This document shows, piece after piece, positions 1-64,000 of a stretch of DNA of 64,000 nucleotides. The DNA is from Parasitella parasitica NRRL 2501 (lineage: Eukaryota > Fungi > Mucoromycota), in assembly GCA_025201805.1 (NCBI GenBank), contig MU619298.1, positions 107,910 through 171,909 of the forward strand, in the 5' to 3' direction. The position numbers and the translations under genes were made by a program. The notes under the pieces are model-generated. The model searched no databases, was not told the origin of the DNA, and saw nothing but the letters and a program-made list of their open reading frames with translations. The number at the start of each line of letters is the position of its first letter. The first letter of the stretch is position 1.

Positions 1-550
1 CTCCTAAGGATGTTTTTGGCTTCAGAGCGGCTCCTGACTTGGCATTGTAGGTAAATACGCCAAAATCCCAATGGTCGGTGGCTGTGTCACTATTTTTATG
101 ATCATAAACGCAGACAGACAGTGGCACCTGATTGCTGTGCCCTCCTTGAGTGTCTGCCAGTCGAGGTACCCGAGCAACGAGTGTGATCCAGACCAATTGA
201 CTGTTGAGAATGCTACTAGGAGATGCGGTTGGTGCGCGTTGTTGTTGTTGATTTGTCTCGACTACAAGATTCCCGAAAACTAGTTTCATTGGACGAATCT
301 CATCGTTCAAGGTGGGAGTAGAAGAGGAATCAGATACAGCTTGTTCCAATACTACCGTAATGGTGGATTGATCTGTTCCCATGTGAGGGTCCCATTGGAT
401 CACACGGGGTCTTGAAAAGACATTGGCATTGTTAGTAGGAATTTCTGAAGGGAGATGAGTCTTTGAGGATTTCAAGTAGCTGTTATTAAATGATGTATTG
501 ATGCCAAGTACTTCGTTGTTATCGTTGCTAAAGGATGCGGTTTCCATCAT
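1..550 (-). CDS. 5' part of a probable Medusa/MedA-like developmental regulator with an N-terminal IPT/TIG-like domain; runs off the window start
   Basis: Not in the ORF track. Hand translation gives an open frame from ATG at 550 to position 1: MMETASF...PRVIQWDPHMGTDQSTITVVL...MKLVFGNLVVET...ITLVARVP...VPLSVCVY...DHWDFGVFTY. The pattern resembles the TIG-like N-terminus of fungal MedA proteins (family recalled from memory). Confidence 0.55.
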   Translation of the reverse strand, partial: MMETASFSNDNNEVLGINTSFNNSYLKSSKTHLPSEIPTNNANVFSRPRVIQWDPHMGTDQSTITVVLEQAVSDSSSTPTLNDEIRPMKLVFGNLVVETNQQQQRAPTASPSSILNSQLVWITLVARVPRLADTQGGHSNQVPLSVCVYDHKNSDTATDHWDFGVFTYNAKSGAALKPKTSLG

Positions 551-956
551 ACTTTTCAATATATACACCAAAGAAAGAAGAGAATGGTGATAAATATCAC
601 TCAAGAAGCTTTTTTTTTCTTTCTTTCTCTCTCTCTCTTTGTCTCTCTCTCTCTTTGATACAAGCGTTTATTTCTACGAGAACAAACATTTTCATCTGTT
701 TGTTGGGTTTATACAACAGGCATTACATTCAAATTTAGCTTTTGCTATAATACATCGGATGCATATATAAAATACGGTATTTGTAGCTCCTTTTGCAACT
801 AAAGGTTCATGCAACAGACCAAACTAGTATAAATACGGTTTTTAGAAACATGTGCTTGCAAAAGTATGCATGGATATAATATACACATAGAAATTTGAAA
901 GACTTCCAAATTTGAATAGGCTTTTCGGAATAATGGAGCGAGTTTATTTTTACTCG

Positions 957-1138
957 GGAGTATTTCATTATCATCTTATTCATGTTGTTTCCGCATATTT
1001 GGAAAATAGAAAGTTGGTTTATATGCTGTATATACTCCTTGATCTGTGTTTTTTTTCTGCTGCATGCATATCTAGGCTTTTTGCTTCTAAAGGATACAGT
1101 AAAAGAGGAGTTTGTGTTATTGACATTGCCAATAACGT
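957..1138. other. Conserved non-coding element, copy 1 (paralogous to 4811-5003)
   Basis: Shares blocks GGAGTATTTCATTA, GTTTCCGCATATTTGGAA, AAAGTTGGTTTAT, ATATACTCCTTGAT, AGGAGTTTGTGT and TATTGACATTGCCAATAACGT with 4811-5003 in the same order. Confidence 0.75.
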
Positions 1139-1139
1139 G

Positions 1140-1188
<49 letters not shown>

Positions 1189-2609
1189 ATAATTCATTCA
1201 TGATTGGGGATATATGGCTAAATACATACGTGATGTATGACAAAATGATACGTATAAAAATACACATACATGCGTCTGTAACGTCGTATACATGCATGAG
1301 AGTATGAGAGTATGAGAGTATCTAGTATCCTAACATCGTAAAAATTATTGAAAACGAAGGCATATATAGATAGGAGAGATATTTGCATTATAAGCTATTC
1401 TCCCTATTTGTCATCTTCATGTAATAGTAGTGTGTCATTTGATTTGAGATAAAGACGTGTATATTCTTTAACTTGTAGGTATTCAGGACATAGTATCGTT
1501 CGCACCTAAAAGTTACGTACAGATACAGTCCATGCTTATATTTTAAGCTAATCAAATGTTGTCCCCCATCTTTAGTTATTACAGTTGCATAAAAGGTAGT
1601 TTTGGTTGGTTTTTTTTTTGCTCTCTACTATTTCATTTCATTGCTTTTATTAGTATTACAGCATCCGTAACTTTTTATTATAGTCTTATTTTGTTAAAGA
1701 ACAGTTCATTACGACTGTGTAGTGAAATATTCAGATTTAGTGCTAAAATTGGATGGAAAACCTGCCTCTCGAAATCAGCAGAAACAACCTCTTGAAAAGC
1801 GGATCAAACCAGCAAAAATGATTAGATTATGAAATATGCGGTACTTGGACACACTTTTTTTTTTGTAACAATGACATGAGATGTATAAACCATTTCTTAA
1901 GATTTTTAGAACACAAGTTTACTCCAAGGTTAGAGCTTGCAAATCCTAGATACACAAGAGGTATATATACAAAAAGAAAATTGTTTCAAAGCTAAGGTGA
2001 AAGATAAATATTTACCTAAATGTAGTTGTTTTCTGTTTGTACACAAGCAACAGCAACTACTTGAAATCTCAGTTACATCATAAAAAATATGATTTGTATA
2101 ATTCAAAAAGAAATGAGTGAGTTTAAGCTTATAGCTTTTCTATAGAGTATGAAATGAATAAAACAGTAAAAACCAATAAATATATTATTTATAACATACT
2201 ACATTAGTCTCTTCTTAACAATAATAACATCACATTACAGCGTGTTAAGAAGGTTAAATAAATGTTGTTGAACAACACCAAATATAATTGTTCTAACCGC
2301 AAAAAAAGATAAATGCGTTCCTGAGGTCCAGCCCTATTACCGTACAATGTTTTAACTTTCTTTTTTATCATATAAATCAAATTAGATTATTAGTATTAAA
2401 TTTTGTCGTTCACTTTTAGCTTGAATAGTTTGAACTAAAAAACACAGAATAACAAAAAAAAAAAACAACAATTTTAATTTTCATAGATACTTTCCATAAG
2501 TTTTTGCATTATTTCATCGTATTATTTTCTTGTTGATGCAAAATATCTTCTTCATAGTATTTTCATAATATTTCCTCGTGATTTATAAACATTTATTATG
2601 AAAGAATAA

Positions 2610-3580
2610 CCCGTTTTTGGAGCTCATAACTTTTGATAGGCACATTGCCCACTGGAAACAACCATGGTATGCTCTCTACAGATAGTGATGATCATGCCTG
2701 ATTTAATAAAGCATAAAACAAGGCATCGCACATGGGCCTTTAACAAAGTCTTGTTATTAGCGATCATATTTGAAATAACTTGTGGTTTCTGCTATTAAAT
2801 TTTCAGATTTCAAGGAAAACATGGATACCAATGTTGTTGCCAGATAGTACCAAGTCAATGCTAAGTTTTCCAAGTTAGAAATCGGTTCTATTGTCATTTC
2901 AACAAAAGTTATGAGGAAATATCTGATATTTATTATAAAAATTGAAAATAAAGCTGTTTTTGCACACAACTTTTGATAGAGGCATCGCCCAGGGGAACCC
3001 AAGTTATGCTCAGATAGCGATGCTTGTGCCTGATTTGATGGCGCATAATAAGACAGGCTTTGGTTCCCTTTTTATCGCAACCTAACAGCGACTATACGCA
3101 ATTTTCATATGAAAGTGTTTGTGTTACCAGCTGATATCTCTTTTGCCAGATAGCCCCAAGGCAACGCTAAGTTTTCCAACTTAGATTGCAGTTCTACGGT
3201 TCTTTTAGCAGAAGTTATGATCAAATACGTGTTAATCAACAATTATTTTTTTATACAAAAAAGGTTTTTGCACATAAATTTTAGTAGACGTATTGCATAG
3301 TGGAAACCACATCACGCTCATGCCTGTCATGGTCCAGCTTGGAATATTTGCTATTGCTGTTGCCACAAAAACTTACAAATTTTTTCTGCTGATAACTTTG
3401 TGTAATATCTACAAATAGTCTTTCTACGTTTTTCAGGTTTGATTTTCATCCTACGGTTCATTTAGTAAAGCTAGGACCAAAAAACTGTTTTGTACATATA
3501 ACTTTTGCTAGACAGCACTCGGCGCCCGGTAGAAACAGGAATTACTCAGATAGTCCTGATTGTGCCTGTACCAGGTACAC
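2610..3580. repeat. Degenerate tandem array of ~300-340 bp units (about 3.5 copies), probably a transposon subterminal relic
   Basis: CATAACTTTTGATAG...GGAAAC...CAGATAG.GAT...TGCCTG recurs near 2625, 2965, 3272 and 3497. GCCAGATAG...CAA.GCTAAGTTTTCCAA recurs at 2839 and 3145. Confidence 0.7.
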
Positions 3581-4810
3581 ATAAACTAATTCATACTTCT
3601 TTATTCGCAATGCATTATATTGTATTATACATGAAAATAAGTTATTTGTCAATTTGATATCCTCTTCTATTAATATTATGCACTAGATACAATTCATCAT
3701 GAATAATACACAGGAGTATTAGAGGACGCAGACTTCCTGGCTCTTTTTATCTGATGGTGTACCAATGTATCAGTACCAACTATGCAATTAATTGAGATAA
3801 AGTCATGTTGTCAGAAGTAAAAAGGACCATCACAGATTAGGGAATACAGGTTGACATATAAAGCCATATTTTTCATCAATAGATAATACAATGAATGAGC
3901 ATGACATTGAATTTGGATGGATACGATCTATTCCATTCCTAGACCTTACAACAATCATTCACATTCCTCTATTTCAGATCAAATAGTATATAAAGCATCT
4001 AACTTGATGTAAAAATAAACGATCCTCTTTTATTTTTTTTTATATACTAAATCATTGTCGGGGGGGGGAGAATACAAGTTTTTGGAATCATAATATTAGT
4101 AGTTTGGAGAGGAATCGTTCTATCACTGGAGGGATTAGGTTACAATCTACTTTGCTTCTTATACCCATTAAGTAATGAAACTCTAGCAACTCTGGGAATT
4201 TTTGTTTTCCAATTTAAACTTGATGAGGAGGTCACCACCATAGATTGTATTATGTCCTTGTGAACTTGCATGCATCTGTCCCTATTATATGGTGCAGATA
4301 TGTATAGTAGTATCTATCAACTATCAATGCTGTGGTATTTACTAACCTTTCTATCGTGAGTTAAGGAAATGTCTACCCTTCTGGCAGCAATATAATAGTC
4401 CCTTAGAAGCCAAATACTTGGCGTGAGATCACCAAGTCCCGGTCAACAACGCTGAATGCTTAGACAAAGGTAATGTCAAGATAGGCTTTTGCACTACTTT
4501 GAAACATTTGGTTACCAATAATGACTTTAATAGTGTATGTAAACGCAGTATCCTAAAAGAGAGGACCGAGGAAATGTTATGCTATCCTAATACCTATTGC
4601 GTAATAGTTATGATCTTGTAGGGCGTATGAATATTATTCTTTAAATTCTGCAGGTAATGAGATCAAATGCTGTTTATATGGACCCTACTCTTCGGGATAA
4701 GAGCCAATATAATAAGGTTAGATTGCTTGGATATTGACTAGCTTCGATTGAAATATACACATGCCATCGTCGAAAAAAAACAAAAACAAAAACAAACACG
4801 CTACTTTTGA

Positions 4811-5003
4811 GGAGTATTTCATTACCGTCTATTCATCTCATGTCGTTTCCGCATATTTGGAAGAATAATAAAAAAAAAAAGTTGGTTTATGATAAATGTT
4901 TAAAATATACTCCTTGATTTGATTTTTGCTATTGCTGCACATATAAGGTTTTTTATTTTCTGCAAAGAAAGGAGTTTGTGTATATTGACATTGCCAATAA
5001 CGT
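4811..5003. other. Conserved non-coding element, copy 2
   Basis: Block-wise match to 957-1138; like copy 1 it is followed by a T tract. Confidence 0.75.
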
Positions 5004-5305
5004 TTTTCTTTTTTTTTTTCTACTCTGAAAAATTAAGGGTATTTGGCAAATATATATATGTATATGTATAAAAATAAACGGGCATAAACATTGGATATAA
5101 ATCATAAAACAATTATCATAATAATAATATTAATAAAAAAAAAAGGGGGAAAGAGTACATGAAATATTAGAGATCGATTTTTTCAGGTCGATACATCGAT
5201 TGATTTTTTTTTAAAAAAAAAAAAAAAATAAAAAAAAAAATAAAAAGAATAAATAAATAAAAGAAAGTAATCCGTGAAGAATGGTAGTCCAGCTAGTTGG
5301 GTATG

Positions 5306-6948
5306 TTAATGATAAGAGGGTGCTATCCATTTATCGGGTAATGTTGTTGCAGGTGAGTTTGTGGACTCATCCTTGTGCGTTGGAAATAAGAAATTATGGT
5401 TCTGTGCTGCCGATGCTGATGTAGATGCTGTTGCTGCCATGGATGAATGGTAAATTGGTGTTGTAGGCGCAGTGTGTAATATAGGATTGTATGGGTATGA
5501 AGATGTGTCGATTCGAATTTGCTGCTGTTGCTGCTGTCGAAGTAGACCCTCTAGAAACACAATCTTTGATCTTTGGACATCAATCAGGTCAAATGCTTTT
5601 TGCACTTCTCCAGTCAACATTTTGTACATGTCTATGTAATTGTGTCGTAATTCAATGATCTGCGATTTTAGCTGCTCTTCGTCATTAGGTATTGCTTGCT
5701 CCAAAAAATGAGGTAAATGGCTAAAGGTAGGAGCAAATGTCTGGTGATGTTGCTGTTGTTGACAGTAGACCGAGGCATCTTCTAGCGTTGAGATAGGCGA
5801 AGTCGTTGCCGTGTTGAATAAAGGGGGGTACATGTGCTGCGGGTTTGTGTCAAATAGCATGTCTGTAGGCGTAGTTGCGGTGGCAGTGCTCATAGTTTGA
5901 CGATTGTATTGTTGAAGCTGCAGGGTCAACGAGGATGAGGAGGCAGACGAAGCAGAGCGACGTCTTTCATCTAGACTGTTATTGGCACTGTCATAATCGT
6001 CATGGTTGACATCGGACTCGTCTCCTGATCCAACGTTGAGGATGGTCTCTGGATCATCCACTTCTTCCTCCTCTGTCCTTGGTTTCTTCTTGCGTGAATA
6101 ACGTGGTGTTTTTCTGCGTATTAAATGATGCAAGTCTGTTCTGCTGGGACGAAAATAGACGTGGTGCCAACGGCATGTTTCTTTGTCTTTGCTGTCTTTG
6201 GATTTACGAGCGTCTGTATCTCTCTGAAAGCCATAAATCTAACATTATTATTTTTTTCGTCAGTTTAGTCAGATGTCAATTGTATTGTCTACTTACATTC
6301 AACTGTCGAACAAATGAAGCAAACTTGCAGTGCTTGAATAATTGAGGCAGTACAATCTCCGTGAATTCTTTAGGGAAACGTTAGCTATCGATACAATACG
6401 AAAAAAGAACAACCAACTTACTTGGAATACAGTCAATGATAAACATATCAGTGCCGTTATGTTTGCACCAACGAGCATACTTCTGTCCGTTGTCGGGTGC
6501 TTGTAAACACCTATGATTAAAAAAGTAACAAGAATGTAAGGAACTTTGTTTCTTCATTTTTTTTTAAAAAAAAAAGGGGGGGGGGGAGCGAGAAAAGCGA
6601 TAAAGAGGAGTGAGAGTGAATGGGTGAGTTTGCCTCGAGATTAAAGTTCGATATGAAAAGGGGCATGTATGTTACAAATGAGAGCGACAAAGAGAGAAAG
6701 ACGGGAGAGGCTACATAATGTACTTACTGATACAGTTTCGAAACAAAGCCAGCAACCCCACGTTCAGGCTGGCTGATGCTTTCCTCACCGTCCATGTTCA
6801 TATGCGTATTGGGCGTATGGTGGCTACTGGACATGAGGCTCCAATGCGACGTAGCGTTTAGATCGGTTGGTGAATGTGAGGGATATTCTTGCTCATTGTA
6901 GGTATTAAAGGTCATTAAAGAAGGGTCATTATAATGTTGATAATCCAT
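5306..6948 (-). CDS. HSF-type DNA-binding transcription factor (multi-exon)
   Basis: Spliced HSF domain: GVAGFVSKLYQ / FIIDCIP / EFTEIVLPQLFKHCKFASFVRQLN / IYGFQR...WHHVYFRPSRTDLHHLIRRK, followed by a coiled coil and Q-rich tail. Confidence 0.9.
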
Positions 6949-7031
6949 AATGAGAAGAGAGTGAAGATGTTTTGAAATGCTAAAGTTCAAACAAAAAAAA
7001 AAGGGCCCTATTTTATATGTTTTTCCCTAAC

Positions 7032-7063
<32 letters not shown>

Positions 7064-7243
7064 CCCTCTTCAGCACCCTTACTTTTTATTGATGTAAATA
7101 GCTGCTTACGCTTTATGCTAAATGCTGTTGCTGCTGCTGCTGCTGCTGTCAGCAAGGTCTCCCTCGTGATCCCCCCAATAAAGGAGTTACATATACGGTA
7201 TACAATGCAAATAAATATGTATAATCTTAAAAAAAGATTTATT

Positions 7244-7873
7244 TTAATTTTCATGTATGTCCATTTCATCCATCACTCTACGATATGTCTTGTCATGAGT
7301 CCTCTTTTTCGGGCTGCTGCCAATCAAAGCGTACCCGAGTGCTTTTCTTGATAACAGCGGGATCACTCGATCCATCATTTGAGGAAAAACATATTTCTCA
7401 CAGAATAAACTGACACACAGGTTCACCGCAGCCAAGAACAAAATGAACCATTTGAAGCCCATGGGTAGAGGCTCTAGCTCCATTAACTTCATTACAAATG
7501 TCGGTGGCCACACGACAAACCAAGTTGTAAGGCTGATTAGCGTTGCAAGTGTCAGCACAAGTTTGCCATTGGTCCAGAGCGGCTTTCTATAGGGCGGACC
7601 AACACTAAACACAACAGCGATCAGCATGTACTGGTAACTGGATATCAAAAACAAGACTGTATTCTCGAGACATTCAATGTTTTCGCCATTTGGGTCAAAT
7701 ACAGGAGGTCTGTACCATGATTGCTGGTGAACTGCCCAATAAGACAAGAACTGAAAACTCGAGTTGATCAGAATTTGTCCTATCAAAGATGTCAACACTT
7801 TTCTAGACACTAAACTAGCCGTTGGTCTTTTTCGGTCAAGGTATGGCCATGCAGCTGTATGTCCCACTACAAA

Positions 7874-7912
<39 letters not shown>

Positions 7913-10900
7913 AGCGACATGTGCGTATAAATATAAATTAGGACATAAAACTTACTATACACAGCGATGGGTAGAATAAGGAATAGATCAATGTACAAGA
8001 ATTGGAAATCTCCCAGATTACTACCAAATGCATATAATAATGTCACAGATGTAAACTGGATCAAGCTGTACAATGCCATGTACTTAAAACAGCTGAAGCT
8101 AGTGACCAGAGCAGCTCTGCCCTCTCTATCATATCACATCAAAGCGTCAGCTTCCTTCCTTCACGCAGCAATGTTCTACTCTAAACTGTATACTTACTTG
8201 ATCACATCAATCACGCATTCAATGTCCATTGTGTTGCTGGTGAAAGGAGCAGCGACAGAAGCCTCTGCCTCGGAGAGAGAGATGCCAATATCTCCTGCCT
8301 TCAATGCACCACAATCGTTTGCTCCATCACCACAGAACCCAACGCAGTACCCAATATTTTGGAGCTCCATGACAAGCTCTTGCTTTTCGTCGGGCGACAT
8401 TCGAGCGTAAATGGCGCCTTTTACCAGCATGCGGTGGAGAGATTCAAGGGTGGAATGGTCGACCATCCAACGAAAGGCTTCCCCTGTAATGGCAAGAAGG
8501 TATTCCTGTTGGTGGTTTGTAAATTCATTTGCCATGTGGGGCTAAGAGTGTCGTGTTTAAGGGTCAATGGTGCTAACTAAATAAAGCAATAGGGCTTAAA
8601 CTTTTTACCTGTAATGTATCTGCGGACAACTCATAGCCTTCCTGCATGACACTTTCCCAACTCAATTCAGAATCAGGCTCGGTGGAAGACCCTTTTAAAA
8701 ACCTAGGTAGATAAATTTCTGCCGATTGATCGATCAGCCCACATTCTCTGGCCACGCTAACAGCTGTCAGAACATTGTCGCCTAGATCAATACATGATAT
8801 CAGTATACCAGCGCGCGCGCAAAAGGAGAGAGAGAGAGAGAGAGAGAGAGAAAAGAGGGAATAAAAACAATTGCTCACAACTTGCCTGTACACATGATCT
8901 GTCTGATATTTGCATTGCGTAGAGTGCTGATGGCTGAGGCAGTGCGAGGCTTGAGCTTATTTTCAAACACGATAAAGCCCAAGAACGTCAACCCAGTTTC
9001 GACTTCGTTTCTAGAGTAGAAGAGCAATTGGCACACATGTCACTTATATATTGATCAGCGCTGTTACCTTTTCAATTTGTAGAGCTTGTGCCATTTTACC
9101 CCTAACAATTGTCTAGAAGCGCATGCAATAACACGGTAGCCACGATGCGTATACTTGTACAATCTCTCTTGATAATCCTCGGGCACTTTTTATTTTTTTT
9201 TTTAAAAAAAACAACATGTGGGATGCACATTAATTACCACGTATTTCACGCTATACGACCAACTTACTTGACTCTGGAGTGCAAATGTCTTTCATGACCT
9301 CAGGCGCACCCTTGACAAACACTTCCATGGTTGGGTTTGCGAGTCTCCTGACAATGACACTCATGCGTCGAAGCGACGATACAAACTCAAACGTATGGAT
9401 AATGCCAAACTCAATAGGTGGCGCGGCCGTGGTTACCGTTTCCTGAAGTAGTGGTTTAGGGCGATTAGCAGCGGACATATTACATGCATTAAAGCGAACA
9501 ACAAACCATGTGCACGTTAATGTCCTGTCGACCTCCCGGAGGCCTTACTACTGTCGGCATGATGCCCACCTTTGCGCTCTTTTTCGTCTGCAATGCAGCC
9601 AACTCGCTTCTAGGCTTCAAGCCCATCGACGATGCTCCTCCGCTCTCCTCTAGTTCCCATTGTGTAAACTCAAACATTTTCAGATCGAGGGGATCACCCA
9701 GCAGCTCCCCGTTGACGATTTTCAAGGAATGACAGGTTGTCATTGTCCGCAAGATCTTTGCTTGCGTTGTGATTGTGTCATCGTTGTTGGGATCGACATG
9801 TGCCACTGATTTGCACTCGTTGTCAAAGAGCTTTCTGCCGCCCTGTGTCACTGTTACTGCGCGAATGCCGTGTATGTCCAAGCCATCCTCTGTTAAAGTG
9901 CCTGTCTTATCAAAGCACATGCAGTCGATTTTACCGCCAATGTTGACTCTAGGTGGAGAAATGCAAAAAATGCCTAGCTTCTTCAGTCGGCTGATGGCAA
10001 AGCTGGTGCCAATGGACAAGGTGGCAGGCAGTGCTGGAGGCACAACGATGGTGATCAAATCCAGCGCTCGCAGAACCATGGTGGTCGAGTCAATGCCAAG
10101 TCTAATAAAATTTACAGACGAAATTAAGAAACCAACGAAGGCTATACATGATGCGCTTTAATTAGTGAATGTTGAAATATGAAATAAACGTTTCTCTCTG
10201 GCAATCAACATACCTATCACGGACAGAACGCCAATAAATCTAAAAGAGTCTCTATAAAATTTGAAATTGTTGGGTTTGGGAAACAGCATAGATCGAACGA
10301 GTGCTCCCTTCGCTGTGCTGAATCCAGTTCTGACAACAATTGCTGTAGCCGTCGATATATTGTCGCCGCCCCTCACTCGAACCATCTTGGTGCCCATAAA
10401 TAAAAAATGCTTGGATATCTCTGCTGGTATACCGGATGACGACAGGTTCGTCTTTCGCAGGGTTATGTCGTTGATGGGTGCTTTGGACACAGGCACTGAT
10501 TCTCCTGTCAGCATGGACTCATTCAATATGCAGTCGCCCGACACCAGCATCGCATCACATGGCACTGTATGTATGTTTGCAATATCTATCAAGTCACCGG
10601 GAACTAGTTCAACTGAACTCAGGTTTCGCCCTACATTGTCTTGTTAGTTTTTCTCATCCTTCTTTTTTTGATTCCACCCCACCCCCTATCATTTCACAAA
10701 GAAAAAACGTTTTTTTTTTTTTTCCCACTACATGTAGCCCTTCACCCCCCCCCCCACACACACACACGCTCGCACACACTTACATGATCCACTACGAAAT
10801 ACCCGTACAGAACATTCGAAAAATGACATGTCCTTCATTCTTTTCATAGTCTTAAAAAGGAGAGCAAAAACAAAAGGGGTTAATTGCCATTGTCGTGTAC

Positions 10901-12276
10901 CTTGCATGCTAAGATTACCTGTTTTGTTTCAATCAATGTTGATATGATACTAAATGCGCTGATAATGAATATACAAAATGCATAGTAGTAATAGTCGTCC
11001 ATACACCACAACAGGATGCTGCCAATCTGAAACACGTAGAACGGATTCAACACTTCGTCTGTGAGCAGTTTGGATGTCGGCTTCTCTCGTATGTTGATCA
11101 GGTTGGGCCCAAACACAGATAATCTCGCATGGTGCTTTTCGGTCGTCAATCCCAGCTTAAAGTTCCTTGTGCTGTTCCAAGACTGGTCTTTCCAAAATCT
11201 GCAAAAATGTGTTAAGGTCGACATGATCCTCCTGTTGAGAAACCCAAACAAATCAAAAAAAAAAAAAAAAAAAAAAAACACACTCACCCGACAATAAGGA
11301 ATTTATGCAGCCTGGGGTGGTATGCCAAACGAATGTATCGGTATTCCACCAGCATGAGTTGGTTGATTGGGTCGTCCATGTTGAGCAATTGGCGAGCTTC
11401 TTCGGTGCTCACATTGAGTGCATGCAGTTCCTGCTTGATTTGGTCCAGCGAGAAAATGGTGCCAATGGTGCCTTGGTACCATTCACGAAAGGGCCTGATT
11501 ATCTCTATTTCGTTGTATTGGCTCTAAGGTGCGAGTTAATCACACATTTCGGGTGTCGTTGCTGGGTTGCATACCTTGAATACAATCCATTCGGCCTTCT
11601 CCAGGGGCACCTTTATACCTGTCCATGCAATATACCATTTCGGCACCCATCTACAAATCAGCCAGAATATGCCCAGGGATAATACAGAGAGCAGGCGGTA
11701 GGCAAATAAGTTGAGTCTATTAAACTTGTAGGCTTGTATATGGATCTGAACATCCTCATCTTCTAATAGCAGAGTCTGTCCATCTTTGGTATCGTTAGCA
11801 ATAGCATTCAATCCGCTTATGCGAGTTTCTGTGTTGTTTCGAGACGCCACCACATGTTGAATTGTGTCATCATCGCCGTCGCTTGGCTCGTCTCCGTCGT
11901 CGTCTCCATCGTCGTCTTCGTCGTCGTCTTCGTCGTCATCGTCATCATCTGCAGATGACTCCTCATCGCTTGTGTTGAGCTCTCTGTCGCTGTCCTCCTC
12001 ATCACTGTCTTCTACCGAGCTTGTGCTGTTGCGTCTACGTCTAAAAAGCCCGGTGCGATGGCCACCATGGCGAGCGTACGAGCCCAGAGTGATGATGTTG
12101 GACGAGCGATAGGAAGTCCCCGTAGCTTCTAATGGATCAATGCCAGTTACAGGTTGAATGGGAGGGGTGTTTATGAGAGGCGCAGCGGAATCCCTTCTCG
12201 CACTGTTTCCGTTTCTCGAATCTACCGATGATGCACCATACATTGAACGTGTCTTGGTCGCAGGATGTGTCGACAT
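7244..12276 (-). CDS. YPK9: P5B-type ATPase (Ypk9/ATP13A2-like), multi-exon
   Basis: PPALP, DKTGTLT, LTGESVP, GDN(V)[18 protein letters not shown] and [12 protein letters not shown] motifs across consecutive minus-strand exons; acidic N-terminus. Confidence 0.95.
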
Positions 12277-12474
12277 TTTTCCTCAATTGCTGTGTTTCTG
12301 TGCGTCTTGTAAAATGGTATCAACAAATTGACATGTACACGAAATAAACAACAGGAAAAAAAAGAAGAAGAAAAAAAAAAAAAGATTTAAAATACACTCA
12401 AACAAAATCATGAGACTAAACCAAGTGCAATCTTGGGTTCAGCGTTGAATCGGCTATTAAACGGCGTCTTTATA

Positions 12475-13572
12475 TTAAGAATACCAATCTAGAAACAGCA
12501 GCACAAAGCAAGCTCCAAACAAAAAGATCAGCATAAAGTTGCGGCTGCCCTTGTTCCGCTCTCGAGCGCTGAAAAGCTGGCGGTTGCCCTGCTCCACCTT
12601 TTCCGTAGTCGCAATGGCGTCCGCATACAGCTTGTCCGTCTGAATGGTTTGGGCGGCCAAATGGTTGGTCAGTTGGCTCTGGAGGGTGGATATCTCAAGC
12701 AACGCCTTTTCTGCATTTTTTACTTGATTCAGGGTATTGTTTAGATCTTCAAGCATAGTCGAATTCTCCTTTTCGAGCATCTGGATCTGTTCTTGTGATA
12801 GAGCCTGCTCAAATGGGTTTTCATCTAATTGCTGTGTTTGTTCATGCTGCTGCTGCTGCTGCTGTGCTTGGGAATTGTACACTGGCGGCTGCACATACAT
12901 GGATTTCGACAACTGATTCTCGCTCTTTTCAATCTCTCGAGCGAGTCTGATTTCCTGCTGGTCTTTCTGGATTTGCGACACTTGCATTAGCTGCTGGTTC
13001 AAGAACCATGTCATGCTACTGCGATGCACAAAGAGCACATCCTCTGTCATACCGCTAACTGTGCTACTGCCGCCGCCGTTCGCAGCAGCGCCTATAGCGC
13101 CCAAAAAGTGTGCGAATCGACTCGCTGGCTTCGACGCTTCAGCAGCTTTCCGAATCTTCTCGGCTTCCTCCAATTCCGTAATGCGGTCGATACATCTGCG
13201 GATGATGAGTTTTGCTTGAAAGTCAATTTCGTCGCGCTCTCTGTCTGTTAAGCCCTGCATCATGTTGCCAGGAGACGACGAAAAGATCTTGAATAGAGAA
13301 TCGGCGGTGTCGTCCAAAGAGGACGGACCGGCCTGCGTAGCATTTGAACGGCCATGCAATGGCTGGCTTTTGCTCGTACTGAGGTAGGCAGGTCGAATCG
13401 TTATTAGAAATCGCTGCAGACTGGTAATGTGTTTGTAGATGCGATAGGCTTCTTTTGTAAACAAGTCGTAAGAGGATTCGTCCTGAATTTTTTCTTGGCG
13501 CTGCGGTTTTCGGATAACTGTCGCTGATTTGGCTTCGACGAGATGTCGAAAATCAATGGTTCGGTTGAGCAT
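12475..13572 (-). CDS. UFE1: ER Qa-SNARE Ufe1/syntaxin-18
   Basis: N-terminal NRTIDF...FTKEAYRI, LTDRERDEID, SNARE coil (EISTLQSQL...EQGNRQL) and C-terminal TM helix ending LLFLDWYS. Confidence 0.9.
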   Translation of the reverse strand: MLNRTIDFRHLVEAKSATVIRKPQRQEKIQDESSYDLFTKEAYRIYKHITSLQRFLITIRPAYLSTSKSQPLHGRSNATQAGPSSLDDTADSLFKIFSSSPGNMMQGLTDRERDEIDFQAKLIIRRCIDRITELEEAEKIRKAAEASKPASRFAHFLGAIGAAANGGGSSTVSGMTEDVLFVHRSSMTWFLNQQLMQVSQIQKDQQEIRLAREIEKSENQLSKSMYVQPPVYNSQAQQQQQQHEQTQQLDENPFEQALSQEQIQMLEKENSTMLEDLNNTLNQVKNAEKALLEISTLQSQLTNHLAAQTIQTDKLYADAIATTEKVEQGNRQLFSARERNKGSRNFMLIFLFGACFVLLFLDWYS

Positions 13573-14800
13573 TTGTCTTTGTTGTATAAAAGTTTAGAGT
13601 TGGAGGTTTGTATGCGTCAAAAAAAAAATCCCCCCCACCAAACTTACTAGTTGTCCCACTACGTCACAGAGAGCAAGACACAACTGCATGTTGCATTAAT
13701 ACCGTATCAGTGCGTGTAGTTAATCCACGGGAGCAAGGCCTTTGTCAACGGTTGTGAAGAGGGTAACATCAGGGCTATAATTGCAACCTACAGACTACTA
13801 AAATCACATCACGCGAAATCCTCGCAAACAAAGTGTATTACGCTGACAAGGTTCCGTAGGGTTTGGAGACTTTGCGAGGAGGGATTGGACAAAGTTACGG
13901 GCTTACATATGATACATATTGACAAAAACAGGCGTAAAAAGTACCGTATTGCAGGTTTTTAATTAGAGCTTCAATTACAGATATTACAGGTTTTATCCAG
14001 ACAAGTAAGGCTTAAAAGTGAACGTTTTCTTTTTAAAAAATGGGTAGAATCGTCCAATAGAGACAGAACCGTAACAGCCTAAAAAAAAAACGATCCATCA
14101 CACAGGTCAAGTCTTTATTATCAATAAATGATACATCCCTGTTTCCGAAAAAGATGCTCACAATATTGAATGGCATACATATTACCCTTTTTTTTTTTTA
14201 TTTGCTAACCTTTCATCTTAAATAAGTCGTTACATGCAAAACTAGTAAATGGTGAAAATGCATCCACATATTGTAGCACATTTAGTATGTGGTTAGACTG
14301 AACGATACTTTGATGAAAGGGCAATAATCATTTAATGATATACACTATTATTTCAAGCAAGCCTGTTTTCGAGCCAAAGAATCTCAAATTGGCAATTGAT
14401 CGCCCTGATATAAATGTCTCTCTTGAAAGTGGATCTGCTAGTGTGCATCTACAGACGCCTGTATAGTAATACACTGAAAACATGCTAAAAAAGAAATGCA
14501 TAAGCGCTGTGTCGCCAATGCTAACAACGACTCTATCTTGAAAAAAAAAATGGTAGTTGAGAAATTTTTCGTCATCACGTTGCTTTTAGTAGTAGCATTA
14601 GCCAAAAATGGCTCGTTCCAACTGACATACTTATACTTGATTGTCCTCGAGAATCTTGAATGAACCATTCTAGAGGATGATTTCTACACACAAAATGAAA
14701 CCATTCACACTTTGAATAGGTAATGCTGTGGCTAATCCTTTCTGCAAGTAACCTTGCTCCTTATCAATGTACTAGTCTCTTTGCTGGTTTTTCTTTATGC

Positions 14801-14811
14801 ANNNNNNNNNN
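14801..14811. other. Assembly gap (N run)
   Basis: Run of n. Confidence 0.99.
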
Positions 14812-14972
14812 AAAAAAAAAAAAAAAAAAAAAAAAAAAGACATGTGTACCTGACGAGCCACAAATATTAGAGTCAATGGATAAATCAAACGTTTGATCAG
14901 GTTTACCCGCTATACACAACTAAAAGAAATCCGTTCGAAAATGTATATTTATTTCATGTTTTGATGCAGCAT

Positions 14973-15380
14973 TCAAACATTGTCTTCTTGTGATTGCTGT
15001 CGACTTGGTGGAGCATATTTCTTCAGTAAATCAGATCGACGCTGCTCCCATGATGATTTATTTTCGGAATTGGCCGGAAAAGGTGTTGAGCAGCAAGGCG
15101 GTGGGGTTCTGTTCCATTGGTAATAGGTAGGTGTCTTTTTTAGATATGTGCCTAACAGTCTTTCATTCTCTTCTTCTAAATCATCGCATCCATATCCGTA
15201 ATAAAAATGTCTTTTACGGGTAGCTTTGCATACCATGATCGTTGCGATCAAGAGAATACAAGCAAACAGAATGCCTATAAAATATATTGTAGGAATCTGG
15301 AGCACTAATGGTATTTTACTGTTTTGAGTTTCATCATCAGACTAATACATAAACAAGAGACAGATTAAATATGTTACCAT
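14973..15380 (-). CDS. Small single-pass membrane protein, unknown function (start uncertain)
   Basis: ORF 14973-15305 has a hydrophobic helix (IYFIGILFACILLIATIMVC) followed by a basic KATRKR patch; possible upstream micro-exon near 15380. Confidence 0.55.
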
Positions 15381-15761
15381 AATGAGAGAATGATGCTGAT
15401 GATTTATCTTTTGAAATGGCAATCATGTTAACTAGCTGTGGAAAAAAAAAAAAAAAAAAAAGCGACCTTATTTTACCTATTTCCGGAACAGCCATTGTAT
15501 CCGTTGCCATGACAATAACAAATATGATTTTGTATCAAGAAAACAGAGAAAAAAAGAAATAAAAGAAGGTACGGATCACACAAATTAAATAGAAGGAGAC
15601 AAGAAAGGGGGGGATGATCACTGATTACATGTCAATTAGGTGACTTTTTTTGTTCCACCAAAGCTCAAATGTCAAGTCTTTGGTACTGTACCGTATGAGC
15701 GTTTTGGGATCCTCGTTTAATTACATTCATTTTTTTTTTTTTAACTATATCAATAAATCTA

Positions 15762-16737
15762 TTATTTCTTCTCTTCGCTTTCAATCTTCTTGGGTGTATC
15801 ATCACGACCGGGACCTAATTTTCCTATTTTAGTTGGGCAATTACCATACCAAATCAAGCATATTTACCATTTTGTTCCCAAGGTGAGAGTGCACCTTCAA
15901 AATTTCTAAAGGCTTGAGCCAATTCAACAGGCTCCGATACAACACGCTTCTTTTCTTCATCATAACGAACCTCGACATAGCCTGTAAGAGGGAAATCCTT
16001 TCTCAAGGGATGACCTTCGAAGCCATAGTCAGTCAAGATGCGTCTTAAATCGGGATGTCCTGTGAAGAAGACACCAAACATGTCGTAGGTTTCACGTTCC
16101 TGCCAGTTGGCACCGTTGAAAAGAGGGACTACGGAGGGAACAGGAGATGTTTCGCTGGCGTAGGTCTTTACACGGATACGTCCATTATATTTCATGCTCA
16201 ATAAATTGTAAACAACCTCAAAGCGGTTATCGCGGGTGGGGAAATCAGCACCTGTAACATCCATGATAGATTTGAATTGGGCGTTGGTGTGATCGCGCAA
16301 AAAGTGCATTACTTGATATACAGCTGTTGGTGCGCAATAAATGGTTAACTCGTCCTTATAAACGCTGAATTGTTGAACAAACTTGGGCAACACAGACATG
16401 AGGTATTTGCCGTATTCATGAAGGTCGTCGTTTCCAGACTTGAAGCTGGGATCGGCTGAAACCTGATTGTAACTCTTTTCTGATGCTAAAATGTCACTTG
16501 TTTAGTGGGTGCCTTCCCTTTTTGGCAGCAAGACTAAGTATGTTACCTTGTAATCTGACATTGGTGGTGGCAAAAGAACGTACACAATTTGCACGAGCTG
16601 CAGGCTTGGCTGTGAAAGACAATGAAACATACCAAATGTCAAAGTCTGTCTCCTGGCACACAATTTTGTTCATCCTTACCTGCTAAAAGTTGACGAGGGA
16701 GGCGCACCAATGTTGCATTAGCTAAACGGGAAGCCAT
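15762..16737 (-). CDS. NDUFS3: Mitochondrial complex I 30-kDa subunit (NDUFS3/NUO-30.4)
   Basis: [22 protein letters not shown] and [33 protein letters not shown] motifs; presequence exons from ATG at 16737. Confidence 0.95.
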
Positions 16738-17743
16738 TTGATTATTTAAAAAAAAAATAAAAAAAACAGAGTGGGGAGTGCTTTGGAACGCAAAAAAAAG
16801 AAAAAGAGAAAAAAGACAAATAGGGCCGTTGCTCTGATGCCCCGGATTTTCAATATCCCTCACTCCAGGAGAGGTGGTTTCTGTTTCCGTGACGTAGATG
16901 TTTTCCAACAAGTGCATCGATGACATCTAAACCCTCAATACTCTAGGAGCTATAGTGTATATGCCAATCATTAGTATATATGCATAGTGTTGCTAGCCAC
17001 AACAATACAGAAACCAAAGGCAAGGGCTTGAAGGTTGTAACTTTAGTGTCATGTATGTCCTGACTCTGTTTATTTCACACAGTTTGGCTAAACTGTACTA
17101 GGACAATAAAACATTTAGGCCCGATATCTTACAGACTCGAACGAGAAGATGAATCAGGACCGCTCTGATTTGATCAAACAGGCCACAAAAGTCTTAATTG
17201 AGGCTAACATGAGGCGAGCCAAGAATTTGTTTTTTACTCTTTCCTTATTAACTATCATAATGTCGTACGAATGAACCATCCTTCTGGCTTCAAATGTGCA
17301 CTGTTAAAATCACATTACGTTCCTAAAAAGCTCAATTTTTTCTTTCATCAAGGAATATAAACATACACACTGCATCAACTGTTTACATGGCTAAATTGTA
17401 CCTATTTTTTTATAAAAAAAAAGTTGCCAATACATGAATATAATTACATGTCAAGCAATAAATGGAAGAAGGCTGTGCGTAATTTGATATCCGCAGGTAC
17501 ATTTCAAGTCGAAGGAATCTAATTTAAGCACAATAAAAACTTTTTGCTCAGAAGAGTCCTCGTGCGAGGACGAGGCTATACGCCTGATAAGTGTCTCTAC
17601 GACAAGAAATATCTTCAGCCACATTGAAATACTGTATTTAGAAAAATACCAAATTGTTATAAAAATGGCTCAGCCCAAATCAAATTGACATTTCGTTTCT
17701 TTTTGATCACTTTCAATTTTTTATTTTCTTCATTAAATCTGCC

Positions 17744-19861
17744 ATGTCTTTGTTCCTCGCCAAGAAACTAGAAGATAACAACCAAAAGTAAGGTCCATAC
17801 CAACTCAAATACCTCTCAATGCTGACACATCATCCTTTGTTTATATAGAAAAGTCAGAGATTTGCTAAAATTGAAGGAAAACAAAAAGTGCTTTGACTGT
17901 CCAACAAAGGTAAATGCCATTATACCATTTCAAAGGGTCCTGTCCTGATTTATTATCGCTGTACATGTAGAGCCCAGCTTTTGTAAACACCACGATTCAA
18001 ACATTTATCTGCGCCAGATGCTCAGGATTAGTGTAAGTAACATGTACTCTTACTGGCTCGGTCTATATATAGGCGTTGCTGACATTTTCAATGTGCAACA
18101 TAGTCGTGAAGTTGGCCATCGAGTAAAAGCTATCTCAGCTAGCAAATTCTCAGGCCCTGAATTGATGGCCCTCAAGAAAGGCGGTAATGGCACTGCTCTC
18201 AAGATCTGGCTCAGCAATTACAACAGTCATGATGCTCTTGAGGCCGAGTCCGATGCTGATGTCCGTGCTTTTATGAAGCAAAAGTATTACGACTTCAAGT
18301 GGTTGGATAGAGCCTTGCTTCAGTCTCATGCTGAAGATGTTCGTGCTTTGATTGCCAAGTCTTTCACCGAAGACGGCCTTCCCATTGTAACCAAATCCAG
18401 AAGTCGCATCATCCCTGGTTTCTCTCGGATCCCACTGATCGGTGGCAGTGTGATGAATGTCATGCCCGGCGATGAAGACGAGGACTACATTGAGTCTTCT
18501 GCTATATATGACGAAAATGGGCCGTATGTTGTTCCTGAGCATTCGGTATCTCAGACTCTACCTCGTCCTCCTCAACAACCAATTACTTCCTTCCCAATGC
18601 CTCCTACAAGCCCTATTTGTAGATCGTCTATGGATAGCAACAACTCCTATTCATCCTCGTCTCAAGGCGGTTCTGTCTACAACTATCGCGAAAGCCAAGA
18701 AATGGTTAGAGACGACTTTCATAATGGCAATACTTCCAGTAACAGACATAATACCGAAGCCACATCGCAACCAGTAAATGGTGCAGCTCACGTTTTAACC
18801 AAGGAGCAAATTGCTGAGCGCTGTCGCAGCTCTATTGCCTCGAATACCTCAGCCGAATTGTGCCAACAGCAAGGTGCTCAACCTTCACCTGTAGTTTCGG
18901 TTACTAAAAAGCCATTGCCTACATTGGCCCTTGGTGTAAACAACAATGCTAATGATTTGGCCTCTAAACAACCTTCACATTACCAATTGAACGTAGGGCT
19001 TGTATTCAGCTGTTTCATGAGGGCAAAAAAAAAATACTAACTCGTTTTCGTCGAAATAGACTCCCACAGTAGGCGGTTTTGGTGGTAGCATTCAGTCGCC
19101 ATGTAAGTATCAATGTTGTATAAATCTTTTTTTTTTCTCAAATCAACTAAACCTTAGTGGACTCAGCTGCTCGTCAACAGCATGAGAATCATGTACCATC
19201 AGCCTCAGCCTCACTTCGTGTAACGCCTAGTGCTTCAAATCCCATAATAAAACCGTCAAGACCCCCAACTGCAGCAACCTCTGCGTTTGATAGCATCCTT
19301 TCAGATTTAGCAGGCCTCAAAATTGAAAAGACTGTCCGTAGAGCCACCTATACCGGCGGTGTGCTTTCTCCTGCAGCCGTTGGCGCTGGTCCATTGGAGC
19401 CATCTAAATCGTTGCCTCGCGCTGAAAAGAGTGAGCCTCCCTCTTCCATGTTCAGTGGTGATTTCTTTGCTCAATTAAACAAATCAGCTGCAGCCGAAAA
19501 CAAGAGTTCTGAAGATGACCCTTACGCTGCTTTGAGAGATATCTGCACGCCTGTTGTAGCTGTTGCTACTAATGCCCTGAAAGATGAGGATAAGAATGCT
19601 TTTTCGTCCGAAGACGATGATGATGAAGAGGACCCATGGCAAGGTAATTCGTAGACAAACACCCACAAGCAACACTGCCATACTAACTAATCTACTGCAG
19701 AATTTTGCTCTTCCTCCTCCAGTGATGGAAATGAGGATAGCTTTTTGGAACCTCAACAAGTCTTCCAGTCTGTTTTGGAAGAGTCTAAACCCGTGGATAA
19801 CATGATTTCTGTTGATCTGTTTAGCGATTTAGACCCTCGCTCCATGTTCAAACGCTTTTGA
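17744..19861 (+). CDS. ArfGAP-domain protein (AGFG-like), multi-exon
   Basis: Spliced zinc finger ENKKCFDC...TFICARCSGL..EVGHRVKAISASKF...LKKGGN; low-complexity tail with DPY/DPW/DLF motifs. Confidence 0.85.
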
Positions 19862-20302
19862 GTTGTTTCATCTTGGTAAAACTCGAAAGAAAAAAATCAA
19901 ATAATATATATTCCCCATTCTTTAAACGTTGGATGTGTACATTCTTCCTCTCCCTCCATCATAACGCATCTTTATGATGCTCATTATCGTATTTATAGCT
20001 TCACAATATCATTTATACTTATCAATAAAGTTAAATCTCGTAGTAAAATGTATGTGCAGTATTCTTGATTTCTAAAAATACATGAGTTTGACGTTTGAAT
20101 GAGCTTCTAACATATGTTTGAGCGTGCTTGGCATCACTAACTCTTTTTTTTTTTTTTTCTCTAAAAGAAAAAAGGAAACCCCCACCCCACTCTTTACAAC
20201 GATTAATTGCATAGTTTGATCAAGTTTATCCAGAAAACAAAACCGCAGAACCATAAGTATATATAAACCATAAAATAGCAGACTTCGTAGCGTCCATCGA
20301 TG

Positions 20303-21929
20303 TCAAGGTGCACTGATGGCTTTATCCTCCAATTCTTTCAAAAGCGACGATTGATGCGATGAGTCATATTGACCCAGAATAGGTGGCAGCTTGATTTTGG
20401 GCGTGTGTTGTGAGGAAGCTTGTTGACGGTGTTGGCTCAAACTCTTTTCCTTCATTTCTTGCTGCTGAGTTATAAGTCTCTGATGCATCTGTAGCTGTTC
20501 CTGAAGTAGCAAGAGCTGTTTCTGCTGCGTTTTATGAGCCAATAATGCATTTCTAGCATTCGTGGGCAACCCCTTCATCAGATGATTGTTGTTGTTATTG
20601 TTCGATGTTGTCGTCGGAGCAGTAGCAGCACTGATGCTGTCACTCATATTGCTCGCACTGCTATAAATACTACTGTTGTTCTCTAGCAATGGTGATAGAG
20701 GTTTGGCAAACTGTGTCTCAGACAACGATGTGTTGACGATGTTTAGTGGTATCTTATTGATCTGGGAGGGAGGAGGAGTGTTGGGTGGGCTGTAGGATAT
20801 ATGCTTAATGGGATAGAATGCGTTTGAATGGAGATGTTGTGGTTGTGATGAGGGGGGAGAAGTAGACGCTTCCTTTAGGTGCTGCTGTGTGTAGTTACTG
20901 CCAGTCATACGACCTTCGACTTTCACTCGCAACTCAAGGGACCCCACTTTATCTCGTAAATATTTGTTTCTCTTTTCCAAATAGCGGATAAAATCAACTG
21001 CTTTGAACAAAACAGCACTTTTCGAGTTGTTTATGTTCTTGAGAGTGGGAACCAGGTCAGTGAGATCCTTGAAGCCATTCCGAATTGTCCCTCGTCTTTT
21101 CTGCTCAGAAGCAATGTGATTTGCTCTCTTTTCTTCTTCAGTGAGCAGTTCCTTTGTAGACCTGGACTTTTTATTTTTTCTAGAGCAAGACAACGGTACA
21201 CTTTCCACAGTAGTAGGGGGTGATCTCTTCTTAGATGGTTGCTGTTGGTTGTAGAATTTGTATAGGGAACTGCTGGTGGCATCACTTGGCTGAAGACGAA
21301 TTGCTTGCAACTGATTAGCATCGTCTGATGTAGAGGTCACGATGCCTTTGCTGGTCTCGCTGGATGATGAAGGATCAATCATCAGGTCTGCTGCGTTTAT
21401 TGTTACTCTGCTGTTTGTTGGTGGGAAGGATGCAATAAGATTAAGCGTCTGGTGCAATTTCTTTTGCTCGTCCAACGACTGTAAAATGGAGCTGCGTCTG
21501 ATTTCGTCTTCTTTTTCTTGACTACTGCCATCATTCAGGTCAGGTTGCATATCTGGATCAAGAAAAAATGCATCCAGAAAGCTTGAAAAGGTCCTCTGAT
21601 CATTTTCATCCAAAACTGTAGTATTTGCTGCAAAATTAAATGGCTCCTGCTCCAGGAGCAAGGGATCTAAGGACATTGGTTCGTTGGTACTGATCTTCGG
21701 TGGTGGGAAATCCCCAATATTTGGTGTAGCATTGGTGTCCGGATTTATACCGAAGCTAAATTCGAAGTCTGTTTTATATTATTATCATATGAAGATTAGT
21801 GTTGTCTACTGAAATTTCCATACCTTCGAAAGGAACAGGCTCTTGCAAGAGTTCGTTACCATAGTTACTTGAACTATTGGAATCGTTAAACAGCCAAGAT
21901 TCGTCGCTGAATGATAAATTGAAGTTCAT
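20303..21929 (-). CDS. bHLH-leucine zipper transcription factor (Mlx/Ino2/Ino4-like)
   Basis: EKRANHIASEQKRRGTIRNGFKDLTDLVPTL...SKSAVLFKAVDFIRYLEKRN; a short first exon from ATG at 21929. Confidence 0.88.
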
Positions 21930-23187
21930 ATATTTTTCCAAAAAAAAAAAAAAATTAAAAGAGAATAGAATGCAAAAAGAAAGAAAAAAAAAAGAAAGTA
22001 TGGAGAAAGTAAAAGAAAGGAATGAAAAACCCCAAGAGCTTTATAGTTAAAATCTGAGGGTTTACATTAATAACAAATTGGAATCACAAAGACAACAACA
22101 ATACAACTTTATGCTATACAACTACATACATGGCATCAAAAGACTCTGCTGTAATGCACCTACACCACGCACCCTACAGGCTCATGCTATAAAAATCCTT
22201 CTACATGTGTACTGACAGCAATTTCAATACAATCACCCATCAATACATGTTTCCTTCACAAGCTTTTCTAATACGCGCACCACGTTATTTTCTCCACATC
22301 TTTTTGAACGTTGCACAAATCGACATTATCACATGTGGAAACACTGATTTTCTCCTTAAATGGATTCATTTGGTTTACAAGTTGCGTTCAAAGCAAATAA
22401 AGAAATAGTCATTTATTTACAATCGAGATGCTAGTGGCTCTAATTATTGAAATAACATTGTACAGGTATGTGTAGAGCAACAGCCTCAATTATCACCAAT
22501 AGATTCACTCCCACGGCTGTAAGGAACACAGAGCCATCTGCAACGTAATATGCTCTTGCATTCCCATGTTTCACCGGTGGGTTGGACGGACAGACATCCT
22601 TGGTAAGGTGCTCATACGACTACTGGAACATTAACGTATCTTGTGTTTGTGGTACATTCCATAGCGTTTTTACATACGTCATGACATTAGTTGGTGGAGA
22701 TGTACAAATGGTGTAGAGACACAGCGCAGATATCTGATTTTCTTGCTTTCTCTAGCCCTCTGCTGAATCTTTAGCTATTTGCACTGGGTATCTCGTCTTG
22801 CTTGAATGCAAAGTTTTTTAGTGTTGATTTGGCTGATGTGTAGCCTACAGGCTCCTGTAAGCGGCTAGAATTTTCATATTTACGCCCGATATATACCGTC
22901 AGCGATTTAACGTTATGTTGTGACAGAGTATGCTTATATCATATACAGAAGTCTCATTCGGATCCATCAAAGCGAGCAAAGCGCCATAAAGTGATTTATC
23001 TCCAGCAAATGGGAAAGGAGGCGGCTGATTTACGTTTCAGCATTAGTTGTTTGTGGTTAGCTGCCCCTAAACCATGGGACTTTGCTTGCAAAGACGCCGA
23101 GCAGCGAAACTATCTCGTCAATCTTAGCACCCTAGCAATCTTGCTTGGCAATTATCCGAGGCATTGTACACTCTAGGCATGTGTAGG

Positions 23188-23282
23188 TATTTTTTGCACA
23201 TAACTTTTGATAGATACATTGCCCATTGGAAACCAAGTTATGCTCCGATAGCGATGATCATGCCTGATTTAAATAAAGTGTA
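23188..23282 (+). repeat. Solo copy of the 2.6-3.6 kb repeat unit
   Basis: TTTTTGCACATAACTTTTGATAGATACATTGCCCATTGGAAACCAAGTTATGCTCCGATAGCGATGATCATGCCTGATTTAA aligns with 2625-2706 and 2957-3040. Confidence 0.8.
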
Positions 23283-23819
23283 AATGAATGTACCTGATAT
23301 ATGAATTCTGAAGCAGAACATCAATATATAAAATCGTTATTGCCAACAATGCTTGAAAAATATTTGCCCCGCATTTTTTATCATCTTTGATCGTTATCTT
23401 GATATCTTTTAATAATGGACTTTGTTCAGTTTCTTATTCTCATCACGTACAACATCGTGTTCAGGGAACTCAACGAATCTTGTATTTTATAACTAGAGAC
23501 CCTGTTGAGCAGGAATTACGTTTTGAGGAGCCCTAATACATTCAAGCAAAAGGTAAATATGCTGTGCCAGATATCTCTGCCTTCTTTTGTAGGAAGGTTG
23601 CATTCATGTCCCAAATTTGGCTGATGATCAAATCCTTGTAACAAAAAAAAAAAAAAAAAACTCTGCCAGATAGTAAATGTTTACATGTAATCCATATTCA
23701 TCCAGTTTTCTTGACAGTACAACATTAAATATGGGTTAACAATTGATTTGTTTCATCCAGAAAGCATCATTCAGGATGGTTTATTATAGTCTTCTTGAAA
23801 CACCTATATCTACCACGTT

Positions 23820-24984
23820 TCATTGCGCATCAATATCGCTGTGGATCCAAGATCCAACTTTTTCAACCATGTAGTCAACATGTTTTGACTCCAAGCAAAA
23901 TGCATGTGGGATATTTTCGGGGCAGAGGTGTATCTTGCCTAAATGCAGCACAGATCAGTCTTATTTTTTTTCCAATTTCTTCTACAATACTAATTCAATT
24001 TATGTATGGTTTACCTTCTGGAAAGTGCTTTGTCATATAGTCATAATGATCTTTAGGTGCCCATTTGTCATTAGCAGAATAATACATGATGAATTTGTTC
24101 AGATGCTGTGTATAGAAATCGTGGTCTAATTCTTTAACTGTCTCCATCTCAAAACGAGCCATGGTAACGACATTCTTCAATACATGATTATGAAGTAGCT
24201 GATGAGCAGTTACTTGCAGCCCTTCGCCATCCTGTCCAGTAGCTGTTTTTACAAGAAATTGCCGAACAGGAGGTGCTAGAAATGACATGATGGACCCTGC
24301 GATGCCAAACGCAAAAGCTGGTACTTTATTCACTAAATGCTATGATAATAAATAGATATGTCAATGATGATGATTTGTCTATCCGATTGCGCTAAAAAGC
24401 CTCTGAACTTACATTAATATTGACACCGTTTGGTGTGATGGCAATCTCACGAAGTGTCGGAAATAGAGCAATCACCTTTGTAATTCCATGGTTTGGCCTC
24501 TTTTTCAAAACTGCAGCAGCAATGTACGAGCCGATTGAATGGGCCATTAAAATAAATGTAGTATCAGGCCCATTTTCTCTTCTAAGAGCGTCTAGGCAGT
24601 CCACTTTGTGTTGGATTTGGTCTTCTAGAGAATACAATGTGTTGTCTCTAGCATTATTTTCGTGATAATTGGTTGAATGTCCCTTGTGAGAGACTATTAG
24701 AGTTGGATAAATGTATCGAGTTAAAACAGTTCTGTGGAATTCCGTCTATTATGTAGCATCATACCTCCGATAATTTCAAATGATGGCGAATTAATCTTGG
24801 AATAGACCCCTTGAAGAAAGCTAGTGTAATACTCAATGAGGCCTGGGTTACCAGGTATGAACATTAAAATGGTTTTGGCTTTAGCGCTTGCCGGCCATAA
24901 TAGAGTCTCGGTTTGGTAATCTGATACTTCCCAAACCGCACGTAGAGGCGAGTATTTAAGCGAGTCCTTCATCAATGCTTGCAT
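23820..24984 (-). CDS. Lipid-droplet-associated alpha/beta hydrolase (LDAH/YPR147C-like)
   Basis: FIPGNPGLIEYY, YSLEDQIQHK, AHSIGSY nucleophile elbow, LFPTL, YSANDKWAP and a last exon containing IPHAFCL. Confidence 0.9.
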
Positions 24985-26026
24985 GGAAATGAACGACTAA
25001 AAAGATCCTTTTTTTTTTTTTTTCCCTCGAATTCTCAATCAAGCTGAGGTCAGATATTGGAGATTGAAACCGGTGATACATAACCCGGACGTTCGACGTT
25101 TAAATGTGGAGGCAATACAGAGGTGAGAAGCATCACTCCCTTTAATTCATTAAAGCGAATGCTAAATCACGCTGGTGTATTATGATCTTTGCATGGTATA
25201 AATTTCTGACATTTCTCTTTGGCATGATATGGTAATTTGGACTTGAAGCCTAGCGTTTAAACAAAAATCAACACATTGTTTCAGGGGGGTATCAAGTAAC
25301 CTCACATATATTATAGTATATCAACTGGTATTATAACACTTGATTTCAACAATAATTCATGTATACAGATATCTTTTGCAACACTATAGTGTAATAATCC
25401 TGTGTATTTTTTCGCAGGAAAAAGGTACAGCAAGTGTAGGAAACGTAGTAATAGATCAAGTGGTAAACAGGGAAGTAATCTGTACATATTTGTATGCAAC
25501 CGAATGATCCGCACGTTTATGATAATTCATCTTTGGCTTACAAACAAAAGCATTTAGAGCAATTGTAGATATCGTGTCATTATCAAGTTTTTGTTATATA
25601 GGTATGATAAGTCATGACTCTGCCAAAGTGTTACAAACGAAAAGTCATGGTGGGTACACATACAGAGTCTGTGCGTTGCCAGCTACCTGTATGTGAAAAT
25701 CGGTTGCCATCAATACAAGTTCAAGTCATGTCGTCCCCCTCTGACAATAAAGAGGGGGCTCAAGTATGTATTTGTATGGCTTAAATAGCTACCGTAGAGC
25801 TATAAAGTAATGATCGAACATTGATGTCCAATGAAGGTTGAATTCTTTATCATCGGTTATTTTCGCGGTATAGATCATGCGATCGAATGAGTAAATAGGA
25901 GAGGGCTCTTTTTATGGGCAATGTATCTATTTTCTAATGTATATATATATACACAACAACAGCAGATGTTAACGCCTGATAAAAAAGACCATAGTAGATC
26001 CCCTATTCTACTACCCTTTTTTTTTC

Positions 26027-26034
26027 ACGCGCGT
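26027..26034. promoter_or_regulatory. MCB-like cell-cycle element (ACGCGCGT) upstream of the Whi5/Nrm1-like gene
   Basis: Palindromic ACGCG cores ~110 bp upstream of ATG 26142; further CGCGAAA-type sites at ~25861 and ~26262. Confidence 0.45.
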
Positions 26035-26141
26035 CATTATCCAAATTAAGATACAAACTCTTTTTAACCTTTATATAAAATCTCATCTTTTTCCTACTTT
26101 CTTTATTTCTTTCCCTTTACTCACTCCTTCTCTTTTTCATC

Positions 26142-26683
26142 ATGTCACAGCAGCCCAAAATTTGCCTAAAGAAATCAGAGATACAACAGGTAAAGTACAA
26201 ATCAAGGGGGATTCACTTTTCATTTGAATCTCCACCGAGAAAATGTGTATAGAAAAATTAAGCGCGAAAATATAGATGATACATCGACTTAAAACGCGAT
26301 TAGCATTAGCCAACTTCAAACGAATGAATGGATTTGAAAGTTACGACTTACATACATTGGAATCAAACTTACTCAGAAATCAAATCAAAAAGCATGCAAA
26401 CAATGAAAAAAGGAAGCATGATCAGCATGGGAAACATCGCTATTACCCTAGGATGACTAGCAAAGGTCAGCAAGACACCAGAAGATCTATAAATACAGCT
26501 TTCTCGTCAGTATCACCAACACAGCAATTCTTGACATTAAGATGCCCTTTATCAGAAAAGCGTAGTACGTCGCCACGGCAAAGATATAAAACTGCAATCC
26601 CCTCTGACGAAGATGCAGCCAATGTCTTGGTTATGCTTCGTAACATGCCGAACGATAAACCAACGTCCTCATTATGTATTTGA
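26142..26683 (+). CDS. Whi5/Nrm1-like G1/S transcriptional repressor
   Basis: GTB-like motif RLKTRLALANFKRMNG and C-terminal DEDAANVLVML; short exon 1 from ATG at 26142. Confidence 0.7.
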
Positions 26684-26862
26684 TCCATTAATTTATATTA
26701 TTTATTTGCATCCTCGTCCCTCCTTTTTTAGGCTACAAACATTTCACACAATTCTATCTCTATATACCTTTTCTTTGATAAATCACATCTTAAATTAACC
26801 CCCCCCCCTACCTCTCCCCCTCACCGCATTTCGCAAGTTTTTCATTACATATATACAATAGT

Positions 26863-27457
26863 TTATTGATTAAAGAAGTCTAATACTAAATCTCGCACGC
26901 GTTTACGAATCAGGGCATTTTCACAAACAACACTGGTTGCCGCGTAGGGAGATTCCACACGTGCGCACCCCAAGACATGAATCACGGGTTCGTCCGATTC
27001 ATATTGAATTGGTATACGATGCTATGATGGTTTTGAGTATATCGATTCGAACATGAAGGAAATTAATTTGGGTGTACCTTTTCTAAATATTGGATAAGCT
27101 CCTGCCGTCTTTTATCGAGCCATTCAGGTGTAAACTGATTTTCGTTTTGGTACTTTAATGCGTTATCTATTATTTGTAAATCAATATGATCTTCATTATC
27201 AACTAAAGTAAAGAAATAAATAATGAATATATTTGCATGTATAGGCAAGCATTACTATTTAAATCTTGAACTGAATGATTCATTATTACAATAACATGTT
27301 GGTCTTTCATCTCATACAGCACAACATTGCTAGACTGAGGATCAACTGTGTAGAGATAACCTTTAATGATTTTTTGGTTTTTGAGGGTAACAGTTGTGTA
27401 ATGACCAAGTAATTCAAATAATTGGTCGCTCGTTTTCGAGTATATTAAATCCGTCAT
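26863..27457 (-). CDS. Gemin6-like Sm-fold protein (SMN complex)
   Basis: Sm-like KGYLYTVDPQSSNVVL and a last exon with IHVLGCARVESPYAATSVVCENALIRKRVRDLV, resembling the Gemin6 C-terminus. Confidence 0.7.
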
Positions 27458-27612
27458 TTATAGCAAGGCAAAAGATTGTAAGATGCAAAAAAAAAAAAAA
27501 AAAAAACGCTATGCAAAAAAGCTTTCAACAACGACGTTGCCTGTATAAAGTCCGATTTTGTAGATCACGAAAATACAACCTTTTTCACTCCCTTTTTCAA
27601 CCGCAAAACGCA

Positions 27613-28665
27613 ATGGAAGTCGATAAGAAAGCAACTGCTCTATATTCATTTGACCCTTATCTTTTTGGCTTGTTTCTGCTAGCTTTCTACATCATCCCAT
27701 ACCCCATTTATCGCTTCATAGCGCATCGTTTCAAATGGGAGACCAATCCCAAGACAATGTCTCGTCATTGGAGCGATTTATTTGATGGTATTTCGTACGG
27801 GTTGTTATTGTTTATCTTTGGCAACTATTCCAACACTCTAAGGTAAGCCCTCATGTTTATCATTGTGGGTTTACCCTACTAGTCTTACAGGAACATACAT
27901 AGCTGGACAACGGTTGCTGCCTTCTATCCGTCTCTATTTAGCTATGCCCTTATTGCTGAGTTGCCATTTACAAGGACCTCTTTACCTGACATAAAGAACT
28001 GGCCAAAGGGGATGTGGTTTGTATTTTTATCTGCTTTAACGTAAGTTGACTGAGCGCTTTAGTTTTGTCTTGTTATTCACAATTCTCTATTCCAGTATTA
28101 TTCTTGTATTCGCTGGTTATCACATATATCTCGGTTATTTGCTGCCCATGCCATTTCTAATTTACTATGTTTCTTGTCTTGCAATTCCTGCCATTATTCT
28201 GGCTTCTTCGTTTCTCTTGTCGAAGGAAGTCAATCAAAATTGGTGTAGGACGAAAATATACTCGTGGAAGTCCAGGAGTAAAAGCAAAAGCGCAACGCAG
28301 CAAACAGTTGGAGAAGAAAGCGCTCTATTGCCAGTAAATGCTTCTGTGCCTGGAGAAGGCGCTTATAACTCATACACCAGGCAAATAGCTATACATCTTC
28401 ATCATTGGCAGATATTTTATGTACTGGCATTTTTTACAAGGTAGTTTATTTTACAGCTAGCAGGATCAGGGTGAGGGTTTCAATTTTAACTTTGCATATA
28501 CAGATTCGATGATCCTGTTTCTCAAGTAGGCGCTGGTATAGTCTTAGCATGCTACATGGAAGGCATTTGTGCATGTAAGTGATTTTATTCATAGATTTTT
28601 GTGCAGATACTTAAACATTTAAAAACGTAACAGATGGTTATGATCGCTTGGTTAATGATGGTTAA
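27613..28665 (+). CDS. Uncharacterised multi-pass membrane protein with HLHHWQ motif
   Basis: Multi-exon with several TM segments; C-terminal IHLHHWQIFYVLAFFTRF...GIVLACYMEGICAYGYD. Confidence 0.75.
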
Positions 28666-28807
28666 AATCCATTTTTATTTTTTATTTTTGTTTTTTGTTT
28701 TAACATGATGAAAGAAATGATTTGAAATTTACATAAAAAAAATGAAGAGAGGATATATCGATGAGTTATATTTACATAAATACCTTTGATTTGTTTGAGC
28801 TATTTTT

Positions 28808-30121
28808 TTATAATGTACACCAAGTGGACTGTAACACTTGATGGATAGTGAAGCGGGTTTTTGGATTAGGATCAAGACAACCCTTGATAAGATCCTGCAA
28901 TGAAGTTGAGAGATTTGAAGGCATTTCGTAGCGACCATCCAATACTTTTTGTTGTAAGCGAAGATCATAGTCATCTTGAAATGGTAATCTAGCCGTGACA
29001 AGAGCATAGAGAATGATCCCCAAAGACCAAAGATCAGTGGACGGGCATGAGATTGCTTTTGCAGATTTAATCTGCTCAGGTGCTGCATATGCAAGAGATC
29101 CAGCTGCACAGTCAAGATCACTGACAATGTCAGGTGAAAGAGGTAAATTCGTAGCAGGATTCACTTTAACAGGTTGTTGACAAATAGCCAAGCCAAAATC
29201 GCAGATTTTAACATTATTCTCTTGGTCAATCAGAATATTTTCAAGCTTCAAGTCTTTGTGGCAAACTTTGGCTTCCTCGTGCAGATATCGTAAGCCAGAG
29301 CATAATTGTAAAAATATTGCGCGGGCTTCATCTTCAGACATTGGGGTCTTCAATTTGTTTAACAAACTGCCATTTGCGCAGTAATCACATATAAGAAATG
29401 TAGCGTATTCAGTTTCAAGGACTTTTTCGAGGCAAACAACGTTGGGATGGTCCAATGTTTTCCAGATAGATAGCTCTCTTTCCAACCGTAGATCGACGTC
29501 GTTCAGATCTTGCGGAGTAACATTCTTTCTGATGATTTTAATGGCCACCTTTTGTCCGTCAGACACCCGAAACCCTTTGCGAACAGTAGCGAAACCTCCA
29601 TAGCCAATGATTTTATCCAAGACATAATCATCGATCTCATCACCTTCTTGCTCATCATCCAATTGCTGCTTTTCTTGCGATGGCAGAGGCGAAAGTGCAA
29701 ATCCTGCAAGAAATGATGCAGCAGGACTCTTGATGCTCTCCCAAGATTTTGCAGATATCTTGCTAGGTGATTGTAACGACTGGGTTGGGCGATTCAGTTG
29801 ACATTTGCTACGGGAAACTTCAGCTCTTCGCGGAAAGGATTTTGATTCGTGATGCGTTGGTGAGGTAGCATTAGTTGTGTTGAATGACGAAGAGGATGAA
29901 GATGGTGAGGGAAATGGCGATAGGGTTTGTTGTTGTTGCTGTTGTTGCTGTAATTGCTTATTTGAGTGCGTCAAGACAGGAGATACAATAGCATGAGCAG
30001 AACCTTTTTTGAGATCGTTCTCATAAAAGGAGATGCCTAGTGAATCAGTGTCAATGTGAAGTGCATTTTTATTCATAAAATTGGCATTCAATTGGCATTT
30101 TTTTTTGTTGGTATTATACAT
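28808..30121 (-). CDS. CAMK-group Ser/Thr protein kinase
   Basis: IGYGGFATV, VAIK, HKDLKLEN, DFG, APE and DLWSLG motifs. Confidence 0.92.
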   Translation of the reverse strand: MYNTNKKKCQLNANFMNKNALHIDTDSLGISFYENDLKKGSAHAIVSPVLTHSNKQLQQQQQQQQTLSPFPSPSSSSSSFNTTNATSPTHHESKSFPRRAEVSRSKCQLNRPTQSLQSPSKISAKSWESIKSPAASFLAGFALSPLPSQEKQQLDDEQEGDEIDDYVLDKIIGYGGFATVRKGFRVSDGQKVAIKIIRKNVTPQDLNDVDLRLERELSIWKTLDHPNVVCLEKVLETEYATFLICDYCANGSLLNKLKTPMSEDEARAIFLQLCSGLRYLHEEAKVCHKDLKLENILIDQENNVKICDFGLAICQQPVKVNPATNLPLSPDIVSDLDCAAGSLAYAAPEQIKSAKAISCPSTDLWSLGIILYALVTARLPFQDDYDLRLQQKVLDGRYEMPSNLSTSLQDLIKGCLDPNPKTRFTIHQVLQSTWCTL

Positions 30122-31754
30122 TTATTATTTTTTACTTTCTTTCTTTTTAGAAGAGACGAAAAGAAAGAGAAAAAGGGAAAGAAAAGAACTGAATATACTC
30201 TCCTAATTATATAAGCAAAAAACAAAAACAAAATCATGAGCTGGAAGAAAGATTCCGACTTGGCCAATCATACAAACTGTCTTATCAGGATCAAATTGAT
30301 TTTAGGTATTTGTATTATCTTAACCAATGAAAAAATTTGTATTAGATCAAATAATAAAGATAAGCAATCTAATAACACTCCTTTGTTAAAAAACTGTTGG
30401 TAGTTGATAAGATCTATGAATTTAACAAATAATCTGCCACCTTACTCCTTCCCTGATCTTCTCCTTGAATACAGCAGCCACGATCCAGTTTCAATACCAA
30501 ATGCCTTCTATTACATAAATTAAGCATTATTCGATTACATGCTGGCCCGACATTTTCCGACTCGTTTATCAAAATATTACTGTTTTACAAAAAAAAAAAA
30601 AAACAGTTCATTCCCACAACAAGAAATTATGCATCACATGCTTAAAATGTGTTTTATGTTTATTTCAATGATAAATACGCCTAATCCAAGTCGGGATCAT
30701 CCAATCATTACGCCATCTTTGTATCTCTTTGTTTAGCAAAACAGGAACACCAATCTGTCATATACGTCACAGGGATGATAGTGAAATACTCCTTTTGGGA
30801 ATTGCGAGACGATTTCCAATTGTTTCTGGGTTTACTGCATAATTGGTCATACAAACATTTATTTTATTAGAAATCATACTTGGTCTAATCCTTATTCAAT
30901 ATTTATCATGGGCTTTAACAGAATTTACCCACTCTTTATAGAGTTTTATCTCCAACATATCAGTAGAGCTTTTTATCAAAGCATTCTGTCTAATTTCTTT
31001 TCTTTTGCCAAAAAATGGTTTATGAGTGTGCAAGAAAGACTATTTTTTTAGCACCATATGCATGATTCTGGGACTAAAATTTTCATAAAATGACGACCCC
31101 CGCCATTAGTTCAGGAGAACTAAGCATAAATCTTCATCACAGGCATTTGCATCTCAGTAAACATTGTATCCCAAATTAAGCTTTGTTTAAATCAAATGTT
31201 TGCCTTAACAGTGAACGAGGTTGGTTAACTGTCAGCACAGAAAAGGTTCCGCAGAAGGTACTAGCCTACATGTTTATTCAATGCGCTGATCTGCCCGGTG
31301 CTAAGGTTAAATGTCACCTGGTTATTCTACAATAAAAGCAGCTTGATAATGGGATGCGTTGTATAAGGAACCATCTATTTGGGTTCTACCTGTTCTAGGA
31401 CTTTTCGATGAATGATCCGCTTTCATAATGATTAGCTGATTAAATATGGGTAGGTCTTGCTATGACTAATACTGTGTGATAATTTTTTTTTGACAATTGA
31501 ATATCAAACAAGATTTGATTGTATCCATACATTACTTCATGTAGATTCATTCGATATAAACAGACAACTTCTTGTCAATCAATAAAATCGTTAGTTTTGT
31601 ATCAGGTAATTAAGTCTTTATTACCACCTCAATTTCATTATCATAAACAATCGTCTTCTGTGCCAATTTCAAGACCTGGTACAAATAAATACCAATTACT
31701 GCGTCCTGTTTTGTATATTTATAGGCTGTCATTTTACAGGTTTTCGGAAAAAAA

Positions 31755-34125
31755 TTAAGTAAACGATAAAAGTCATAGTAATTGTGATAATATATATTAG
31801 GGTTTCTTGTAACAAACCCTTTTATTTCTGATAAAAGCCAAGAAGTTTCTGAGAGAAGAGAAATGTCTCCTTTAAAAGATTTTTAAGTGGGGATTTTCAT
31901 ATTTTGAGAAAAAGAGTAATTGCTTTGTTTCATTCATAGTGAAAACACAAAGAAAATATGTTGTGAAATAAGCTCTCTGGAATGGTTCAAAAATGTGGGT
32001 CTTAACAAAGCCAGCGTAGATTTTAGGCGTCTAATTTTTTGATCTAAGCGTACTTTAGTGGGTTATTGTCAGAAAAAAAGACGAAATCGTAAGAAAATAG
32101 TGTTTAGCGATTTCAAACACAAAAACAAGTAATTTAAAGTAATGCATTATACTATAAGACACCTTTTCATTACATGTTTGCATAGCTTAAAGCAAGTTTT
32201 TGTACTTTACAAGTTGACATCAGATGAAGATAGCGCTTTTTCCAACTTTTTTCGGAAAAGTATTTTTTCAAAATCGGAGCGTGAGATCGTCAGGCCAGGT
32301 ACAGACATACAAGTACTGCCGTTGGAAAGCCAAGAAGCACACCATTTAAATAAATTAGGTTTCAAATGTTTTTATCTTGAATTGGGAAGCTATGTCTTCT
32401 CAAAGATATTGCTTTCTTCAGAAAAAACACCATTTTTCTTTGATAACGGAGATTAAACGCATCCAAAACCAGGAAGGAAGAATTCTTTCAGAAACTCCAT
32501 TTGGACAATTAAAAAACAAAATTACTTCTTTAAGGCAAGATATCATCTTCTCATACTATGCGCACCACGGCTGTCGGTCTATGATAATAGCTGTCTTTTT
32601 GGGCGCTCTACACGATGGTATTATTTTATAATTTCTCGTATGCTTATGGAAGGAATTATATAGAGAAAACCTCAAAACAGATCAAGAGGGAAAAGTCAAT
32701 ATTTTGCTTAATCACAGCGCATTTTCAATCTTTCAGCTCAAGGAATGGTCTTTTGCGATCATTTTCCGCTAATATATGACATAGTAAAAAGTTGCATTTT
32801 TGAGGTCAAAATCGAGGATAATGCATAATCAATGATTTTGGATGGGTGGATACAAGGAAAAAATCGAAAAAATCCGTGATTTTGCATCGAAAAAAAAATC
32901 ATGCTCAAATTGCGCCAAAATCATATATAATCTAGTTTTTTCCTAATGGATACTATTTCTGGTGTTTTCAGGGCACTTTTGATTATGAAAATCAATCAAA
33001 AAATGGCACACAAAGCTAAAGTTCTTGATTTTAAGCTGTAAAAACATCCATCTGGAGATGATATCACGTCAATATCAGTTCTAGTACATGACACAGCCCT
33101 TTAAAGTAAGTATTTTTGATGCCACATGTAGTTGGAAGCGAAGAGGACTATTGATAAATATAATGATTTGCTGTAATGACGCCTTGTGATTTGTGAATAA
33201 TTCAAAAGTTGCTAATTGCTAGTGACAGAGAAGCTCTATTACCATTTTCACTTATAATAATGCCTAATGTCAGTTCAAGAGTCCCTTTTTTGTGATCTTA
33301 GCACTAAACATGTCAAATGGAGGTTAGAATTGAGGTTGAGAGTAATTTTACTAACAAAAGTTAAGCTTCATTCTAAGCCTATGGTAAGTTCCAGGTTCCA
33401 GGTTCCAGGTTCCAGACTTAGTCACTGTACTGCAGAGTACCAAATTCTAAGTGGGGGATTACTTGCTATACCAAACACATTTTTGTGCACCAACCCGTTC
33501 GTTATAACTAGTCCCGACTGTATATTCTTTCCTTGATATTAGATATGCTGCCTTAACTCAACAGATAAAACATAAAATAATAATGCGAAGTTATATAAAA
33601 TAGATGTTTTTATTTACTGAATCTGCTGTGATTTTTCATTGTGTAGATGTATAATTTGGCGGATACGTACAAATTAATGCTTTTTAGTATATGCAGTTTG
33701 ATACTTTGATACTATGATGGTTCTGTGGTTTAAGTCTAAATACATATGCAGTTCTATAGACTTGTCTAAATATTTGAGTTTATTTAGATGTCTAATATCT
33801 AACGGAAATATCTGAAACAATTTATCAATTATGAATTTCAAACAATTTTGTATTGTGGCCCGTTTGATCAAAAATAAAATAATTAGGGCGTCGTAATTTC
33901 GCATATCATTATAAAAGGTTCCCTATTCTTGGGCGTTTTCAGTATAAAATAGAAGCCTGAAAATGTGATTGTATTTAATACTTTTTGTCCCTACTCGAAA
34001 TATTCTTAGGAAGACATTTCTCTTGTCTCAGAAACTTCTCAGCTTTTATCAGAAATAGAAGGTTTGTTATCGGAAACCCTAATATATATAAGCACGAACA
34101 TCGCGACCTTTATCATTTACTTGTA
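31755..34125. mobile_element. Decayed DNA-transposon-like region bounded by diverged ~150-bp inverted repeats
   Basis: 31790-31895 (TATATATTAGGGTTTC...GAAATGTCT) is the diverged reverse complement of 33985-34090, and weaker similarity extends ~40 bp outward. No intact ORF inside. Confidence 0.6.
33388..33415. repeat. 7-bp tandem repeat (GTTCCAG)x4
   Basis: gttccaggttccaggttccaggttccag. Confidence 0.9.
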
Positions 34126-35506
34126 GAAGACAAATTTGTATTGAAACTAGCAGTGTTATTATTTTCTAGGACAAGTCTTGATGCATAAATCATGGCTTTT
34201 TTCAACTATTTTTATTAGGCTCATCTACTTGAAAAAGCCCTGGAAGCTTTCTTGATACCATGTCCTTCTTTAATTTAGTCTTTGGTACCTTCGATTGATT
34301 AAAATCTGATAACCAACATGTTGTGTTCTTTTTTGGCACCAGATTTTGGATTTGATTGACACTTTATTAAGAATATCTCTAGAAACTATCATAACATAAT
34401 ATACCTTTGTTCCAAATGTATTAATAAAATATTAAAAATTACATCTAATCGTATATACTGAAAGCAACTCTCTTTCCAAAAATCTGGATTAAATAGAAAT
34501 ATGCTTTTTGTATAAAAGCTGATACCCAATTAATAAATACCTAAAATGGTATCCTGTATCACAGTTAATGCTTTCGATCAAAGTACACCATAGAAGACAA
34601 AATGTTCATTTTACCTTGTAGATCCTCATAAAAAAGTATTGAAAATCGATGGTTTTTTTTTCACAGATTTTTTAGGTGGAAATGCATTCGTTAATAGTTA
34701 TCCGTTTCCGGAAGCTATTCGGTGTAATTCTTAGTACTTGAATCAGTCGGAAAGAGGGCAACTTGCCTTAGAATTATGAGAAAATAAGCACATATAGTAT
34801 TAGAGATTGTAATGTCTACTTATTATTGAATTTTGTAACGCCCTCAAAACGATAATATCTATTCTTTGGAAAAAAAAAGTAATTTTTTGGTGTGTAAGAT
34901 ATGTTTTTTCTTGTATTAACTAAATATTTGACTTACTAATTGATTAATAATCATTTACAAAGAGATTCAAGGAAAGAGCATTTTCCAAAATAATAACTGT
35001 TCACATAGCACATCATCCATCGTTTGAAAAATGCGAAGAGCCGAAAAGGGAATTTAGCATTATCTGGAGTATGCATTGAGCAGGCTTGCGGATAGATATT
35101 TCTTCCTTTGATCGTTTATGCAAAACTTTTAACGACGTTGATTGGCGAAAGCTTGAAAATTCCACCAGGCTCCCCCCCCCCCTCCCTTCTTCCCAAATAA
35201 ATTTCGCAGCAATTAGCAATGAATTTGATCTCAATAAGCTCAAGACGAGTTCAAATCCTAGCGCTAATTCCAAGCATTAATTCTTTTCTTTAATAAGGCT
35301 ATTTGTATCTTAAAGATCTTTAGATAAACTCTTAAAAAATAACGTCAAATGTCAAGTCTATCATGTAATGGTTGATTACTAACGCCAACATACCAACGTG
35401 TTAATTTAAGAGCCGTAGCCAATTGTTTTCCCATTGAACAATTGGACAAGATACATAACAGGCTCTTTTCTTCGTTTCTTCTTCTTTCACATTTTATACA
35501 ATAATA

Positions 35507-38500
35507 ATGAGCCACTCATTTCTAATTCATGTGTCAAAAACAATACCTCGTTCCAAAGTGAATCAGGCTATTTGGTCACAACTTCAATTACCAGCGGCTT
35601 CAAAACCATTGAATTTACGTTCATTTTCAACTAGCAGCAGCCAAGGAAACGTGTCTATCTGGGGTGGTGAGAGTGTAGCGAGAGCTGTAAATAAGAACCC
35701 AAGCCAATCTTTGTACATTGGACTTGAACCTATCCGTAATGCAGCCATATTACGCCGGGCTGCGTCTACATATGCACCTGCTGAAATGAAAGATCGTGAC
35801 CCGAAAGACAACCCTTCTGATCAAGCGCCTCCACCCGCCAATAATGGAGGAAATGCTACCGGTGGAAACGAAGGAGGCAACAATAACGCCGGCAGTAATA
35901 ACGGAAGTGGAGATGGCAAATCAAGTAAGAGCCACTCATGGGATGTGGTTGATAATCAGCTTCAAAAGCCAACTGTGCCCGAGGTGTATCCCCAGGTCTT
36001 GGCCCTCCCTATTGCTGGTCGACCCTTATTTCCTGGATTTTACAAGGCTGTTGTCATTAAAGAACCAACTGTAACTGCAGCAATCAAAGAGCTGATGAAA
36101 CGTGGTCAGCCTTATGTCGGCGCTTTTCTTTTAAAGGATGAAGGATTAGACGTAGATACAATCACAGACATTGACCAAGTACACAAAGTGGGTGTCTTTG
36201 CACAGATTACAAGTGTTTTCCCCGCAACAGCTGGAAAGGAAGAGTCTGGATTGACTGCAGTTCTGTACCCCCATAGACGTATCAAGATCAATGAACTATT
36301 ACCCATCAAACAAAAACACACCATCGCAGCTGTAAAAGAGGTCGCTGAAGATAAGCAAGTCGTGGCCGAACAGAGCGAACAAGCTATTGAAAAGGTGTCA
36401 AAGAAAACAGAGTCTGAATTCGAACCTGACAAAGTAGCTGCACAAAAAACTGGTAATTATGACAGTTGGCCCTTTCTTGACATTTGATCTAACTTTTTGT
36501 TAATTTGTGGTAGACGAATTCCTGTCCGACGAAGCAGCAGCAGCTGCGTCTACAGAGGCCAGCAAGTCAGACGCACAGTACGCCACCTCATTTTTAGCCG
36601 CTGATTATGCCGTATCACTTGTGAATGTCGATAATTTTGTAGAGCCAGAATTTTCCAAAAAGAGCCCTTATATTCGCGCAGTTACATCTGAAATTGTGTC
36701 AGTTTTCAAAGAAATTGCATCATTGAATCCTCTCTTCAGAGACCAGATTGCTAGCTTCTCCATGTCGCAATCCGCCGGTAACGTCTTTGATGAGCCCTCA
36801 AAATTAGCTGATTTTGCTGCTGCGGTCTCTGCCGGCGAATCATTGGAACTGCAAGAAGTCTTGGAAACGTTGCCTGTGGAAGAAAGACTTCAGAAGTCGC
36901 TTGTCGTCCTAAAAAAGGAATTAATGAACGCACAGCTGCAAAATAAGATTTCCAAGGATGTCGAGTCAAAGATTGCCAAACGTCAACGTGAGTATTACTT
37001 GATGGAACAGTTGAAGGGTATCAAAAAAGAACTTGGGTTGGAAAGTGATGGTAAAGATAAGCTGGTGGAAGGGTTTAAAGAAAAAGCCACCAAGCTCGCT
37101 ATGCCAGCTGCAGTCAAGAAAGTCTTTGATGAAGAGATCAACAAGCTTGCTCATCTCGAGCCTGCTGCGTCCGAGTTCAATGTTACTCGCAATTACCTTG
37201 ATTGGATCACTCAAATCCCTTGGGGTCAACGCTCGCGTGAAAACTACAACATTCTCCACGCAACTACCGTTTTGGATGAAGATCACTATGGCTTAAAGGA
37301 TGTAAAGGACAGAATCTTAGAGTTTATTGCTGTCGGCAAATTGAGAGGTACTGTTGAGGGCAAGATTCTCTGTCTTTCTGGACCTCCAGGTGTGGGCAAA
37401 ACGTCTATCGGTAAAAGCATTGCTCGTGCATTGGACCGCGAGTTCTTCCGTTTCTCTGTTGGTGGGTTGACTGACGTTGCCGAAATCAAGGGCCATCGTC
37501 GTACATATGTTGGTGCTATGCCTGGTAAAGTGATTCAAGCATTGAAGAAAGTCCAGACCGAAAACCCTTTAATTTTGATTGACGAAATCGATAAACTTGG
37601 TAGAGGCCACCAAGGTGATCCCTCTTCTGCTCTTCTGGAGCTATTGGACCCCGAGCAAAATAGCAGTTTCTTGGATCACTACATGGATGTCCCTGTTGAT
37701 TTATCTAAGGTTCTCTTTGTGTGTACAGCCAACGTCCTGGATACCATTCCAGGCCCTCTCTTAGATCGTATGGAAGTCATTCAACTCTCTGGATACATTG
37801 CTGAAGAAAAAGCTGCAATTGCAGAAAAGTACCTTGCTCCTGCTGCCAAAACTGCTGCAGGTCTCGAGAATGTCAACGTCAACTTGACCCCTGAAGCTAT
37901 CGATGCTTTGATCAAGAACTACTGCAGAGAAAGTGGTGTTCGTAATTTGAAAAAGCACATTGATAAAGTTTTCCGCAAGGCAGCTTTCAAGGTTGTGCAG
38001 AAAATTGGCGAAGATAAAAAGGAGACTGTTGAAGAAAAGAAAGAAGAAGGCAACACCGAGACCAACAAAGAGGACAAAGATGTTCGAAAGCCTCTTGTTG
38101 TGTCAGAGAAAGTTTCTATTGATATCAACAATGAGAATTTGAAGGACTATGTCGGCCCTCAAGTATACCAAGCAGAGCGTCTCTACGAGAAGACACCTCC
38201 TGGTGTTGTTATGGGTTTAGCATGGACCAGTATGGGTAAGTTGCAGCCATGTGCCAAGAAAGTCAATTTATTAACAAGCTCTGTAAACTAGGCGGCACTT
38301 CTCTTTACATTGAATCTGTTTTAGAGTCTTCTCTTAGCCCTAAGTCTACACCTCATCTTTCAAAGACTGGTCAACTTGGTGATGTAATGAAGGAATCTAC
38401 TAGCATTGCTTACACATACGCCAAGTCGTTGATGGCTACTCATTTCCCGAAAAACAAATTTTTTGATAAAGCCAAGGTTCATTTGCATTGTCCTGCAGGT

Positions 38501-38947
38501 GCTGTTCCCAAAGATGGTAAGTGATGGTATAAAGTATACATGGCCAGACTTGCTTATTTCTTCTGGATGTTTGTAGGACCGTCTGCTGGTGTCACAATGA
38601 CTACTGCATTAATGTCGTTAGCTCTTAACCAACCTGTCAGTTCCAACATTGCCATGACAGGTGAACTGACTGTTACCGGTAAAGTGTTAAAGATTGGTGG
38701 TTTGAAGGAAAAGACAATTGCTGCCAAGCGATCCAAGGTGGATACAATTTTATTCCCCAAAGATAACCAAGCTGACTGGGACGAGTTGCCTGAATATATC
38801 AAGGAAGGCTTAACTGGAGTTCCTTGTGACACTTATAAGGATGTCTACGATGTCGTTTTTGGCGATATTAAAAAAGAACAGGTTGAGAGTGTCTGGAGCG
38901 ATGTGTTGACAGAAAAAAATGAGGAGAAGGAAAAAGCCGATGCTTGA
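35507..38947 (+). CDS. PIM1: Mitochondrial Lon protease
   Basis: N-domain RPLFPGFYK, Walker [10 protein letters not shown], Walker B ILIDEIDK, catalytic PKDG|PSAG split by an intron, and IGGLKEK. Confidence 0.97.
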
Positions 38948-39450
38948 TTATAAATTAGCTAGAATCACATGCACAACTGCCTTTTTTTTTTTATAGATTT
39001 AGTATATGTTTTGCTTCCAACTTGTATAAATTATATTTACAACAATAATCATATGCTTGTAGGCACAAAAGTTGGGGATTTTAGCATGGATAATGAAATG
39101 AATGAATGCCTTAATTTCTGTACGACATTTGATATACTTCAGAATACATTTCAATACATATACGAACGTATACCGCTTCACTACTATCATAGCCATGAAA
39201 ATCAGCGTGTAATGTTGGAATAATAGCAAACTTGAAGAGTTATAAATGCTCGATATCTTTATATATCCAACGAGCAGGTTAATGACATATTGTCAAGAGA
39301 TCTACCGAAATTAAATTACAGTATTTGACTTTGGTGTAAATTAATGTCCACATCCATTTCCCCCTTGATACATATTGATATAAGTTACAGAATTACTTTT
39401 CTTATCTGTTATTTCTTTTTCTTTTTTTCTTTTCTTCTCTCATCACGAAA

Positions 39451-39857
39451 ATGGAAAAGAAAAGGGCTCATCACATATCAGCACCCATTGCGCCAAACTA
39501 TCGACTTGGCCATTCCACCTCAGATTCGCTTTTTGACGAATGTCCACCACCAGCATATCAGCCTCCACATCATATTGCTGCCAATATCACGGAACCACCG
39601 CAATCGTTGCAGAGTAAAAGTATCCAAAACTTGAACAGCTTCAACCAAATTAACTTTTATCAACCTACTCCACCACCGCAAACTGTAATCGTTCATCGCC
39701 AACCTACTAGATCAAAAGATGCATGCTGTTGGGGATGGTAAATAATTCACATACAGTTAATAATTGCAAAATACCTGTACCAACTTTATTTTTATTTTTT
39801 GTATTATACAGCTTAGCAGCATTATGTCTTTGTTTTGGAGCGAAAGAATGCTGCTGA
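39451..39857 (+). CDS. CYSTM (cysteine-rich transmembrane module) small protein
   Basis: PPPAY and P/Q-rich N-terminus; spliced C-terminus SKDACCWGCLAALCLCFGAKECC*. Confidence 0.8.
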
Positions 39858-40008
39858 TTAGCATTTATAGAATCCTTATAGAATATTACAACTAGAATGT
39901 ATACCCTTCCCCTCTTTCCCTTTTGTCATTAACATTAAACACCATGGTCGAGATAAAACGTTCGTTTATTTAACTTGTGTACTACCCTTTGCCTCGTGAA
40001 TTAGTTTG

Positions 40009-43000
40009 CTATTTCCATTGAAAGAAATCGCAGCTATGCTCATCGTTCGGTCCATCCTTCGGTTCAGTTGGTCTCGAACATATATAAAACACTCTGCCAG
40101 TATTGGGTCCTTTCTTGGATACGATAATTTCAACACAGGGTTGTTTATGGAATGTGCAAGTTGGTATTGCAGGTGCTTTAAAGATCGACGTCCATGCTTT
40201 TGCTGTCACCTGCTTTTCTTGAGCTTCCTCGACCAATGCATTTAGATCAAAATCTTGCTGCTGATCTTCATGTTGGGGCAATTGCTGCTTTGTTGACGTT
40301 ATGTTTGAAATCGTAGCCGTGTCCGTAGTAGTGTCTGTCTTTTCGGTAAAATAATTCGCTAATGCTGTAATGGGAGCGGGTTTCTTATTGAATGTTGCGG
40401 TTTTCTTTGATTGTTTTGTATTAAATGATGTCAAGCTGAAGAAAAATAAGTTGGGCCATTACAGAAAAAATTGGGACGCCAATAATGAAAATGGGACAAA
40501 CAATAAAATTTGGGGCACTCATTTGAAAATGGGATAAAAAAATAGGACATTTATGTTTTTAGTTATGTAGGCACATCTTGGAATACAGTTTTATACAGTT
40601 ACAGTTACGGTTATGGTAACTAATTGTTTCTTAATCCTTTTATTAAATATGTCTCTACCAAAAAATTTAGCACCTGGAAAAGACCTGATGTCAAAACGGA
40701 TTATACAGGATCCAAAAGTAATTGACCATATTACCGAGGCATTAACAGAAACACAAGATGACTATTTTGTTGGTAATTGCGAATGGAGGAATGGGATCCG
40801 CTCAGACATAGTTTTGAAGCCAAAATCTTCTATGGATCTCCTCCCCCTCTCATCATAGTAGAGATTCAACATAATGTAAACAAAAAGTTTCTAAAAAGAG
40901 CTTTTGGATATTGTTTGCAAGCAAGTACAAGATACGATGTAGAGCCAATTCTGCTCATTATATTTACAAGAAAGCTCAATCAAAAAATTCAAGACGATGC
41001 AATAGATAGTCGGCTTCCAGGCATCTACTCATACTTTTGCAAACCATGGGCAATAGACACACTACGATTGTTAAGAAATAACCCAAGTACGGCTAAAGGG
41101 TAAAGTGGGCTTGTCAGGTTTTGTGTAAAATTATCTTCTCACATGATTAGACACTCTACTACCCATGGTTTGCAAAAGTATGAGTAGATGCCTGGAAGCC
41201 GACTATCTATTGCATCGTCTTGAATTTTTTGATTGAGCTTTCTTGTAAATATAATGAGCAGAATTGGCTCTACATCGTATCTTGTACTTGCTTGCAAACA
41301 ATATCCAAAAGCTCTTTTTAGAAACTTTTTGTTTACATTATGTTGAATCTCTACTATGATGAGAGGGGGAGGAGATCCATAGAAGATTTTGGCTTCAAAA
41401 CTATGTCTGAGCGGATCCCATTCCTCCATTCGCAATTACCAACAAAATAGTCATCTTGTGTTTCTGTTAATGCCTCGGTAATATGGTCAATTACTTTTGG
41501 ATCCTGTATAATCCGTTTTGACATCAGGTCTTTTCCAGGTGCTAAATTTTTTGGTAGAGACATATTTAATAAAAGGATTAAGAAACAATTAGTTACCATA
41601 ACCGTAACTGTAACTGTATAAAACTGTATCCCAAGATGTGCTATTCATCCCAAATTTTATTGTTTATCCCATTTTCATTATTGGCGTACCAATTATTTCT
41701 GTAATGGGCCTAGTTTTTTTTTGCGGCTCAACCTATTTTCTTCAGCTGTACTTGCAGATCTTTTTAAAGAGGAAGTGGGTTGAGCTGACAAAGATACTGG
41801 CGGTTGAGAAGAAGAGGGTATGTTTTGTGGAAGTGAGGATGGCTTCCCAAAGTAACTTGACAATTTTTTTTGTTTAAATTCTGAAAAGTTAGACGTCAAT
41901 AAAGGCGAAGTGTAAAACGGCGCATGGTGATCTTGGATATCTTGATTTATCTGCAAGAAATCAGCATACACAGGACAGTGATCCGAACCAAAAATATCCG
42001 ATTGAATGTCTGCATATTTAAACCATGGCTTCAGTCCTTTGGAAGCCAGTATATAGTCGATTCTTGTGCCTATATAGAATTAGAGTTGGTTTCATGTAAC
42101 AAAATGCTTCAATATGTATTATATACCGAAATTTCCAGGTCTGTTTACGTGTGTGTTACGCGATAAAAGTTAATTGTCTAATTTGATTTCCTAAAACAAG
42201 TTACATGCCTCGCATTTAATCTTGTGTTCCAACCTTAAAAGTTACAGATAAATAAATAGTATAATATAACTGATTGAATTTGCTTACACGTGTACATTTT
42301 TGAGCGATTAGGATGGTATAGACGAGCCATGTCAATCAGTGGACCTTTGGGGTCAATCATGTTATCCAGCCAACGTCTATGTGGTAAGTCTTTAAAATCA
42401 AAAATATTATTGTCTTTCATGCTTTGTTTGGCATCAAAATGGTCAATTTCTTCGTGTACCGCATTTATATCGCCTACAAGCAATACCTGCTTGCCATGGT
42501 TTAAAAACGACTCGATCCGTTTCTGGACACAATGATGATAATCCATCTTGAAATCAATTCTTGTCTCGTTGGAATCATTTGGGAAGTAAATGTTGAGCAA
42601 GGCAAAGAACCCAAAGTCCAGAATGATGCAGCGACCTTCATCATCTAGTATTTTAGCTGGGGTACCCAAATCGTATACAAAGTCGTTATCAGTATCTAAT
42701 ACGCCAGTAATGCCTTCGTAAATTCGCCTAGGCTGCATAACGGTGTCTTTGACATATACCGCCACTCCAGAATATCCCAATTTGACTTTAGAAAAGGAGA
42801 AATAGGCGTGGTAGCCTGGCACAAGAGCCATTTCTCGTGTTAGCTTTGACCGTTGACATTTAACTTCTTGAAAACTATGTTTGTGAATATGAATATCGCA
42901 CATTGAGATATATAATCATAGTCAATGTACCAAATAATGTCAGAATCCAGCGCGTCGAGCAAGACCTTGCGAAAAGTTTAGTATTAATTGACAGAATACA

Positions 43001-43095
43001 TCATATAGCATTACTTTGTACGACTTTGTATCAGACCACGGATGATACTGCAATGTGGTGGCTAATCCATTGACATTCCATGTTAAAACTCTCAT
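40009..43095 (-). CDS. APN2: Class II AP endonuclease Apn2/APE2, last exon interrupted by a 1312-bp insertion
   Basis: MRVLTWNVNG, CFQEVK, GYSGVA, DDEGR, GDIN, RIDYIL, GSDHCPV, PIP-box-like QKKLSSYF and C-terminal zf-GRF (CTFH...GPNTGRVFYIC...CDFFQW). Confidence 0.93.
40649..41050 (+). pseudogene. Truncated, frameshifted Rpn/PDDEXK-like nuclease fragment (inverted duplicate copy)
   Basis: DLMSKRIIQDP...RSDIVL / IIVEIQH...FLKRAFGY: a PD-(D/E)XK-type D...ExQ pattern split across two frames. Confidence 0.6.
41051..41563 (-). pseudogene. Rpn/PDDEXK-like nuclease fragment, longer copy continuing through the spacer
   Basis: Same protein and same frameshift as the plus copy. The frame continues in the spacer as VVECLIM*EDNFTQNLTSPLYPLAVLGLFL. 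Confidence 0.6.
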
Positions 43096-43149
43096 TGTAT
43101 TCTGCTCACAAACAAGAATACGCACTAGCACGCAAGTCAATTTTGCTGG

Positions 43150-43875
43150 AATGCAATTCCTTGTGGTGAGCCTTCCAAAAATGCAGTCAACACATTAGAT
43201 TTTGATTCTATAGTTTCCCAACGAGATACAGTATTTTGATTCATATTTACAGGGACCTTATTGCAGCCGTGGCAGTTCATAAAAACAAGGATCCCTTTAG
43301 AAAACAACTGCGTTCTGTGGTATCCAGCATTGAACAAAGGCTATCGACGTTAGAATCACAGTTGGCCATGAATGCCACTCAGTCAAACAGTAAGATGGAT
43401 GAGATCTTGAATCGCATTAGTGATAGCTCCACTGGTCGTGCCCCTTTGAATGTCAAAATGAAAACTTCAGCCGGTGGAGATTACCAGATTCTTACAATAA
43501 CAGCAACTGCTGCATCAACTTCGACATCTCAAGCGCCAATTTCTGTGGTTGAGACTGACAATTCAGTAGAAGTGCTCCCACATAAAGAATGAGCAGAGAG
43601 TCAACTACGCTTTTTCGGCTGTGGAATGAATGGCACAATGGCATAGGTGGTGGGGATTCGGTTCAATGGATGGATAAGAATTACCCTGGGTGATTTTCAA
43701 AAGATAAAACTTATTACTCGCGAAGACGTCGTATCATCATGACGATCAAATACGCTGAGGAGAAAAACTTTGGGGAGGTCACTGCTTTAGACATTGCTGA
43801 GGCACATTGATTTCATCTTGGTAGGCCATTTGACTACTTAAGCAAACATCAAGACTCCATCTCTGCAGATGAATG
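43150..43875 (+). pseudogene. Crypton/NDC10-type element relic with a GCR1_C domain
   Basis: After ORF 43236-43592, a shifted frame reads MSRESTTLFRLWNEWHNGIGGGDSVQWMDKNYPG*FSKDKTYYSRRRRII, the GCR1_C pattern found in fungal Cryptons. Stops and frameshifts are present. Confidence 0.7.
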
Positions 43876-44655
43876 ATCTATTTTCTTAATTTATCGATTT
43901 GCTTGTTCCTCTTTATTATATTTACCTCTTTCCTTGGGTTATCAGTCCAAGAGCTTCCAGGCACTACCAAAAAAAGCTTCCAATACATCTCACCCAATTA
44001 TTGTATTGCCATCGAATATCGATTCACCTTTATTCTTATTTATAATGTAATTTAATTATATGATTCCCTGGTTATTTTTGTGGTGATCTTTGACATTTAT
44101 AATCTGAGTTTAGAACAACATCTGGCAATGCAGGTTGAAATGTATTTTTTTATTACATTCAAAAAGTTTCGATAATCATTTAAACTAAAACATATTGGGA
44201 TTTTTCATCCACAAAACAAGTTTCCTTTACTTACTGACGAGTACTCAGTTGTTCTTGGAGAAAATTCACTTTCCATTCATCACCATGGATGCCAATTAAA
44301 TCAAGGTATAAGCATTATATTGTTGATAAAAATCGTCTTCATTGGAATTGTATTCTTCGAATGGGCTCCTCGAGCACTATTGTCAAGGTCATCAACAACG
44401 TCTTTGGTGGCAAAAAATCTGCTGTTGTAACATTAGCCTTTTAGCTCAGCATTGAGAGGATAGAATCGGCAGCCTTTTTTTCTCTTTTAGAATAGTAACT
44501 TATGGGTGATATTGTGACATTTTACATCAAAATCACTGCACAATCCTACAGGGAAACATGCTAGTTGCAATTATTACCAAACTCCCACTACCCTTCTATT
44601 CAATGAGGGATAACAGTAGTAGTAGCAGCGATAACAGTATCCCTTTAGTCTTGAC

Positions 44656-45250
44656 TTGATTGGTAGTCCTCGAAACCATTTGCTCTTCAAGCAGTCGAAA
44701 AGACCATCAGCAGTATCTCGTACTTATTTCTTGCTGATTCAGCCTTTTTTTTTTTTGCCTTACAATGGTATTGTTGAATTTGACTGGATTGAGCATGAAA
44801 GTTGCCAGATTGGAAAGAGAAAGTGGGACGGAGTGCTGTCCCTTGTAGATGATCGACAGATCACAATTGCTCTGGTGGAATTCTCTGGTGGCCTGAAGAA
44901 GATATCAAGTACGAAAGAGCTCAACGATACTCAAAAATCATATAAAGAGCTTGCTCAAGCTACTCGAAAACATTCCAGAATCAAAACAAAAACAAGTCTT
45001 TTGTATTCGATTCTATGGTATGGTAAGTCTTTTATTGGCCGCACAGTATGCAGAACTCACTGTATTAGACGAGCATATCTACTTTGAGCGGCTTGTTCAA
45101 TACACAGACAGCTACCTATTTCGCGACATAATAGCCTACATCACCAGTTCTTCCAATCGTCGCCGCATTATTGATTTTATCAATAAGGTTCCTTCAGTGT
45201 TAAAATGGAGAGATGCAAGCATTAAACCGAAGCACAGTCTCTTGGAATAA
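44656..45250 (+). pseudogene. Decayed restriction-endonuclease-fold (PD-(D/E)XK-like) protein fragment, probably mobile-element associated
   Basis: FDWIEHES...KWDGV...IALVEFSGG...D..K pattern; frameshifted, no clear 5' end. Confidence 0.5.
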
Positions 45251-45662
45251 AATCTGCTTTTACAGCTCTTTTATTTAATTACTAAAATGTCTGGAACTTT
45301 CTGATATAAAACATGCTTTCGATGTGCAATGTAAACCTTTTAAATCGTCAATATATCTACTTTGTACCAATTCTACGTCTCATGTCACTTAGAATGCCTG
45401 CGACAAGTGCACCGTGGATGTAGAGCATTACATATCGTCGACAATAGAGAACAATCACCTCGCACAATAATACATCAACCAAGTTATAAATATTGACTTC
45501 AGCTGCCCTCATTCCGTTCACAATAACGATTCTTAAACGTCTATAACTGTATTTGAAAGTGTGGACAGTTAAACAAACTCCAGACTGGTAGAGGTAGCAT
45601 GTAATTGCGTCTATTACCGTTCGTTCGGAACTCGGTCATCAATACTTTTTATTTCTATCAAA

Positions 45663-47401
45663 TTATTGTGCATATCTTCTACCAGATAAAAATACAACTA
45701 AGCTTAAAGCGCATACGAACGTTGATATTTGAAACAATTTGATCGATCCATAAACAGCAAATACAAAGCCGCCAATAATGCAACCTAATCCATACCCCAA
45801 ACCAGAAAATAATGCTGCTAATATTCCCTGGGCTACTGATCTTTGCTCTACAGGGAAGAAACTGTCTACTTCAGCTACAGCTGTTGACCAAACGAGAGCA
45901 TAAGCGAAGCCTATTACTTCTGTGTTACTAGCTATCCGTATAATTCATTCAAGACATCTGTACAATACCATTGAGGACCTGCAGTGCCAAGGCAATCATG
46001 ATGGATACCGATTCATTCGGCTGCAAACACATGTACGTCAGTGCTCGAAACATAAACGATAGATAGGCTGCGGTCATTAATGAAGTTACACTATAAGTAT
46101 CAAACAGCTAATATAAACGCATGTTAGTGATGTGCAATGGCATTCTTTACAGGTGCCAGATATAAAATTCACCTTTCTTGAAAACCAAAATGTGATCACC
46201 TCTGCAACACCGCCAATTGGGCCTGTCCAGCCCATCAGCGAAGGTTCCATGCCCAAATCCCTTAATAATAAGAACAAAAACTGGCTGATCATAGAGTGAG
46301 CCAAACCATATAAAAGGATCGATAGCAAAAAGGTGTATACAAGGATTGTTTTGAGAATTGAAGGCTCTGGTAAATCGCCACCCCCATCGTGGATAGTCCC
46401 TAAAGCAGAAAGAGAAGTATCCAATGTAGGAATGTACGAGATCACTAAGCCTAATGAGGGCATTGTCGACGTGACATGTAACTCCTGATCAGCTTCCATC
46501 TGCACACTCATTGCCATACCAGAAGTTGTATGCGTCAAATATAAGGTGTTTGCAATGCTGTCTCTTCTGTGAATAGTTGTAGTTGATGAATTCCTCCTCG
46601 TATCTTGTAGCCAAGTTGGCTCAGATGTACTAGCAGGGTTATACAGATAGTTGCCACCTGCCGTAGATTTCCCTGTCAACAATGATGATCGCTCTTCCTC
46701 ATTCAAATCATCGCTGCTATTGATTCTGCGGCTGCCATTATTCGTTGTCGCTGTTATCATCTGCTGATCAAAACTTATGAACAAGGATAGTGTCACAAAT
46801 GCCATCAGTCCTACGGAAAACACAGCAAAAGGGACCCAAATTCCCTTCTGCGAGATCAAAAGGCCTACAAAGAGGATATGCAAACCATTTGAAACAGATC
46901 CCCACAGACGTTGGCTACCTAATTTGTGTCGTTTTGGAGATAAAATGTGGGTGGCAAATAAGGAGTCATTTCAAATAGATAAATACCATAAAGAAGCTTC
47001 TGATCTCCCAGTAGCTTGAGTACTGCACTATCCACAAGTGCGCATATGGGGCTTCCAAAGAAGGCGAATAAAAATGCACATAAGGTAGCCACCATCATCA
47101 CCATGTTGTCATCTAATTCAAGCTGCGGTAAAAAGTAAAGAGATATGACACTTGACCCGCCAACTGCAGCTATCAAGCCCATGATGAAACCATGATATCT
47201 TGAGTATTTGTCTGCTATGACTGTCCATAACGGGCAAGCGACGACTTGTACAAACGGAGCGATCGCCAAAAGTATTCCGATTTGATTCGAATTCAAATGC
47301 AACACTTCGCTGTAATAGATGGAAATGTATGCTATTGCTGACCCATAGAGTGAATAGAGCGTAATGTAAAGCCCTTTGGGCAGCAAAAAATAAGAGGACA
47401 T
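45663..47401 (-). CDS. MFS transporter (MFSD6/MFS_1-like), multi-exon
   Basis: QIGILLAIAPF..PLWTVIADK, ALVDSAVLKLLG, YG.QRLWGSV, SISQFLFL-like and AQGILAALFSGLGYGLG motifs; many TM helices. Confidence 0.88.
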
Positions 47402-48248
47402 CTAGATGAAGGCAATGGGAAAAGAACGAGAAAGCAAATTCACAACGAGTTTTAATGATTTGCAAAAAACTAGGCAATTAAGGTTGGTTTTAAGGAGTGT
47501 GTTTGTGTCGGCCCGCCTTTTTTCATTATATAATATACGAGATCCTTCATTCTGTTTCGAATTCGTTTCAAGCATATTCTTTGCTAAAAGGATAGGATAG
47601 AACTAATTTTCTAGTCCCAAGTCTTGGTATAATGTAGATAGTCATAAATGAATTCAAGGAGCAAAACATGAAACTCATCTACTAGCGTATTTTACACAAT
47701 TGCACGACATATTTACAGAAACTTGACCATATCTGTTGCTAATAAGAGTTACTTTGCAGTTTCTATTATAGCTGTTGACATTACTTGATGGTATATACCT
47801 GTAAGGCAATTTTATATATCTAATCAGGAAGCTATTAGAAAAAATCTCCAAAATCCATGGCATAATCCGATTTGACTTGAACACGAATGCCGTGCGTAAA
47901 GGATTCTGGGACTAATAGCAAACTTTTCTGAAAAAAATTTTTTTTTTTCAAACATGAAGACAAAACTGATAAACCCTGTAAAAGCAGCATCTCCGGCATT
48001 TGCAATCTATGGTTATCCGAATAAACCAACAAATCTATCAGGAACTGCCAATTCTGACAAGGAAAAGGTAGGGTTGCTTTTGTTTGTATACAATGATACA
48101 ACATTGCCATCTCAACGCTGTCTATTCAGCCGCTACCATAAATTTGTATAATAAACACCGGATCCTTTATTCTATTTCGAAGATGAAATATAATGCGAAC
48201 GAGTATACATCTCTCCTTGAATTACAACGGGATATCATGTTAAAACTG

Positions 48249-48278
48249 NNNNNNNNNNNNNNNNNNNNNNNNNNNNNN
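48249..48278. other. Assembly gap (N run)
   Basis: Run of n. Confidence 0.99.
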
Positions 48279-48884
48279 GAATGGTACATGAAAACGTCAA
48301 CATCCTTCTCTTTCGGATATAATAGCTATTTATATTCTTAACGCCCATCAGAAAAACAAAGGGCAGAAAAAAATTATACATTGCATATTTACAAATAACA
48401 ATTACCATACTTTAGGTCCATTAATTGTTAAGATCGATGAACTATTAACCCAATTATGGTCACTGCAAAACTTGTGACCATACATATAATATCGGTGATT
48501 GTCCTACAAGGTTTAGGCTGTGTGCAAGGACTCAACTCTCTCATTGAAGCTGTGAATGATGGCCGCCCTTTAAGCAACAGTTGGTCATTCGTTAACCAGT
48601 ACATTGAACCCCCCCACCTTTTTTTCTTTTCTTTTTCTTAAAATTGGCATAGTATGTCATTATTAGCATTCATTCTGTTTTATACCGTACTTGGTGTTGG
48701 TAGTACACAAACCAACAATCACTTTGCACATGTTCCCTAAAGATTCGTGTGTAACTGTACCGATCATTCCCAAAGATACTGTATGCTAGAAAATTTTTAT
48801 TGTTTTAGTACAAGAGTAATAATATATACGAAGGGTCGGTGAGAGGGTATAAGTACAAGAATTAAATTATAAAAAATTAAAAGA

Positions 48885-50158
48885 TCAAGAAGGAATATGA
48901 AGCAGAGAGTGAGATGTTCTACCGCTGTTACTGCTATATCTATTAAGTAGTTTGTGTGTGCTTTGTCTTCTCATCACAATCACTCTACACAGATCATCGT
49001 TGCGTTGGTCATCATAGCTAGGACGTCGTCTGGCAGGATTTAAACACGACTCGGTTTGTTCCAAGGCTGAGAAGGATATGGAGCGCCGATTTTGCGGGTG
49101 CGACAAATTGGGTGAAGAGCGAAAGGGTGAAAGATGATAGGGAACTGTATGAACTTGGCGAAATGATATCTGCTCCCACATCTCGAGCATTGTATCGCTG
49201 TATTCAATCATCAGCCTCCAGATACCGGTCCATTTGGCGTTTATCTCTTTGAACAAGTTCATATCCGTCATTATTTTACCAGGAGAATGACGTTTAATCC
49301 AGCTGGGTACCTCTTTGAGATTGTTGTCAAGTCCTGTACATACTGGAGCCAAGACAGTGGCCAATGCTTCTGGGTTCATCATGTTTGTGTCGGCATGCTG
49401 TTGAATCTTGGATGCCAAAAGCGTGATATAATAGATCAAATGAAAGTGTTCTTTTGGTAAAAGATAGATCATATGTGCGAGTGTTTTAATGGTGCATTGA
49501 TCTGATTGTCTTTCATCTGTGTTTTATTCAGTTAGTATATGCTACACCCGTATAATCGTAACGTGAAAGCCTACCATATAATTGAATGAACTGGTCATGC
49601 ACTGCTGAGGGTATCGCAGGGTCAGGCAAATGGCGCAAGTACTTTTTCACTACACCAGTAATAGCATGGATGTCATTGTGTCCCAGATCCAAATATTTCG
49701 CATAGGTTGGTGGTGTGTCAAATTCTGATTGAAGTCTTTCTACTTCGGGCGCTGCACCCGAGAGTCTAAATATACCTTCTGTGCGTAAGCCTGTTCATTG
49801 AACATTATGCATCAGTATACAAAGAGCTGTAGGCAAAAGTGCCGGCCATTCTTACCTCGCTTTATAATTTCTTCAAAGCATTGAAATACAGGAGAAGGCA
49901 CAGTTAATCCGAAATCGCTCGTCGAGCCACATAAGGAAGCTGATTTTAAAGACGCACCAAAAATCCCTTTTGTGATGGTAGCTGCTCCTAAGTTTTTTTT
50001 TAGATGATTTTCATTATCATGTCTGTGTGAAATGTACCTCGTTTATGAGATGCTGGCTGTTGATATCCCATGCTATTTAACAAGTGAAATTTTCTAATCT
50101 GCAAAAAGTCGAGCAGGTTTTGCCATTTTCTTTTGGAGGAAATGTCGTCGTATGTCAT
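48885..50158 (-). CDS. RhoGAP-domain protein (multi-exon)
   Basis: IFGASL, GLRTEGIFRLSGA (arginine finger), DIHAITGVVKKYLRHLPDP and NMMNPEALATVLAP. Confidence 0.9.
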
Positions 50159-51369
50159 TGTATTAGAGTTATCAGAGATTTATTGTATAAAAAAAGTAAT
50201 TTGTTGGAAAAAAAAAAGTGGAGAAAGAGAGAAAGAAAACAAAATAGAAAAATGCTACAAGGCACTTTTTGTATGTAACCACAAAAATAATCTGTTGCAG
50301 GCGGCCAGTTGATAATGAAAGCGTGTGATACCCAATTCTTTGAAGCATAATGATCCGCGCAAAGAAAACGGCATGTCATTATTTAAATTCTTTGTGTTAT
50401 CGCCCTATATAATATATCTCCATTCATATCCGTAGTGCTTGATGCTATATCTTATGATCTTTTGGCTTTTTGTTAACTTCTATCAAACGTTCCTCCTCTC
50501 AAAATAAAATTTATTTTTGTTTTTACTGACCAAATATGGCTTTACACGGTGGGTGTGGTGACACACAACTTCTATCAAATATTACTTACTTCCAGTAGCA
50601 TTCAACCACAGAAGCAGTAAATAATTTCTATACTTTTTAGCACAATGCAGGAGGGTTAACCCATCTTTTATTGACCAGTCCTGAATATTTCCTTGTCCAC
50701 AACCCCGCAAACGCAAACCAGTTTTGAGTGTGGCAGAAAAATCAAGTTTTGTCCAAAACAAAAATAATCACCATATACCTGAGATATGGGACATCATTAT
50801 GATCATAAAAAACTCCAGCTGATTGGCTTTTGCAAGCGTGATAAAACTCTTTGAAATTCTACAGGTGTTTATAAAATTCAAGTCAGACATCCTGATGATA
50901 TATCAACAGTTGCTTACACTCTAGGCTGAGGACGTTCAGGAACACAAGACAATGGCTAACTAATGTCAGCGCCAGCTCACATGGCTTGTTCATTTTTTGA
51001 CATTTCATTTAAATGTAGGGAACCAGCAAAATCAGTGGGGACAAAGGTGCTTGATGTAGGCTCCTTCATTTCGGATCTGTAGCCTACAATAGTCCTGGAT
51101 AACATGACATTGCAAAAGACCCAACAATTTCTATATTTGGTCTGTCGAAAAATAACTTTTCTTATCTGTAAAATCTTTCTTTCTCTTTCCTTTTTCCCTG
51201 GCCTTCCCTTTCACGTTTAAGGAGGCTTTGTATATATATATATATGTGATGTTACAAACAACAAACAATTCTAAACGTTCATCATGTGGCAAAAGGTGAC
51301 TATATTTTCAATACAGAGCATAGTTGTGATTTTGCTCTTCTTTCTCCCCTTCTATTTCAACATCTTGCC

Positions 51370-51953
51370 ATGCGTACCTCACTTGTCTTGGTTGTTTTGT
51401 CTCTGTTCCTAGCCATCGTTTATGCTGGACCAGGTAAACATCAGTATTCTCAACCACACTCAAACTATGGCGATGGAAAGAAGAACAAGCAGTAAGTTTT
51501 TTTTTGCACTAATGCAGATGATGAACACGTCTGTCATGATCGCCGCGATTTTTGCTTAAAAAAAATACTCGATTTTGGTAGTCATATTCAGGAACACATG
51601 AAAGCAATGACTAAAAACGATAACGACGACGTGCCTGACTTGGGCGAACAAGACATGATATACTATTTGTTTGTAATTCATGACACCAATGGTGATGGAT
51701 ATTTGGATGGGCACGAATTGAGAGCTGCATTTACTGATTTTGACGAACATGATGGAGAGGATCCCCTCACATTGCAAGAAGTGACCGACATGGTCGACCA
51801 CGTATTGCTGGAAGACGATAAAAATGGAGAGTAAGTGGCATTTGGAGAAAACTTGAATGTGATGTAGCAACAACTAACTTGTCTGTGTCTGTGTATAGTG
51901 GTTTAATATCATGGAGCGAGTATCTTGAGAGCCAATTGTACCATGACGATTAA
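51370..51953 (+). CDS. Secretory EF-hand protein (MCFD2/Ssp120-like)
   Basis: Signal peptide MRTSLVLVVLSLFLAIVYA; two EF hands HDTNGDGYLDGHE and DDKNGDGLISWSEYL. Confidence 0.85.
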
Positions 51954-52393
51954 AACGGATCTTTTTGCGCGCATCGTTCAAGGCAAATCGTTCAAGTTCC
52001 CCTTCAAACCATCTACCCCGCCCCTTTTTGGTCCTTGACCGTTGAATCCACAAAAAATTACGTTACAAAATTACACCCCCTTTTTGATATGCAATTTACA
52101 TGTATCTTAAAAAAAATAAACATAAACATAAACAAAGAAAATCAAGCTTTTTTTTTTAAGAAGTAATGATTTTCTTCCCGAGCCCATTACAGCCAGTGAT
52201 TTGATGTTATTAAAATGACCAAGATTTAAACGAGTATCGTCCTACATTTGTACTTGTCTCTGATATAAAAACGCGGCTATTTAAAAGGGGAAAAATTTTC
52301 ATTATAAAAGCTGCCTTGACATTGACAAGCTCTTGTTTTACTTCTTGTTCCTTTTCGTATCCGACTTTTCTCTTTTTTCATATACTAGACAAA

Positions 52394-53632
52394 ATGGAGC
52401 ACTTGAAAAATCTTCATTTTACACCCGAGACTCCTTTTGGATTGCCACTCTATCCTATCTTTGAAAAGGCATACGAAGCTGCCCTCGGTGAACCTGCATC
52501 CAAATTCAGGTACATTCCTTCAGTGACTCCATTGTCCACTGTGAATGAAGGTAAGTTTATTTTTTTTTCTTGATGCAAAAATTAGAGGTGGCAAGACGCG
52601 TTAACAGTATCTCGTTCTAGTTACCATGACATGCATCACCTATTTCATTGTCATCTTTGGCGGTCGCTTTTTAATGACAAATGTCGCTCCTTTTAAGCTT
52701 AAGGCCCCTTTTATGATTCACAATATCCTTTTGACTTTGGTTTCTGGTATTCTTTTGGTTTTGATGGTCGAGCAAATCTTCCCTGTCCTCTACCGCCATG
52801 GATTGATGGCTGCTATCTGCGCTGATGAAACCTGGACTCAACCTTTGGAATTACTCTACTACCTCAACTATCTCGTCAAGTATTGGGAGCTCATTGATAC
52901 CATTTTCTTGGTTTTGAAAAAGAAAAATTTGGGTAAGTTTTCTTTTTTTTAATGGGGAGGGGTCGTATATTTGTTTTGATGTAGTTGCTATGGATATCTC
53001 AGGTACACAAACTTTGTTAACCTAGCAACGAGTCAATATTCAGGGGTCATTTTTTTTTTCTCGATGTTGACAATTATTGATGCTTCCAAATACAGAATTC
53101 CTCCATTATTACCACCATTCGTTGACTATGGTCCTTTGCTTCACTCAACTCAACGGTAAAACCTCCGTTGTAAGTACACTAATTATCATGTGAAATTAAA
53201 AGTTACACTTGTATGGGATTCGGGAATACTAATCTTTTTGGCACACAGTCCTGGGTTCCTATTACACTTAATTTGACTGTGCATGTCTTGATGTACTACT
53301 ATTATTTCCGTACTGCTGCTGGTGCCAAGATTTGGTGGAAAAAGTATTTGACTACACTTCAGATCACCCAATTCATCATCGATCTTGTCGTCATCTATTT
53401 CTGTACCTATACCTACTTTGCCTTTACTTACTGGCCCCATTTGCCCAACTTGGGATCTTGCGCTGGTACTGAGACTTCTGCTCTCTTTGGCTGTGCTCTG
53501 TTATCTTCATATCTTGTTCTCTTTATCAATTTCTACCGTATTACCTACCAAGCAAAGAAAGCCGCTGCCCGCAAGCAAAAGCAGGAGAAGGAAGATCAAC
53601 AAAAATCAAGACCAAAATCAAAGAAAGTCTAA
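52394..53632 (+). CDS. Fatty-acid elongase (GNS1/SUR4/ELO family)
   Basis: KYWELIDTIFLVLKKK, FLHYYHH, NLTVHVLMYYYY, TTLQITQF and C-terminal KSKKV ER retrieval signal. Confidence 0.95.
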
Positions 53633-53739
53633 TCAAACTATACATATTTTATATATTTTTTTTTTATCTCTGTAATACATTTTCTTTAATTTCTTGCGTT
53701 CTTTTTTTTTTTTGTTGCCAGAGGACAAATACATATAAT

Positions 53740-55085
53740 TTACACGTGCTGCTTTCCATCCAGCCCCATAAATACTTGATATAAGATTTGAGCCCAGCTA
53801 TCCAGTGGTCCTGGAATACAGTATCGAAGGCAATCTTGTCCTCCAATATGTCCATCTGGCCGTAAGTTTGTTAATTTTGCTAAATCGATATAGACACCGC
53901 CTGCTGCTTCGACGATTTCACGGGCGATTGCATTGCGACGCTCTATTTCGCTCCATCCATGAGGCAGCTTTTTCAAATAGCTATCATCCAAGGCTGCCGC
54001 TAACGGCTCAGTCGCTTCGTCACAAAATGGGTGTCCGATACCAGTAGATCTGTACAATATTAAAGCTTTGGGATTTCCTTTACGCATAGCTTGAAGCGTT
54101 TTTATTAGCCCATCGATGAAGGCTTCGTCACTCTCAATCACTGGCGCTCGATTCAAAATCACAATTGGATAAGCTCGCATGATGCTCGGTAATGTGAATG
54201 GCCATTCAATGACATTTGCTTTTGGATGTCCATGGTTTTGGTCCATTTTTCGAACAACAGACAGGACATCATTGCGGAGATATCTGAGTCGAGTCTCTGG
54301 ACCTTCACAAACTGTATGATCTGTTTTTTTTTGACATGTCAATTATGGGGTTTGTATGCCGATTGTTTTACATATGACATACCTTTGCAGTTCAATTCTC
54401 CAAAACAAACAGTCGGTCCATCACGCAGCGTGTCTAAAAACAATTCATGCAGCTGATATTGCACCAAATCACCTACCAGCAAGAGATGACGACCTCGTAA
54501 CACTTGACACCAATGCTGCGAATCAACATTACTCATGTCACATTCGGATTTCCATGCATATCGAACGGCTGGCCGGACACCGGTGCCGCCTGATTTCTTG
54601 TATCTCCTATCACAGTTGCCATAAAGTGGATCTTGGAAATGCGGCATGGTATAGTGCGTAGTGTCCTCGACCCATGTGCCTGAAGTCCAACAATCAACCA
54701 AGGATCTGAATCTCTTGGCTTTGTCGGCTGTGTCCATGACAGATCCAGGAATGCCACCATTAAATTGAAACTCGGAAGCTGCTGCTGCTCGAGCCTTGGC
54801 TACCATCGCCGTCTGTAACACGTCCCGCTCTTGTGTCGATAAATGTGCTGTGGTATATTTAGTATTCTGCAGCAGGGCCATGCTGGGATGTGGGCCTTTA
54901 TACCAGGGAAAATCAGCATGATCTTGTTGCTGCTTTGATTTTGAACTGTTATGTAATGTGTTGGTTGAGGCAGACATAGCAAATGTGTGAAACAAATGAA
55001 GCAACAGAATGGCACACATTATATACAAGACGATGCGAGGCCAGCTTACTCTTCGCCACCGGGTTAAATCTATCAAGTTTGACAT
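53740..55085 (-). CDS. PC-esterase/TBL-like SGNH-fold type II membrane protein with degenerate catalytic motifs
   Basis: N-terminal TM helix; C..G.W, Y.W...C, LLLVGDL, YRST and RPDGH...DCLRYCIPGPLDSW motifs; one intron near 54320-54383. Confidence 0.8.
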
Positions 55086-56010
55086 TGTTTTTTTGCTTTG
55101 TTTTTGTTTGTTTTAGCAAAAAAAAAAAAAAGGCTTAAAAGAGAAGCGTAAAAAGAAAAGGTTTATTTAGTTACAACGACAAGATTGTTGTGTCACTACT
55201 ACTGTGTATCGATATCTCAACAAATGCTTATAATTGCTATATTTTCAAGATACGAAAAAGTCACCCTTCAATTGAAGCTGGCTCTTGCTGATCATTTCAA
55301 ACTACTAATTTGCTGGCTATCCAATTAATAGCGTTATTGCTAATTAATATAACTTGATTTAGATGCACAATTGATGATCTAAATATATAAAAAAGGCTGC
55401 TATCGTCTACTTGCGTCTTTAAATGTGAATATCTTGACTTCCTAATCCAATAGGTCTGACAAGGTTAGAGTAGCAACCTCAAATCCTAGCTTGTTTTTTA
55501 GGCCAGCTTACCATCCATGAAAAGGTTATATGGCATAAATCGCTATTTATAAAGGTGTGTCCCAATGGTGCTGCCCAAACTAATCTCCAAAAATAAATAT
55601 GAAAAGGCATAATCCCTGATTGATGAAGGTTACCGTTTCGACTTGGACAGCCGATTTTAATGAGTAAAACCTACAACTTGACCCTCTATCCGTGTGCTTT
55701 TTGAAGAAATAATGGAGCTTCTCCAAATGGAAAGACATGCATCATAAACCAGATCTTGCGAAAAAAAAAAAAAGACGTTATTTAAGAACCAGTTGATTTC
55801 CGAATGTTATGAACTGCAAATAGCAAGAGAAATCAGAAAAGCATCTACTTGAGCCACTTTTCAAGTCGTCGCATAATAACTATTAGCTAAACAATAACAT
55901 AATAATTTTCTTTCAACAAAGAATTTCAACCTTTAAGCAGAGCGAATCTCACAAACTAGGTTGATTAAAGTTCTTTTTTATTATTATTTTCACTACTATT
56001 ATTGCAGTTA

Positions 56011-57034
56011 TTATTCTGATTTATCTTGTTGGTCCTGAGATATTTCCTTCAAGGTTGCCAGCATTTGATTTCTAACATCTGTTGTCAACTTTTCAACCGA
56101 TTCCGAATTTTCGGGTATGTCCGTAGTATCGATAGGAGGTAAAACTAGTAAAACAAGGTTGGTTCTTTCCGTATTAAAATTGCACCAGGTCTGGAACACT
56201 TACTCTTAATTGTGATATTGCCATGGCCAAAGTGCTTTTGTTTGGCATTGTAGATGTCTTTGTAATTTTGAATGACGATGGGGATAATCGGTACTTTGGC
56301 CTGTGTTGCCATGTAAAATGCCCCCTTCTTGAACGGCAATAGCTCATTTTTACTACTGTTGCTTCGGGTGCCTTCAGGGAAGATCCAAACGCCTGTCTTC
56401 TTTTTATGAATATCAACTGCTGCTTGTTTTGCTTGCTTGATGGCGCTGTCACGATTACCGCGATCCAAGAAGATGGTGTTGCTCAGAATCACTGCAGTTT
56501 TGGAGGTCAATTGAATGTATGCTCGGGATATATCAAAATGCCGCCACTTACTAAACCAGCCCAAAATAGGGACCCATTTAATGGTTTTCTTTGCTACAAC
56601 AGCAGCTCTCTTGGGAAAGATATTACCCATAAACATGATATCCATGACAGTTTGGTGATTACAGACAAAGATGGCAGTTTGGCCGTCTTTAGGCAAATTT
56701 TCTGTCCCCTCGACAGTAGCCGTAACTGCTAAAAATGTCTTGTTCAAAAACGCTTCTACCTTACCCACGGTCCAATTGATCAAATGAGCTCGACCTACTA
56801 ATGGGAGTGCTACGCCAGCAATGATTCCCCAAAAAGCTGCCACTGCCATAAGTATGAAAGCAACCACCTTTCTATATAAAAACCCTCCCTTTTTTCTAAA
56901 GATGGCTTGAAGCACAATGGGTGCAAGAATTGAGGTGAATCCCCATGGAAATTTTATATTCAATTGTCCTGGATATAACTCTAAGTTCTTTGCTGATACA
57001 ATTGCATCCACCTATGCCTACCTGATTCTGTCAT
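56011..57034 (-). CDS. SLC1: 1-acylglycerol-3-phosphate acyltransferase (Slc1/PlsC)
   Basis: NHQTVMD, FLDR, FPEGTRS and LLPFKKGAF motifs. Confidence 0.92.
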
Positions 57035-57438
57035 TGTTTGTCTTCCAGGAGTGTTTATTGTTAAACGTATGAGAAAGATGTTTCAAATCGAAAAAAAAAA
57101 AAATATAATGTGCCTTTTTATAAGAAAAAACAGATTATGTTGAGTTGCACGTGAATCACTGTAATCTTTCTCGATCAATTTGGATCAACAATAGCCGCAT
57201 TCTGGGGCAACTCCTTCCTCCCTCGTTGCTTTTGTGCGGGTTACACTTGGTCCCTTTTCAACGAAATGTTTGGCATTCACAGAAAGATGGAAGTGACGTA
57301 TAGGCATCCTTGGTTTTGAATATCCGTTTTATTGAGAATGAACACACACACACGCACACACACAAACATAAACGACAATGCCAACTTATGTTTTAACTTT
57401 TTTCATCTTTTTCTTTTGAAATCACGTAAATTAGCATA

Positions 57439-58685
57439 ATGATTTTATTAGACTACCACAACGTTATTATCAAAAATACACTGGAGACAAGTTTCAAAGA
57501 GCAGATTTTATTAAAAAAGTAAATTCGAAATGTGGATATGAATATAATAATTTACTATTTTTTTAGGGAGAAGGTCGAGCCTATTGATATGACAGTAGCC
57601 GATTTCGACGGCGTTACTTATCACATCTCTACACCCGAGTCCAACGCTGTCATCCTCATCTCATTAGGCTGGGCATGCGCTCAAGAACTTTTCTCTTATG
57701 GAGCCAAAGAGGTATTGAAACGCGAGTATGGTAAAATGCTTCTGGATACTCCCGAACACGGCTACGATGTCACTCTTTCAATCGATATTGAACAAGTTCC
57801 TACTGAAGATGGTAACTACAAGCAAATATGACTGTACATTGCATGGTACTCACAGATGTATATTTATATAAACTTCAGAGGACAGAGACGAACTCATTAG
57901 AAAAGTATCGCTCTTAAAACGCAACATGTTGGCGGCTCCTTTTGAAAGAGCATTTGCAGAACAAGAGCAATGCGATAAGGAAGAGAAAACCGAGATTGAT
58001 TCCGAGTTAATGGCTGTCCATTACCGTAAAGAAGAAGCCATCTATTTCAAATCCAATTTCGATCGTATTACAGTCATCTTCAGTACAACATTCAAAGATG
58101 AAACCGATAAAATTTTTGGAAAGGTCTTTTTGCAGGTAGAGTACTAGCAACGACATGATGAAAAAAGACCAAGTTTAGTTGACGCAAGATGACAGGAATT
58201 TGTGGATGCCCGTCGCAGAGTACCTGCGTTGCAAAATGCTCCTCAAGTCTTGTGCTCAATCCGTGAGCCACCTATGGAACTTCGTCATTTGAATTTGAAA
58301 GATAGCAACGATGTAAGCTATGTTACATTCGGTAAGTATGAATTATGTGGTAGTCTAATGACATTGACATTGACTCTCCCGTCTGCAACAGTTTTGTCTC
58401 CTAGAAATTTTGCCAGAGGAGACGTGCGTGAAGAAACTATTTCTCGCATTCAAATTTTCCGTGATTATCTTCATTACCATATCAAATGTTCAAAGGCATA
58501 CATGCATACTCGAATGAGAGCTCGTGTCCGTGATTTCTTGAAGGTACTAAACAGAGCCAAACCAGAAGTTCAAAACACTGAAAAGAAGACTGCCAGGTAA
58601 AATTTGCATTTTGTGTCCAATGTGTTTTTCATGCTAACAATCAATTGACTAATACAGTGGAAGAACTTTTATTCGTCGATCCTAA
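57439..58685 (+). CDS. ARPC2: Arp2/3 complex subunit ARPC2 (p34/Arc35)
   Basis: MILLDYHN, ADFDGVTYH, KVFLQEFVDARR and FRDYLHYHIKCSKAYMHTRMRAR. Confidence 0.95.
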
Positions 58686-58893
58686 ATTACTATATACGTT
58701 TAATAAAAACACATATAAAAACATTAATCCAGGCTGTAAAAGAGAAATTCTTGTCTTCTCATTTATCTAATCTATTATCGATAATTAGAGCCTTACTATA
58801 AATTCCAGAAATTACACTGAATTATTGATCAAGTCATGCTGCTCTTCCGTTTAAAAAGTCAGCAGAATTTTGTTGTTTATTCCTCTTTACCCC

Positions 58894-59411
58894 ATGTCGA
58901 CTTTGAAGCAACTACTGAAAACTAAACCTCAAATCACATTGGCGTTATTAAAGCCTGATATTTGTGCGAGTGCTGCTCTACCGCCAAAAATCAGACAGGC
59001 TATCCAAGCCAAAAATCTAGAAATAGTCGAAGAACGTGATGTTTTATGGACAGAGCAACAGGCAGGAGAATTCTATACAGAGCATCAAGGGAAATTTTTT
59101 TATCATCGTCTGTGTGGTTATATGACAAGTGGGCCTTTTAAAGCAATGATATTAGCTTCACCTAATGCCATCAAAGACTGGAGAGCTTTAATAGGGCCTA
59201 CACACCCTGTAAGGTAAAAAATACAAACCAAAGAGTTGTTTTTTATTCATTCGAATAACCTGTCAAATCTATCTATAGAGCCAGAGTAAATCAACCTGAC
59301 ACACTAAGAGCGTTATATGGACTTACAGATACACGGAATTCATTTCACGGGTCTGATTCAAACGAGTCGGCTAGACAAGAAATCAAATTCTTCTTTCCTC
59401 ATGCATTTTAG
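58894..59411 (+). CDS. Group II nucleoside diphosphate kinase (NME6-like)
   Basis: [30 protein letters not shown] and [19 protein letters not shown] (catalytic His). Confidence 0.88.
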
Positions 59412-60168
59412 CTTTTATCGATCTATGTTCACAGCTAAATAAACCAAGAAATATATCCCAAAAACAACGACATCTTACGGGAAGAAACAATTTGAACTCT
59501 GCTGGCAATTCATCCTCTCCATAGATTCTATCTGTGAAGTAAATACGTCTTATCCTACAATTGGCATGGATTGTCACTCGGCTTGTTTCGCTATAATTCG
59601 TTCCATAACCCTTTTTGACATAGTCTCCCAGATTGAAAACAATTTGATTCCATCCTGGATCCAAGCGCATTGGCATCGTGGTAATATAAGGTTTAACGCG
59701 AGTTATCATTTGATAATTGGATGCTCGAAAACGACGAGTTTCATCTTTATCATCCAATACCTGAATCTCGAATGAAAAATATTTTTCGAGGTTTTTGACA
59801 ATAAGCACAAGATAGGGCAGTTTGATGCCCAGTGTTCGTTGTGGATGAGGAGGACAGGTGATGTATGTATTGCTTAGGTTGGGTGACACTAATTCAATCA
59901 CTGTGCTTCTTATAAGATCATCAGAAACACACTCAATGTGTGCTTCCTTGTTATCGTATCCTTCTTGTTCTTCTTCAGGGATATGACAGGACCAAAGCTG
60001 TAGAGGATCGTTGCTATGGAATCACTGTTATTCTCTTTTTTAACCTGCACTTCATGTCATCAGCTACCCTAAACTGTATAAAATGGAAAGAAAGCCAGAC
60101 TGATTATTATTAATTATCTGAATTACACTTGTTTGCTAGTTACTTACTTGAAATGTGTTGCGAAACAT
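59408..60168 (-). CDS. CFAP20: CFAP20/BUG22 (DUF667) homologue
   Basis: MFRNTFQ|[34 protein letters not shown] and [11 protein letters not shown] motifs; last micro-exon IDKS*. Confidence 0.93.
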
Positions 60169-60553
60169 GTAATTGCTAGCAAAAAAATAAAAAAATAAAA
60201 TAATACATTTGTACAAGACTCTAGTGGTGGTGTGGAATGTCAAGTCAACCACCAATGGCGGTCACTGACATTCTAATCATGTCCAAATGCCTAAACTGTT
60301 TGTCTTTATGAAAGTAACTAATGGGTTGTACAAGCTATCCAAACAAGATAGCCTTGTTAAATAAATTCTAATTGAATACTGTAATGGTATATCAAGCTAA
60401 ATACCGAAAGAAGAAACAGATGATTTAGGTTACTTTTTATAAACGATATACAGTATAAATCGAAATGTCACTTACTCAATAGTGTCAAAGTTAAAAATGT
60501 AGCGCTCGATTAATATTGAGTTATCCCTACTTTTTATATCTGTTAACTTAGCT

Positions 60554-61780
60554 TCAAAGAGTATTGCCTCCATCGAAAGGCGAGCCCAGTATCTGTTTCA
60601 GTACAAAAAAAATAGGGCTAAATTGTTAAATTGTGTGCGCTTGGCAGTGGTGGGGTTTGGGTCGAAACAAGGGAAAGTAATACCAAAAAAAAAAAGGCAA
60701 CCAAGACCAGCAAGACCAATTGCAAGTGCTGAGACTTGGTTGCGGCACAATGTCTTGAAAGCATTGGGACATTCGTGATTTAAGCAAAGAAATGAGCCAG
60801 TTGTTCGCTGTATTTTGCCATTGAGAGCAGCCACAGGATGAGACAACTTGTGGAAGCAGAAAATACACGTTTGCGACGTATTATGTTTACTTGTTATCAG
60901 TGCTGGTGTATAGCGGCCATGTCGCTGCAAAAAATAGTCTTTATTAATGCTCAACAGCTGATGGTTTGAAGCAAGCCTATTCACACCACACTAATGCGCG
61001 CGCATCGTTGCGCTCATTCTATTACAACCAATCCATGACAAAAAGAAGAAAGCGGCTGGAACTCTCTTACAGAAAAGGATCTGACAGACTAGCAGCTTAC
61101 GAGAGAAAAAGTTCTGGCGCAAAGAAGCCGATTATGTTTGTCGGAGATCGTGGATATGGATTCAGCTCTCGCATCAAAGGACACAAACGATTTTGTGGGT
61201 TCTGGAAACAGCCAAAATCCTTCTCCATCTTCAAAACTCTGTGCCCGTCTTCTATGGTCTTCTTTTTCCGAGTCAACGAATTTGTAAAAGTAGCCAAGCC
61301 GGTATTTTTATTGGTTTGCTTGGAGCCTAAAGTGAGAGCGCGAGGTAGAGTCAAGTGTTCAAAAACATCAGCTTCCACAAATTCTGTCCAGTCTTCATTA
61401 TTCTTCTTTGGACTTACAGCCTTTTTATTCTGCGTATATACGGTGTTTAACATTGCTGTAAGTTTTCCTGGACTCTTGATTTTTTCCTCTGCTTCTTGCA
61501 GTACACCGTTGGGTATTCTAGTACTTTTCAATAAAGAGATGTACAGCTCATCATAGTCTCCATTTTTCTTTTTGCAATGTAAAATTGAGCATAGAAGACA
61601 GATTCGAAATTGCAACTACAGGGCATTCCAGTAATCCGTTTTCTCTTCGAATGTCTGGCCTTTGCTTCGAAACCCATTGGATGGCTTCAGAAACGAAGCT
61701 GGAGGGTTGATGATGGTTGAGCCTGCAACATAACATTCTAAATGTCTTTTTTTGAACTTCATGTTTGGCAGGCATACAAT
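60554..61780 (-). mobile_element. Fanzor1 (eukaryotic TnpB-like RNA-guided nuclease) relic with internal inversion
   Basis: TnpB-type C-terminus NTSQTCIFC...CLNHEC...R(N)QVSALAIGL on the minus strand. The IMFVGDRG.G.SSRIKGH segment lies on the plus strand between GCTG/CAGC breakpoints. The 5' boundary is approximate. Confidence 0.75.
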
Positions 61781-63730
61781 AAAGCTAAGAAAAAAAACTT
61801 GAATCTTGTCTTCTTTGCTAGTTTTGGATGGGATATGGTGTTTGGAACCAGTTTTGACCTGTGTTGGTCTAAATTCTTAATTTATTAATCTACCGTGCCC
61901 TTAGCCTGCCAATTCAAGCTGTAGCTGCGATTTCAGAAATTGCTGGTTTGTTGTCAATGTTTGGATTATGTTTTGCGCTGTCTTTTTACTGTCTTAGTTG
62001 TTCATTTTGCTGTTGCAACTGAAAGTATATTGCATTGAACATGGAATTTTGATGAGGGCTATGCCCAACCTCTTTGTTATAATTGCTGTTGATTGTATGC
62101 ATCACGAAAGTAAATTGGCTGTTCAAGTGCTGAGTAGTTCGCAAGACTGACTGGTCTGACATTTTTAACTTTCAATCATCAATAGCAATAGGGCGTCTTT
62201 TGCGACTATTAAAAGCGAATGACAAAGATGATATGTTATCAGTGAGATTAAATGCGAAAAATAGTGGTTGATGTAATTTTTTTTAATCGAATGAATGGAA
62301 AATGTGAAGATTTATACATGATTTTTAAATCCAGGGCTCTAATAATGAACGAGATTTGGTCAAGTCAGGACTTAGTTTTGTCTCAAATGCAAGGAATCAT
62401 TCAGTATCTTTCACTACCTTTTAAAGTTGGGAGGTTTTGATTTTTTTGAATTTTGTTTTTACTTAAGATACTGTATCCATCTATCCATTTTTAACATTAT
62501 GATGCATATAATATACAAGCCTCTTCATTCACATCTACACGGTCCAAGACTATTTGATGCAAGATTTTCCTTTCTCAACACCCATAGATAGAGCTTCAGG
62601 ACAAGTTCAAAAGAGCTAAAATATCTACATCATTCTATAGTAACAGTTACGCTGGCGAGTAAAAAGCTGCAGATGTTGAAATTTTTAGATAACAAAGAGA
62701 CAAGAATCATTGGATTATTCCCTTTGGGTATGATTTTTATTTCAACAAGTCTGAAAACTCGCTACAAAATTTATACACCTACAACCTACATGGTTCGCGA
62801 AACGAAAGTACGCTCAATCTTCAAAATAAATACCAATTAAAGCAAAATATTCGCCCTATATAACCATAAATAAACAATGTGCCATACAACCTAAAGCCAT
62901 TATTGTTTAGAATAACATAATATAGTCAGAAAAAATACAATTAGAACTGAATATATTTATTTTGCTATTCCAAGATTGAATGAGGATTTAAATTGGTGTA
63001 CACTTTGAAGGTATTTATAGTTATTTGACAGCGCCGCTGCAATAAGACCATGATCTAGGATGAGAGATAATTAGGTACGCCTTGAACAAATCCCTAGGAG
63101 CTTGGTGGATCAGAGTTTCCAAATGACCAGTAAGACAAGAGCATAGATACGTATAAAGGATAGAATGTTGTTCCTAGTAGCTTTGATGGAAGAACATTCA
63201 TCAGGATTAAACACCGACCCCAGGAACCAAATGTCATAGGATATCACCACTTTGTACTGGGATAAAGATTCGCCATTCAATGGTAGTACCACTTATGTCT
63301 CTTTGCCATGTCTAAATAAAGTCATTCCATTCTACTAGCATTTCTACTCATGCTCGCTTTATGATGTATTATACAGAGTATAATACATTACCGCTAAAAT
63401 TTGATCTGTATCCTAAACAAAGAGCAAAGTACAATTCTAATAGTAGGTACCTTGTGTATGTCTCCATATGAATCGATAGGTGATATACGGCATAATACGG
63501 GCTAAAAAACCATTTTTGTATACCTTTATTTTTGGATGAAATAAACACCAGCAAATCTGAAGTGTTACCTCTTTTCTGCTTAAAGACATAACTTGCAATT
63601 ACTGATGTCTTTGCAAACTATTAAGCGATGGATACACAATTTTCAGCCAAAATATTTCCCGTTTTTTGAACTATTCTACAATATATTCAATTCTCAAACA
63701 TTTCTGACCATGATTCGGATTCTGCGATGT

Positions 63731-63817
63731 TTGGACCCCAAACCTCATATTCGATTTTCAATTTTCAACTTTGGGTCAATCTTTAGGGTCATTTTTAGGT
63801 ACGATTTTGGGGTCCAA
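63731..63817. repeat. 12-bp perfect inverted repeat TTGGACCCCAAA/TTTGGGGTCCAA
   Basis: Arms at 63731-63742 and 63806-63817 in gene-free decayed DNA. Confidence 0.6.
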
Positions 63818-64000
63818 GGCAAGTATACATCCAAGTAATAGTACAATAACTGTACGTCACCATGCTCTCTGAATGCCAATATCTAACTTAGTTGTCGAGA
63901 TACTGCCAAAACAAGATTTTGCAGATATATTTTATAGCAAGCTATACGGATAATGATTAAGCAAGATTTGGCTTTGGTATACAGTAAATACAGATATTAT

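Follow-up and report, generated by a model that had tools for sequence, protein, structure and literature searches.

A probable non-autonomous Tc1/mariner-type element with a fold-back Rpn-like pseudogene fragment, interrupting the last exon of a Parasitella parasitica APN2-like gene

The window analysed here is a 64,000-nt stretch of the Parasitella parasitica NRRL 2501 genome (contig MU619298.1, positions 107,910 to 171,909), in which a single-copy APN2-like gene on the minus strand is interrupted by a 1.3-kb insert (approximately 40434-41748) that splits its last exon. The gene includes an exon with an Exo_endo_phos domain (42238-42903, minus strand; PF03372, E 1.6e-7), which is the only such match in the genome, followed by the 5′ part of the split exon (41751-42070, minus strand; open reading frame 41693-41971). 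The 3′ part of the split exon (40009-40433, minus strand) encodes a GRF zinc ribbon (PF06839, E 2.6e-11) and the stop codon; this match spans 40012-40434, the APN2 exons having been searched singly rather than as a joined spliced model. An insertion inside an APN2 exon had been proposed in an earlier note on this DNA and is confirmed.

Read-through transcription into the element truncates APN2 before the GRF zinc finger. The reading frame gains 17 extra residues from the element before a stop codon at 41693-41695, and an RNA contig with a depth of 33 extends without interruption from 42070 as far as 41714, which lies 35 nt inside the element. A separate RNA contig covers 40153-40426 at a depth of 7, approximately a fifth of the upstream depth; the assignment of this run to RNA is a guess, and rare isoforms are lost from contigs. 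Persistence of the downstream exon in RNA contigs is consistent with the insert acting as an introner-like intron, spliced from AG|GTTGAG, 16 nt inside the element, to an acceptor, TTTTCTTCAG, at the opposite end; both sites lie on the sense strand and join in frame, which would restore APN2 with five additional residues. However, the RNA contig passes without a break through the proposed donor (41733/41732), and no joint is listed across the element, whereas four other introns of APN2 are listed. Splicing of the insert is not supported and is considered very unlikely, although the evidence is weak, consisting of contigs only from a run of guessed type.

The insert as a whole is a quasi-palindrome, or foldback. 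The inverted termini noticed earlier are real, with a perfect 12-nt terminal inverted repeat at 40434-40445 and 41736-41747. On the left, a Tc1/mariner-type terminal region (40434-40570, plus strand) consists of the terminal inverted repeat (TIR) and subterminal AAAATGGGAC-like repeats, and is followed by the left cargo arm (40571-41050, plus strand), a unique centre of 111 nt (41051-41161, minus strand) and the right cargo arm (41162-41641, minus strand). The right Tc1/mariner-type terminal region (41642-41748, minus strand) closes with the canonical end ...CTTCAGCTG, adjoined by a TA (41749-41750) that is read as an intact copy of the target-site duplication, giving a canonical CAGCTG|TA junction. 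The left junction (40431-40433) is damaged, with T-C-A in place of the T-A-C of related copies; in the latter, T-A-C represents the TA target copy followed by the first base of the terminus. The resulting T-CA-AG could be explained either by a swap of AC to CA or by loss of TAC.

The two inner arms (40571-41057 and 41155-41641) are 99% complementary, and the outer arms are approximately 90% identical, with indels. As perfect inverted duplications are a known artefact of long reads and amplification, the palindrome could in principle have arisen during assembly or library preparation. Independent k-mer unitigs from a DNA run (X1) give depths of 151x for the flanks, 288x for the arms and 126-148x for the centre, corresponding to 1x, 2x and 1x, and this single dose of flanks and centre with a double dose of arms indicates that the structure is not an assembly artefact, although the run is short-read and possibly the assembly's own source. 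Furthermore, the indels and approximately 10% substitutions between the outer arms are not producible by an artefact, and six runs contain 98% of the words, though all may derive from the source strain. The chance that the palindrome is artefactual is negligible.

Each 480-nt cargo arm, 99-100% identical to the other, comprises a promoter hexamer array and the first approximately 137 codons of a frameshifted gene, so that coding content with the pattern D..SD..EIQ is present in the insert twice, in inverted orientation. In the left arm, a GTTACN hexamer array (40596-40621) is followed by an Rpn-like gene (profile hits E 1e-28) that starts with an ATG at 40649, is present as far as codon approximately 137 and is frameshifted near 40846-40855. 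In the right arm, which is the longer, template copy, the hexamer array lies at 41592-41617 and the gene reads downward from an ATG at 41563. The centre is the true continuation of this minus-strand copy, encoding codons approximately 138-171 and including an in-frame TGA. The cargo shares 82% nucleotide identity over 566 nt with an intact cassette from another Mucorales sample (L084), from the hexamer array to codon approximately 171; this identity runs through the centre and ends at approximately 41052, and the cargo differs from the cassette by a 5-nt insertion and a TGA. The cargo retains the D, E-I-Q and R residues but is only a fragment of a pseudogene, truncated and disrupted by a +2 frameshift and a premature TGA. 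An imperfect microhomology adjoining CCATGGG marks the foldback junction.

Neither the whole arm nor the terminal 217 nt retrieved a second copy of the window element in DNA searches, and the cargo-bearing form is single-copy in the genome. The terminal family was revealed only by a degenerate terminal pattern, which occurs at 59 sites in the genome and at 0 in a reversed control. Among these sites are end pairs separated by 3.7-3.8 kb and a 5.3-kb element (C125) whose 22-nt terminus is identical to that of the window element. The termini read CAGCTGAAGAAAATAGGTTG(A/G)GCC followed by the AAAATGGGAC-like repeats and align with the C125, C9 and 3.8-kb copies; the window element is also homologous to the ends of the 5.3-kb element and of the 3.8-kb family across its subterminal regions. 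Twenty paired copies at unrelated flanks provide evidence of mobility for the terminal family. Remnants of DDE_3 (E 3.6e-13) and HTH_Tnp_Tc3_2 (E 5.5e-10) lie in the 5.3-kb relative, a rearranged mosaic of two different transposase remnants, which are therefore no more than candidates for the cognate transposase of the exact terminus. A weak Cas12f1-like TNB match was also observed in the sister family of 3.8-kb elements, whose copies were read one at a time in their visible parts.

The flanks of these relatives bear directly on how the window element was inserted. In the 20 related copies, TA|C(A/T)G is found at every one of the 40 ends, against a background TA frequency of 7%. These TA flanks suggest a duplicated target, which only empty sites would formally separate from a part of the element. 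At the window copy itself, the TA duplication is not directly readable because the left end is non-canonical. The earlier note had placed the element at 40435-41746, inserted at A^T with no target-site duplication, and proposed an undescribed transposon type. Its arithmetic is correct, as exact removal of this interval leaves APN2 in frame (SASTLTSF), however two TA-target models (SASTSF and SASMTSF) are equally in frame; removing both TAs breaks the APN2 frame, and keeping one preserves it. The A and T that were assigned to the flanks belong to the C(A/T)G terminus conserved in the 20 related copies, and the tabulated flanks, expected to be free of duplications, are TA throughout. A new TIR superfamily inserting at A^T, with the PD-(D/E)XK nuclease perhaps serving as its transposase, would account for the lack of a DDE open reading frame in the window element and of a readable TA at its left flank, but is extremely unlikely given the DDE_3 and HTH_Tnp_Tc3_2 remnants in a copy with the same terminus and the transposase encoded beside the nuclease cassette in Umbelopsis nana, described below. 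An empty site was sought in two other runs under the species label, in which no APN2 sequence was found at 88% likeness or above. The orthologous open reading frames P0166 and P0167 are uninterrupted, with a linker too diverged to discriminate among the three in-frame models.

Taken together, the insert is very probably a non-autonomous, and now probably immobile, element of the IS630-Tc1-mariner type, located at a TA and containing a fold-back fragment of an Rpn-like pseudogene. The status of a non-autonomous TIR element claimed in the earlier note holds, and the Rpn-like gene fragment is the only coding content. In the proposed sequence of events, a TA dinucleotide of the last APN2 exon would have been the integration site, the outer 107-137 nt per side of the element representing Tc1-type ends (a 5′-CAG terminus, a TIR of approximately 22 nt and subterminal repeats) that may be recognised by a DDE_3 transposase supplied in trans. 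The place of the transposase would have been taken by a piece of a Mucoromycota-specific Rpn-like PD-(D/E)XK gene with its promoter hexamer array, presumably present at first up to codon approximately 171. At a short microhomology, synthesis may then have folded back and switched template to produce an inverted copy of codons approximately 137 to 1 and of the promoter, yielding the two near-identical 480-nt arms around the 111-nt centre. The trans-acting enzyme, this order and a left end that was damaged after the insertion are all inferred. Fold-back synthesis in the interior is a hallmark of aberrant repair, and one junction is non-canonical, as might be expected had a double-strand break in APN2 been repaired by capture of a palindromic fragment with transposon ends, with no transposition. 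However, both ends of the insert match the inverted Tc1-type termini to the base and one retains the exact CAG|TA junction; random capture would not be expected to end at both termini, and this origin is very unlikely.

The protein family to which the cargo belongs comprises 1,139 clusters at 50% identity, has named members from Mucorales and Umbelopsis, and is without a Pfam entry; at least 46 Rpn-like loci are present in the 33-Mb P. parasitica genome. Searches of the cargo open reading frames against Pfam and NCBIfam gave nothing at the gathering score, and sub-threshold matches were seen to DUF2887 (5 of 21 members, best E 6e-4) and Transposase_31 (4 of 21, best E 5.9e-3). As there is no above-threshold Pfam match, the family is called Rpn-like here and not assigned to PF04754. 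An AlphaFold2 model of a cargo family protein has a mean pLDDT of 82, rising above 90 in most 10-residue blocks of its N-terminal domain. A shape search of the ESM Atlas with this model retrieved Rpn, PDDEXK_2 and Transposase_31 clusters (TM 0.43-0.52, 164-192 residues aligned, mostly within residues 1-197), and the nuclease NucS (2vld) aligns over 105 residues with a Z of 7.7 and an rmsd of 3.1. Foldseek matches in the PDB are all weak (E above 0.03) and include many restriction-type nucleases, and a profile search against PDB sequences gave nothing meaningful. A wide VIA search was dominated by the C-terminal helical hairpin. Alignment to E. coli RpnA with hhalign (pairwise E 0.021) places the SD, E-I-Q and R of the family on D63, E82-Q84 and R94, and the residues E71, Q73 and R83 are nearly invariant among 21 family members. 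These results support a predicted restriction-endonuclease-like fold, nearest to bacterial Rpn, PDDEXK_2 and Transposase_31 proteins, and bear out the resemblance to Rpn/PDDEXK_2 nucleases that was recognised from the letters of the window.

Bacterial Rpn proteins (YhgA-like, Transposase_31 / PDDEXK_2) are recombination-promoting nucleases (Kingston et al. 2017, PMC5350276; Zhong et al. 2023, PMC10400941), and RpnA has the catalytic signature D...D...E-x-Q...R, formed by D11, D63, E82, Q84 and R94 (PMC5350276). The fungal family shares with them a predicted restriction-endonuclease-like N-terminal domain, with Rpn clusters as its nearest predicted structures, conserved equivalents of all five RpnA residues with equal E-x-Q-x9-R spacing, multiple copies within genomes, and the pairing of a nuclease with a related inactive protein. 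In contrast to bacterial Rpn, it is eukaryotic, its named members so far coming from Mucorales and Umbelopsis, its Pfam matches stay under the thresholds (best E 6e-4 to 6e-3), and its C-terminal half is different and helical. Intact fungal genes form a conserved tail-to-tail cassette of a predicted active long gene and a predicted inactive short gene, flanked by hexamer arrays. The inactive partner has a gene of its own, which covers the N-terminal domain, and does not arise as an internal C-terminal product of translation. Literature searches returned no account of Rpn-like genes from fungi or of such genes carried by Tc1/mariner elements.

Rpn-like loci in the P. parasitica genome adjoin Tc1/mariner sequence approximately 8 times more often than uniform scatter predicts. 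At C99, an intact 338-aa Rpn-like gene lies between the ends of a second Tc1-type TIR family, 1.85-kb copies of which enclose 476-aa DDE_3 open frames. At C153, a palindromic 5′ fragment of an Rpn-like gene comes after a second TIR that is of the same type as in the window element. In Umbelopsis nana, a TA|CAG-ended element of approximately 13 kb, present in at least 3 copies, contains the intact cassette and an intact 344-aa DDE_3 open reading frame, and is apparently an autonomous, recently amplified Tc1/mariner element. The physical association of a restriction-fold nuclease family with TIR transposons that was suggested in the earlier note is supported; of the two roles offered for the nuclease, that of cargo stands and that of mobilising enzyme does not, the U. 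nana cassette travelling in an element that has its own DDE_3 frame. A strict scan for TA|CWG...CWG|TA around 30 loci of the Rpn-like family gave only trivial matches inside long inverted duplications, and a paralogue pair in Mucor mucedo has rearranged flanks with no crisp TIR or target-site duplication boundaries.

The window element resembles non-autonomous Tc1/mariner elements and MITEs in its TA-flanked relatives, its 5′-CAG terminus, its TIR of approximately 22 nt with subterminal motifs, and its lack of a transposase where relatives contain remnants of DDE_3 and HTH_Tnp_Tc3_2 domains. It differs in that one terminus is damaged and the interior is a foreign gene fragment in fold-back form rather than a transposase gene with a simple internal deletion. 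As in Pack-MULE-type capture and abortive-gap-repair fold-backs, a host-type gene fragment and its promoter lie between transposon ends, and there is an inverted duplication with a microhomology junction, although the superfamily is Tc1/mariner and not Mutator; as the family of the captured gene is repeatedly linked to these transposons, its capture may not be accidental. With the TSD-free Spy elements and the Helitrons, which insert at A^T, only the A...T appearance of the flanks at the window copy is shared, whereas the relatives are bounded by TA at either end and remnants of a DDE_3 transposase occur among them, and the family has neither the Rep/helicase nor the hairpin-CTRR end of Helitrons. 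Fanzor/TnpB genes likewise place a non-transposase nuclease inside TA-inserting TIR elements of eukaryotes, however the Rpn-like cargo has a predicted PD-(D/E)XK fold rather than RuvC, and no guide RNA is expected.

The insert is most readily regarded as an ordinary TA-targeting Tc1/mariner derivative that deprives the only APN2-like gene of its GRF zinc finger, and no new superfamily is called for. The part worth keeping is the cargo, a large eukaryotic family of Rpn-like nucleases absent from Pfam. It is possible, though on balance doubtful, that Mucoromycota Tc1/mariner elements carry the two-gene Rpn-like module as functional cargo, forming an undescribed class of which the window element would be a decayed member, and that the module acts as a toxin-antidote or as a break-inducing (homing or retention) device. 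Such a module would consist of a predicted active PD-(D/E)XK gene tail-to-tail with a catalytically dead paralogue, with which it is predicted to heterodimerise, the pair being flanked by inverted GGTACN-type hexamer arrays. If true, the module would be a protein-guided counterpart of Fanzor/TnpB cargo, and if it serves the transposon, it would represent a second, protein-only case, alongside Fanzor, of eukaryotic cut-and-paste elements with an accessory nuclease.

The stretch is from Parasitella parasitica: a protein encoded at another place in the assembly shows 100% identity to a named protein of that species. A 1.3-kb insert (40434-41748) interrupts an exon of a minus-strand APN2-like gene, with an Exo_endo_phos domain encoded upstream and a GRF zinc ribbon downstream. 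The inverted termini described in the earlier note are real, comprising a 12-nt perfect terminal inverted repeat, and its placement of the insertion in an APN2 exon and its nuclease-like coding content likewise hold; the target site duplication (TSD)-free A^T site does not. The entire insert is a quasi-palindrome, in which inner arms at 40571-41050 and 41162-41641 differ at one base and flank a centre of unique sequence, while the outer portions (107-137 nt) are only ~90% alike, with two indels. Unitig depth in a DNA run, which may be the assembly's own source, is ~150x in the flanks and centre and 288x in the arms, a 1x/2x-type pattern indicating that the palindromic structure is present in the reads. 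The insert is best explained as a decayed, non-autonomous Tc1/mariner-type element.

A BLAST-type search with the arm of the element found no further copy; a degenerate pattern of its terminal 22 nt matched 59 sites, versus none with the reversed control. Relatives include a 5.3-kb copy on contig C125 with an identical terminus, a 245-bp MITE on C9 found by the terminal pattern, and 18 paired copies of 2.6-3.9 kb, mostly ~3.8 kb, whose terminus is identical at 18/22 positions. This mostly ~3.8-kb family (C1:273010-276824 and 17 similar paired places, L059-L076) is TA-flanked, with the terminus CWGTTGACGAAACTAGGTTGGGCC and near-identical ends. Among the 20 paired copies tabulated, all 40 ends consist of TA followed by C(A/T)G, the flanks being otherwise unrelated, and the window element's subterminal regions can be aligned with those of copies in this terminal family. 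The C125 copy also retains remnants of the conventional Tc1/mariner transposase domains DDE_3 (E 3.6e-13) and HTH_Tnp_Tc3_2 (E 5.5e-10). The right end of the window element is canonical (…CTTCAGCTG|TA), and the left end reads T-CA-AGCTG in place of TA-CAGCTG. Since all related ends are TA plus C(A/T)G, the flanking A and T of the earlier reading belong to the conserved terminus, as the A/T of CAG/CTG. That reading had anticipated further copies at A^T without a TSD; further copies exist, but they are flanked by TA, and together with the transposase remnants on C125 these 40 ends argue against a new, TSD-free transposon type.

At its second position the terminus has either A or T (CAG or CTG) in L059-L076, and the two ends of otherwise identical copies vary independently, with counts of 18 A to 2 T on the left and 13 A to 7 T on the right. 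The ends of an Umbelopsis nana element (L086-L088) show the same alternation. Though seen here at intact ends, it resembles the TAC(A/T)GTA footprint that Tc1-type elements leave on excision. One 84-aa frame near an end in the ~3.8-kb family has a weak Cas12f1-like TNB match (E 0.005), which suggests from sequence that the family may hold Fanzor/TnpB-type cargo.

Three reconstructions of the empty APN2 site are each in frame. Exact removal of the insert gives SASTLTSF, as previously proposed, but is not singled out as the best explanation, since two TA models are equally in frame: one with an AC>CA change (SASTSF) and one with loss of TAC (SASMTSF). The frame is broken when both TAs are removed. 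Between LKR and NTKQSKK, uninterrupted orthologous ORFs of relatives carry seven residues, as the TAC-loss model does, though this linker is too diverged to decide among the models. An empty APN2 allele was not found in sequencing runs under the species label. In X11, an older run with the same label, the terminal 37 nt (41714-41750) are matched with 3 mismatches at two other loci, and no APN2 sequence is present at 88% likeness or better; the X11 genome is either much diverged from the P. parasitica assembly or mislabelled.

Both arms of the insert include an ATG preceded by a short array of GTTACN hexamers; ~137 codons follow, encoding the motifs PGKD, RSD, E-I-Q and KR, and in the copy on the minus strand they extend across the centre to about codon 171. 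This cargo shares 82% identity, across 566 nt, with an intact gene (product P0010) in L084, a cassette from another Mucorales sample; the alignment starts at the hexamer array and stops where the cargo sequence turns back. Relative to that gene the cargo has a 5-nt insertion and a TGA, and it is therefore a fold-back-duplicated pseudogene fragment. Near-perfect identity starts just outside the promoter array and the ends are only ~90% alike, which places the duplication inside an already two-ended element; it would have used a short, imperfect microhomology adjacent to a CCATGGG site. Another palindrome lies within the 5.3-kb C125 relative (L058:776-1601), where the 3′ end of a DDE_3 ORF is found on both strands, head to head, so that fold-back rearrangement seems common in these elements. 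The evidence supports the weaker proposal of the earlier note, a non-autonomous TIR element with a restriction-fold nuclease for its cargo, but not a mobilising role for the nuclease, as a U. nana element with the cassette also has an intact DDE_3 ORF.

In a contig of a presumed-RNA run, four upstream introns of the single-copy APN2 gene are correctly joined, and the contig continues unbroken from 42070 to 41714, 35 nt inside the element. Read-through adds 17 residues before a stop at 41693, and the depth of the downstream exon is about one fifth of that upstream; the gene most probably yields an APN2 protein that lacks the GRF zinc finger. An introner-like reading is not supported, as the contig passes the candidate GT donor at 41732 and no joint across the element was found in these contigs, which may miss a rare isoform.

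The cargo belongs to a family for which a six-frame search of the P. parasitica genome gives at least 62 matches, spread over 46 loci, and a profile search gives 1,139 clusters at 50% identity; about half of the six-frame matches contain stop codons. Its named members, each annotated "hypothetical", belong to Mucorales and Umbelopsis. No Pfam or NCBIfam model scores above threshold and the family lacks formal Pfam membership; among 21 members the only recurrent sub-threshold matches are DUF2887 and Transposase_31, both likewise returned by a language-model feature search. An AlphaFold2 model (pLDDT 82) predicts a restriction-endonuclease-like N-terminal domain, for which the best domain-level PDB match is NucS (Z 7.7, rmsd 3.1, 105 residues aligned) and the closest ESM Atlas shapes are bacterial Rpn, PDDEXK_2 and Transposase_31 clusters. 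In an hhalign comparison with E. coli RpnA, the family SD, E-x-Q and R fall on D63, E82/Q84 and R94, positions at which mutations abolish the activity of RpnA (PMC5350276). The Rpn resemblance first noted from the sequence is thus borne out by alignment, fold model and shape search, as a prediction that the protein works like an Rpn nuclease.

Where the genes are intact they form a tail-to-tail pair, one member long and retaining the catalytic residues, the other a short paralogue that has lost them (L026:1546-3190 on Parasitella C60, L086:7097-9472 in U. nana, L081, L078 and L084). Mucor mucedo and Benjaminiella likewise have a convergent partner gene. The short paralogue has VLIEVQ replaced by IVINTI on C60, and D by G, Q by H and R by T in U. 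nana. Modelled as a complex, the U. nana pair scores an ipSAE of 0.73 (best control 0.01), a mark reached by 51/78 solved complexes and 2/108 mismatched pairs, with at least 96% of contacts agreeing between runs and a partner pLDDT of at least 75. The model supports binding between the two proteins, although the pseudo-symmetric interface may simply be the family's dimer mode; a toxin-antidote or regulatory pair is a candidate role. Inverted GGTACN-type hexamer arrays (GGGTAC, GGTCAC/GGTCTC, GATACG, GGTACC, GTTACG) flank the pair, directly upstream of each cassette's two genes (L078:4695-4939 and 7128-7205; L081:3911-3965 and 6464-6581; L026:1340-1376 and 3300-3840; L086:5200-6970 and 9610-11000; window 40596-40621 and 41592-41617). 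The hexamer varies between cassettes, as though there were one repeat per nuclease pair.

DDE_3 lies within 1 kb of 5/46 Parasitella loci (0.6 expected) and within 2 kb of 8/46 (1.0 expected), an excess that TE clustering could inflate. Tc1-type ends without transposase occur at three further loci: the window, C153 and C99. The 1.9-kb C99 unit (L006:1148-3047; C99:32288-34187) has an intact 338-aa Rpn-like ORF enclosed by 179-nt inverted ends of a second Tc1-type TIR family, one canonical (TA|CAGTGCGGCTGG…) and the other CGAGTGCGG; 1.85-kb copies of that family enclose 476-aa DDE_3 frames, and the unit, like the window element, is a cargo-bearing copy with one end damaged. The one-ended C153 relic (L043:1499-2373; C153:49750-50624) shares the window element's design, with a 5′ segment of another Rpn-like gene, contained in a 97% palindrome of 257 nt, lying ~130 nt in from a TA|CAGGTAAAGAAAATAGGTTGGGCC terminus; its right terminus is absent. 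On C45 (L008:1-3576; C45:31432-35007) two 1-kb inverted repeats with 97% identity enclose an Rpn-like gene. Each repeat includes the 3′ portion of a DDE_3 transposase ORF, and 1.2 kb farther out there is a Tc1-type terminus; from its sequence the locus resembles two inverted Tc1 copies combined into one composite. DDE_3 fragments also adjoin the cassette at Cokeromyces, Benjaminiella and Rhizopus loci.

The clearest case of a cassette in a Tc1/mariner element is U. nana, in which three ~13-kb copies, 92-98% identical, occupy unrelated chromosomal sites, each bounded by TA|CAG…CAG|TA, with an intact 344-aa DDE_3 ORF in one arm (E 1.1e-26) and the cassette within a central 4.35-kb segment. Between these copies (L086, L087 and L088; GCA_054906655.1) the arms are swapped while the central segment, comprising the cassette and inner parts of the arrays, keeps its orientation; inversion of the centre relative to the arms is as expected from flip-flop recombination between inverted arrays. 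No description of Rpn-like cassettes as recurrent Tc1/mariner cargo was found in the literature searched, and this wider pattern, apparently undescribed, merits dedicated study.

Follow-up and report, generated by a model that had tools for sequence, protein, structure and literature searches.

The window, a stretch of 64,000 nucleotides from Parasitella parasitica NRRL 2501 (contig MU619298.1, positions 107,910 to 171,909), carries on its minus strand a gene of the APE2 family, APN2, with five introns of 49 to 68 nt and a last exon that is split by an insert (Table 1). APN2 is found in one copy in the P. parasitica assembly, and its domain order (EEP, PIP box, zf-GRF) is the usual one for APE2/Apn2. 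The sequence QKKLSSYF fits the PIP-box consensus, Q-x-x-L-x-x-Y-F. Intron 4 (42141-42208) is of the GC-AG type in Parasitella and of the GT-AG type in five Mucor orthologues; the GC donor is accompanied by the gain of a +5 G, which looks compensatory. The Lon-APN2 block (window about 30800-43200) is inverted relative to Mucor species.

Table 1. Features of APN2 and of the element inserted in its last exon (window coordinates)
Feature	Positions	Strand	Basis or remark
APN2 exon 1	43015..43095	-	Alignment with five Mucor orthologue loci
APN2 exon 2	42931..42965	-	Alignment with Mucor orthologues
APN2 exon 3, bulk of ExoIII/EEP catalytic domain	42288..42874	-	PF03372; Mucor alignment
APN2 exon 4	42209..42233	-	Mucor alignment; GC donor on following intron, GT in Mucor
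APN2 mini-exon 5	42127..42140	-	Mucor alignment
APN2 exon 6, 5' part as far as the insertion (catalytic-domain end, PIP box, linker)	41749..42069	-	Alignment
PIP box QKKLSSYF, 5' of the insertion	41849..41872	-	Sequence match to consensus
TA target site, proximal copy	41749..41750	-	TA ahead of 27/27 family ends read
Non-autonomous Tc1/mariner-type element, 1316 bp	40433..41748	.	Terminal repeats common to the 5.3-kb element
Proximal terminal inverted repeat	41642..41748	-	Sequence comparison
Proposed donor AG/GTTGAG (GTTGGG in family ends)	41727..41734	-	Sequence
In-frame stop in proximal repeat, unspliced product 372 aa	41693..41695	-	Translation
Competing donor G/GTACGC, past the stop	41684..41689	-	Better than the proposed donor
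AATAAA, candidate early polyadenylation signal	41656..41661	-	Putative function
First of two inner foldback arms (487 nt), containing broken Rpn/PD-(D/E)XK-like cargo	41155..41641	.	Cargo identity a lead only
97-nt spacer (hairpin loop)	41058..41154	.	Foldback analysis
Second of the inner foldback arms; 99% complementarity between the two	40571..41057	.	Foldback analysis
Distal terminal repeat, with 19-nt deletion and branch-like TGTAAT	40433..40570	-	Alignment
Proposed acceptor AG	40436..40437	-	Sequence
Putative distal target-site copy, GA in place of TA	40431..40432	-	Reading suggested by the family
APN2 exon 6, 3' part, open to the native stop	40009..40430	-	Translation
zf-GRF domain in exon 6, 3' part	40015..40164	-	PF06839, E 2.6e-11

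In the catalytic exon, the window shows 100% identity to a public model from the same species, KAI8641083.1 (NCBI/JGI), which spans the insert by a different intron, 41856->40266. This model contains two or more errors, as it lacks exons 1 and 2 and mini-exon 5, and it also cuts the PIP box. Therefore, its bridging intron provides no support for splicing.

The insert lies at a TA in the APN2 linker, about 100 nt 3' of the PIP box. The orthologous position is empty in Mucor, where the last exon is continuous in 5/5 loci. For an empty allele from the same species, exact look-ups of the window proteins and the public model gave no match, nor did a search of metagenomes with the flank pattern. Judged by its termini, the insert is a dead, non-autonomous element of the Tc1/mariner type, because its ends match those of a 5.3-kb element on contig 125 and because TA precedes 27/27 of the family ends read. 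The relatives were found with the element ends as queries against the genome. Specifically, the contig 125 element has TA followed by CAGCTGAAGAAAATAGGTTGGG at both ends, shares 23/24 terminal bases with the APN2 insert, and contains fragments of HTH_Tnp_Tc3_2 and DDE_3. Related ends are also found in a 245-bp MITE, in an element on contig 153, and in a sister family of roughly 30 copies. That sister family (L067-L090; L091 509-4327) is young, about 3.8 kb long and TA-flanked, with ends CAGTTGACGAAACTAG. The 245-bp MITE, which belongs to the same clade (L045 995-1241), has a nested sister-family end and lies about 30 nt 5' of a long ORF, counted from its start codon.

The target-site duplication is seen as TA at the proximal end and at 26/26 other family ends, with GA at the distal copy. 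The distal end reads CAGCTT-GA where the family would lead one to expect CAGCTG-TA, and we infer that it was mutated after insertion. A reading in which insertion took place at A^T and duplicated nothing was dropped, since every family end read has TA; either reading gives an in-frame empty site. The insert thus resembles non-autonomous IS630/Tc1/mariner elements in its TA duplication, in ends that start with CAG, and in repeats common to an element with transposase fragments. It differs from them in its mutated distal end and target copy and in the absence of a transposase, the interior being a 487-nt foldback of broken nuclease-like cargo. The closest Atlas clusters to the broken gene inside the foldback arms are Rpn/Transposase_31-like, which is a lead only. 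Another broken frame that looks like a PD-(D/E)XK nuclease, with no Pfam match, is found on the plus strand upstream of APN2 (window 44656-45250). Long internal inverted duplications occur in three related elements (window 40571-41641; L041 814-1508; L094 651-1425), with arms of 487, 246, and 257 nt that are 97 to 99% identical. They may reflect template switching in gap repair or a habit of the assembly.

The first-pass annotation had proposed that the insertion can be spliced out of the APN2 mRNA in frame. Both candidate sites, a GT at 41732-41731 and an AG at 40437-40436, are indeed there, 16 nt inside one element end and 3 nt inside the other. Frames were checked by arithmetic and translation, and the exons were searched for domains one by one; on paper, the join of 41733 to 40435 is in frame and retains zf-GRF (PF06839). 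It is stop-free and falls within a poorly conserved linker. The footprint is larger than the 15-nt AEENS given earlier: because the element starts at 41748, after the TA at 41750-41749, and ends at 40433, it amounts to 16 + 3 + 2 = 21 nt and seven residues (AEENSLT) rather than five, provided that the distal CAGCTT-GA is read as a mutated CAGCTG-TA. The predicted protein has 494 aa with an empty site and 501 aa in the spliced form. An in-frame join is not strong evidence for splicing, because the frame would match one time in three given any GT and any AG; the acceptor at 40436 shares its frame with six other GTs of this exon as well.

The donor position and the pyrimidine tract with its AG represent the terminal repeat read forwards and backwards. 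The two sites are therefore ordinary terminal-repeat sequence and do not appear to have been shaped for splicing. Any insertion of a repeat of this type would leave 21 nt (16 + 3 + 2), stop-free in 2/3 phases. In the sister family, splicing at the same donor position and at that repeat's own TAG would leave 30 nt, likewise a multiple of three. The contig 9 MITE and the contig 153 element start with CAGGT and lack the acceptor of the APN2 insert; therefore, splice-like ends are not a family-wide design.

As the first-pass annotation had noted, the donor GTTGAG is weak: it matches the U1 consensus only at -2/-1 and at none of +3 to +6. The five native APN2 donors have 3 to 5 of 6 consensus matches, with A at +3 in all of them. 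GTTGGG is found at 26/26 other family ends, so the APN2 insert has lost the +5 G, which, judged from this comparison, is the wrong direction for a selected intron. The candidate intron is 1297 nt long, 20-fold longer than the native introns of 49 to 68 nt. Its acceptor is good, and the 19-nt distal deletion shifts the branch-like TGTAAT nearer to it.

Pairing of the arms had been expected to bring the two sites together. The predicted fold, a 487-bp near-perfect duplex at -1017 kcal/mol, does bring the element ends together, but it buries both splice sites in the terminal helix, where the GT, the AG, and the branch-like TGTAAT each have a predicted pairing probability of about 1.0. By this model, the duplex masks the splice sites instead of presenting them, although equilibrium folding may overstate the masking, as transcription passes the donor and the stop at a time when no hairpin can yet exist. 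The stop predicted for the unspliced transcript at 41695-41693 was borne out. Just past this stop lie two further signals, the competing donor at 41689 and the AATAAA at 41661; use of either would yield the truncated protein.

These observations lead us to favor, on balance, a truncated Apn2 without zf-GRF as the main product, with most transcripts unspliced at 41733->40435. The non-autonomous Tc1/mariner element is inserted at a TA in the linker; in most transcripts, translation would stop at 41693. The transcripts might end early at the A-rich signal of the proximal repeat or continue through the 1.3-kb hairpin, which would then be a substrate for Dicer or for decay. Two Dicers are encoded in the genome, making the hairpin a plausible source of small RNA. 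Because the insertion is 3' of the PIP box, the 372-aa product keeps the catalytic domain and the PIP box and loses only zf-GRF; it would be the working Apn2, with the absence of zf-GRF tolerated. Leaky splicing at a low level would be compatible with this truncation.

The notion that loss of zf-GRF needs rescue is weakened, by analogy, by APN2 of Phycomyces. In Phycomyces blakesleeanus, P. nitens, and Sporodiniella, the Apn2 models extend little further than the PIP box, which is the same architecture as that of the unspliced Parasitella product. A profile of 115 motifs detects no zf-GRF within 4 kb of P. blakesleeanus APN2 (Mucor control, E 1e-23). The P. blakesleeanus locus (L097 4001-5709), together with the similar P. 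nitens and Sporodiniella models, points to repeated zf-GRF loss in Mucorales. In vertebrates, zf-GRF of APE2 is required for resection and MMEJ, and APE2 lacking both PIP and zf-GRF still rescued BRCA1-deficient cells (PMC9900424). The Parasitella genome encodes a separate ExoIII/APE1-like gene on contig 26; no EndoIV-type Apn1 was detected in the genome search, and its absence may raise the value of a full-length Apn2.

The 41733->40435 junction is possible, yet the indirect evidence tends to disfavor it as the source of the main isoform. Efficient removal of 41732-40436 by the spliceosome, with a gain of seven residues, retention of zf-GRF, and the element exapted as an intron, appears unlikely, although the strong acceptor, the single copy of APN2, and a join that is in frame, free of stops, and placed in a linker of low conservation all speak for it. 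So does the intact downstream exon. Its 139 codons contain no stop and no frameshift, and all four zinc ligands are kept. In a branch codon model, the conserved core of this region has a dN/dS of 0.16 on the Parasitella branch vs 0.14 elsewhere, and neutrality over the whole of this long branch (dS 0.35-0.8) is rejected (p = 2e-4); a model that ends in a neutral period can be rejected only where that period exceeds about 0.055 substitutions per site. The downstream frame would survive 0.05 neutral substitution 41% of the time. The insertion itself is probably no older than 0.04 to 0.05 substitutions per site, an estimate based on the outer arms of the element, which differ at about 7/83 aligned positions, and on the imperfect repeats already present in young sister copies. 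Thus, selection on the downstream exon is a mild point for continued use and is compatible with a recent loss of function, as the test has no power below about 0.05, the likely upper bound of the age. Against efficient splicing also stand the weak and derived donor, the excess over native intron length, and the predicted pairing of both sites. Within zf-GRF, a near-invariant Gly (96% conserved) is replaced by Glu only in Parasitella among the Mucorales compared. An R-to-I change in the same domain was dropped as a sign of decay, its position being highly variable across fungi.

Still less probable is that the allele is effectively null or silenced, its hairpin transcript being diced or degraded while the APE1-like gene covers for it; such an insertion may be private to the strain. 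The near-perfect duplex, the two Dicers, and the backup gene fit this scenario, as do C147F and other changes at conserved sites in exon 3. However, the catalytic exons have a dN/dS of 0.05 to 0.07 on the Parasitella branch, where a neutral period above about 0.03 is rejected, and usable sites are kept in 5/5 native introns.

We give a slightly lower chance to zf-GRF being kept through some other junction, such as donor 41789 to acceptor 40436 or the 41856->40266 intron of KAI8641083.1. Further upstream, several GTs share a frame with the AG at 40436 or with later AGs, and the public model does use 41856->40266, but that model has the look of a gene prediction unsupported by transcripts, and the alternative donors are no better and imply longer introns.

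In animals, SOS splicing cuts Tc1 elements with paired repeats out of mRNAs; many of its sites are not GU-AG, and it needs RTCB, AKAP17A, and CAAP1 (PMC12779559). The APN2 insert shares with C. elegans Tc1 an exonic location in a poorly conserved region, paired inverted repeats (by prediction), and a possible rescue of function by excision. A spliceosome-independent, structure-directed excision of this kind is nonetheless very improbable here: the anatomy is that of the SOS trigger (PMC12779559), but the process has been described only in animals, and an exon-by-exon search of the Parasitella genome, which can miss genes (control positive in 10/14), gave no match to RtcB (PF01139). A search for CAAP1 also gave no match, with the control likewise blank.

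The term "introner-like," applied to the insertion in the first-pass annotation, does not hold as a claim about the family. Introner families comprise 5 to over 2000 copies with median lengths of 30 to 654 nt, annotated as introns, and in an Aureococcus family the element brings the donor as well as the acceptor, with a gain of 12 nt (PMC9860276). The APN2 insert is similar in that both candidate sites come from the element, near its ends, with a frame-restoring footprint that is a multiple of three, albeit with a weak donor. It differs in being a candidate intron, 1297 nt long, and in occupying one exonic locus: introners are found as multiple similar copies in different genes, and a search of the assembly revealed no second copy of this insert. 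Further, at 11 other two-ended family loci, a subset of the copies, long open frames on both flanks are absent, which places these loci outside coding exons. The APN2 insert would work like an Aureococcus-type introner only if spliced; by its sequence, it belongs with the non-autonomous Tc1/mariner elements and not with an introner family.

In a fungus with introns of about 55 nt, efficient in-frame removal of a 1.3-kb Tc1/mariner foldback through a non-consensus donor and duplex-buried sites is doubtful. If true, it would capture the birth of a hairpin intron in Mucorales, and the clade to which these terminal repeats belong would seem pre-adapted to being spliced in frame, whichever way the element is inserted. 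With splicing, the locus would show cleanly, at a single site, how a fungus with short introns gained one from a DNA transposon; as transposon-derived in-frame introns with small footprints have already been described, it would be a variant and not a new kind. If unspliced, the insertion is an ordinary transposon hit that cuts Apn2 to the form already seen in Phycomyces. The shortened Apn2 would then probably still be useful, and the locus would amount to a modest natural experiment on the need for zf-GRF in fungal Apn2.
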